A stretch of 64,000 bases of DNA. It comes from Vitrella brassicaformis CCMP3155. Taxonomy: Eukaryota > Protista > Chromerida. Below, in pieces: positions 1 through 64,000 of this stretch. The position numbers and the translations under genes were made by a program. Below the pieces are notes generated by a model. The model was given only the letters and a program-made list of their open reading frames with translations. It was not told where the DNA came from and made no database searches. The stretch spans positions 1 to 64,000 of the forward strand of contig CDMY01000055.1 in the NCBI GenBank assembly GCA_001179505.1, in the 5' to 3' direction. Numbering within the stretch: the stretch's first letter is position 1; the number at the start of each line of letters is the position of its first letter.

Positions 1-603
1 CGATCTCTGCTGACGAATTGGACATGTGGAGTGTGGCCGTCGCTGGGCGGCCGTCAGCCAGCAGCAGAGAGGGGCTATCGGATCGGCACTAGCAGGCCGT
101 TTCGTGTGGTGCCATATGGGGATTTGCCAGACGGCCATCCTTATGCTGAGGGGTACAATGAACGCGATCCAGTCGTCGGAAACGGCTCCTTCTATCGCTC
201 CTTCACAGCGAATCTGCTGTCTCTCGTGGCCAGACATGGGCTGGGGATGAAACCGGTGGTGTCTGCTTTCATCGCTTTATTTGACGATCGGTGTGAATCT
301 CTGCTGACAGCTGATGACATCCCGGAGTCGGAGGGGATTGTGGCCGACTGTGGGGACTGGCGTCGTGTGATCGTAAGCGGTTTCCGACCTGGCGACACCG
401 TGGTGGCCTATGTGTGGCTGTTGGGCGTGAGTCCGTTCTTTTTCTACACCACCGAGCCACCTGCCAGTGATGCACCCGTTGCCTCCTTCGCCTCTCTGGA
501 TGTGCGGTACCCCATCTCAGTGCCCTTGTGGCGCAGCCTGCTGAGGCGATTCGACCTCGAGAGCGACGTCATCAGACGAGGGAGGATTCTGTCTGGGGAG
601 TGA
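1..603 (+). CDS. 3' end of a diverged member of the lineage-specific expanded family also at 13087, 31781 and 56083 (truncated by window start)
   Basis: Frame is open from base 1 to TGA at 601-603. It shares the C-terminal domain motifs of the other three copies: YRIG..F.VVP..DLP..HPY...Y.E.DPV, SFT..L, D.R..SLLTA..I, G..PGDT.VAY.WL, TTE.P, RYP..V...R.LL....LE..V. Confidence 0.75.
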   Translation, partial: RSLLTNWTCGVWPSLGGRQPAAERGYRIGTSRPFRVVPYGDLPDGHPYAEGYNERDPVVGNGSFYRSFTANLLSLVARHGLGMKPVVSAFIALFDDRCESLLTADDIPESEGIVADCGDWRRVIVSGFRPGDTVVAYVWLLGVSPFFFYTTEPPASDAPVASFASLDVRYPISVPLWRSLLRRFDLESDVIRRGRILSGE

Positions 604-2412
604 TCGATCGACTGCATCCATGAGTAGTGAGTGGTGTGGGCGGAAGGGCGATGGGTTGGCGATGCATGTGATGTTATGTGAAGTCAAGGACATACTATGC
701 GGCTGTGTATGAGTAGGCATCCGCTGATAATGCTGGTTGCGTTGGTTGGTTTGGCATGGCCGGACGGATGAGTCAGATGTTTATCAGTATGTGTGCATCT
801 GCATGTCTGTGTGTGTGCCTGTGTGTGTGTGTGTCGTAGGTGTGTGCATGTCTGTACAATGGCTGCGTGCACGTGGCTTTGTGAATAGTGAATAGATAAT
901 CAATCGCATACGTTTGCCACACACTCACACCGACATATGGCAATGCACTGCAAAACTTCAAAACCACACCAAGCCTGGAGACCATATATATCATGATGAG
1001 AAACTCACTTATCGTCACGCTTTCATGTCACACATCGATTCGCGTGGCCTGCTTGGTGCGACAGCCTCTCCAGTTCTCGCGCACAGACAGCACATCTGAG
1101 TCCTCCACCGTGTGCACACCGATCCCATGCATTGAATGCAGCTGGCTCGTCGGAGAGAGACCTGCTGACACCTTTACTCAGGGAACGAATATCGATGAAT
1201 GGACGTCACTGATTGAGTGCTTCGCTTCCCTCTACGGCTGTGCTCGTCACGTCCATCCATGGATGCATCCATTCATCGTCAGGCTTGACGGACGGGGTAA
1301 CGCAGACGTAGTGGTCAGGAGATAGCAGATCGGCTACTTTTGGCTTGCACACAAGGCCGGCCCTGCAGGGGTGGTTCTTGTGACGGCAGCCGGATACATA
1401 CATGGTGCATACACCCATACATACATATGTACATACACCCATTGCGGCGGGCCACTAATTGCCTCACTCAAAGGTCGGCTGGACGGACCATACATAGGTG
1501 TAATGACCCACTACACACCCTCATCTCGTGGCCAGCCTGGCCAGGATCACGGCCGTCTCCCAAGCGAAGCAACACAGGAAGGTTGTCTGCAGTGATGCAG
1601 TGATTCACTGAATGAATGAATGAATGAACGAACGAATGACAATGATCCATCATTGATTGACTCATTGCTTGACTGACAAGCGCACACTCGTGTGACTCGA
1701 CTGGCGCCGCGTCACTGCATGCAGAATGGTAAGGTGATCCGTTCGTTTCTTGCAGCCAGCCGATTCCTGGCCGTAAACGGAGCTGGAGGAAGGATAGGAT
1801 ATTGGGAAGGAAAAAGGAAAAAGGCGGGGAGGGCGCATGCGTGTGCCGGCTCGGTACGTGCAATCGTTTGTGCAATTTTGGATGGTTGTGTGGCCCCCGC
1901 CACTCAGATACACACATCGCCCAACACATGTACAGCACAACACACATCGCGAAAAATGGGCCAGCAGAGTCTTCCCCACAGATGCTCTCTTGCGTTCAGA
2001 TGATCCCAGCATCTCAGTCGTTTATGTGTGTCATTCCTTCACAAGCGATTTGTCTGTACATCAACCATGGCCACACACCATCCATCTATCCATCCATCAG
2101 CATTGGTGCTTTAAGCCACGCCAGCAAGGGCCACGCCGTGCGCACCAAGCAACACATCACGCCGTCACGCTATGTGTCGCAACTCACTCATCGACAGATA
2201 TCCCCACATCACATCAGCAGCCAGCCAGACGGCCAGTCAGCCAGTCAGCCAGCTACGTCAAGCCCTCCCGATAGATGCGCTATGATCGATCTCCCACTCC
2301 TCTTGTCATCTGGACTAATCCGCCTCACTGCCAAGCCAACAGAGTATTGCGTCACCTACAGGCATCAACATAGCACACCCCCCAATCCTCGCGACAACAT
2401 AGACTCACTCAA

Positions 2413-3657
2413 CTAATCCCCACTCATCAAGGCCTCCAAGTGTGCACCGATAGCCCGATGATGCTCCTCCTCATCTATGTTCTGGTCCCTATCTGTTTGT
2501 ATCCGCATCAGCTCCTCATCTACATCTACCTTCCTCTTGAACTGCCACTCACCTAAATACTCGACCAAAAAGTTGGCCATTTCATGAATATCCATGTCCT
2601 GGCTCGCCAAAAACCGACACGACTTCTGAACTGTCTTCGTTCCGCCTTCTGCGAATTGCATTATCATCGCCCTCTTCCCATTGCATAGGACACCGACAGC
2701 GTCATCGTAGCTGAACTCCTCCGGAGGAGTCTTCCAGCTCCGCACAAGGAGCATCTCACCCCGCAGCTGTCTGGCATGCGCTGACAGATCTAAACAGTCC
2801 GCACGTTTTGCCTGGACGATAATAGCGCCACTCCGACAGAAGAACGGGGGGCCTGCGGTTTCCGCGCCATCAGGCAGAATGCAAAGATCCCCAGGAGTCC
2901 CTCTTAAAAACACCCTGCCGTATCTGGTTGTCGGGACCCGAACCGCGCTGGTGCCAACCTTGTTGTGTGCCGAGGCGACCGTCAGCTTGTCATTCCTCAC
3001 TTTGTTGGCCTCCTCCACGACCTTCGGCAACACCTTACTCAGCAGGTGGGCGGTCACCGGCTCTTGTTGCACCCGAGAGCCGGTGTAGGGAGGACAGGAA
3101 GTGGCGTTGAACGGGTGTGACGAGGGGGTGATGCGCTTGTATTCCGGAATAAACGGGATGTCACCGATGGCATTAAGCTGAGATACTGGCACAGTCTTGC
3201 GTTCGTCGTCATCGTCGGTGTCTGCAGGACGCTTTACGATACCTGAGAAGTGCACACACAAATTCACACACAAATTCACGCACCGCCCACACCCCCACAG
3301 ATACAGGCCCTCAGACTCAGAGCGAGTGGTTTTCTTCTCGAAGAAACGCTCACTTCTGCGCCATCGTATTGGTGTGTGTTCGTGCTGTCCGAGCGTGTTG
3401 AAAGTGGCGGCGACTGTGGCTGTCTGTGGGGGGAGAAAATCCGTGCCGCCCTTGTTCAGCAGCACAATCACATGGTGGCTAGGCAGCTGCCACTCCACTC
3501 GAATCGCCTCCAACAGATCAACGATATCTCTGACGGGACGTGGGATTCCTCGAGCTACGTCATGCTCGTGGTGCGGACCGTGCGGTTTGCCGTCTTCATC
3601 GACCTCTTGAACCCACAACGGACTCGAAAAACCCAAGAGTCTCCATAAGCACCTCAT
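2413..3657 (-). CDS. Putative Crinkler-related (CR) protein: ubiquitin-like header plus restriction-endonuclease-fold C-terminal domain
   Basis: 414 aa open frame, possibly with one in-frame intron near 3245-3295. N-terminal LWVQEVDEDGKP...VDLLEAIR resembles CR Ubl headers. C-terminal GTPGDLCILP...GAIIVQAK...AVGVLCNG resembles a PD-(D/E/Q)xK REase core. Motif recognition only. Confidence 0.5.
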   Translation of the reverse strand: MRCLWRLLGFSSPLWVQEVDEDGKPHGPHHEHDVARGIPRPVRDIVDLLEAIRVEWQLPSHHVIVLLNKGGTDFLPPQTATVAATFNTLGQHEHTPIRWRRSERFFEKKTTRSESEGLYLWGCGRCVNLCVNLCVHFSGIVKRPADTDDDDERKTVPVSQLNAIGDIPFIPEYKRITPSSHPFNATSCPPYTGSRVQQEPVTAHLLSKVLPKVVEEANKVRNDKLTVASAHNKVGTSAVRVPTTRYGRVFLRGTPGDLCILPDGAETAGPPFFCRSGAIIVQAKRADCLDLSAHARQLRGEMLLVRSWKTPPEEFSYDDAVGVLCNGKRAMIMQFAEGGTKTVQKSCRFLASQDMDIHEMANFLVEYLGEWQFKRKVDVDEELMRIQTDRDQNIDEEEHHRAIGAHLEALMSGD

Positions 3658-4360
3658 TACTCAGCAACTATAGATGCGCTCGATGTGGTGCGATGAGGGA
3701 GTGCACTTGTGAGCCTCTCTGCTGCAGATATCTGCTCGCTCTCCTCCTTTTGCGCTTCTAAGCTCGCATTCGTTGCGATCGGTGAGTCGAGAGGTTTTCT
3801 CCCATTGCAAGTGTGTTTTGAGGCGGCTGCCGTGCTCATCTGAACAGTAAGGACGCGTGGGGTTTGAGAACTCGGTGAATGCGGGGGAATGCTGCTGGTG
3901 TCAGGCGTCATTCATGTGTGCCGACCTGTGACACCACGCCACGCCCTGAGTGCATGGCGTGGCATGGCGTGTGTGAAAACTGCGTGTGCGGCACAGAGGG
4001 TATCGAGCAGCATGATGCTCTGTGCAGTGAGGTCACAAATCGTGCAACCGAGTGGAAAGGACTGGGAAAGGACGAACGAACCCATGTGTGTGAGTTGGCA
4101 GGAAGACAGAACTAATCGAATGAGATCAATCAAGTCAATATTCATGTCTGGCAAGATGGCCAAGAACCCACATATACACACAAGGAGAGAGGGGCACACG
4201 CACATGCATGATAGACACACACACATGGTGGGCGGTGCGTGTCTGTGGTGCAGGCAGGCATGACAAATACTACCGACGCAGCCTGCAATACGTACGTACC
4301 GTGCACAGTCCCCCCCTCTCCTTGGTCTCTGTCTTTCCATCTGTCCGTCTGTGCGTCTGT

Positions 4361-6276
4361 CTATCTGTCTCTGTGTACGTCCCATATGTCGAATGCCCTC
4401 AAGCTCATCTCAACGCCGCCCTGCACAATCCTCCGCTTCTTGGCCGCCCGCATGCGCATCGCACCGAACAGCTCGTCTCGTGCATCGCCCCCGCACAGCA
4501 GCCAGGCGCGGCCCCCTCCCGCCCTCTCGCACACAAACGCCCTCATCGCCTCCCACGACTCCCTGCCGTCACTGCTCAGCCGAATGTCCCACGGCGGATT
4601 GCTCACAATCACGTCGGGCTTGTCGCGGTGCGGCAACTGCAGATGGGCAATGTCGTTGTGGGAAAAGTGGATGTGGTCACTCACACCAGCCCGTCTCGCT
4701 GCGGGGCCATCGCAATGGCGCCCTCGTGCCGGTCGCTGCCGTAGATAACGACAGGCGCCTCGGCCCCTTCTGCTGCTGCTATGTCCCTCTCGCCCTCAAC
4801 AGATTTCCGCAACACCGACCGTCACACAAGCTCGTCGAAATCAGGCCAGCGGCAGAAGGGAAAAGGCCGCACCACAGGCGACATCATGCCATTGATGACT
4901 CCCTCGCCATCCGAATCATCCAAACAACCATCCAGATCGTCGCCATAATGGTCGTGCCGATAGTCTTCGCCAAGAGGGGGCCTCGGTGGCGCGTCGTAAG
5001 TCCTATGAAGGTGGGTGAGGAGGCTGACGGCCCGGCCCTCGGCGTCTGGGGCGACACGAGTCCCTTTGGTCCGATAGGGATCGACGTTCATGTCTGCGAG
5101 GAAGGTCTCGAGGCGGACGACGCCGGGCATTCGGCGGGTGGCCATAAGGGCCGCCTCGATGGGGATCGTGCCGGAGCCGCACATGGGGTCGAGGATCACC
5201 TGGCGCGACTGCGGGTCCCACTGGGATACATACTACATTCCTGACCACCCACACAAACACACAGGGGTCAGCTGATCGATGCTTGCTTCCTTCCCTCCGC
5301 TCCCCTCACCAGCAGCCATAGTCTCCCGCAGCGCCGCCTTGGGCATTTTCTTGCGGTAGCCCCTCTTGTGCAAACTCCGTGTACCCGACCAGGCCCGATA
5401 GAGCGTGCCCCTCCCCTGGTGCAGGTACAGAAACAGAGGCAGGTCGGGGTCGACGAAGTCCACCGACGGCCTGGCGCTCTTGTCGCGGCTGAGGAACTGC
5501 TTGACGATGGCGTCCTTGACGGTGAGGGCGGTGAAGTGGGTGTGCCTGAGGTCTGATGGGACGTCAGTGCCGAGAGTCACCTGCACAGAGAGGGTGTCCT
5601 GGACACTCATGTAAGGCCGCCAGTCGATGGAGTTGACCCAGCTCCACAGATCATCTCTTCTCCTCAGCTCCATCGGCCCGTCGATGCGCTCGAGGACACG
5701 CTGGCCGGTCCGCAGACAGACGGTAAGCCAGTAGGGCAGCTGCACAGCGGTGGGGATGTCCTTGCTGACCCACAGAGTGACCCCTCTCTTGGACTGCTTC
5801 GTCACCACAGAGCCGCCATCGAGAGCATCGTGGCCCCCAGGGAGCCGCTCAGTGATTCTCCTCATCTCCATCTCCACAATGGTCTCCAAGCCAGCCGCAC
5901 AAGGGACAAAGAACTCACGCATCGCAGTCGTATCGAAGGTGCTGTCCCGACGTGGTCTGCCAAAGGGCTGCCGTCGGCCCCTCTAAGCTCCCCTTCCGCC
6001 AATGGATCTCGCTGTGGGCGGTGAGCGCCGCCCTGCTGTGGCTGAGAGTGCCGTCGGTTGGCTGCCTGACCTGCAGCCAGGAGGGCCGCTGGAAGGGGCT
6101 GAGAATGCGCCATGCGGACGAGATCTCCCAGAAGCATCGACCATCGCCATCACGCTGAGCACCGCCATGAGTACTGGGATGCGCCGTCCTCCTGGGTGCC
6201 TCTTCAGCTGCTGCAGGCGGCAGATTGTCGGCGGTGGTTGAGTGTGCCTTTGCGAGGGCGGCGGGGCGAGATGCAT
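4361..6276 (-). pseudogene. Pseudogene copy of the THUMP/RlmL-type RNA methyltransferase
   Basis: Relative to the intact copy at 40570-42475 it has three nonsense codons: CAG>TAG at 5983-5985, TTG>TAG at 5233-5235 and TGG>TGA at 4822-4824. It also has a 4-bp deletion near 4703. Confidence 0.9.
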
Positions 6277-6520
6277 GGATCTAAAGGGTCGGGAAGCCTC
6301 AGCATGAGCCACAAGAACACAGTTGCCACAGCGTCGCTGGCGTCCAGCGTCCAGGGTTTGGGGTGTAGGCTTCGGCGGAAGAACAAGGAGGGGAGAAAGG
6401 GACCGGAGAGATGGGAGATGCTGGCGGAGATGGCGTCCACAATGATGCTGAAACGACGAGGCAGAGCTCCGCGATGGATGGTGAAGATCTGGTGACTCAC
6501 AGGTCACGTGAAGCTCAGTG

Positions 6521-7000
6521 ATGAGTGCGCCGTCGAGCACGACTGCCCCGTCGCTTCAGAGCCTGTTGGAGAGTCAGAAGGAGTGGGCCCGCGCCATAGT
6601 GTTCGACGGCAAAGGCCACATCATCGCCCGGACCAGCAGTGCAGCCGCCGTGCAGGAGTCGGAGATTCGGTCCTACCTGACCGCCCTGGACGACCGCGAC
6701 ACCACCATTGGGTCGGGCTTCGTGCTGGAGGGAGAGCGGTTCGAAGTACACCGCTTCCACCCGCCGCTCGTCTATGGTCGGCGGGGCGGCCCCGAGTACG
6801 GTGAGGGCATCGCACTGGCCAAGGGGACGGGCCGCAGTGGGGAGGTGCTCTTCTGTCTGATCACCTACACGCTGCCGGTGCTGTCTGCTCGTGCGGTGCC
6901 TCAGCTGGTAAAGTTCTTCAGGACCCATCTAGGTGACCTGCCGCAGTGGGAGGTGTCTGCCGTGGCGGGCCTGTCAGCCACCGAGGGAAATGGGGGATGA
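6521..7000 (+). CDS. Profilin-like protein, copy 1 (intronless, 159 aa)
   Basis: Profilin-type pattern: WARAIVFDGKG, GFVLEGERFEVHRFHPPLVYGRRG, GIAL, LITY and a C-terminal helix. One amino-acid difference from copy 2. Confidence 0.8.
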   Translation: MSAPSSTTAPSLQSLLESQKEWARAIVFDGKGHIIARTSSAAAVQESEIRSYLTALDDRDTTIGSGFVLEGERFEVHRFHPPLVYGRRGGPEYGEGIALAKGTGRSGEVLFCLITYTLPVLSARAVPQLVKFFRTHLGDLPQWEVSAVAGLSATEGNGG

Positions 7001-8859
7001 CGGCGGGGAGAGAGAGGGAGGGAGGGAGGAGGGGGGAGAGGGAGGGAGGAGGTGGAGAGATATATGCGCTGTTGACCATTTGACCGTGATGTATTGTGAT
7101 GAGGGAGGGGTACATGGCGGATGACAGCACTGGAGAGTGAATGAATGAATGTTCATTGGATTGTCAGACGATGGCTGGCTGCATCGATGTTTTCAGGAGA
7201 GGCAGCGAGTGGCGAAGCAGATCAAGGTGAGTGAGTGGGGGCCAACATAGGGAAGACACAAACAACATGGGTATGATGATGTATCTGTGCCTTTCCTTCC
7301 GTGCCCTCAGGAGAGGCAGCGTGGTGAAGCGGAAGGGAGTGCTGCCCGTGGGGCAACGATCCGCGCCAAATACGTCTGCACACTGCTGGGCGGCCATGAC
7401 GCACTCACAGGGTACATCCAGACACACAGACAGACCAAGCGACACCTGCGCATCGCTGTCACCTCACTCGCCTGTTTCCGTCTGTCTGTCTGTTGTCGTG
7501 TCAATCGCTTTAGGTTTGGCGCCATCGCACTCGACAACCACTGCCGACACCCCACAGACACAGACCAACGAGCCTTCCCACGTAGGCCTTGTAGTCGATG
7601 CCGTCACAAACAAGACACACGAGTGGGGCGAATGGATGTGTCCATTGCCTTCGTTCGTGCGGCAGAGGGGACGTGCGGCGGCCGACAGGATCTCAGCCTC
7701 CCGTCCTGACTGGCGTCACGAGCGAGTGACTGACTGAAGGATGGCCGGATGGATGGATGAATGGATGGGTGGGTGGATGCACCCTGACAGACAGACAGAT
7801 GATATCATGTGTGTGGTGTGTGGTGTCTGTCTGTCTGTCTGTCTGTCATGGTGTTTGCTGAGCGTTTCCTTAATTGCATCCTGCAATGCCATGAGTGTGA
7901 CTGACTTGGCTGCCATGGAATGAGTTGAGTTCATTGCAAAGGCACCTGTGAGACACACTGACATTGAGAGTCAATCCAGTTAACAAATTCTCAGTGTGGA
8001 GAGGAAGACCAACATACTGACACGCGCTCACATCGTTAACTCGACCGCCTCGCCACCAACTGCACACACAGAGGCAGAGACACCCGCATGACATCCGCAG
8101 AATCATCGATCACCCTGGGCCGGGCCAGGGAATCTCCCGGGTCGTGCCTCCATCTCCCCGCCTCCCTGCCTACCTACCTACCTACCTGTCTGTCTGTCTG
8201 TCTGTCTGTCTGTGTCGGCCTGACTGTCCAGTCACTCTCGTAATCAATCGAGTGCAGTGTATGTCTCCCCTCCCTTCGCCAGGATGACGGGCGAAGCATC
8301 CCAGGCCAGGCGCCTCTCGTCAGTCAGGAAATCAATGTAATGCCGCACCAGGCCATGGGGGTGCCCCGTCGACCACTTGATGAATTTCCATCAGAGGACA
8401 GCAGGCTCCACGTGGAAAGGATCAGTCACATGGCCGCCAATAAACACCGGCAATAAACAACAAGGCCTCGATCAGGAATATGTGGAGCAAGTGAATGTCA
8501 GTCCGCAGTATCCTCCATCATCATCGCCGCTCTTACATACCGATGGCCTCGGCACTCTCGGAACGAACAAGTGCGTGGCTGCGTGTTTGTCTTTGTGTGG
8601 TTTTATGTGTGCCTTAGATTAATGATATGCCCACCCACATGGCTGTCTGTCTGTCTGTCTGTGTGCGTTCTTCCCATCCGGGTCGGAAATTGCCGACCGA
8701 TACCCTCGGCTTCAATGGATGGCATGAGTGGATGGATTGTCCCTTGTCTGTCTGTCCGTCTCGCTGTCTATCTGTCTGTCCATCGGTTGTCAATCAGTCC
8801 GCCCAGCCACTCGCGTCTCTCAGTTACTCATGCAGCCACCGCCCGTCAGTCAGTCGCCA

Positions 8860-11800
8860 TCACTCCTTTCGCGCTTTCTTCCTTTGCTCGTCGCTACGAT
8901 CGTCCCTCTTTCTCTTCATAGCCGTCGGACGGGGCGGCGATATCGATCGGTCTCCTCCACTGCCGCAGAGGGGCATGCCATTGGGAGTGGCGGGACAGTT
9001 GGGAAGTGGTGTTTGAGGGAGGGCGGCCGCTGCAGCTGCTGCATAGGGTGGGCTCCTGTCAGAGCACAGCGCAGCACAGAATAGCAAGGGAGTCATGCAT
9101 ACTTGCTTGTGTGTCTCACGCCTCAGCCATCCCTCCCTCTGTGTGACGTACTTGTCGTCGTATCTAAGCGGCTCCTCATACATGTACTCATCGTCCCCGC
9201 CATCCATCCACATGTGTGGGGTTCTGCTCACCGCCGCGGCCGCTGCTGCTGCGGGGGGTGAAGGCTTCTTTTGGCTGCACAGCACAACACAACACACAAT
9301 GGGAAGAGAATCGACCAGAGGGCACTGATCTATGAGTTGATGTATCCTCTCTACCTGTTGTACTTTGGTGGCTCCTCGTACTCGTCCATTTCCTCGTCTT
9401 CAGCCAAATGCATTGACTCGCCGTCGAATAGCCACCTGCGTGGGGGGCTGTCCACCGGCTGGGCCGCCGCAGCGGCCGCACAGGGAAAAGGTGGCCTCTT
9501 CTCCTCCCTGTGAGTGCGACACACAAATGGAGATAAGAGAAAAAATGGGAATAGTTGCATTAGAGGGGTGTCTGTCTGCTGCAGTGGGGGGGTCTTCCTT
9601 CTTGCCGCGCATGTCTTTGTCCCCCACTCCATATGCCGTCTGGCGAGGCGGCGACACCCATCCGTCTCCGCCACCACCAGCAGCACGGCCCGTGTTGCCG
9701 AAGGGCGGCGACGCTCGATCGGCCGGAATGAGTGGCGGGGCCATAAGGGGTGGGAAGTTGACTGGCGAAGGCATCTCGAGAGGCAGGAATGGCGCAGGGG
9801 GCACATATGGCGCAGGAGCAGCAGCAGCAGCCGCTGCGGGCGGGTGAGGCCCGTCGGGTACGGCACTGCGACGCAGACGTGTCCTCTTGTCGAGCTCTCG
9901 CTGCTTGGCGGGGTCGCGATTGATCCGCTCCTGGTGAGCCGCCTTCAGCTGATAGACAAACAAACAGAGATGGAGTGTCTCAAAAGAGGCATCTCTTTCT
10001 TCGATCCCTCGTGTGTGCGTGTGTACCTCTTGGTGCGTGAGGGCGTCCTCCGGCTTGTACTGCCCGTCACAAAGTCGGTGTGCGCACTTGACGGCCTGTG
10101 CGTGCCGCCAGAAGGCCTTGTAGCCGCCATCTAACACGTACACCATCGGATAGTCCTCCTGCAGACAGACAGACAGACAGACAGACAAAGAGAGCATCAT
10201 GCTGCTTGGGGCTCAGTCTGTGAGGGTGTGGTCTTCTAACTTACTGAGCTGCCATGGCTGTCGCGGTAGTCGGTTATGGCTTTCATCAGATTGGGGCCCC
10301 GCTCCTGTGAGTACTCACAATGGACAATGACCACCTGGCACACAAACACACACACGTATAGACACAGAGATGCGGCGATGCATTCACACAAGTCTGTCTG
10401 TCTGTCTGTCTGTGTGGCGGTCTCTCTTACGTGGTTTTTGTCGTGCCGCGGCTGTCCATTTTCATCCCACAGCGCGTCGATGGCCTCGGCATTGGTCCTG
10501 GCGTGGATGGCCTTGCAGATGTGCCCGCCTGCCGACACACAAACACCGACAAGGGCTGTCCGTCGGATGGCGCCACACGGCCTCGTTGCTTCTTCTGTCT
10601 TTACCGTCGTACTCGGCCTCCCAGCGAGCGTCGAGGATGGTGTAGCCGGAGAAGCCCCTGTGGTCGAACTCACCCTGCAGGAACCTCGCCAGCTGACACA
10701 CACACAGAGATGGAGGCAGACAGAGATGGACTCGTGCTGTTTGTTTGCACGCCTTTCTGCAGTACTGACAGTGTCGGGGCTGATGCGCGGCCACCCTCTC
10801 AGTGGGGGGTGCTCCGCCGGCCTCATTGGCACATGCGGCAGACGAGGCACATCGCCGTCACCACGACGGACACTGAAGATGAACAGATAAGCGACGAGAC
10901 ATCAATCAGACAGGCAAGCAGCGCCAAGCACTGACTGCCCTTCTCCCAACTCATCCACTCACTTGGCCCTCTGCTGACACTCGAACGGCGTGTGCGGTGT
11001 GTGCGACCCCTCCCTGTTGATGGCCGCTGCCGCTGCTGCAGCAACAGGCGAGCCCTCTTTCTGCCTGCACAAACCCACACAACATGGCAGGACACAAGGA
11101 CAGGAACCAGTGGGCATTGGTCCATTGAGTGCTGTGTCTCCTCTAACTTGTTGTACTTTTCCTCCTGTTTGGCCAAAGACATCGAGTCGCCGTCGAATGC
11201 CCACCTGCGTGGGCGGCTGTCGGCCCCCGGAAGCTTCCCAGCGGCCGCAGCGGCCGCGTAGCGATAAGGTGACCCCTTCTCCTCCCTGAGTGCAACACAC
11301 AGACAGAGATGCAAAAAGGGACAACGTTGTCAGTGTGTTGTCAGTGTGTCTTACTTGGTGCTCCGCAGCTGCCCGTAGTGCCCCGCCCCCATCCCGCCCA
11401 TAGACACGTCTTGCTTCCCTCCACCCGCACCATCGGTGGCCATCTTGTGCTGATCTGTCGCTGAGGGCTTCAAGGCCGCTGCGGCCGCTGCAGCGGCCAA
11501 AGGCGCCTGCTTCTGCTGCCTGCATAGACACGAATGGACAAGAGACCGATGGCTGTGAGTGGCATGTCCTTCAAGTTCGAGCCCTTCGCCCTCTCTCGCT
11601 CACCTGCTGCGCCGGGTCTGACCGTCTTTGGCCTCGTAGCCCTTCCCCAGACTGAAACGCTTCTCGGCCCGCCCCGCTTTGCCCCGCTCCCCCTTGACCA
11701 ATCCCAATCCCAATCCCTCACCCATCGCCCCGCCGATGCCCACACCGACGTCACGCCTGTCCGCCCGCTGTTTGCGAGCGGCGAACAGCCTGTCTCTTTT

Positions 11801-12260
11801 CCTCTGCAGGGGCTCGGTGTCCTCCTGGTCATCGTAGGGCTCCATGAGGGCATCTCCTTTGTCGATGATCTCCTCCCTCCTTTCCCTCTTCACCGGCCCA
11901 CAGCGCTGGGCGGGCCGACTGGTGGGGTTCTTCTGGTCGGGGGCCGGTGCGGTCCGCTTCTTGCGCTCCTTGGCGGGCTTAGCGACACGCTCATGTCCGT
12001 CGGGATTGGCCAAGGGCAGCCGGACCTGGTCAGCTGGACGGCCGGACGCCAAGTGATGAGCTCCCGCGGCCTCGCTCTCAGACTTCTCGGCAGCCTAATC
12101 ACACAGACGGACAGACGGCAAGGACATCACAATGAGGCCATGCGCCTTCAGGTTGACGTGCGCTTCATGCTCAAGAACCGGTGAGACGCCACACGGCCCC
12201 CAACGGCGTGTGGCTGACTCTCCTTATGCTCACCTTCTGTGCGCGTGTCTGTACCACCAT
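8860..12260 (-). CDS. CDC25: Cdc25-type rhodanese-fold dual-specificity phosphatase, copy 1 (about 14 exons)
   Basis: Spliced model MVVQTRAQK...RISPDT|LARFLQGEF...YTILDARWEAEYDGGHI...VVIVHCEYSQERGP...YPMVYVLDGGYKAF. HCx5R active-site loop at about 10299-10322. One downstream donor reads GG instead of GT (9598-9597). Confidence 0.85.
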
Positions 12261-13086
12261 TCTTCCTAAGAATGACTGGCGATAGAGCTCTTCCCCTTGT
12301 GACAAATCAACGAAGCAACAAGCAATTGGCAATGGCTGCAGTGGGAGCGGCGGAGACGATTCGACGAAAGCAAAGTCACTCAGCTGAGGGACCCTGACCG
12401 TCCAGAATCTGCTGCTGATGCGACCGGACTGCTGGTGAACGACAGAGAAGTGTGACGGAGACGATGAGGAAGAGAAATCCCATCCGGGATGAGACGCCCC
12501 CAATAAAACGTTTCACGAAACTAGCTCGCACGCGGGCCGCGCCTGGAAATGCGGCACTTTGTTGGGAGCTGCGGAACGCTTTTGGATTGGCCATGAAAAA
12601 GGAAAGATCTGCGTCGGCCTGATTGGCGGCGGCGGAGGTATCTCACTGAAATTGTGGCAGTTCGGTGAAGCGAACAGCAGGAGGAATAGGTGAGTATCGA
12701 TGCGCCCATGCCAAACAGAGGCCGAGGCTGTGCTGTGATGGGGGCGTGCCGTGTGCCAATAGCCGTGTGCTTCTTGCAGATCTGTTGTGTCTGAGTGGCC
12801 ATCTTTGTTGACTCTGTGTCAGGAGGTGAGTCTGGCGTGCACGAAAGGCGCAGCGCCACCGTCCTGCTGTTCATTCATGTGTTCAGTGAGTGCAGCAGAG
12901 ATGTCTTCTTCTGCTAATTGTGGTGGATCTCGAGGTGACGCGGAGCGCCAGTGTGTCGACGGCCATGTGATTGATGCTTCAGGTGAGATGTCACAAGCAC
13001 ACGGCTGACAGACGGACAAAGAAATCAGTGTTGTGCACCTCATGTGTCTGCATCCATTTGTGTGCGTCGGCACAGGGCTGAGTGTC

Positions 13087-14939
13087 ATGAGTGATGCGGC
13101 CGCTCACCACCACCAGCAGCAGCAGCAACAGCAGCAGGAGGAGGGGCACAGTCCATCGGCATCGGTGAGTGAGGCACAGCACATCACTGGGTGGATAACT
13201 CAGTCTCACTGAGGTGCCTTTGGTCTCTGTCTGTGCAGGCGTCCCCAGTGTGTGGCGGGTCGGGCGGTGTGTGTGGTCGGCTGGCGGCCATACACTCACT
13301 CATGGAGCAGGTGAAGGACACACAGATATCGACCCACTAAGGGATGCACGTCGCGATGGCGTATGTCTGTCTGTGTGTTCCCTTTGTCAGGTGGCCAGTG
13401 AGGTGTCGGCCGTCGAGCCTCTGGTAATGACATCCATTGCCGCCCACACTGACCAGGTGAGAGAGAGAAGGGGGGGGTTTGACATATCTCCCTTTACCAC
13501 ATGTCGTCTGTTGTCATGGGAATTCAGGCGCCCATCATTTGCCAGGAGTGGTCATCTGTCAAGTCGACCATACCCACCCTCTCGGCCATGTCCGGTGCCG
13601 TTCAGACCATCGCCCACCACATCTCGGCCGCCCCGCCCCCTCCCCCCTGTCAACCAGACATCACACAGCAACCTGGCCCCCCTCACCCCACCACCACCAC
13701 CACCACCACCCCCACAGCCACTGCTGCTGATGGTGACAATCCAGTTGACGTGACGGCCAATCGGCTCCCGGCCGACGTTTATTGCGATGGCGTGGTGGGC
13801 TACCTCCCTGTCGACGTGGCCATCAGATCGGCGAGGGGAGCCAACACCCACCACGGCAAACAGCTCATCAACGAGGCCTTCATGCTCAAGCGCATCAACG
13901 GCTCGCTCGACAGCAACCATTTGACCGGCCTCGTCGACGTGCATCGGTCGACTACAGCAAATGCGCCTATGTGCTTGAGCAAGGCGGAGAGCTGTGGCAA
14001 GAGATGGCCGACTTCATCCACCTGGCGCGCAATCACAAGCTCATCGAGGCACTGCCCCTGCGGCTGTCGGCTAATTCGCTGCCCACTGCTGCAGCATTCA
14101 AGGAGCTGCCACTCGCCCTGGCCGTCTACAAGACATTCGGCCACTTGCTGAGCCACCGGGGGACCAGCCTGGCGCTGGAGCGGGTGGAGGATGATGACGA
14201 CCAAAGTGAGAGTGACCAGGCCAGTGATGATGAGAACGACGATGGCATGGACGAGGGGGGAGATGAGGAGGACGGCGATGACGACATCGACCACCAGCAG
14301 GAGAGTGGGGGCGGTGACGCCAGTGGCGGAGAGTGACCAGGGGGCGATGGTCCAGGAGGGCAGCCAGGCAATGGACACCATGGTGATGGTCATGGTGGGG
14401 GCGTGGCGAGGCAGCGCTACAAGATCGGTGAGGAGTACTTCACGACCGTCCCCCTCGCTGATTTGCCCCCCAACCACCGCTACTGCAGCGGATACAACGA
14501 GAGCGATCCCGTCATCCGCTGTGGGGAGTGCCTCTACCCATCATTCACGGCCTTCCTCAAGTGGATGGTCCTGATGCAGTGGTGTGAGCAAGAGGGGGTG
14601 GGGGAGAAGCGGGTGACTCATGCTCATGTCGGTCCTGGTGACACTCGCTATCGGTCTCTGCTGGCGGCACCGACCATCGAGGGCTACAAGATCATCGACT
14701 ATATGGTTCGGCAGCCAGGCCAGGGATATGACGGCCGCGAGCGACTCATCATCGTCAAGGGCACAGCAGCCAACGACACCATTACAGCCTATCTGCGGCT
14801 GGTCTATGGCCGCATCAGCCTCCGGACGACCGAGGCGCCGAGTGATGGCAGCACAGACATCGAACGCTATCCCATTGCCGTGTCGGCTGCCAGACCAGTG
14901 CTGGTCAAGTACGGGCTGGCCAGGACAGTGCTGGGGTGA
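13087..14939 (+). pseudogene. Pseudogene copy of the lineage-specific family gene (partner 31781-33660)
   Basis: Same 4-exon structure as the partner. A 10-bp deletion (ccgttcgatt) after 13950 shifts the frame, and GGA>TGA at 14334-14336 is a premature stop. Confidence 0.88.
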
Positions 14940-15230
14940 AGCGGTCAGGCAATCAGACGGTGTGGTGGATGGGGGCGTTGAGGTCGGGAGACAGATGCAT
15001 CTACAGACTGACTGACTGGCTTGCCTTTGATTGATGAGCATATGGTTTTCAATTGGTGAGCGAATGAGTGACACTGTGGCTTCTCGTGTCTGTGGTCCAA
15101 CCCAACGCCATCATGGGACATGTCATGACGTTAACATGTTCAACATCGACCAGCTATAGACACCCACACACACACATATACACACAGATGCACTGACACA
15201 GTTAGGATGCCCCTCCGCGTGTCTGTGTGC

Positions 15231-15501
15231 CTATCGAGCTGAGAAGAGTGTGGTGTAGTTGGTGGCTGGCGGGTCGGTGTCGTTCGGCAGCTCAGCTGAT
15301 CCCACTTGTTGAAGATACCCCGGTTGTAGGCCGTGTGCCGCCACGGACCTGCACATACACACACAACATGTCAGGCACACAGAGACAGACGCCGTCATGC
15401 GGCTCTCGCGTACCGCCGATCCAGTGCTGCGGCTCGTCCCGCGGCCGGAACTGGTGGATCAGTGGCGGTGGGGAGGGCGTCTGGTGCACAAAGTTCAACA
15501 T
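15231..15501 (-). pseudogene. Truncated 3' fragment (last two exons) of the GATase-like gene, carried in the duplicated arm
   Basis: Encodes NFVHQTPSPPPLIHQFRPRDEPQHWIGG|PWRHTAYNRGIFNKWDQL, matching the end of 27734-31483. No upstream exons are present, and a 4-bp insertion (gagc) follows WDQL. Confidence 0.85.
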
Positions 15502-16636
15502 GGCACGGTCTCCCAACCGGCCAGGACAGGCTGAATGCCGGCCAGGGCAGTGATGGATCGTGAGTTGTCAGGCTGTGGACAGGCGAGAAGATAGGATGTC
15601 GTTTCTGTCTTTCGGACACCTGGTGATGGTCGTTTCCGCTTGGTCGGCAAAAATGCGAGCTTCCAACCGTTTTGCCGTTGAATCGCGATGCGGCTGTGGC
15701 TTTTCTTGATAATTAAGGGCGGCTTTGCGTGTGTGCAAGGCGGTGGTGGCGGCGCTCTCTAATTCGGGTCTCCCCGTCTGTCTGCTCCGAAGTTTGGCGA
15801 GCGGCCCGGCTTCCCTCCCTCCCTCCCTCCCTCCCTCTATCCCTCTCCCCCGCTCAATTAGCCTCTTCTATACTTTCGTCGACGGTTTTGAGGCTGTGGC
15901 TGCCGGCTGCTGGGGCTGACAGAAGCACAGAGGTGGACGTCAGGAGGGGAGGGTGCGTGTTGGGCGATTTGGTTGGTTCGGCCAGGCTGTCTGTCTGTCT
16001 GTCGTTGGGAAGGTACTAGGCTCCTACCGTCTATCTACCACGCTATCTTGCGACATTCGGTAGCTGCGTAATCGCATCTCGCATCGTGGTTGTGGGAGTA
16101 GTATTTGGTTGTGTAGGCAGGGCAGGGCGTGCTGTTGTGTGGGGGCGCTCAGTACTAGTATTGCGATTTGAGTGCCCTCTGTCCGTCCGTCCGTCCGTGT
16201 GTGTGTGTGTATCGCATCTCTCTGGATAGCATAGCAGTGGGGCGGGCGTTACATTGATTGTCCCTCTTTACTCTTTCTGCGTGGTAGTGGTCAATATGTG
16301 TGTGGTGTCGCCCTGACAGCGGGCGGCTGGCTGGCTGTCTGCCTAGCTTGGTAATTCATCTCGTCCTATCTATCGTCTGCTGTGGTGCTATTTAAACGAC
16401 CGATTGATTGCCTGAGTGCCTGAGCGCCTGAGCGCCTGTCTGGCTGTTGCCCTGCTGCACACACACACACACAGACGGTTGGTGGTGTTTTTGCGCCAAC
16501 TGTTTGAGAGCAGAGGCGCACGGCACACACCAGCTTGGTTTTCTAACTCTTTTCCTGCTACTCGACTCACTCATTGAGTGACTGACTGACTGACCTCACT
16601 GACTTGACTTGTCTCTCCTGGCTGCTGTCCCTCCCG

Positions 16637-19600
16637 ATGCTGACCCCTTCCCGGCGACGGCCACTGCACGCCCCACCCCCAGCCACCGAATCCACCGGTG
16701 CCCCAGCCGCCCCAAGCCCCTCTTCCACATCATCGGCGTCATCTCCCGATCGACGGATGGCGCAGGCACCCGCCCCCCCTCACCCCCGTCACACACCAGC
16801 AGCAGCAGCCCCGCCCCCTCCACCTCCCCAGCCCGGCCCTGTGCTGCCCCACGGCCACGCGAGGCGGCGGCAGGTTTTCATGTCGATTGCCTTCCTGCTG
16901 CTGCTGATGAGGACGGGTGGGGAGGGGCAGGTATTGGCGGGGGAGAGGCGGCTGCGGGGCGACAATGAGGGCAGGGTGGAGGCACTGGCGTCATCTGATG
17001 TGGATAAGGACAGCCCCTCATCCCTGCCATTCCTCCCTGGTAAGGAACGTTGACGATGGCCACACACTGTACATGTATGTGGGCTGGGCATCCATCGACC
17101 TATCTATCCACTGATTGTGGGTGGTATGTAGGTGGCGAGCTGGTGGGTGCGGGCTCGTGTCGCACGTCTGATGCCGATGCGGGTTCTCCTACGCACGTGA
17201 GCTCCGCAGACCTGGGCTCGTGTCTGAAGCGGTGCGTCAAAGAGGCAGGCTGCCACGGCATAGAGTACGTCTTCGACCGGGACCAGAACTGCATCATGGT
17301 CCACAGCCCAATCCTGTTCGCTGCCCCAATGCCCGACAAGAAACACGCTTGGTGCTATCGCAATGGTACGCTCGATGCTCAGCCACACAACACACACAAC
17401 ACACACACGGATTGTTCTCTCTGTCTATCTGTGCGTATTGTCTGTCAGCCGACCGTCGGCCTGAGGTGAAAGATTTCCATCTGCTTGGGCAGGGTCAGTG
17501 CGGCTCCCCCCAGCACAAGGGCGACCTGTATGCGGCCATCACCCGCCCGTCTGTGTACGAGTGCGCATCCACCTGCCGAGACGACCACAACTGCCGCGCA
17601 TTCGCCTACAGCATGCAGCAGCGGAGGAAACGCGGCGGACACGCACACGGCGCACACGGGGGCCAGGGCAACCGCAACGGCGGTGGCAAAAAGGACGCGA
17701 GGAAGCGCCACGGCAAGGGGCAGATGGCCGCCCACGGTGAAGGGGAGACGCTCTTCGAGATCGTCGACACCGTCCCTCACCTGGACCAGGATGAAAATGA
17801 GGATGGCCCCGCTGATCGCATTGAGGATGAGACAATAGACGAGGAGCAGCAGGACGCCGCCGGCAACGACACTGAGAGCGACAGCGGCATCGCAGCGGCC
17901 ACAGAGGCGCCGGAATCGAGCTATGGTGATGACGAGTACTACCCTGATTCCGTGTACGACATGGACGGGGCGGACGGCTACAGCTACTACGGCTACGATG
18001 ACGGCATGGAAGACATGCTCTACGGCAGCAGCAGCGACGAGCTGGTGGTGGCGCAGGCGCGTCACGGCAGCAACTGTGAGCTGTTCGGTGAAGCCGTCAA
18101 GAAGACACACGGGCCGAGCCTGGACATCAAGGACCACGACTCGCGAACAGCATGCTTCATCAAGATGGGTATGACATGGCACACAGAACCAAACAAAAGA
18201 GGGGCAGGGGTAGGCAGGCAGGAATCCACGTGCATCTCTCAGTCTGTGTGTGTGGATGGTGTCCTGTCCTTTCCTGTCATGCCGCAGACAAGTGTGCGAC
18301 GGTGTATGCGTACGACGCAGGCAACTCGATGCCGATGAGCATGGTGGAGTACGACGGCGAGCCCGCCGTCACGACCATGAGCGAGGAGGACCTCATGGCC
18401 ACAGACGGCTTCTCATCCTCACCCGACAGCGCCCCACTCGCCAAGGCGAAAGGTGTCACCTACAGCGCCTTCGACCTCGACACCGTCGTCACTCCCGGCC
18501 AGGTCAAGGCCATGGGCGTCGGCACACAGCGGCCCACAGAGGCCGACAGCCCCAACAGCAGTGCCAACAGGGTGATCGTCAAGCTCAAGCAGCCGCAGGA
18601 GGGCGTCGTCCGCGCGGCAGCCATTTCCAAGGTGCTCGAGTTCCAGACGGACAGCGGCAGCAATGTCAATGCGACCGAGCGCCGGTCGCTGGTGGCCGCC
18701 GTGACGCACCTGAACAGCCTGTGGATGGACGTGGTCGACCTCCCGCACGACATGGACGCCCTTGGCGCGTGCGAGAAGGCCCGCGTGGACCCAGAGGTCG
18801 AATTTTGCGAGCCTGACGTCATCGCGCGCAAGCTGGAGGTGCCCGGGACACGGCAGGTGTTCGAGTCGCCCCCGCCGACGCGGTCGGGCCGGCGTCCGCC
18901 CATGGCCGAGAAGACCGAGAAGCGGTGGGTGCCCAACGACCCGCAGTTTGTGGAGCAGTGGGGGATGGACAACGACCCCGGCAACGACATCAACCTGCCT
19001 GAGGCCTGGGCGTCGTTCGACAACGACATGGTGGAGCGGCGCAAGAAGCCCCCCAGCCCCGTGATCGCCGTCATCGACACGGGCGTCGACTACACGCACC
19101 CCGACCTCAAGGGCGCCATCTGGACCAATGAGGACGAAATTCCCAACAACGGAATCGACGACGATGGTATGCTCTGCTCTCTCCTTCTGTAGTCAGGCAG
19201 CCCCAGCCACATTGTGACATCCATCCATCCATCCATTGGTTTCATTTGTGGTGTCTGTCCTGTCCGGTGTGTATTGCACGCAGGCAACGGTTATGTGGAC
19301 GACATTCACGGGTACGACTGGTGCAACAAGGACCCAGACCCCATAGATGACGACGGCCACGGCACCCACTGCAGCGGCACCATCGCCGCCAATGGGGACA
19401 ACAAGCAAGGAATCGTCGGCGTCGCGTGGATCCTCAAACCCAAGATCATGGCCCTCAAGTTCCTGTGCGGCGACGGATCGGTCAGCCCTGCGGGCACCAC
19501 TCACACAACCACAGCCATCGATCTCCATCCATCTGTGTGTGCGCATGTGGCTGCAATGCACTGCAGGGTAGTGTGATAGACGCCATCCAGGCGATCGACT

Positions 19601-20572
19601 ACGCCATCACCAACGGGGCCACGTTGACGTCCAACAGCTGGGGCGTGGTGGACAGCAGCGGCTACAAGCCTCTAGAGGTCGCCATCAAACGCGCCCTCGA
19701 GGCCAACTCCGTCTTCATCGCAGCGTCGGGCAACTCCCGACTCAACAACGACGAGACGCCCAAGAACTACCCCTCCTCGTTCGAGTGGGACAACATCGTC
19801 GCCATCACGGCCACCGACCAGGAGGGGCAGATATCGCCTTTCGCCAACTACGGCCCCACGACGGTCGATGCCGCCGCCCCAGGCAGCAACATCTACTCGA
19901 CCGTTGCGGGAGGCAAATATGGTGTACTCTCGGGCACATCCATGGCTGCACCATTCGTATCAGGTGAGTTCGGGGGTCGCTCAGAGGGACACCCATAGAC
20001 ACAGACATGAGCACACCTCTGTGTGTGTGCGTGTGTGTGGTTTGGGTGCAGGTTTGGCGGCCTTGATATGGGCGACCAACCCTGATTTGAACTTCTGGCA
20101 GATCAAGGACATCCTGCTGTCGACGGTCGACAAGATGGACTCACTCAAGGGCCAGTGCACCACCAAGGGCCAGGTCAACGCGCTCCGATCCCTCCGGAAG
20201 GCCCAGCAGCTCGCAGCCGACAACAAGCACACCGTCCAGCTGCAGGACGTCAAGCCACTCAGGGAGAACTTCCACCTCAAGCAGACGCTCTTCCCAGGTG
20301 GCGTCTCGCTCGCCGTCCTGCCGGCGCTCAGCAGCTACTCGGCCGTCAGCACCAGAATTCTCGACCGCAACACCTGGCACGACGTGGTTGACGAGCACAC
20401 CGACAAGCGGGCCGACATCGGTGGGGGGCTTGCGAGTGCGTGCGGTCGCTCGAGGGACGGCGGGATGGGCGTGTGTGAGTTGGATGAGGGGGAGTTCCAG
20501 GTGGTGGCGGAAGTTTTGGACAAGGAGGGCAACAGGATATGCGTCGAGAAGGTGTCCTTTGATGTCGACTGA
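16637..20572 (+). CDS. Secreted or membrane-anchored subtilisin (S8) protease with two N-terminal PAN/Apple-like domains and a prodomain
   Basis: Catalytic motifs VIAVIDTGVD, GHGTHCSG, AASGN and SGTSMAAPFVS across 7 exons. Hydrophobic segment VFMSIAFLLLLM. PAN-like Cys patterns CLKRCVKEAGCHGIEY and ECASTCRDDHNCRAFAY...CELF. Prodomain RVIVKLK...VEFCEPD. Confidence 0.92.
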
Positions 20573-22146
20573 CCGACTGACCGACCAGCTCAATGACCCA
20601 TTCACCCATTCACCCACCCCCCCACCCCCCATCCATCAGTGGTTGTCGTGTGTGCGCGAATGGAGAGATGGAGGGGTGATCCATGGATGGATGGCGTGGA
20701 TGAGTGCCCGAGTGTCGTTGGTGTCGATAGGGTCGGCTGGCTTGTGCATATGGTATACCCATGTAGATACTCAGAGGGGGGAGGGGGAGGGGGAACATGC
20801 GCATGTTCCTCCATCTTTGGCCCAGTGCTGTGTCTGTACTTGCCCGGCCCACATATGCCGCCCGTCCCTTGTGTCTCCTTGTTTTCGTCCCGCCATCCAT
20901 CGATACTGTCAGTCATGTGTTTGTTCTTTCTTTCGTCAGCAGCCATTTCGAGCGATCAACACATGCACGCGCACAGAACAGCACCGTGCGTACGTGCATC
21001 AACCAACGAATCAGCTACTGTAATGGCGGGCACTGATATAGAGGGGCGGCACATGTGCGTGTGGGCGTGCGTGTGTGTGATGCTAGGTGGCGGTTGGGCT
21101 TTGCCGGGCGGATGGCGGCGAGCTGGTTGTAAAGAGTGCAGGGGTGTGTGTTGGGGTGTGCGACTGTGTGTCCGTGTGCATGCCTGTGTGTGTGTGTGTG
21201 TGTGGGTGTCCTTGATGCTATTTATCCCCTTATTACGTGATGATGGAGAACTCATGGATTGCATGGCATGGATTGCATGGATGGCGTTGATGGCTTGACC
21301 AGGTTGTGTGTTTGATGCCCAGCAGTGCAGTGAGCTTATTGATCGGTAGATGGTGGGTGAGTGACAGCTTGTAGGTAGCTAGATGGATGGATGGCGCGTG
21401 CCTGCCTGCCTATGAGTAGGTCTATGGACTGCATACGTGTGCGCGTGTACCGTGCGTAGGTGTGCATATCTGTTTGTCCGTGTGCCTGGTGTGTCTTATC
21501 TAATTGTGCGCTCTCTGTCTTTCTGTCTGTCGTGTCCTTCTTTACTATGCAGCACCTGCAGTGCATTGCAGCACACACACCATCCGACGTTGTCGACAGA
21601 CAACTTAGGTACACAGCCACGCACAGCCATCCATCGTGGTGCATGCCGGCTAATCCTCCCTATATATCGGTGCGGTGGATGAGTGTGTATAGTCGCTTTC
21701 CACTCCCTGTCCGCATAATGTCCATCTTCGCCTGCCTGCCTGCCTACCTATGTGTTCATGGCGTATGTATTTATCCCTCCAATGAACGACTTGCGTCTTC
21801 ATGTGCCTCTGTCTGTGTGCGTCTCTCTGTGTGTGTGTGATGTGACTGTCTGCTGTCTGTGGTGCATTTGTTTTAAGTTACAGTGTGCCACTGACTGACT
21901 GGTTGAGATAAATTGGTATTATTATTGGTCACACGCATACACACACTCTATAAACACAACACCACACGCAGCAGCAGCAGAAGGCCCACACACAGACATG
22001 CACACCAGACAGAGACAGACAGAGAGCCCGACAAGAAAATCCATGCAGCAACCACCCTCTCCCCCCTCCCGCCGTCTCTCACTTACACACATACACACCC
22101 ACACCCGTCCGTCCCCCAGCCCGCCAGGCCATGTCAGTTGGTTGAG

Positions 22147-22354
22147 TCAGTTGTAGGCACTGTCCATTTTGGTCTGTAGGTGTTTCTTGTTATTCTCCAG
22201 CCCCTCCTCCAGCAGGTCCTTCTGCAGGTTGGGCAGCAGCACGATGATGTAGGCTGACAGCAAAGGCTGCACCAGCACGTCGATGAACCCGATCTGACAC
22301 TTGTACTGATTCGTCAAATCACGATCGCTGCACGCACACACGCACACACACGCA

Positions 22355-22391
<37 letters not shown>

Positions 22392-25300
22392 CATGCAGAT
22401 CGGCTGCGTTGCGTACCAGAATGGCGAGACGGGAAGGCCGAGTTGTTTCTCGAGGTCTCCTTGGTAGAAGAATTCCTCCATCATGCGGTCCATCCACCGC
22501 AGGTAAATCGGCTGTGGACGCGCAGCGAAGGCCAGATCCGCACAGCGAAGCGTCATGCTCAGCAACACCTGCACACATCCATCCATCGATCGATCCACAT
22601 GCACACACCACACAAAGGGGAGAGTCTGTCTGTGTGTGTGCGGTCACTTGTCTGTCTTCGGGTCTGTCGGTAGAGAATTCGCCCGAGACTTTGGTTCTGA
22701 ACATGCCCAGCTCGTTGGTGAGAAAGCGGATGTCCATCCGCAGGATCATGTCCACCAGCAACGCACGCAATATGTGATACCACGGCTGAGGGAGACACAC
22801 AAATCCATGCGTCCACAGACAAATGGTGTGTATGTGTGTGTGTGTGTGTGTCTATCGTTGTTTGCTTACCTTTAGTTCGCCGAGGAAGTTGAGTGCGGGG
22901 TCTTGGAGCAGACCGAAGACCACCGACAAAGTGTAGTTCTCAAGCACCGAAGAATCTGATGGAGACATGAGCACACGGATGCACGGTAACGGACCTAGTA
23001 GCGTGAGTGTGTCTGTGCATGCACCGACCGTTGTATCTGATTGCCCTGGGGTGCCGCGACTTGATCAAGAACTGATTCGTCACACCGCTGCAGTGAAAGC
23101 AACCAAGGAAGGAAACAGAAACAGCGGGCTGTTGTGCCCATCCATGCATCCAGCCAGTTATCTCAATGCGTGGCTTACGGGTGTCCATAGTGGCACACGA
23201 GAGCAGCGAAGAAGCCAGCAAACACATCAAAGTCACCCAAGTAACGCAGCAAAGGGCCCTGCATGTGTGCATGTACACCACCGAGGCCATTATCGCTCAT
23301 GTCTCTGTCTCTGTGTCTGTGTATCTTCGTGTGTGTGTGCCTATATGCCTTTTTGTAGAAGTAGTGTGTGGTCTGCAGCACGTCCCCCACGTGAGCCGCG
23401 TTGTGGAACCGGACCTCGGGGTGAAACGACTCCTGAATCCACCCACCCATCCATTCATCCATCCGCCATGCAACCAGAGAAGAGAGCGACCAACAGACAG
23501 GGCCACTTTGTGGGACGGACGGGTGCTGATACCTGCACTTTTTTGAGGAACGCGAAGAGAATGTCAAAGTCAAACTGAAACCGGCGGATGGTGTCGTAAC
23601 TGACGCACAATCACACACACATTCATGTCATGTCCGTCAGTTGGCTCATCTCACGAACATGTGTACCGGGAGAGTATGCGGACGAAGAGTATTGGGAGGA
23701 AGTGGATGTCGCATATCTCCGCCGCGAGGATGACGTCGAAGGACCACTCGTCGAGCGTGCGCATGACGTCCTCGATCTGGCTCTCCTCCTGACCCGATAT
23801 CTTGGCCAAGGAATACAGCTGCAGTATCAACTTGGACGCGTCACGGTCCAAATCAGCACCCGTCTGCCTGCACACACACAAACAGTGTAGAGACACACAC
23901 ACACACACAGATCAGGCCTCCCTCGCCCCCCCTCTGTGTGTGCCTCTCTCTCTCTCTCTCTGTGTCCATGCGTGTGTGTGTGTGTGTGTGTGCGAGAGAG
24001 AGAGAGAGAGAGGCACCTTCTGCTTTCTGACGGGCGTCTGCTGCGCTTCGCCCTCTGGGACCTCTTCCGCTCCCTCCCGCCCATCCCCCCAATGAAAGAC
24101 TGCGTCGAGCCGTCCTGGCTGGCCGCTCGTGTCCTCCCGCCGCCGTCGATGTCGAGCTGGCTCATGGACATGTTGGTGACGGTCATGTTGGTGGACATCA
24201 TGTCCACACCGGTGTGCTCGGGGAGGGCGGCCAGGACGGATGTCTGGTTGGTGGACGACAGCCAGGCGTCCACCTCGCCCTGGCCCTTGACGGTGTCGTC
24301 GTCGATGGCCATGTCGTACAGCTTGTTGGACAGGATTACCTCTATCACCCAGTTCAACTCGTCCTGTGTATCCACACACACACACGCGGGGAAGACATGG
24401 CTTCCTTGTTCGTGTGGGCGGGTGAGAGTGTGGGGTGGTGGGTGAGGGACCTTTAGGTACTGCGGCACTTGTTTGTTGGCCTGGAGGTCCTCAATGATCT
24501 CTATCACCTTCTCCACCTACACATACACACAGAGAAATGCACGGAAAGAGACATATGGGATGTGTTGAGGAAACGGAGGCATCCAAGCNNNNNNNNNNNN
24601 NNNNNNNNNNNNNNNNNNNNNNNNNNNNNNNNNNNNNNNNNNNNNNNNNNNNNNNNNNNNNNNNNNNNNNNNNNNNNNNNNNNNNNNNNNNNNNNNNNNN
24701 NNNNNNNNNNNNNNNNNNNNNNNNNNNNNNNNNNNNNNNNNNNNNNNNNNNNNNNNNNNNNNNNNNNNNNNNNNNNNNNNNNNNNNNNNNNNNNNNNNNN
24801 NNNNNNNNNNNNNNNNNNNNNNNNNNNNNNNNNNNNNNNNNNNNNNNNNNNNNNNNNNNNNNNNNNNNNNNNNNNNNNNNNNNNNNNNCCACCTGTGACG
24901 AGACATCCACCCCGAAGGCGCTTCTCTTCATATTCTTGAGCCTCTTGCGGCCCTCAGACACCTTGCGCAGCACCATCAGCACACGCATCAGACGCAGAAT
25001 ACGCAGCAACGCAAGTTTCTGACACACACACACACGACACAACCCAGGACACACCACACACCAGTATTCATAACACTGACTATGAACAGGTGGATCCATC
25101 CACTACTTTGCTCACAAACGCACCTTGACGTTCCCTCGGCCGAGGAAGATTCCAAAGAAGAATGAGACGAGCACGACGGCGGCGTCGGCGAGGTTCCAGA
25201 TGTTGTAGAGGAAGTCGGCGCCGTACGCGAATGTCTTGAGGATGATTTCCAGCACAAAGAAACTCAGGATCGTCATGTCGATGATATAGATCGTGTGCAG

Positions 25301-27735
25301 CGCCACCTGGTGGATGGTGGACGTGCATACGAGCATGGGCGCCTCGCTGTGTCACTGTGTGTGGTTTGTGCGGGTCCATACGTTGTCAGATGCCCAGAGG
25401 TAGCCGAAGAAGACGTCGACGAGCACAAAGATGCTGTAGAAACCCACCAGACTGACAGCCATCCAGCCACATACAGACGGGGAGAGCAGACCACAACGAA
25501 TGCCACTTTGAGAATGTCTGTGTGCGTCCATGTGATGTGTGTGATGTACCCTCCCCTACTCCCTCCCACGGACCCGAATATAGCGTATGCGACTGGTCTG
25601 AGCTCCATGAAGTCGGCCACTGCAAGCTGAATCTGGGTCCTGAACCAGGGAGGACATGAAAGCAGAGGACAGATGAGACACATGCACATAGGCAGGCCCT
25701 CTAGGGAGGGAGGGAGGTAGATGGATGGCTGTCTGCCTACCACACGTATTGCGTACATGAATGAGTCCTGGAATGGCCACTGGCGGAGATACTCCTCGTT
25801 GTACTCCTGTCAGTCGCGGTGTGAGTCGGCAGACACCGGACGTCATAGGCAGGCCTTATTCGACCACCAATCCAGTTAGTTGCTCACCTGTATACCGGGG
25901 TGCACGCGGCCGCACCGACGGATCAACACATACCATATCTGACACACATACATGCACACACACAATACACATGCAAATGTCGTCTCTCCTGAGTCTGCTC
26001 CCTCTGTGTGTCAGTTCACAATTGGTTGTATGAGGAGGTTTTTGATCTGGTCGACCACCAGCACGATGATGAAGGTCATCCATACCACCTCAGGGTTGCC
26101 TACACACACAGAAACCACGGCGCTCTCTCGGAGCTGCGTACGCACGTGTCTCTGCCCCGCCCTCACCTGCCCTCCCCTGCACGATGAATGGCCCGACGGT
26201 AAGCAGGGCCGACACACCGAACAGAGACACGAGGAGCATCTGCACGCCGCACTTGATGGCCGGCTGCTGACACTCCACCTCCTCCTCATCACTCGCTGAC
26301 CTCACACACACACGCGCGCATCCGCACACATGTAAGGGCCTTTGTGGTGTGTCTGTGTGTCTGTCGGTCAGTCTCACGCAGCTGTAGAATGAATATGATG
26401 AGGAGCTCTGCGACGATTTGCAGGGGGTTTGCGACGCATATGATGATCAGCAGGTGCAGCCAGGAGAAACACCACTTGCCCTCGCTGTCCGCACACACCT
26501 CATTGGGACCGGCCCTGTCGGATACCAATTCACACACACCACACACCACACACCACACACCACACACATGCGTCTCTCCCTTCCTACAGATGTGTGTATG
26601 TGTGTCCGCAGTGTTAACCAGAATTCTCCTGGGTCGTCGGGCGATACACAAAGCAGGTCGGTGGGCGTCTCGCTGCTGCCGGTGGGGCACGCCACACGGT
26701 TGTCGTCCTCGAAGTCGTCATTGCTCACCTCTGACGCACGGCTGATGAAGATCCATGTGTGATAGACAGACACAGAGACGTCACGTCATTCTCTGTCTAG
26801 TGTGCAATTGTGTGTACGTGCAGGCCGAGAAGCATGTCTGCAGGCGCTCTTCGCGGCCATCGGGGGTGGTCTGGTATGTCTTGGGCTTCCTGGCCACAAA
26901 CAAGGGGCACACACACACACACACACACGCACACACACACCTGTACCTGCTGCTGTGTACACACATCACAGATGTGTACGAGCGTACTTAGCGAAGTATC
27001 GGCATTGTCTGTAGTCTGAGTTTGAGAGTGTGGTGTCGTCCGGTGGTGCGGGGAATACAAAGAGCTCGTCGTACTTGTTGCCGCGGAACTTGAGCGACGT
27101 CGACACCTTGTGACACACCAACTCGGGGAAGTGCAGCTCCTCACACGCCGTCAGGCAACCCGTCCTGCACACACACACACACACACGTGTATGTATGTGT
27201 CTATCTGTGTGTGTGCAAGTATTGCCTGCCTGTATAGGAGCTGCACTTCGATGAAGGCTGTCCGCCAGGATGTGGTTTGTGCGGTGATGCAGAGGAGGAT
27301 CATCATCATGAAGAGGAACCGGCCCAGCCGGAAGATGGGACTCAGACGCTGGTCGGGCGGCAGATGCACCTCCTCGTACCTGCACACACATACACCCACA
27401 CACCGCCACACATGCATGTGTGTGGGTGTCTGTGTGTGTGTGTGTACCATAGTTTGGTGAAGTCGTTGTTTTGTTTGAGGTGGTTGGGGAGGGTGGCCAC
27501 ACGGATGTGGCCCTCCTCTGCGCACACGACCAACACACAGACACAGGGAGAGGTGAGGATGAGACAAAACTCAAGACGCCAACCCATCCGCACATCAACA
27601 ATGCTTGTGCTTGTGCATCCTTTCTCCCAGCTTCATGCGCAATACACCGCTGGTTCCCTCCCCACGCCACGCGAGAACTGCCAGCCACGAAGCGCCTCTC
27701 TTTTTCTTACCCGAGAGCATCATAGCGAACCACAT
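22147..27735 (-). CDS. Multi-pass membrane protein: Cys-rich multi-TM module + S1-S4 voltage-sensor domain + degenerate class I cyclic-nucleotide phosphodiesterase domain
   Basis: One continuous spliced frame over more than 20 exons (two GC donors, at 27229 and 23348). S2/S3: DMTILSFFVLEIILK...WNLADAAVVLVSF (25124-25306). S4: LLRILRLMRVLMVLRK (24893-25018). PDE: FHNAAH, CHYGHPG, ENYT, RMD, CADLAF, EFFYQGDLEKQLGLPVSPFCDR, CQIGFID. The 300-N gap lies inside a phase-0 intron. Confidence 0.85.
24589..24888. other. Assembly gap (300 N)
   Basis: Run of N. It is flanked by a GT donor after the S4 exon and an AG acceptor before the VEKVIEII exon on the minus strand. Confidence 0.99.
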
Positions 27736-30700
27736 GGTGACGACCGAACGAAGCCACTGTCGGCCTCACAGACGTTCAGCGCTGCACGCGACGGAGTCTG
27801 ATGGTGGGGGCCAGTCTCACTCCCCCATCGAAAAGCTCGCCCATCTGCGAAGAAAAGGGATGCGCGTGCTGGTGGTGGACGCGTACGGCCTCGGCGCTGA
27901 GGGCCGCAGTGCCTTCAAGGACTTCCTCTCCATCCTACACACCGCCTTCGAGGAACCATACGCCAAGTCACTCACCACACTCTCATTCTGCCTCAGGGGC
28001 CGCTCCGAGCTGCTGCCGCTGCTCAATGACCCTGGTACACAGCAACTGCTGCACAAAGGGGACACAGACAAACATGCTGACGATGCAAACCTTATGTAAG
28101 GATGGTTCTTCCGGGCCCTTCTGTCTATGCGTGTGTTTGTGCACAGCGACAGAGTTCACGTCTCACGCGGCGCAGAGGGCCTTCGATGCATTCGACGTCG
28201 TGTGCATCGCCGGTACAATGTCATAGTACATTGGAATCGGCACCTGCACTCACTGCAAATACCGCCTCCCTCCCTCTCTGGGGGGTGTTTGTATGTTATG
28301 TGTAGGAGAGGCGAATGTATTGCCGTGGGCGCCGGTGATGCACCAGGTGGGAGCCCTTCTGCGGATGTGTCTGCGGTGCGACAAACCCACCCTCTGTGTG
28401 GGATCGGCACTCCAGTCGCTCGTATTCATCGCGTCCATCGGTAGGCACACCCACGTGAGCAGATCCGGTCTATCCCGCATTGGTGTGTGTCTGCATCCAT
28501 GTGTGTGTGCAGGTGCCGACAGGATTCGCGTGTTCAACAACCGCGGGAGAGGGGGACGCATCGGCGACCTCAAACGAATCGCCGCTGACAAGACACTGGT
28601 GCGCACGACTGAGGGGCTGCGTGTCTCATGCGTGACCCCTTGCTGGTGTCGGTGTCTTGTTTTCTGTCTGCCTGCCTGCAGTTGTCCACTTTGGATGACC
28701 AGGACTGCTTCTTGGACTTCGCCACCGGTGGAAATAAGTCGATTGCACTTCCATTTCCTTTCTTGACTGCATCACAAACACATGTGTGTCCTTTTTCCCT
28801 TGGAGCAGGCGATGTGTACCGTCGGCATTTGGCGGCCAAGGAGACCGACACGATCCCCCCATTCTCGCCAGAGATGGCGGCCACGTCCCGATCGTCTGCG
28901 GCCCAGATGGTGCCGTCCGAGTGGTATCCTTGCCGCAATGTCGGCCTGCATTACCCCCCCGCCGCTGAGGAATTCCAGAGCTATGGACACACTGTCAGCC
29001 ATACAGACATCACACCTGTGTAAAGTGTGCATGATGTGCATGTGGGTGTCTCTCGCCTGTCTGTCTGTCTGTCTGTCTGTGTGTCTGTGTGTCTATGTGT
29101 GTCAGCTGCGCCGGCGGTCAACATACCGTGCTCGCGTGCGCCCCGCGGTGTTGGAGGGTGCGGGTGGCGACTTCGAGGGCGTCACGCCATCAGAGGTCCG
29201 CTCCACCGAAGTCCTCGTCAACATCAATAAGAGGCACGCAGCGAGACAGAAGAAAGAAGAGACAGCAAAAGTATGTATGGATGGCGACCCACCGCTGTAA
29301 TGTGTAGAGCGATGTCTCACTGGTCGCTGAAAGGCCTGCCCGTGTCGTTTGTGGCTCCGTGCCGTCACACATGGGAGGTGCACCACACGGTGCAGCCACC
29401 GATAGAGGTGCTGGGGTCGTCCAAGAAAGGCCCCCAGATCATCCAGCTGGGCCCGGCTTTCGCCATGCACTTCAGGACCACAAGACGGTGACACACATTC
29501 ACCTTCTCAGCCACAACGCCCCCATTGTGTGTGTGGTGTGTGTGCAGGTACCCCGAGACGGTGACAATAGTGAGCAGCTGGGTGAAGGGCGTCGTCATGC
29601 GCACACAAAGCGGTGGGGGGGATCTGTCCTTTCTTACGACACCTATTTGCCTCCGCTTCTCCCTGGTTTGTGCAGGTGAGTCGGTTGCATTTCGCGCCAG
29701 CCCCCGGCTGTCAATACCAGGGTACGTGACATGAATCTCACACATGAATGCCAAACATCCGTCGCTGTCTCTTCTTTCTCCCGTCTCACCAGCCCGTTGA
29801 CTGCTCGCCCTCAGGCAGACAAGGCGGCAACAGCAGCAAAAGTGGCTGCTGCTGCAGCTGGTGGTACCGAGGAGTCGCCATTGGCGAGTGCTCTTGCGTC
29901 CGGGACGGCCCTTGTGACGCCCAGGCCGGGGCACCTCACAGTGCGCACCGACACGGTCAAACCTGTGGGGCATCCGTCGAGGCAGATGAGGGCGGAGGGG
30001 GGAATGAGAGATGGGGAGGGACACAAGACCACACGTACAGTGTCCAAATGTGGGTGGAAGACGATGGCAGGCAGACAGACACACACAAAGGCAGACAGAG
30101 AGAGAAGTGCTCCGACATGGCTCCGCTCCCTGCTGTCTGCCTTTGTTTGTGTCCCCCAGACGCGTCCAAGGACTTCGTGCCTCGTGTGGCAGGCCTCAAG
30201 CACCGCAAGTCACGCGTATTCCGCCCACCCCCACCCCCCTCATCCCAGCCAGCCCCGCACGCACCGCCATCCGAGCAGCCCCCCACAACAATCAGCACCA
30301 AGCCACCACTTCCCTTCCTCCCGCCTCTCCCCCTCTCAACCATGAGCATCCCACAGCCGCCAGTGCCCGTGTCTCGCCCCATGGTGATCCGTGCGCAGGA
30401 TGAGAGCGACAGTGAGAGCGAGCGGGGCGTCGCCGCCTCCTCATCCTTCGGCGGCAGTCCGCGGACCGACGACCGGCTGGCGGCCCAGCCGCAGCGCACA
30501 CAGAGCATGAACGTCATGAGCGACACTGACGGCGAGCGAATGCGACTGCTGAGCTTCGAGGAGGCTGGGGGCGGTCTGGAGGGCGTGGAGCGGCTCAGTG
30601 GGGATGTCAGCGAGCGGGGGTACTATCCCACCATCACCAAAGAGAGAGCGCGGCAGATGCTGCATCCCGAGGAGAAGTGGGAGGCTTCCCCTGAGTCGAA

Positions 30701-31483
30701 GGCGCCCACTGTACGGCTGACGACCCGCAGGGCGGCTGAGGGGCCCGTCAGTGCAGGCAGGGATGTGTCGGGGATGGCGAAGGGGGCGACACAGAGCGCT
30801 TCCCAGCGGCCCTACACTTCGTGGCTCAAGAGGCAGAATACACTGATAGAGAAAATCGAAAAGACCTCCATACCGAGGGTGGGTGGATGAGAGAGACATA
30901 CGAAGGGAGAGAGAGAGACACTGGATTGTGTCTGTGGTCTGTCGTCCAGGGCTTCACCCGTTTGCTGCCCCAGTCGACTGCAGGCGATGCCGTCTCACCC
31001 GACCAGGCACTCGTGGGCCAGACAATGAAATACGCCATCAAACGGAAGAACCAACGTCAGTCAGCCAACGCAACAAACTCTTAGAAAGTGCCTCCCACCC
31101 CTTGGCCTGCGCCAACTGCACTGCTATCAATCAGGGAGGGGCGCGCGCGACAAGAGCCCGTCAGGGAGCCCCCGGCAGCGGCACTCGTCGTCTTCGTCAG
31201 CGTCGTTTTATTACATGGTGTCGAACTTTGTGCACCAGACGCCCTCCCCGCCGCCACTGATTCACCAGTTCCGGCCGCGGGACGAGCCGCAGCACTGGAT
31301 CGGCGGTAGGCGAGAGCCGCATGGCGGTGTCTGTCTCTGTGTGTGTGACATGGTGTGTACATGTGTGCAGGTCCGTGGCGGCATACGGCGTACAACCGGG
31401 GTATCTTCAACAAGTGGGATCAGCTGCCGAACGACACCGACCCGCCAGCCACCAACTACACCACACTCTTCTCAGCTCGATAG
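27734..31483 (+). CDS. Uncharacterised protein with a class I glutamine-amidotransferase-like fold (nucleophile Cys absent) and a long low-complexity C-terminus
   Basis: MRVLVVDAY...FDVVCIAG|EANVLPW...KPTLCVGSALQSLV aligns with the GATase KPVLGICLGMQLL elbow. Multi-exon, ending ...IGG|PWRHTAYNRGIFNKWDQLPNDTDPPATNYTTLFSAR* (TAG 31481-31483). Start uncertain (27734 or 27820). Confidence 0.6.
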
Positions 31484-31780
31484 GCAGACAGACACGCAGA
31501 GGGGCATCCTAACTGTGTCAGTGCATCTCTGTGTATGTGTGTGTGTAGCTGGTCGATGTTGAACATGTTAACGTTATGACATTTGCCATGATGGCGTTGG
31601 ATTGGACCACAGACACGAAAAGCCACCGTGTCACTCATTCGCACGTCAACTGAAAACCATACGCTCATCAATCAAAGGCAAGTCAGTCAGTCAGTCCGTA
31701 GACGCATCTGTCTCCCGACCTCAACGCCCCCATCCACCGCACCCTTCCCTCTCCCACCACCGTCTGGTCGCCTGGCTGCT

Positions 31781-33660
31781 TCACCCCAGCACTGTCCTCT
31801 CCAGCCCGTACTTGGCCAGCACGGGGCGGGCGACATTCACAGCAATGGGATAGTGCTCGATGGCCGTGCGGCCCTCTGTCGGCGCCTCGGTCGTCCAGAG
31901 GCTGATGCGGCCATAGACCAGCCGCAGATAGGCTGTAATGGTGTCGTTGGCTGCTGTGCCCTTGACGATGATAAGTCGCTCGCGGCCGTCATATCCCTGG
32001 GGTGGATGCTCATCGATGCCGTCGACGGTCTTGAAGCCATCGATGGTCGGTGCCGTCAGCAGGGACCGATAGCGAGTGTCACCAGGACCGACATAAGCAT
32101 CAGTCACCTTCTCCTCCCCCACCCCCTCTTGCTTACACCACTCCATCAGGACCGTCCCCTTGAGGAATGCCGTGAATGATGGGAAGACTAAGCCCCCACT
32201 GCGGATGACGGGATCGCTCTCGTTGTATGTGCTGCGGTAGCGGTGGTTGGGGGGCAAATCAGCGAGGGGGACGGTCGTGAAGTCGACATTGCCGATCCTG
32301 TAGCGCTGCCTCGTCACGCCCCCACCATGACCATCACCATGGTGTCCATTGCCTGGCTGCCCTCCTGGACCATCGCCCCCTGGTCCCTCTCCGCCACTCG
32401 CGTCACCGCCCCCGCTCTCCTGCTGGTGGTCGATGTCGTCATCGCCGTCCTCCTCATCTCCCCCCTCGTCCATGCCATCGTCGTTCTCATCATCACTGGC
32501 CTGGTCACTCTCACTTTGGTCGTCATCATCTTCCACCCGCTCCAGCGCCAGGCTGGTCCCCCGGTGGCTCAGCAAGTGGCCGAATGCCTTGTAGACGGCC
32601 AGGGCGAGTGGCAGCTCCTTGAATGCTGCAGCGGTGGGCAGCGAATCAGCCGACAGCCGCAGGGGCAGTGCCTTGATGAGCTTGTGATTGCGCGCCAGGT
32701 GAATGAAGTCGGCCATCTGCTGCCGCAAGAGCTCCCCTCCTTGCTCCAGTGCATAGGCGCATTTGCTGTAGTAATCGAACGGCGACCGATGCACGTCGAC
32801 GACGCCGGTCAAATGGTTGCTGTCGAGCGAGCCGTTGATGCGCTTGAGCATGAAGGCCTCGTTGATGAGCTGTTTGCCGTGGTGGGTGTTGGCTCCCCTC
32901 GCCGAACTGATGGCCTCGTCGACAGGGAGGTAGCCCAGCACACCATCGCAATAAACGTCGGCCGGGAGCCGGTTGGCCGTCACGTCAACTGGATTGTCAC
33001 CATCAGCAGCAGCGGCTGTGGGGGTGGTGGTGGTGGTGGTGGGGTGAGGGGTGCCAGGTTGCTTTGTGGTGTCTGGTTGACAGGGGGGAGGGGGCGGGGC
33101 GGCCGAGATGTGGTGGGCGATGGTCTGAACGGCACCGGACATGGCCGAGAGGGTGGGTATGGTCGACTTGACAGATGACCACTTCTGGCAAATGATGGGC
33201 GCCTGAATTCCCATGACAAAACAGACGACATGTGGTAAAGGGAGATGTGTCGAGCCGCCCGTCTCTCTCTCTCTGCGCTGCGAGTATTTCCCTCACCTGG
33301 TCAGTGGCAATGGATGTCATTATTAGAGGCTCGACGGCCGACACCTCACTGGCCACCTGACAAAGGGAACACACAGACAGACATACGCCATCGCGACGTG
33401 CATCCCTCAGTGCGTCGATGTCTGTGTGTCCTTCACCTGCTCTATGAGTGAGTGTATGGCCGCCAGCCGACGACAGACGTCGCCCGACCCGCCACACACT
33501 TGGGACTCCTGTGCAGACAGAGACCAAAGGCACCTCAGTGAGACTGAGTTATCCACCCAGTGATGTGCTGTGCCTCACTCACCGATGCCGATGGACTGTG
33601 CCCCTCCTGCTGGTGCTGCTGTTGCTGCTGCTGCTGGTGGTGAGCGGCCGCATCACTCAT
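31781..33660 (-). CDS. Lineage-specific expanded family protein (short coiled-coil exons, helical domain, acidic/Gly linker, conserved C-terminal domain), intact
   Basis: Four exons with phase-0 introns: MSDAAAHHQQ...SPSAS|ESQVCGG...IEQ|VASEV...TDQ|APIICQKW..., then a large open exon ending LERTVLG*. Confidence 0.85.
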
Positions 33661-34501
33661 GGCACTCAGCCCTGTGCCGACGCACACAAATGGATGCAGA
33701 CACATGAGGTGCACAACACTTATTTCTTTGTCCGTCTGTCAGCCGTGTGCTTGTGACATCTCACCTGAAGCATCAATCACATGGCCGTCGACACACTGGC
33801 GCTCCGCGTCACCTCGAGATCCACCACAATTAGCAGAAGAAGACATCTCTGCTGCACTCACTGAACACATGAATGAACAGCAGGACGGTGGCGGTGCGTC
33901 CATCGTGCACGCCAGACTCACCTTCTGACACAGAGTCAACAAAGCACAAAGATGGCCACTCAGACACAACAGATCTGCGGAGAAGCACACGGCTATTGGC
34001 ACACGGCACGCCCCCATCACAGCACAGCCTCGGCCTCTGTTTGGCATGGGCGCATCGATACTCACCTATTCCTCCTGCTGTTCGCTTCACCGAACTGCCA
34101 CAATTTCAGTGAGATACCTCCGCCGCCGCCAATCTCAGGCCGACGCAGATCTTTCCTTTTTCATGGCCAATCGAAAGGCATCCCGCAGCTCCCAACAAAG
34201 TGCCTCATTTCCACACGCGGCCAGGCGTGCGAGCTAGTTTCGTGAAACGTTTTTATTGGGGGCGTCTCATCGAGGATATGATTTCTCCTCCTCATCGTCT
34301 TCGCCACACTTCTCTGTCGTTCACCAGCAGTCCGGTCGCATCAGCAGCAGATTCTGGACGGTCAGGGTCCCTCAGCTGAGTGACTTTGCTTTCGTCGAAT
34401 CGTCTCCGCCGCTCCCACCCACTGCAGCCATTGCAATTGCTTGTTGCTTCGTTGATTCGTCACAAGGGGAAGAGCGCTATCGCCAGTCATTCTTAGGAAG
34501 A

Positions 34502-37500
34502 ATGGTGGTACAGACACGAGCACAGAAGGTGAGCATAAGGAGAGTCAGCCACACGCCGTCGGGGGCCGTGTGGTGTCTCACCGGTTCTTGAGCGTGAAGC
34601 GCACGTCAACTCAAGGCGCATGGCCTCATTGTGACGTCCTTGCCGTCTGTCTGTCCGTCTGTGTGATCCATCAGGCTGCCGAAGCCAACAAGTCTGTTAG
34701 CGAGGCCGCGGGAGCTCATCAGTTGGCCTCCGGCAGTCCAGCTGATCAGGTCCAGCAGCCCTTGGCCAATCCCGACGCACATGAGCATGTCGCCAAGCCC
34801 GCCAAGGAGCGCAAGAAGCGGACCGCACCGGCCCTCGACCAGAAGAACCCCACCAGTCGGCCTACTCAGCGCTGTCGGCCTGTGAAGAGGGAGAGGAGGG
34901 AGGAGGTCATCGACAAGGGAGATGCCCTCATGGGGCCCTACGATGACCAGGAGGACACCGAGCCCCTGCAGAGGAAAAGAGACAGGCTGTTCGCCGCTCG
35001 CAAACAGTGGACGGACAGCCGTGACGTCGGTGTGGGTATCGGTGGGGCGATGGGTGAGGGATTGGGATTGGGATTGGTTACGGGGGAGCGGGGAAAGGCG
35101 GGACGGGCCGAGAGGCGTCTCAGTCTGGCGAAGGACTATGAGGCCAAAGACGGTCAGACGCGGCGTAGCAGGTGAGTGAGAGAGGTCGAAATAGCTCGAA
35201 GTTGAAGGCATTCTCCCAATCATCGGTCTCTTGTCCATTCCTGTCCATGCAGGCAACAGAAGCAGGCGCCTTCGGCCGCTGCAGCGGCCGCAGCGGCCTT
35301 GGAGCCCTCAGCGGCGGATCAGCAGAAGATGGCCACCGATGGTGCGGGTGGAGGGAAGGGAGACGTGTCTATGGGCGGGATGGGGGCGGGGCACTACGGG
35401 CAGCTGCGGAGCACCAAGTAAGACACACTGACAACACACTGACAACATTGTGACCTTTCTTGCATCTCTGTCTGTGTGTTGCACTTAGGGAGGAGAAGGG
35501 GTCATCGTATCCCTACGCGGCCGCTGCGGCCGCTGGGAAGCTTCCGGTGGCCGACAGCCCTCCACGCAGATGGATATTCGACGGCGACTCGAGGTACCTG
35601 GCCAAACAGGAGGAAGAGTACAACAAGTAAGAGGAGACACAGCACTCAACCGACCACTGCCCACTGGACCCTCTCCTTGTGTCCTGCCATGTTGTGTGGG
35701 TTTGTGCAGGCAGAAAGAGGGCTCGCCTGTTGCTGCAGCAGCGGCAGCGGCCATCAACAGGGAGGGGCCGCACACACCGCACACGCCGTTCGAGTGTCAG
35801 CAGAGGGCCAAGTGAGTGGATGAGTTGGGAGAAGGGCAGTCAGTGCTTGGCGCTGCGCTGCTTGCCTGTTTGATTGATTGATCTCTCGTTGCGTATCTGT
35901 TTATCTTCAGTGTCCGTCGTGGTGACGGCGATGTGCCTCGTCTGCCGCAGGTCCAGATGAGGCAGGCAAAGCACGCCGGATTGAGAGGGTGGCCGCGCAT
36001 CAGCCCCGACACTGTCAGTACTGCAGAAAGGCGTGCAATCAAACAGCACGAGTCCATCTCTGTCTGCCTCCATCTCTGTGTGTGTGTCAGCTGGCGAGGT
36101 TCCTACAGGGTAAGTTCGACCACAGGGGCTTCTCCGGCTACACCATCCTCGACGCTCGCTGGGAGGCCGAGTCCGACGGTAAAGACAGAAGAACCAACGA
36201 GGCCGTGTGGCGCCATCCCGACGGACAGCCCTTGTCGGTGTTTGTGTGTCGGCAGGCGGGCACATCCGCAAGGCCATCCACGCCAGGACCAATGCCGAGG
36301 CCATCGACGCGCTGTGGGATGAAAATGGACAGCCGCGCCACGACAAAAACCACGTGAGAGAGACCGCCACACAGCCAGCCAGCCAGCCAGCCAGACAGAC
36401 TTGTGTGAATGCATAGCCGCATCTCTGTGTCTATACGTGTGTGTGTTTGTGTGTCAGGTGGTCATTGTCCATTGTGAGTACTCACAGGAGCGGGGCCCCA
36501 ATCTAATGAGAGCCATAACCGACTACCGCGACAGCCATGGCAGCTCAGTAAGGAAGAAGACCACACACTCACAGGCTGAGCCACAAGCAGCATGACATTG
36601 TGCCTTCTCCCTTCGTCTGTCTGTCTCTGTCTGTCTGTCTGCAGGAGGATTATCCGATGGTGTACGTGTTGGATGGCGGCTACAGGGCCTTCTGGCGGCA
36701 CGCACAGGCCGTCAAGTGCGCACACCGACTTTGTGACGGGCAGTACAAGCCGGAGGACGCCCTCACGCACCAAGAGGTAACACGCACACACGCACACACG
36801 AGGGATCGAAGAAAGAGATGCCTCTTTTGAGACACTCCATCTCTGCTTGTTTGTCCATCAGTTGAAGGCGGCTCACCAGGAGCGCATCAATCGCGATCCG
36901 GCCAAGCAGCGAGAGCTCGACAAAAGGACACGTCTGCGTCGCAGTGCCGCACCCGACGGACCTCACCCGCCCGCAGCGGCTGCTGCTGCTCCTGCGCCAT
37001 ATGTGTCCCCTGCGCCATTCCTGCCTCTCGAAATGCCTTCGCCAGTCAACTTCCCACCGCTTATGGCCCCGCCACTCATTCCGGCCGATCGAGCGTCGCT
37101 GCCGTTCCGCAACACGGGCCGTGCTGCTGGTGGTGGCCGACACGGATGGGTGTCGCCGCCTCGCCAGACGGCATATGGAGTGGGAGACAAAGACATGCGC
37201 GGCAAGAAGTAAGACCCGCCCACTGCAGCAGACAGACACCCCTCTAATGCAACTATTCCCATTTTTTCTCTTATCTCCATTTGTGTGTCGCACTCACAGG
37301 GAGGAGAAGAGGCCACCTTTTCCCTGTGCGGCCGCCGCGGCGGCCCAGCCGGTGGACAGCCCCCGACGCAGGTGGCTATTCGACGGCGAGTCAATGCATT
37401 TGGTTGAAGACGAGGAAATGGACGAGTACGAGGAGCCACCAAAGTACAACAGATAGAGAAGACAGACACATCAACTCATCGATCACTGCCCACTGATCGA

Positions 37501-37954
37501 TTCTCTTCCCATTCTGTGTTGTGTTGTGCTGTGCAGCCAGAAGCAGCCTTCACCCCCCGCAGCAGCAGCAGCAGCGGCCGCGGCAGTCAGCAGAACCCCA
37601 CACAGGTGGATGGATGGCGGGGACGATAAGTATGAGGAGCCGCTCAAATACGACGACAAGTACGTCACATAGAGACAGGGATGGCTGAGGCGTGAGACAC
37701 ACAAGCAAGTATGCATGACTGCCTTGGTGTGCTGTGCTGCGCTGTGCTGTGACAGGAGCCCACCCTATGCAGCAGCAGCTGCAGCGGCCGCCCTCCCTCA
37801 AACACCACTTCCCAACTGTCCCGCCACTCCCAATCGCATGCCCCCCTGCGGCAGTGGAGGAGACCGATCGATATCGCCGCCCCGTCCGACGGCTATGAAG
37901 AGAAAGAGGGACGATCGTAGCGACGAGCAAAGGAAGAAAGCGCCAAAGGAGTGA
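34502..37954 (+). CDS. CDC25: Cdc25-type phosphatase, copy 2 (probably C-terminally truncated at 37456)
   Basis: HCEYSQERGP retained (36470-36493). The EY.GGHI motif reads ESDGGHI. The donor at 37453-37454 is AT instead of GT and creates AGA TAG. Confidence 0.8.
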
Positions 37955-39761
37955 TGGCGACTGACTGACGGGCGGCGGGTGCATGAGTAACTGAGAGACG
38001 CGAGTGGCTGGGCGGACTGACTGACTGACTGACAACCGATGGACAGACAGACAGACAGACAGAGGACAATCCATCCACTCATGCCATTCATTGAAGCCGG
38101 GGGTATCGGTCGGCAATTTCCGACCCGGATGGAAAGAACGCGCACAGACAGACAGACAGACAGACAGCCATGTGGGTGGGCATAAATCTAACGCACACAT
38201 AAAACCACACAAAGACAAACACACGGCCACGCACTTGTTCGTTCCGAGAGTTCCTTCCGAGAGTCCCGAGGCCATCGGTACGCACGAGCGGCGATGATGA
38301 GGGAGGAGACTGCGGACTGACATCCACTTGCGTCGTCTCTGATCGATGTCTTGTTGTTTATTGCCGGCGATGTGACTGATCCTTTCCACGTTGAGCCTGC
38401 CTGCTGTCCTCTGATGGGAAATCATCGAGTACAGTGGCTTCATCCCCTCCCCGCACGAGTGGTCGACGGGGCCCGGCCGGCGCGGCATCGCATTTCCCGA
38501 CTGACGAGAGGCGCCTGGCCTGGGATGCTTCGACGTCGTCCTGTGGCTATTGTCCTGTGGCGAAGGGAGGGGAGACATACACTGCACTCGATTGATTATG
38601 AGAGTGACTGTTTCCGTTCACACACAGACACACACACACACACACACACATACGAACAGCTGGGCAGGCAGGCAGCCAGGGAGATGGGAGGCACAACCCG
38701 GGAGAGTCCCTGGCCCGGCCCGGGGTGATCGATGTTTCTGCGGATGTCATGCGGGTGTCTCTGCCTCTCTGTCTGTGCAGTGGGTGGCGAGCCGGTCGAG
38801 TTAACGATGTGTGTGCGTGTCAGTGTGTTGGCCTTCCTCTCCACACTGAGAATTTGTCAACTGGATTGACTCTCAATGTCAGTGTGTCTCACAGGTGCCT
38901 TTGCAGTGAACTCAAGTCATTCCGTGGCAGCCAAGTCAGTCACACTCATGGCATTGCGGGATGCAACTAAGGAAACGCTCAGCAGACACCATGACAGACA
39001 GACAGACAGACACACCACACCACACCACACCCATGATATCATCTGTCTGTCTGTCTGTCTGTCAGGGTGCACCCACCCACCCTCCATTCATCCATCCGGC
39101 CATCCTTCAGTCACGGGAGGCTGACCTCCTGTCGGCCGTCGCACGTCCCCTCTGCCGCACGAAGGGATAGGAAAGGAAAGGACACACATCCATACGCACC
39201 ACTCGTGTCTTGTGTGTGACGGCATCGACTACAAGGCCTACCTGCGAAGGGTCGTTGGTTTGTGTCTTGTGTGTCGGCGGTGCTCGTCGAGTGGGATGGC
39301 GCCAAACCTAAAGCGATTGACATGACAACAGACAGACAGATGGAAACAGGTGAGTGAGTGAGGTGACAGCGATGCACATGTGTGCCTTTTGGGGGTGTGT
39401 GTGGGTGGATGTACCCTGTGAGTGTCATGCCCGCCCAGCAGTGTGCAGACGTATTTGGCGCGGATCGTTGCTGCACGGGCAGCACCCTCTTCCGCCTCCG
39501 CCACGCTGCCTCTCCTGAGGGCACGGGAGGAAAGGCACAGATACATCATCATACCCATGTTGTTTGTGTCTTCCCTATGTTGGCCCCCACTCACTCACCC
39601 TGATCTGCTTCGCCAGACGCTGCCTCTCCTGAACACATCGATGCATCCAGCCATCGTCTGACAATCCAATGAACATCCATTCAGTCACTCTGCAGTGCAG
39701 CCGTCGTCCGCCATGTACCCCTCCCTCATCACAATACATCACGGTCAAAATGGTCAACAGC

Positions 39762-39764
<3 letters not shown>

Positions 39765-39826
<62 letters not shown>
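39765..39826. repeat. (CT)n microsatellite downstream of profilin copy 2
   Basis: Direct inspection. The left arm has a (GGGA)-type tract at the equivalent site (about 7010-7050). Confidence 0.9.
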
Positions 39827-39830
<4 letters not shown>

Positions 39831-39837
39831 CCCGCCC

Positions 39838-40317
39838 TCATCCCCCATTTCCCTCGGTGGCTGAGAGGCCCGCCACGGCAGACACCTCCCACTGCGGCAG
39901 GTCACCTAGATGGGTCCTGAAGAACTTTACCAGCTGAGGTACCGCACGAGCAGACAGCACCGGCAGCGTGTAGGTGATCAGACAGAACAGCGCCTCCCCA
40001 CTGCGGCCCGTCCCCTTGGCCAGTGCGATGCCCTCTCCATACTCGGGGCCGCCCCGCCGACCGTACACGAGCGGCGGATGGAAGCGGTGTACTTCGAATC
40101 GCTCTCCCTCCAACACAAAGCCCGACCCGATGGTGGTGTCCCGGTCGTCCAGGGCGGTCAGGTAGGACCGAATCTCCGACTCCTGCACCGCGGCTGCACT
40201 GCTGGTCCGGGCGATGATGTGGCCCTTGCCGTCGAACACTATGGCGCGGGCCCACTCCTTCTGACTCTCCAACAGGCTCTGAAGCGACGGGGCAGTCGTG
40301 CTCGACGGTGCACTCAT
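39838..40317 (-). CDS. Profilin-like protein, copy 2 (intronless, 159 aa)
   Basis: Same protein as 6521-7000 except EAL vs EVL. Confidence 0.8.
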   Translation of the reverse strand: MSAPSSTTAPSLQSLLESQKEWARAIVFDGKGHIIARTSSAAAVQESEIRSYLTALDDRDTTIGSGFVLEGERFEVHRFHPPLVYGRRGGPEYGEGIALAKGTGRSGEALFCLITYTLPVLSARAVPQLVKFFRTHLGDLPQWEVSAVAGLSATEGNGG

Positions 40318-40569
40318 CGCTGAGGAGCTTCACGTCACTTTGTTCACCAGATCCTCAGAGTTTCCATAGCGTAGCTTTGCCTCGTCGTTTCAGCATCATT
40401 ATGCACGCCATCTCCGCCAGCAGCTCCATCCTGCCTCACTTCGAAGGGTGCTCCGATCGAACCCTACACCCCAAGCCCTGGACGCTGGACGCCAGCGACA
40501 CCGAGACGGACCTCTGGCAAGATCTGTGTTCTTGTGGCTCATGCTGAGGCTTCCCGACCCTTTATATCC

Positions 40570-42475
40570 ATGCATCTCGCCCCGCCGCCCTCGCAAAGGC
40601 ACACTCACCGACCGCCGACAACGCAGCAGCTGAAGAGGCACCCAGGAGGACGGCGCATTCTGCCAATACTTATGGCGGTGCTCAGCGTGATGGCGATGGT
40701 CGATGCCTCTAGGAGATCTCATGCGCATGGGGCATTCTCAGCCATTTCCAGCGGCCCTCTTGGCTGCAGGGCAGCCAGCCAACCAACGTCGCTCTCAGCC
40801 GCAGCAGGGCGGCGCTCACCGCCCACAGCGAGATCCATTGGCGGAAGGGGAGCTCAGAGAGGACGACGGCAGCCCTTCGGCAGACCACGTCGTGACAGCA
40901 ACTTCGATCCGACTGCGATGCGTGAGTTCTTTGTCCCTTGTGCGGCTGGCTTGGAGACCATTGTGGAGATGGAGATGAGGAGAATCACTGAACAGCTGGC
41001 TGGGGGCCGCGATGCTCTCGATGGCGGCTCTGTGGTGACGAAGCAGTCCAAGAGAGGGGTCACTCTGTGGGTCAGCAAGGACATCCCCGCCGCTGTGCAG
41101 CTGCCCTACTGGCTTACCGTCTGTCTGCGGACCGGCCAGCGTGTCCTCGAGCGCATCGACGGGCCAGTGGAGCTGAGGGAACGAGATGATCTGTGGAGCT
41201 GGGTCAACGCCATCGACTGGCGGCCTTACATGAGTGTCCAGGACACCCTCTCTGTGCAGGTGACTCTCGGCAATGACGTCCCATCAGACCTCAGGCACAC
41301 CCACTTCACCGCCCTCACCGTCAAGGACGCCATCGTCAAGCAGTTCCTCACCCGCGACAAGAGCGCCAGGCCGTCGGTGGACTTCGTCGACCCCGACCTG
41401 CCTCTGTTTGTTTACCTGCACCAGGGGAGGGGCACGCTGTATCGGGCCTGGTCGGGTGCAGGGAGTTTGCATAAGAGGGGCTACCGCAAGAAAATGCCCA
41501 AGGCGGCGCTGCGGGAGACTATGGCTGCTGGTGAGGGGAGGAGAGGGAAGGAAGCAAGCATCCATCAGCTAACCCCTGTCTGTGTGGACGTCAGGTATGT
41601 TGTATGTATCCCAGTGGGATCCGCAGTCGCGCCAGGTGCTCCTCGACCCCATGTGCGGCTCCGGCACGATCCCCATCGAGGCGGCCCTTATGGCAACCCG
41701 CCGAATGCCCGGCGTCGTCCGCCTCGAGACCTTCCTCGCAGACATGAACGTCGAGCCCTATCGGACGAAAGGGACCCGTGTCGCCCCAGACGCAGAGAGC
41801 CGGGCCGTCAGCCTCCTCACCCACCTTCATAGGACTTACGACGCGCCGCCGAGGCCCTCTCTTGGCGAGGACTGTCGGCACGATAATTATGGCGACGATC
41901 TGGATGGCGGTCTGTATGATTCGGATGGCGACAGTGTCATCAATGGCATGATGTCGCCTGTGGTGCGGCCTTTTCCCTTCTGCCGCTGGCCCGATTTCGA
42001 CGAGCCTGTGTGGCGGTCGGTGTTGCGGAAATGTGTTGAGGGCGAGAGGGACATAGCAGCAGAAGGGGCCGAGGCGCCTGTCATTATCTACGGCAGCGAC
42101 CGGCAGGAGGGCGCCATTGCGATGGCCCGCGACGCAGCGAGACGGGCTGGTGTGAGTGAGCACGTCCAGTTGTCCCACAACGACATTGCCCATCTGCAGT
42201 TGCCGCACCGCCACAAGCCCGACGTGATTGTGAGCAATCCGCCGTGGGACATTCGGCTGAACAGTGACGCCGGGGCGGCGTGGGAGGCGATGAGGGCGTT
42301 TGTGTGCGAGAGGGCGGGAGGGGGCCGGGCCTGGCTGCTGTGCGGGGGCGATGCACGAGACGAGCTGTTCGGTGCGATGCGCATGCGGGCGGCCAAGAAG
42401 CGGAGGATTGTGCAGGGCGGCGTTGAGATGAGCTTGAGGGCCTTTGACATTTGGGACCTACACAGAGACAGATAA
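40570..42475 (+). CDS. rlmL: THUMP-domain SAM-dependent RNA m2G methyltransferase (bacterial RlmL-like), probably plastid-targeted
   Basis: EFFVPCAAGLE, TALTVKDAIV, SLHKRGYR, AALRETMAAG|ML, LLDPMCGSGTIPIEAA, F.RWPDFD, IYGSD, VIVSNPPW. One intron. N-terminal hydrophobic ILPILMAVLSVMAMVDA followed by GAFS and an Arg/Ser-rich transit-like stretch. Confidence 0.85.
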
Positions 42476-43251
42476 CACAGACGCACAGACGGGAAAACAG
42501 AAAAGGACAAGGGTGGGAGGGGACTGTCCATGGTACATATTGGCTGCGTCGGTAGTATTTGTCATTTGTGGAGTGTGGTGTGCGCTGTATGCTCATACAT
42601 GTGTATTCTGCACATGGCTGAGACACCACCCGACTCATCGACCACACGTACGTGTTGGTCAGGCCGTCATTGTCCCTCCGCTTTCTGTGTCAGCCAGCAT
42701 AAGGAGCGAGGTGCCTCAGTGCAGTGTGACATCCGTTGTAGTGGGTTTACGTGTGTGTCCGTGGTTGAGAGTGTCAAGACGTGTGTATTAATGGCAGTTA
42801 GGGGGCACGACACAGATTGGGGAGGGAGGAACGTCGAGGGAACACGACGTGTAAGGGGTATGTATCTTGTTCACATCCGTGTGCAGTGTACACCCATTCG
42901 AATGTGTGTCTCACGCTCAACGGGGGCGTATGTCGGCACCGCTTCCGTGCGGCATGACTGCCTGCGTGTGGCTTCAATCATTGAAGACCCTGCAGCTGGG
43001 TGAGTGAAGATCCTGACAATATACACAGTTCAGCCATGCATGGCCATGGAGCAGCCACACACACACACACGGTCCATCCATCCATCCATCGATCCATCCA
43101 TCCTCGGCTATGTGCACACACATACACATACACCCAGACACACAGAGGTGTCCGTCCGTCCGTCCGTCCGTCCGACCCCCCACCCGTGACAACAGTGTTC
43201 ATCCTGCCTACACGTTCGAGCCTGCCTACGCCGGCCGCCCCGCCAGGCCAG

Positions 43252-44506
43252 TCAGTGCTGTTTCTTCTCCCTCTTCGCCGGCGGCTCGTCGTCCTCCCTC
43301 CCCTCCCTCTGGTACTCGGGCATGCCACTCAAATGGTGATGCGCCCACAGCGCCTCCTCAACACGCAACGCCGTCCACTCACACCCATCACCATCACTGT
43401 CAACCCCGTTGCTGTCAGGTTTTGATGTGGCCGCCTCAGCACGCAGCGCCGCGACCTTCTCGAGTATCCTGCCTACATCAACGAAGGATGAAAGAAACCA
43501 GACAGACACCTGGCTGCGTCCATCAATCCACTCATGTGTGTCAGCAACAGTCGCTCGCTTACTCACTGACTTACTCATGAATTTCTGGAACGTCTTGATG
43601 TCGTATTTGACAGCGAGACCCGGCACCCCCTGCACGGCCTCGTCCGACGTGAACGGCACTATGTCGGGTCGAACTACAGCTGACGATCGACACCACAACG
43701 ACCAACACACGAATTGACTGACCGATATTCAGCCAGCCAGCCCCTCCGTGCCATGTGTGTACCTGCAATGGCGCTTGCAGTTGCCGGGCCGACTCCCTTG
43801 AGCGACGTGAGGGTCTGCATGGCGTCAACTGACAGCCGCGTCGTCTGCGCCGCCTCGCCGCCCTCCTCTATCGCCCGCAGCTGCACAAACGCACGTTCAG
43901 TGGTCCTCTGCACGAGGAAGGCCCCGTTCGACGCCGCCAGCTTGCTCAGGTTGGGGCGGAATTTGCCCCTCGTGACCTTCCACTCAACCAGACGGACAAG
44001 CTCGTCACCGGCTGCAGGCAGACAGTCACACGCATAGGCACGCACCCGTGATCCAGTCTGAGTGTAAGTGTGTGCGGGTCTTGCAATGTGAGCGGCCTCA
44101 CTCATGTGCGGTGGGTCTCTGTCCTTGACAGATGGGATGAGCTCATCGCGATACCTGCGGCCACTCACGTCAAGTCAACAAACACATCAGACAGATGATA
44201 TGCAACGAGTGGCCTTTTCCTGCCTCACCATACCAGCTGTCGAGCGCCTTGGCCTTGCCCTGCTTGCAACCAATTTGCATCATCCATCATGGGTTCCGGC
44301 ATGCATATCAAAAGGATGAATCAAAGTGATCAAAGGCCTGCAGCCGAAGAGCACTGTCTGTCATGGCCTGGTCTCACCTGCTTGTAAGCGTCTATTGCGG
44401 CGCCGTACAGGTGCTTCCAGTGGCGCCACTCGGCCTCATCTGAGTCCCACAGGGACCTTCCTCCGTCAGCAGCCGCCTTGCTAGCAGCCGTTCTCTTCGG
44501 AGCCAT
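43252..44506 (-). CDS. HhH DNA-glycosylase-like protein of unknown function
   Basis: Spliced model MAPKRTAA...ALDSW|YRDELIP...ELVRLVEWKVTRGKFRPNLSKLAASN...LTSLKGVGPATASAI|...PFTSDEA...WTALRVEEALWA. The HhH motif is LKGVGPATA. Confidence 0.75.
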
Positions 44507-44921
44507 CCCCTCAGCTCCCTACAGGACCATCATCGAAGACATTTCCTTTCCGCCTCGACGCATGCTGCCCGCCTGCATGCAAGGTCACAAAGGAGCAAGA
44601 TCAATGGGAGATTCATCGATCCTTTGGTCAAAGTGCAGCTGCATTCCTCCGTGCCTACCGAAAGGATCTATTGCCGTTCCCTCTCCCCCCTCCTTTCAGA
44701 ATTCGACAAAGCTCGCCAATAAGCTCGCGTTTCTCTGGACCGCTCCTCTGGACTCGGAGCCTTTCCTGACGGATTTGTGTAGGATGGAGACCACACATGG
44801 CGGATCTGCCGCAAACGGCGAAGATCAGCGACACCCTGTCTGGTGCGATGAGTCATCTCAGTCGCGTCCTGCCTCTCCGCCCTTACGGCTTCCCCCTCCT
44901 CCCACCTTCGCCCTTCTCATC

Positions 44922-46281
44922 ATGACACTCCTGCACGTTCTCTGCCTGTCTATCGAGGCATCCGCCGCTGCCTTCGTCCCACCAACACCTTCGCTCGTGG
45001 CCGGCAGGAGGGGACCACCACCATTATCGAGGAGCAGGATCAGACGGCAGTCGAGCAGCCCGTTGTTCCCGTTGCCTGCGGACGGTCATGTGACGGCACT
45101 GTCGGTGGCGCGTGAGAGTCGGCCTTTGGGGAGTCGCGATCTGCGTCGGCTGCAGTGGCGCAGGAGGTGGCAGAACTTCTTTGCCTTGCCGCTCAACCTC
45201 AAGATAAAGGAGGCAGCTGGGTTCGTGTGGTGGCAGTTGAACAAGAAATGGGTCAAGGAAGCGGCCAGAAAACAACGTGAGCTACCAGAAGCAGAAGGAA
45301 GAAAGAGCACACCATACCATCAATGTGTGTGTGTGTGTGCAGGTCAGGATCGGATATTGAAGTTTTACAAGAAGATGGGCGCGCCGCGGTCGACCGACTG
45401 GAACACCATGAACGACCTGGTGGAGGAGAAGGCCAGCCAAATCGCCAACCCCAAGGACCGCCTCAAGCTCAAGGACGAGTGGTGGAGAGTATCCAACTAC
45501 GAGATCAGCGAAATGATGGCAGGTAGGCAACACAACATCCCCAACCCACCCACGCACACACACAACACCTATAAAGGTCCATCCATCCATCCATCCACTG
45601 ATCTGCTCAGCGTGGGAGTCTGGTGAGTTGGAGTTGCCCTCCGAGAAGGACCCCAAGTACTGGCGGGCGGAGGGCCGCAAACGGGGCTGGTCCGACGAAG
45701 TCATAGAGGAAAAGGTCAACCAGGTCATCGAAGACAACAAGCGACTAAAGTCATGGTTCCGCGGCGGCCGGATGCTGACGCGCTACAGCAAGTCCGTGGA
45801 GGGAGGCATCATCCAGTCGCCCAGCGCCAAGAGGGTGCGGACCTGCAGCAGTTACCTTCTGCCTCTGGTCGCCCTGGGCCTGTTCGTCCCGAAGCTGGCG
45901 GGGCCGTCCATGGCCCTCTCTGCCATACTCACTGCCGGACTCATTTCGGGCAGAGGCGCACCACCGGTGTGAATGTCACACCACACACCGCACAGCACAG
46001 AGAGACACGCCTGTGAGTGTTTTGGTGTGTGGCGCATGCAGGTCAAGAGGGACTCCCGCGGGCGCATCGGGGAGATCCGGGGGCCCAACCCGACGACCAT
46101 CATCCTGACGCTGTCTCTGATGATTTTTCACGCCCTGGTCGGCGCGTCGATAGCCACACTCGTGGTGCGGTTCGCGACGCTGCCCGAGTTCCTGCTGCCG
46201 GACTGCCTCACGGCGGGATTTGTCAACACAATGCTCTACCTGGCGGCACTCTACTACAAGACATATGTGCCCAGAAAGTGA
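44922..46281 (+). CDS. Putative plastid-targeted membrane protein with 3-4 C-terminal TM helices
   Basis: Signal peptide MTLLHVLCLSIEASAA, then an AFVPP cleavage-type motif and an Arg/Ser/Pro-rich transit peptide. Four exons. C-terminal hydrophobic helices. Weak, unverified resemblance to the DUF3353/CPP1 C-terminus. Confidence 0.7.
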
Positions 46282-46835
46282 TCACTTTGTCAGAGAGCTG
46301 GCAGAGTCTGATGGTGTCAGTCAGTCGGTGTGGTGGGCTTGGGGAGAAGGCAGGCAGAGAGACAGACAAACAGACAGTGGTTTAGAGGTTTTTTGATGTT
46401 TTGGTTGTGAGCTGATGGGCGGCCGACGATCTACCTGCGCACGAAAGAGTCTGCCCTCGTGTGTGTGCGCGTGTGTGTGTGTGTGTGTGTGTGTGTGGGC
46501 GTGTGGGTGGTTGGGTGGACGGCCGGACATTTGAATGCATCTAAGGATCTGATACGCCACAGCAGCACATGCACGCCATTACCTTGCTCAATCACGATTG
46601 AGTCAATTTGATCCCGAGCTGATTGTTGCACTTGAGGGGAAAGGGCAGTGCAGAGACGACCGGACCCAAATTTACGGGAGCAAATCGACCAGCGCTGGAT
46701 GTCAAGCAAAGATCTCTCGTCGTCCGCACACCAGTCGCAGAGCAAGTGCCAGCTATGCAGAGGTCCGCTGACTCGCCTCTCTTCACCACCACCTCCTCGT
46801 CTCAGCTCACCTGCCTGCTGCCATCAGTGCCGGTC

Positions 46836-48099
46836 ATGCAGGAGCACCAAGACACACACGCCAAGCGCGAAGGAGGCGTCATGCGATGGATCTTGGCTCT
46901 CGTCGGCGCGATGTTCGTCGCATCTATCGTGGCGGCGGCTTTTGGGATGGCCCACATCAACGGCACTGATGTGGACGCCTCTGACAGTGTCTTGTCGGGT
47001 GGGAGGCGTGCGCTGCGGTTCTCTATCGGCTTTGCGAGCGGGAGCGGTCGTGGCCGGTCGTCGGGTGTTGCGATCTCTGTCGGCGGGGGGAGATCAGCCG
47101 ATGTTGAAGAGGGAGTCGCTGCATGCCCTTCGGGGTACTCATTCGACGGCAGCAGGTACCTGCTAGGTTCACACACATACACGACGGGCAAGCGCATTGA
47201 GACGAGAATGTGCTGTGCTGTGCTGGCTGGATCACCGCACTTGCAGGTGTGTTCTCGGTGGCGTGCGCAAGCTCCACGGCCACCTGCGCCGCCTTCAGTA
47301 CGGCGGTGGTGGAGACGACAGTATGTTCGGCAGCATGATGGGCAGGGGTGGCGGCCGTGGTGGGATGGGCAGGGCCAACAGCTGCCCAACAGGCCAGACC
47401 TTCGTCAACGGCATGTGCCGGTCCACTATGAGGGGCGGGGGTCGGCAGCTGCAGTACTATGGCGGCGATGACACGACTCGTGCGCCGCCAACCTGCCCTG
47501 CTGGCACCTTCTACAACGGCATATTCTGTCAGCCATCGGCAGGCACCACCACCACCACCGAGAGCACCGAAGGCACAGGAGGCAATCGTCAGCTGCAGTA
47601 TGGTTCGTCAGGGTACGGGGGTGGCTCATCCGAGGCGGTCTACGTCTGCCCCGAGGGCATGGTCTTCGACGGCGTCGTTTGTCAGCCCGAGAACGACGAC
47701 ACGGCTGACGGAGGCACCAGGAGGAGGCAGCTCCAGTACGGCAGTCGAGAGAGCGGGTCGTCATCCGCCACATTCCCCGCGGCACAGGTGACGCGGACCT
47801 GCCCCGCCGGCACCTTCGACAACGGCATATTCTGTCAACCATCACTCGACACGACCAGCAGTGGCGAGGAGGACAACGGGGGCACCCGACGGTTGCAGTC
47901 GGCGCCGTCTGTCTGCCCGCCCGGCTTGGTCGTCACGGATAGCGGGTGTGTGTCAGCGACCGCTCAGAGGAGCCCAACACAGGCTGAGCGGCGCAACGAG
48001 GGAGGGGGGTTCTTCAGCAGCAGCTTCATCAGCAGCGGTGGCGGCGAGCTGGGCACCATCTCTCAGTCGCAAGCCGATGGCAACCTTGGTGGGTACTGA
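46836..48099 (+). CDS. Secreted Cys-repeat protein (oocyst/cyst-wall-protein-like CPxG-x7-C modules) with repeated RxL(Q) motifs
   Basis: Hydrophobic MRWILALVGAMFVASIVAAAF. One intron (about 47157-47246). Six C-x10-C modules: CPSGYSFDGSRC, CPTGQTFVNGMC, CPAGTFYNGIFC, CPEGMVFDGVVC, CPAGTFDNGIFC, CPPGLVVTDSGC. Confidence 0.8.
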
Positions 48100-49070
48100 C
48101 ATGACATGATGTGATGGACGATGGGTGGAGTGGAGTGAGGAGGGAGGGAGGAGGGGAGGGAGGGAGAGGCTGGCTGGTTGGCTGGCTGTAGAGCGCTGAG
48201 AGAGTGTTTGCCCATGCGAGAGAAGTACATGTATCTCTCGTTGTGCCAGTCTAGTCGATCCGCCAGGTTTTCTAGTCATCCTGGCATCTTCATCCGCTTT
48301 TTTGGCGCAGAGCGCGCGTGTACAGGCCGGCTGCCCCGCCAGATCTCCCTCCTCCCTCTGTCCGTGCTGTGTCTGTCCGTCTGATGGTTGATCGCACCCC
48401 CCGGTATCGCAATGCCAAGCATATGTCGAGGCAGTCTGTATGTGAGCACGTGTTTGTGCCTGTGAATGTGTTGTGTGGATACATGTCGCTCGCACCTCTC
48501 TGTTGTGGATATTTATGTACTTCTAGATTCGCCATGATGCGCGCGGAAGGATGGCTGGGTGGGGGAGGGATGGAGCGGCAGAGGAACGGTGTGTGTGTGT
48601 GTGTGGCGTGGGGTCGTTTTGCTCTGCGATGCAGAAGATCATGGGAGGTGGCAGACGTCCGGACGGTGTGCGATGTGTGAGTGTGTGTGTGACCCATGCG
48701 ACCGCCAATCTTTTTACCGATGGTTGCACTATGTCATGTATGACACGCCATGAGGGAAAGAGACTCGACGTTGAAAGTGCGATGCGAAGGAAGGTCATGA
48801 ATGGACGCGGCAATACCATGAAAGCGGCATTGGAATGCGATGAAGTATCCAGACATGATAAGTCTCCATCCATCATGTCTGGATCAATCGAGTTGCCACA
48901 CACAAACGACTGTGACACACCCAATGTGTCTCTGCGCACCGGTCCATGGCACGCTCTGTCGGTCTGTCTGTCTGCCACGGACGCGCTCCCTCACACCAGG
49001 CCACTGAGCTGCCCCGCCACACTGGCCAGCCTCCTTGCCTCTCTTGTCGATCGACCATTACACCACCACA

Positions 49071-55714
<6,644 letters not shown>

Positions 55715-56082
55715 CGCCGCCAAATCACCAAGGACAAAAGCAAGCTCAAGAACGAAGGCAGGGCCTGGGTTTGAGGTTTGAGGTTCTTGGCAAGGCCAAG
55801 AAGGGTGACGGCTGCGTGTGAAGACCGCAACTCATCACTCATAGTGTAGTCGCCGGCCTCTCCGTGTTGCTGAGAAGGACGGCAGGTCCGAGAGAATCGC
55901 TCATAGCTGTCTGTCTGTCTGTTTGGCGCATTCACGCCGACCGACAGACGGAGCCGCCTCACCGACGTGACTCGACGAGAGAACTAAGGTGAGCACGACA
56001 ATGGCCGCAGCCACTCATCACGATGGTGTAAGTTGCTCCGGCTCGCTGTGCCTGTGCCTGTGTGTGTGTGTTTGCTGCAGTC

Positions 56083-57970
56083 ATGTCGATGAGTGACGAG
56101 GGTGGCGCGCCGCCCAAACGGCCCCGCACACAGGGAGGAGAGGAAATGACCGCATCTGATAGCAAATCGGTGGGGCAACTGACTGGCAGAAGAGCACTCG
56201 TGGTCACATCACCCCTGTCTGTCTGTTTGTCTGTCTGTTTGTTGTGGTTCAGTCCATCGCTGAGGGTATGGCTCAGCTGGAGGACCGCATCGCGTCACTT
56301 CACCAACACATACAACAGGTGACCCACACGTCAGAGGGCTCACTGTGACGTGACGCCATCCGTCCAGTGGGCTCTCACTCTCTGTGTTGCCATCGGCTGT
56401 TTGCGTGTCTGTCAGGCCACTCGCGAGGCTGCCGATGTGCAGGAGCTCTTCAACACGACAGCCGCAGCACAGGTCAACCACACACAAACACCCCACACAA
56501 TGAGGCCATCACAACTCTCCCACTGTGTGTCTGTGTGCTGTTGTGCAGACGCCATTTCTCGCCCAGAAGTGGCCTGGCGTGTTGTCGGCTCTCTCGTCGG
56601 CTGCCGAGGGTCTGCGTGGGATCGGTGAGGGCGTCAAGGGCACCTGCCGGCCGATGGGCTGGGCTAAGCCGCCGCCACCCAGACACTTGGGCGACGACCT
56701 GTCGGCCGACGTGTGGCGGGGGGACATCTACCCGATGCTGTCTGTGTGTGAGGCCGTCTGCTCGGCCCGCCCCACCAGCAAGGCACACGGCAGCCAACTC
56801 GTCGATGAGGCCTTCATGCTCAAGCGCATCGACCAGGACCTCAAGAAACACTCACTCACCGGACTCGTCGATGTCGAGCGCCCCACCCCTCCCACAGCCA
56901 CAGCCACAGCCACAGCCACAGCAGCAGACACCGACCCCCCCGGTGGCCCCCCGACAGACCCACAGCCGGCCAGCGATGCCGTCCGGCGGTTTCGCTATCT
57001 GTCGGCGTCCGCCTATGCACTGGAGCGGGGCGGGGCGGTGTGGCAGCAGATGACCGACTTCATCCACCTGGCGCACAAGTACAAGCTCATCAAGACACTG
57101 CCCCTGCGGCTGTCGGCTAATTCGCTGCCCACCGCTGCAGCATTTGACGAGCTGCCTCTCGCCCTGGCCGTCTACAAGACATTCGGCCGTTTGCTCAGCT
57201 ACAAGGGTGATAGCCTGGCGCTGGAGCGGGTGGAGGAGGAGATGGAGGAGCAGGAGGACGGCGAGGAGATGGAGGACAGCGATGAGGAGGAGCAGGAGGG
57301 TGAGGGCGACGATGCCATGGGCGATGGGGGCGAGCAGGATGACGAACAAGGTGACGACATCGACCAGCAGCAGCAAGAGGGTGCAGGGGGCGATGGGTCA
57401 GGAGGGCAGCCGGGCGATGGGAGTGCTGGGGGCGTGACGAGACAGCGCTATAGGATCGGTGCGGAGTACTTCACGACCGTCCCTCTTTCTGATTTGCCCC
57501 CGAACCACCCCTACCGCAGCGGATACAAGGACAGCGATCCCGTCATCCGCAGTGGGGGCTGTCTCTTCCCATCATTCACGGCATTCCTCAAGGGGACGGT
57601 CCTGATGGAGTGGTGTGACCAAGAGGGGGTGGCGCAGAAGCTGGTGGCTGGCGCTAGTGTCGGTCGTGACGACAGCCGCTATCGGTCTCTGCTGACGGCA
57701 CCGACCATCGGGGGCGGTGAGACCATCGACTTCATCAATGAGCATCCACCCCAGGGATATGACGGCCGCGAGCGACTCATCATCGTCAAGGGCACCACAA
57801 CGACCGACACCATTGTGGCCTACCTGTGGCTGAGCTATGGCGACATCAGCCTCTTGACGACCGAGGCGGCGACAGAGGGCAACAGTGACATCGAACGCTA
57901 TCCCATTGCTGTGAATGCCGCCAGACGAGTGCTGGTCAAGTACGGGCTCGAGAGGACAGTGCTTGCATAG
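56083..57970 (+). CDS. Lineage-specific expanded family protein, intact paralogue outside the duplication
   Basis: Same four-exon, phase-0 architecture (MSMSDEGG...SKS|SIAEG...IQQ|ATREA...AAQ|TPFLAQKW...), with shared QLVDEAFMLKRI, RLSANSLPTAAAF and RQRYRIG...YGLERTV blocks. Confidence 0.85.
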
Positions 57971-58575
57971 ACGGCTTAGCTGACGACAGCACACTGGTGA
58001 GGAGGAAAGAGAGTAGGCGGGGGAGAGAGCAGGCGTGGTAATGCGATGGATCTCCTCATTCCTCGTGGGGTGGTGTGCTGCATTTGTTGATTGATGTTCT
58101 TCAGCTCAAGTGTCGCTGCGATAGGGGTGAGAGACAAAATAGCGTGACCTTCCTTATTTGATGAACTTATGTCTTATGTGGTGTGCTGCTTTTTTTGATT
58201 GATGCGGTGTAGGTAGGCGGCGGATCGATCGTAGCGAACTGATTGGCTGACGGACTGACAAATGTGATGTAGCCGGTGATGAGTGTTGACATGCGTGTAC
58301 CTATCTGCCCAGCTGCCCGTGAGTGACTCTTGATGCGTGACTTTCATCTTCCTTTATGGAGCATTCATTGACCAAAGAAAGAAAGGCCAAAAACGTCGTG
58401 CAATCAACCGTCGTCGACCAACCATACATCCCTCCCTCCCTCCCCCCCTCCCTCTCGGTTGTCATACGCTACCACTCAACCAACCAATCAACCAATACAT
58501 TCACCAAAATCGGCCCCTCGGCAGCGGCTGGCTCTCACCCACCGAGCCCATCTCTCTCTCCCTCTCCCCCGTCGC

Positions 58576-61521
58576 TCACATGATGGCACAGTCGCGTTTC
58601 TTCTTGCCTCCAGAGTAGTCGTGGTGCCTGCCCAGGAAACGACCTGGGCCGTTCGGACGACCGCCGCCACCCACGGGAGCCTGCACACACACGGACACGC
58701 ACGGACGCGGCAGAAATGAGCGATGGGCCGCCCCATGGATGCGCTCGCTCGGCCTCGTACCGATTGTGGTCTCTGCATCTGAGCCCTCTCAGCTTGGGCA
58801 CGACGCTCCTGAGACACAGCCCGCAAGGACAACCAGACAGCCACAATGAGCATCACACCACCAACAACACACCAACACACACACACCCAGTACGGGTACC
58901 TCTTCCATCTGCAGATGCAGCGCAAAGGCCAGGTCGCCGTCGGTCGACCCGTCAGTCACGGCATGCGACCCCTGACCCGCCCCAACAGACGACCCAGCAG
59001 CAGCAGGTGGGATGGGCGATGGCCTGGGGACAATCTGCTGAGGCGCCGTGACGGTGATGGGTCCCTGGAGGGGAGCAAAACCCGGCTGAGGCCGGAGGCC
59101 GACTGGCACGCCCATTGTCACGGGATGGGCGGGCGGTGGGCGGGGCTGCGACGAGCGGCCGGGGCGGGGCTGCCATGCAACTCCCCCACCATACGAGGTG
59201 GACTGAGGCTGAGGAGCCACCGATGATGGGACGGGGACGGAGGGGTGAGGAGGGAGCGTCGGGGGAAGGGGGTGAGCCGGGGCGGCGGCTGCCGCTGCTG
59301 CTGCTGCTGCCGAGACTGGCGTGTTGACTCTGCCGTATTTCGTTGACTGCAGGGACATGCACAGACAGGCACGGAGGAAGGATGAATGGAAGGGCCGGAT
59401 CTCTCGGCTATGGAGGGATGGATGACCTGGAAGTTGGAATTGACGAAGACGGTGTCGCCCCCGATGTCGTTGAGCTTCTCCCACACCACCTCGGGGATGT
59501 CGCGGTAGCCCTCGTCCGTCACCAAACTGTACAGCGTCTGGTCAAGCTTGAAAACTGTCGCAAAATGGTTGTTTCCTGAACACGCACACACAACCACGAC
59601 ACGTTCATTCTCTCCCCCATTCCTTCAGATGTATGTGTGATCTGGGTGCTTACGAAAGAAGACGCACAGCTGCCTTTCCCTGACGGTGCCGTGCAGTGCC
59701 TCCAGCCCCTCATAGGTCATCTGTGCGGCCGTGTTCTCCAGGAAGGCCTGGATGATCTCACCCTCCTCCATCGCCTGATGGATCTCGCGCATCGAAGGGC
59801 CAGGGGCGCCTCCGCCCCCACCGCCCCCAGCACTGCCCCCGCTCCCTCTTGCAGAGCTCGATCGGCCGCCTCCCCTGGTGGGGCTGAGACTCCTCGACCC
59901 GGCTCGCGGCCTTCCACTGCCGCTCCCGGCAGCAGCTGCTGCTGATGGGCTGCTCGTCGATGCGGACACCCCCCTGCCAACCCGCGATGAGCGCATACTC
60001 GCGCCGCCCAGTGCGGGCGAGCTGCCCGGCTCCCCCTCGCCCTCATGCTCGCCCTCTGGCTCCTCGCTTGTCGTCGGCGGTGCGTCGCTGGCGGCCCTCT
60101 CGGGCACATCCACATTGGGGAAGGCCGCACACGCGACGGGGGAGGGTGCGAGGGATGGGGCGGTTTTGGGGCTGCACTCGCCCGCCTCGTTGGCCTCCTG
60201 GAGAGCCATCCGCCGGGCCGACGAGGCCATGTCGTCCTCGGCTGGTGCGGAGAGGGAGAGACTGGCGAGAGAAGGGCCCGCCACTCGCCGTGAGGAGCCG
60301 CCGCCGTCCTCCTCTGCCCTGGGGTACGCCGATGATGTGGCGGACGGGGTGGCTGCTGCTGCCGATGCGGGCAGGCTAAACTGGTCGTCACGGTCGCGGA
60401 GACTGTTGACGTCCAGATCTCGCTCGCCCTCAGGGTTGGGGAGGTTGCCTGTCTCCTGGTCAACACACGTGCTGCAGACAGACATAAACAAGATGCATAG
60501 ACAGACGTGTGCAGGGAGGAAAGGCGATACACTTCTAGGTGTCATATCGATCCGTACCTGCTGTCTGCAGCAGTGGAGCCGTTGCCCGTCGACTGGGCGT
60601 CGAATCGCGGGCTGCCCGGCAGCGGCTGACCGTCCTCACTCGCACGGCTACGATGCGTCCGGCCGGCCGGGCTGCCACCGCCCAGAGATGCACCCGACCC
60701 AGGAGCGGCAGCAGCAGCAGCAGCTGCAGCAGCAGCCGAGCCAGCAGAAGCCGAAGCAGAGGCAGATGCAGCAGCCGGTGGCTGGCTGTCGGCAGGGGAG
60801 AGGTTGTCGAGGTCGAAGGATCCTCTGAATATGCGGGACTGGAGGTCCCTGTATGTGATGAGCCGCTCGATGAGCTGGTTGTAGCTCAGGCTCGACACCA
60901 CTTGGTACGTGGTGTGGTCCTGGGGAGAGCAGATCCAGCCGTGCACCAGCTGAAAGACACATCAGAGACAACCACAGCCACAGGATGCATCGAGCAGATG
61001 AGCCATCGTGTTTTTTGTAGCCGCCGGCTGGGAGACCTACCGTGCAATCGAGCATGTCAAAGACGCTCAGCTCGGTGGTGTACTCGAACGCCATGCAGTC
61101 GGTGAACCTCACGTTGACGTCGAGCCCCACGTTGAGCCTTGGTAGTATGGTGATGACGTCGCTGATGAGCTGCTGGAAGTTGGCGTCGGTGGCGGCATTG
61201 GAGGCCGACCGCGGGTTGGTGTCGAGCAGCACGTTGCTGACCTGCTGCACCAGCGCGTCAAATGTGACCTCCTTGGTCCCGTCGGGGTACTGGAGACGAT
61301 TTCGCAGCAGCAGAATGTTCGCTATCGCCAGCAGCGGACCTGGTGCGACACAGGCAGACAGACAGGGACGACGTGAGTGTGTGTGTGACAGAGTTGCGCG
61401 TGTGTGTGTCTGTCTGCCTTTTGCGTGTGGTCTTACATGGTCCGTTCTCTGCCTGCATCAGGATGGGCGTCTTCCTGCCCAGGAACTCTATCCATTTGGT
61501 GCGGTACGCCTTCGCCGTCAT
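58576..61521 (-). CDS. MINDY1: MINDY-family (FAM63/MIY) K48 deubiquitinase with a MIU motif and C-terminal CaaX box
   Basis: Catalytic Cys in QAENGPC|PLLAIAN and His in FR|NNHF. Also GLDVNVRF, LVHGW, VVWEKL..IGGD..FV and MIU GDLAFALHLQMEE. Ends KKKRDCAIM*. Confidence 0.9.
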
Positions 61522-61615
61522 CCTTGTGTCTGAGGAGAAAGGAGACGTCGGAGCGATTAAGATGATGAAAACCTCACACGAGGAGAGCAAACACGCAGCG
61601 TCATCCTCCTCCAAA

Positions 61616-62466
61616 ATGCTGGTGGCTTCTCTACCCTTTCTCCAATGCGATCTCGCAAGCTCGCAGAGAATCCCCTTGAGGAGCAAATCAAACCTTTGGA
61701 GGCCGGCAGCAGCGCCACAAGGACCACAGAAGGCCACTGAGAGTTGCTGGATACTCAGCAGCGTAATCTCGTCGACATCTCCTTCCGGCCGCTGCAGGTG
61801 AACGGAACGGACACACCTCCTGCAAACGCCAAAGCGTTGCAACGCCTCCTCTGTGTTTGATCTGCACATGCAGATCTCGCCCGAGCCCGATCAACAATGC
61901 CATTGTGAGCAGCACACGACGGGCCTGGGAGTGCTTCGTGCGCTCTTGTTCCATCCATGTATTGCCTCTGTCTGTCTGTGTGTGTGTGTTCTGTGTTTGT
62001 GTGACTGCAGTGATTTCGTGTACATATGGTGGCACCACATGCGCGTGGGGTCTCGCCACCAGGTCCGCGTGCACAAGGGATTCCGGCCACAGAAGTTCGA
62101 ACACATCGGACAAGCCATCAACTTCGTCAGGTCGGTCACCACACCTGACCGACACACACACAGCGGCTGTACAGACGTGTCATTCATTTGAATGACTCTC
62201 CCTCCCTCCCTCCTCTGTGTGTGTGTCTGTCATCGGTGGATGTATGCAGGACGACTCGCACCAACAAGTTGTGGCCGGTGAATGTGTGTCGGCCCATCGA
62301 CAGGGAGGAGTGGGGCACACGGCCGGGCGACTACATTTTGCAGGTCGAGAAGGGCGACATCAAGCCGACGGAGGAGGAGATACAGAAGCTGGAGAAGTTC
62401 TTTGGCGTGCCACTCAGGCGGAAGAAGAAAAAGAGGGAGCCTGGCAAGTGGCTCAGACCTATATGA
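61616..62466 (+). CDS. Small protein with a C-terminal MBF1/Cro-C1-like HTH segment
   Basis: Last exon ILQVEKGDIKPTEEEIQKLEKFFGVPLR resembles MBF1 helices. The 5' exons and start codon are a tentative manual model. Confidence 0.55.
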
Positions 62467-63039
62467 CAGACATGCATGAGATACGCGTGATGCACCTACT
62501 GATTGGTGTGTTTTGGGTTTCTTGTACAGTAGTCAGTCAGTCAGTCAGTCGTGGCCATGCGGGGAGACTCTGGGTGTGTGGGGGTACGTGTCTTCTCGGC
62601 TTTCGGCTGTGTGTGCCGTGCGGATGTCTGCCGCGTGGTGTGAGTGGATGATGGACACACTACTTGTAAGGGACACATCACATTGATCTCAGTGTGTCAT
62701 TTCAGTTCAGACACATGCAGCCAGTGATCCGATCGATGAGCCAGCCTGCCTGCCTGCCTGCCTGCATGTCTCTATACGGGTCGACAAATATAAAATGTAG
62801 ACACCGATATGAATATGTGTCAATCAGCCAGAGACAGACAGATATCATCAGAGCACCCCGCAAAACACGCACAGTTCTTCTCGCTTCAGACACAAACAGA
62901 CACCACAGCCGCAGCCAGCCACCCACCGGCCCTTTCCCGCCCTCCCCCTCCCCCCTCCCCCCTCCCACACACAGACAAACAGACAGGCAGCCACCCCTCC
63001 TCTCCCCCCTGCCCCTCCCCCTCCTACAGACAGACCGAC

Positions 63040-63341
63040 TCAGGGGCTGGCCGCCTGATAGTTCACAGCGAAAGCACGTCTGTGTGAGAGGCACTATACG
63101 TGTCCTGCCTCACCATGTTGTTGTTGTTGTTGTTGATGTTGTTGAAAATGTCCCTGAACACCGCCAGTTTGGCATCTGCCAACATCCCTTGAGTCTCCTC
63201 GTCGGGGTTGACGGCATGGTTTCTGCTGCCTTGTTGCTGAGGGCTTTGGTGATTGACGGCTCGTGGTACCGGATCGATGCCTTGTAGGTCGAGCCGGGTT
63301 TTCAGCCGCGTTGCCTCCTCCTCCAGTACCCTCAGAGGAGC
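63040..63341 (-). CDS. Possible terminal exons of an unidentified gene (APLRVLEEEATRLKTRL...NNNNM|AASP*)
   Basis: Plausible AG/GT boundaries and coiled-coil-like composition. No start codon or family was identified. Confidence 0.3.
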
Positions 63342-63767
63342 CTTGTGCGGTCAAATGGAATGCCGTGGCCGTTCGCGCTGTTGCGGCCTGAAACACACAC
63401 GCATGGAGCAAATCATCCAACGAAAAACGCCTTCTTCTCTCAAGTCTTCTTGCCCTCAGGAGCTGGCGGAGGGGATGCGGAACACAGATCGGGCTTCCCG
63501 AAAGGAGGCGTTTTGTGAGATGGGAGGCGCGCAGATCAGGCTCTAACGAGATGTCATCCGGATGAGCTCTGAACGACAGGAGAGAAAGGATCAATCCGAG
63601 ACAGGAGCCCGGCTTCTTGTTCGTTCCTCACCCGCCCCGAGACGGCTTGGTGGGCGTCTTAATCTCTCCCGGCTCAGTGACAACACGATACTGATCTTTC
63701 TACATCTCACACGAGGCACGCAACACGAACAACAACAGATCACAGCATGCGGAAAAGCCTTTTCGTC

Positions 63768-64000
63768 TTACTTATTCGAGGTATCCACTTTTGTTGAGCT
63801 TGATTTGTCTCCGTCCCGTGTTTCGGCAAACCAAGAGTGTTCCAAAGCCTCTCCCGCCGACCTGCCGCGACTATATGACAATCCGCTTGTACCCATCATA
63901 CTCTTCTTTGCTGCTGAAGGCGCTAGCATCGTAATCATCATTGTTGTCATACTCGTCTGCCGCGCCTTTGAAGGGCTCGTGCTTGGCGGTCTCTTTTGGG
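63768..64000 (-). CDS. Possible 3' end of a gene running out of the window (SAGEALEHSWF resembles protein-kinase subdomain XI)
   Basis: A single short motif only. Another frame is also open from the window edge. Confidence 0.3.
   Translation of the reverse strand, partial: QKRPPSTSPSKARQTSMTTMMITMLAPSAAKKSMMGTSGLSYSRGRSAGEALEHSWFAETRDGDKSSSTKVDTSNK

What the first reader, a model, noticed from the sequence alone, without database searches (positions are those of the whole stretch)
22147..25660. Stand-alone voltage-sensor domain fused to a cyclic-nucleotide phosphodiesterase domain (candidate voltage-to-cNMP coupling protein)
Seen in one spliced frame: S1 (AYAIFGLVGFYSIFVLVDVFF), S2 (DMTILSFFVLEIILK, with the charge-transfer Phe, Glu and Lys), S3 (WNLADAAVVLVSF, with Asp) and S4 (LLRILRLMRVLMVLRK; Arg at i, i+3, i+6, i+12). 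S4 is followed by a basic linker (SEGRKRLKNMKR) with no S5-pore-S6, then a PDE8/PDE4-like helical segment (VEKVIEIIEDLQ...DELNWVIEVIL..KLY) and a complete class I PDE fold. Established: pore-less VSDs control enzymes in voltage-sensing phosphatases and form Hv1, and ciliates and Plasmodium have channel-fused adenylyl cyclases. Inference: an analogous voltage-sensing PDE-domain protein. I know of no functional characterisation of this architecture, but could not search for one.
Basis: partly seen in the sequence, partly recalled or inferred. Interest (0 to 1): 0.9.

Follow-up and report, generated by a model that had tools for sequence, protein, structure and literature searches.

The report
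Pore-less voltage sensor fused to degenerate phosphodiesterase
This Vitrella gene really does join a channel-type voltage sensor without a pore to a cyclic-nucleotide phosphodiesterase fold on one transcript, as in a whole untested alveolate family, but this copy has lost the enzyme's key metal-binding pair, so it probably senses rather than degrades cAMP/cGMP.

Summary
A 26-exon minus-strand gene (27735-22147, about 989 aa) encodes S1-S4 of a CaV-like voltage sensor, a basic helical linker and a full PDE4/PDE1-like fold.

The N gap lies inside an intron. A spliced RNA contig joins 24893 to 24516 in frame, and homologues show no insertion there, so the gap hides no pore.

- The protein is not a bare voltage sensor. 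A conserved 4-TM module with a Cys-rich ectodomain lies upstream (exons 25757-27735). Its fold occurs only in this PDE family.
- The catalytic H-D metal dyad is replaced by C-H. H233, T271 and N321 are also lost. The gene sits in an old "degenerate" clade, separated at 100/100 support from a clade with intact sites.
- The gene is already annotated (Vitrella brassicaformis, PF00520+PF00233). The architecture has been noted for Toxoplasma PDE4/PDE16, without any voltage test.

Gating arginines and the F/E/D charge-transfer centre are invariant or nearly so across 21 homologues, so a working voltage sensor is likely. Canonical hydrolysis is unlikely.

This scan had already found paralogues on other DNA of the same genome (s1-233243, s1-221628).

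Interest is moderate to high: an uncharacterised voltage-sensor-to-(pseudo)PDE family.

The parts
22147..27735 (-). Whole gene: 26 exons, a continuous 989-codon ORF with its stop at 22149-22147. It matches the annotated Vitrella brassicaformis protein P0042 (979 aa).
   Evidence: model; 98.9% identity to P0042; spliced RNA contigs on the minus strand.
27711..27735 (-). Exon 1. The ATG is at 27735 (MWFAMMLS...) or at the annotated ATG, 27723. The upstream ATG matches homologue N-termini such as MYWFQMILS in Oxyrrhis.
25757..27517 (-). Ten exons of the N-terminal module: TM-a, a ~150-aa Cys-rich beta ectodomain, then TM-b, TM-c and TM-d with a conserved D-Q-x-K-N.
   Evidence: X1 introns 26742-26817, 26515-26618 and 26296-26377; the module is conserved in homologues. 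AF2 pTM 0.80; the fold matches only PDE-family clusters.
25382..25639 (-). Two exons encoding the pre-S1 helix and S1 (AYAIFG|LVGFYSIFVLVDVFF).
   Evidence: Y378 is invariant.
25124..25306 (-). S2-S3 exon. It carries the charge-transfer centre: F-x-x-E in S2, plus the S2 Asp and the S3 Asp.
   Evidence: Ion_trans E 4.9e-7. D406, E416 and D437 are invariant and F413 is at least 90% conserved; phmmer hits.
24893..25018 (-). S4 exon (Arg at i, i+3, i+6, i+12) followed by the basic linker RKVSEGRKRLKNMKR...GVDVSSQ.
   Evidence: R463 is invariant, R466 and R469 at least 90% conserved; an RNA contig covers 24889-25020.
24517..24892 (-). Intron holding the assembly gap (N at 24589-24888). GT is at 24892-24891 and AG at 24518-24517.
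   Evidence: The DNA contigs of X3 and X5 also break at the gap edges.
24017..24516 (-). Two exons. They encode the conserved linker helices (VEKVIEIIEDLQ ... LNWVIEVILSNKLY), then a low-complexity, disordered stretch.
   Evidence: the linker is conserved family-wide; helices at 493-526, pLDDT below 50 at 527-634; intron 24364-24450.
22147..23867 (-). Nine exons of the PDE4/PDE1-like catalytic fold. H-N-x-x-H is at 23349-23432. C-H in place of the H-D dyad is at 23179-23258. The Gln switch and Phe clamp are in the last exon.
   Evidence: PDEase_I E 6e-61. PDE4C/D E 4e-57, with alignment. TM about 0.9 to PDE4; motif table.

Best explanation
The locus is one gene for an eight-helix membrane protein of an alveolate voltage-sensor-PDE family. 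From N to C terminus it has:
- a family-specific 4-TM module with a disulfide-rich ectodomain;
- a CaV3-like S1-S4 voltage-sensor domain with no S5-pore-S6;
- an S4-contiguous basic helix and two conserved linker helices (S-x-V-E-K-V...L-x-W...S-N-K-L-Y);
- a disordered spacer;
- a PDE4/PDE1-like catalytic fold.

Likely mechanism (inferred): depolarisation moves S4. The movement passes through the rigid basic linker to the PDE-fold domain, as in voltage-sensing phosphatases.

In this copy, and in its whole clade, the two-metal site is dismantled (H200-D201 become C-H; H233, T271 and N321 are lost). The nucleotide-clamp residues (Q369, F372, Y329, W332) are kept. The domain therefore most likely binds cAMP/cGMP, or acts as a regulatory partner of catalytically intact paralogues, and does not hydrolyse by the canonical route.

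Shown: gene structure, splicing across the gap, domain identities, family membership and residue conservation. Inferred: voltage sensing, coupling and loss of catalysis.
For: - Spliced RNA contig across the gap, and further GT..AG introns.
- Continuous 989-aa ORF, 98.9% identical to the annotated Vitrella protein.
- Ion_trans matches over S1-S4 only, with a full PDEase_I.
- Homologues with the same two domains occur in Chromera, Perkinsus, Amoebophrya and a dinoflagellate (MGD). The Oxyrrhis protein shows PDEase_I but no Pfam Ion_trans hit and was recovered through its S2-S3 segment. The Colponema sequence is truncated and shows Ion_trans only. A 248-member, mostly ciliate Atlas cluster also carries both domains.
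- Invariant in 21 sequences at 27-40% identity: D406, E416, D437, R463. At least 90% conserved: F413, R466, R469.
- The nearest solved voltage sensor is CaV3.3 repeat II, E 8e-17.
- The linker is conserved family-wide.
- The family splits into two clades at 100/100 support, and both contain Perkinsus and Amoebophrya.
- Clade 1 keeps HD, ENHH, ATD and SNP. Clade 2 is variable at the dyad (C-H, A-H, A-N, M-Y, M-N, A-Y) but conserves other motifs.
Against: - There is no electrophysiology or enzymology for any family member.
- Cys and His are both zinc ligands, so a one-metal or altered site could still catalyse.
- This copy keeps E230, D318 and the Gln switch, which several clade-2 relatives have lost.
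- The R4 position of S4 is Met, leaving four in-register charges.
- The AF2 full-length model has pTM of only 0.45, so the domain arrangement is not informative.
- The proposed heterodimer with intact paralogues is speculation.
Confidence: 0.55

Rival explanations
1. It is a catalytically active voltage-regulated PDE. The C-H pair with H164 and D318 still holds a metal, and membrane potential tunes cAMP/cGMP breakdown.
For: - The fold is complete and close to PDE4.
- H160, H164, H204, E230, D272, D318, Q369 and F372 are kept in this copy.
- Cys and His can both ligate zinc (general chemistry).
- Clade-1 relatives have fully intact sites.
Against: - The bridging Asp that holds both metals in all characterised class I PDEs is absent.
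- H233 and T271, which support the second metal, and N321 are replaced.
- The dyad positions vary freely within clade 2, so they are not under selection for metal binding.
- Vo et al. report many substitutions of catalytic signature residues in TgPDE4, a Toxoplasma PDE that also carries an ion-transport domain (PMC7720076). Whether TgPDE4 is an orthologue of this clade was not tested.
Confidence: 0.25
2. The S1-S4 bundle is only a membrane anchor or a voltage-insensitive relic. The protein is not regulated by potential.
For: - Many voltage-sensor-like domains (TRP channels, polycystins) are weakly voltage-sensitive or insensitive (established knowledge).
- R4 is Met.
- No functional data exist.
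Against: - Gating arginines R1-R3 and the F/E/D charge-transfer centre are invariant or at least 90% conserved across two clades that diverged before Perkinsus, dinoflagellates and chromerids split. A mere anchor would not preserve buried charges.
- The linker after S4 is equally conserved.
Confidence: 0.12
3. The voltage sensor itself, alone or with the 4-TM N-module, conducts ions (Hv1-like or omega-type). The PDE-fold domain acts as a cyclic-nucleotide sensor that gates it, so information flows from nucleotide to membrane.
For: - A pore-less voltage sensor forms the channel in Hv1 (established). Hv1 structures appear among the sequence hits.
- The nucleotide-clamp residues are kept while catalysis looks lost.
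- TM-d of the N-module carries a conserved D-Q-x-K-N.
Against: - There is no Hv1 signature. The S1 Asp is not conserved and S4 has no R-x-W-R-x-x-R.
- The nearest relatives are CaV voltage sensors.
- No solved fold gives the N-module a pore-like identity.
Confidence: 0.06
4. The fusion is an artefact: two genes, or a pore domain hidden in the assembly gap.
For: - The gap length is only estimated.
- X1 has no assembled contig over 25650-26249.
Against: - An RNA contig joins the S4 exon directly to the linker exon in phase 0.
- All 19 homologues that cover this region are collinear across that junction and across the upstream exons.
- The independently annotated protein spans the same exons.
Confidence: 0.02

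Closest known systems
Alveolate 'clade B' PDEs with a partial ion-transport domain (Toxoplasma gondii TgPDE4 and TgPDE16)
   Same: - An N-terminal portion of pfam00520 followed by a C-terminal PDEase_I domain.
- TgPDE4 is reported to have many substitutions among the catalytic signature residues (PMC7720076, PMC8809380).
- The review PMC10865986 places this clade in free-living alveolates, including Vitrella and Chromera.
   Different: - Orthology to TgPDE4/16 was not tested here, because their sequences could not be fetched.
- The papers speak of ion transport, not of a pore-less voltage sensor.
- They describe neither the N-terminal 4-TM/ectodomain module nor the two-clade split.
Voltage-sensing phosphatase (Ci-VSP / TPTE family)
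   Same: A pore-less S1-S4 voltage sensor is joined through a short basic linker after S4 to a cytosolic enzyme fold. The expected logic is S4 movement controlling the cytosolic domain.
   Different: - The effector is a class I PDE fold, not a PTEN-like phosphatase.
- There are four extra TM helices and an ectodomain before S1.
- A long disordered spacer lies between linker and effector.
- The effector's catalytic metal site is degenerate.
Human PDE4 and PDE1 catalytic domains
   Same: - Same fold (Foldseek TM about 0.9, roughly 32% identity).
- H160, H164, H204, E230, D318, Y329, W332, Q369 and F372 are conserved.
   Different: - H200-D201 become C-H, H233-H234 become Y-T, T271 becomes M and N321 becomes F.
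- There are no UCR or calmodulin-binding regulatory regions. The protein is membrane-embedded through eight helices.
T-type calcium channel (CaV3) repeat II voltage sensor
   Same: It is the best sequence match of S2-S4 among solved structures (E 8e-17). It shares F-x-x-E, the W-N-x-x-D of S3 and the arginine register of S4.
   Different: - There is no S5-pore-S6 and only a single repeat.
- The K4 position is Met.
Rhodopsin-PDE and channel- or ATPase-fused cyclases of protists
   Same: A membrane sensor module is fused directly to a cyclic-nucleotide enzyme. This design theme is recurrent in alveolates and choanoflagellates (my own knowledge; PMC13466520 for P4-ATPase-GC).
   Different: The sensor here is a voltage-sensor domain, and the enzyme domain is probably inactive.

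Membership tests
Voltage-sensor domain (S1-S4 of Ion_trans, PF00520) | Four-helix S1-S4 bundle recognised by the family profile | tested here: met
   Pfam Ion_trans at 367-479, profile positions 4-114 of 241, E 8.9e-11. AF2 helices at 365-392, 396-424, 432-450 and 456-490. CaV3.3 VSD-II E 8e-17.
Voltage-sensor domain (S1-S4 of Ion_trans, PF00520) | S4 with basic residues at every third position | tested here: met
   R463, R466, R469 and R475 (i, i+3, i+6, i+12). R463 is invariant; R466 and R469 are at least 90% conserved in 21 sequences. The R4 position is Met.
Voltage-sensor domain (S1-S4 of Ion_trans, PF00520) | Charge-transfer centre: aromatic plus acidic residue in S2 and an acidic residue in S3 | tested here: met
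   F413-x-x-E416 and D437. E416 and D437 are invariant; F413 is at least 90% conserved.
Voltage-sensor domain (S1-S4 of Ion_trans, PF00520) | Gating-charge movement with voltage | not testable with these tools
   Needs voltage clamp of the expressed protein.
Pore-less voltage-sensor protein (VSP/Hv1 type) | No S5-pore-S6 after S4 | tested here: met
   The profile stops at position 114 of 241. The RNA junction 24893|24516 leaves no room for a pore. Homologues are collinear across it. After S4 come linker helices, disorder and then the PDE fold.
Voltage-sensing phosphatase | PTEN-like phosphatase domain after the linker | tested here: not met
   The cytosolic domain is PDEase_I. This is a working analogy only, not membership.
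Class I cyclic-nucleotide PDE (PDEase_I, PF00233) | Complete catalytic fold | tested here: met
   PDEase_I profile 1-233 of 238, E 6e-61. PDE4 TM about 0.9.
Class I cyclic-nucleotide PDE (PDEase_I, PF00233) | H-N-x-x-H motif (H160 and H164 of PDE4D2) | tested here: met
   FHNAAH.
Class I cyclic-nucleotide PDE (PDEase_I, PF00233) | H-D metal dyad (H200, D201) before H-P-G | tested here: not met
   It reads C-H-Y-G-H-P-G. C aligns with H200 and H with D201. Other clade-2 members have A-H, A-N, M-Y, A-Y or M-N.
Class I cyclic-nucleotide PDE (PDEase_I, PF00233) | Second-metal shell (E230, H233, T271) and D318 | tested here: inconclusive
   E230 and D318 are kept. H233 becomes Y and T271 becomes M.
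Class I cyclic-nucleotide PDE (PDEase_I, PF00233) | Glutamine switch and hydrophobic clamp (Q369, F372) | tested here: met
   K-C-Q-I-G-F-I-D. N321 is replaced by F.
Class I cyclic-nucleotide PDE (PDEase_I, PF00233) | cAMP/cGMP hydrolysis | not testable with these tools
   Needs an enzyme assay.
Alveolate voltage-sensor-PDE family (TgPDE4/16-type architecture) | Partial Ion_trans N-terminal to PDEase_I in one protein, plus the conserved S-N-K-L-Y linker | tested here: met
   The aligned full-length homologues carry both domains, apart from Oxyrrhis (no Pfam Ion_trans hit) and the truncated Colponema sequence, and they share the linker. Tree.
Alveolate voltage-sensor-PDE family (TgPDE4/16-type architecture) | Orthology with T. 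gondii PDE4 or PDE16 | not tested
   The Toxoplasma sequences were not retrieved by the word-indexed searches. The link rests on the papers' domain descriptions.
Polycystin-like membrane module (for the N-terminal 4-TM plus ectodomain) | Structural similarity to a polycystin TM/TOP region | tested here: inconclusive
   The best VIA match is polycystin-1 residues 3247-3610, Z 8.4 over 148 residues, within the noise range for helical bundles. Foldseek against PDB gave nothing with E below 1. Language-model look-alikes are polycystin or mucolipin clusters at 0.72, a lead only. No Pfam hit.

The most novel reading that the evidence does not exclude
This is a natural 'sensor-only' member of a voltage-sensor-PDE family. 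A working voltage sensor is coupled to a PDE fold that binds but does not hydrolyse cAMP/cGMP. Membrane potential would then control nucleotide binding or buffering, or the activity of a catalytically intact partner. The reverse is also possible, with nucleotide binding biasing the voltage sensor. Together with its intact paralogues, this would be a second class of voltage-sensor-coupled enzyme after the voltage-sensing phosphatases. It would wire membrane potential directly to cyclic-nucleotide signalling across alveolates.
Probability: 0.35. Interest if true: 0.85.

Novelty: new variant of a known kind. Interest (0 to 1): 0.62.

Why it matters
Only one enzyme class, the voltage-sensing phosphatases, is known to be driven directly by a voltage-sensor domain. 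A conserved alveolate family that places the same kind of sensor in front of a PDE fold would link membrane potential to cAMP/cGMP without a channel or calcium step.

The organisms concerned use cyclic nucleotides to control motility, secretion and life-cycle switches. They include ciliates, dinoflagellates, Perkinsus and coccidian parasites.

The split into an intact and a degenerate clade offers a ready-made comparison for coupling studies. It also marks a likely pseudo-enzyme whose role is unknown.

The family-specific 4-TM/ectodomain module has no match with E below 1 in Foldseek against solved structures. Its only significant matches among AlphaFold DB fold clusters are other PDEs. It hints at a second, extracellular input.

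The gene is annotated only as 'PDEase domain-containing protein', so this reading is not in the databases.

Tried and rejected
- Hidden pore or separate genes: rejected by the RNA junction and by homologue collinearity.
- My first splice choice ...FMYAIRV|IQL was replaced by the annotated ...FM|TQIQ (intron 25640-25756), which fits the homologue spacing.
- My first register, 'HD becomes HY', was wrong. The alignment to PDE4C and to clade 1 shows H200-D201 becoming C-H.
- Hv1-like proton channel: no S1 Asp conservation and no R-x-W-R motif.
- Pfam on the upstream exons and on the linker exons gave nothing.
- Foldseek against PDB for the N-module gave nothing with E below 1. The polycystin-1 match by VIA (Z 8.4) is too weak to file the module there.
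- Word-indexed searches did not retrieve Toxoplasma PDE4/16.
- Literature searches for voltage-sensing, voltage-gated or voltage-dependent phosphodiesterase, and for voltage-sensing domain with phosphodiesterase domain, found no paper. A ciliate search found none that bears on it.
- The full-length AF2 model (pTM 0.45) was not used for inter-domain geometry.
- The spliced protein itself could not be handed to the search or fold tools. The near-identical annotated protein P0042 was used instead.

Full report
**What is at the locus.** The coding strand is minus. Pfam on single exons gives Ion_trans on the S2-S3 exon (E 4.9e-7) and weakly on the S4 exon. It gives PDEase_I on several downstream exons, best E 8.9e-14.

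**The gap.** I laid two RNA-type and two DNA-type public runs on 22050-28049.
- Run X1 holds only the exonic quarter of the words, and its contigs carry GT..AG joints on the minus strand, so it is spliced RNA.
- One 288-nt X1 contig lies on 25020-24889. It then jumps to 24512-24450 and again to 24362 and below.
- With the stated offsets, the introns are 24517-24892 and 24364-24450.
- The donor GT is 4 nt from the gap edge, and the junction is phase 0 (...GVDVSSQ|VEKVIE...).
- The pieces account for the contig's whole length, so no exon is hidden in the gap in this transcript.
- The DNA contigs of X3 and X5 also end at the gap edges. The missing sequence is probably a repeat inside the intron.

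**Gene model.** I combined the X1 introns with GT/GC..AG sites that keep the frame. This gives a continuous ORF of 989 codons in 26 exons, 27735-22147. It is 98.9% identical to a database protein of Vitrella brassicaformis CCMP3155, P0042 (979 aa), named 'PDEase domain-containing protein' and carrying PF00233+PF00520. The window is therefore Vitrella, and the gene is already annotated as one protein.

The model and the annotation differ in three places:
- The annotation starts at the second ATG. The upstream ATG gives MWFAMMLS..., which resembles homologue N-termini.
- The annotation's junction ...FM|TQIQ fits the homologues better than my first choice, so I adopted it.
- Before the gap, the annotation uses an earlier donor and lacks VDVSSQ. 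The RNA contig and the homologues support the longer form.

Upstream of S1 lie about 345 residues:
- a long TM helix;
- a ~150-residue beta-rich, Cys-rich ectodomain (C179 and C192 invariant);
- three more TM helices, the last carrying a conserved D-Q-x-K-N.

This module is conserved in homologues from Chromera, Oxyrrhis, Colponema, Perkinsus and others. Modelled alone it gives pTM 0.80.
- Foldseek finds nothing in the PDB with E below 1.
- In AlphaFold DB clusters it matches only two entries, both named Phosphodiesterase.
- The best structure-only match is polycystin-1 TM residues 3247-3610, Z 8.4, within the noise range for helical bundles.
- Language-model look-alikes are polycystin or mucolipin clusters at 0.72.

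I leave the module unexplained, with a polycystin-like origin as a lead only.

**The voltage sensor.**
- On P0042, Ion_trans covers only profile positions 4-114 of 241.
- The nearest solved sequence is the repeat II sensor of CaV3.3 (E 8e-17). NaV, NavAb-type and Hv1 sensors appear further down the list.
- In an alignment of 21 family members at 27-40% identity to P0042, the invariant columns include D406 and E416 (S2), D437 (S3) and R463 (S4). F413, R466 and R469 are at least 90% conserved.
- This is the gating-charge and charge-transfer signature of working sensors (established knowledge of Kv/NaV/VSP).
- AF2 draws S4 as one helix from 456 to 490 running into the basic stretch, followed by helices at 493-506 and 512-526.
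- This linker (S-x-V-E-K/R-V ... L-x-W ... S-N-K-L-Y) is conserved across the whole family. That is what one expects of a coupling element.

**The PDE domain.** PDEase_I is complete (E 6e-61). The closest solved relatives are PDE4C/D (E 4e-57) and PDE1B, and the model superposes on PDE4 with TM about 0.9.

| PDE4D2 residues | In this protein |
|---|---|
| H160, H164, H204, E230, D272, D318, Y329, W332, Q369, F372 | present |
| H200-D201 | C-H |
| H233-H234 | Y-T |
| T271 | M |
| N321 | F |

 In all characterised class I PDEs, H164, H200, D201 and D318 hold the zinc, and D201 bridges to the second metal (established structural knowledge). The canonical two-metal site therefore cannot form.

**Family and clades.**
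- A phmmer search with the 61-aa S2-S3 exon over 1.8 billion representatives returned only 24 hits. Four of the ten scanned had partial Ion_trans plus PDEase_I.
- Word-indexed searches added more, from Perkinsus, Amoebophrya, Vitrella and unnamed assemblies.
- Names given by the sources are generic.
- An Atlas cluster of 248 mostly ciliate proteins carries both domains.
- A maximum-likelihood tree splits the family into two clades at 100/100. Perkinsus and Amoebophrya occur in both, so the duplication predates the split of these lineages.
- Clade 1 keeps every catalytic motif.
- Clade 2, which holds the window's gene, varies freely at the dyad (C-H, A-H, A-N, M-Y, A-Y, M-N) and often has E230 as Q and N321 as W. 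It nevertheless conserves its own motifs (H-P-G-L-T-N, R-H-P-x-A-I-x-Y-N-D, A-D-L-S-W-x-C-R-P, Q-G-D-L-E-K), as shown.
- This is the pattern of a domain that has lost catalysis but kept a selected function.

**Literature.**
- Vo et al. [quoted passage not shown]
- Moss et al. 2022 (PMC8809380) state that TgPDE4 and TgPDE16 contain portions of pfam00520.
- The 2023 review (PMC10865986) puts them in a clade B shared with free-living alveolates. Vitrella and Chromera are in its sampled taxa. It says they are expressed only in cat stages.
- A Euplotes paper reports PDEase_I and Ion_trans genes as always adjacent (PMC8670190). These may be split models of the same fusion.
- None of four searches pairing voltage sensing with phosphodiesterase turned up a paper that characterises voltage sensing by a PDE. 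A ciliate search found nothing that bears on it either.
- The domain combination is therefore known, but its reading as a voltage sensor and any functional test are not.

**Earlier notes of this scan.**
- Another first-stage note on 22147-23620 called the domain a pseudo-enzyme that keeps its nucleotide pocket (s1-221755). My residue table agrees.
- Two paralogues on other pieces of the same genome were already followed up: one frameshifted, one with an intact PDE (s1-233243 and s1-221628). I did not re-examine them. They fit the two-clade picture.

**Verdict.** The gene is a member of a known but functionally untested alveolate family. It is a divergent copy in which a well-preserved voltage sensor is attached to a PDE fold that has probably lost canonical catalysis.

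| Claim | Probability |
|---|---|
| Architecture as described | about 0.95 |
| A working voltage sensor | about 0.6-0.7 |
| Loss of canonical hydrolysis | about 0.65 |
| Combined best explanation | 0.55 |

Noticed in passing
window 23259-23348 and 27165-27229 (minus strand): Two introns of this gene appear to use GC..AG instead of GT..AG. The annotated protein uses the same junctions, but no RNA contig shown to me covers them.
   Followed up: partly
window 24893-24911 (minus strand): The annotated protein P0042 uses an earlier donor and lacks six residues (VDVSSQ). The RNA contig and all homologues include them, so this is a likely small error in the public gene model next to the gap.
   Followed up: yes
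window 23860-24020 and 24589-24888: DNA contigs of the public runs break at a CA/GA microsatellite intron and at both edges of the N gap, so the gap is probably a simple repeat inside the intron.
   Followed up: partly
P0042 residues 299-327 (window about 25888-26099, minus strand): The last helix of the N-terminal module carries a D-Q-x-K-N motif that is nearly invariant across the family (D307 at least 90% conserved). A buried polar cluster with no explanation.
   Followed up: no
window 31784-33292 (minus strand): A 503-codon open frame with a long acidic low-complexity stretch. It has no significant Pfam match (CobT E 0.12) and is presumably the neighbouring gene.
   Followed up: partly
window 22179-22498: The RNA run X2, labelled as a different organism (B), holds the last two exons with no mismatch. 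The label may hide the same species, or there may be cross-contamination.
   Followed up: no
literature, PMC8670190: In Euplotes, PDEase_I and Ion_trans genes are reported as always adjacent. These may be split gene models of the same voltage-sensor-PDE fusion.
   Followed up: no
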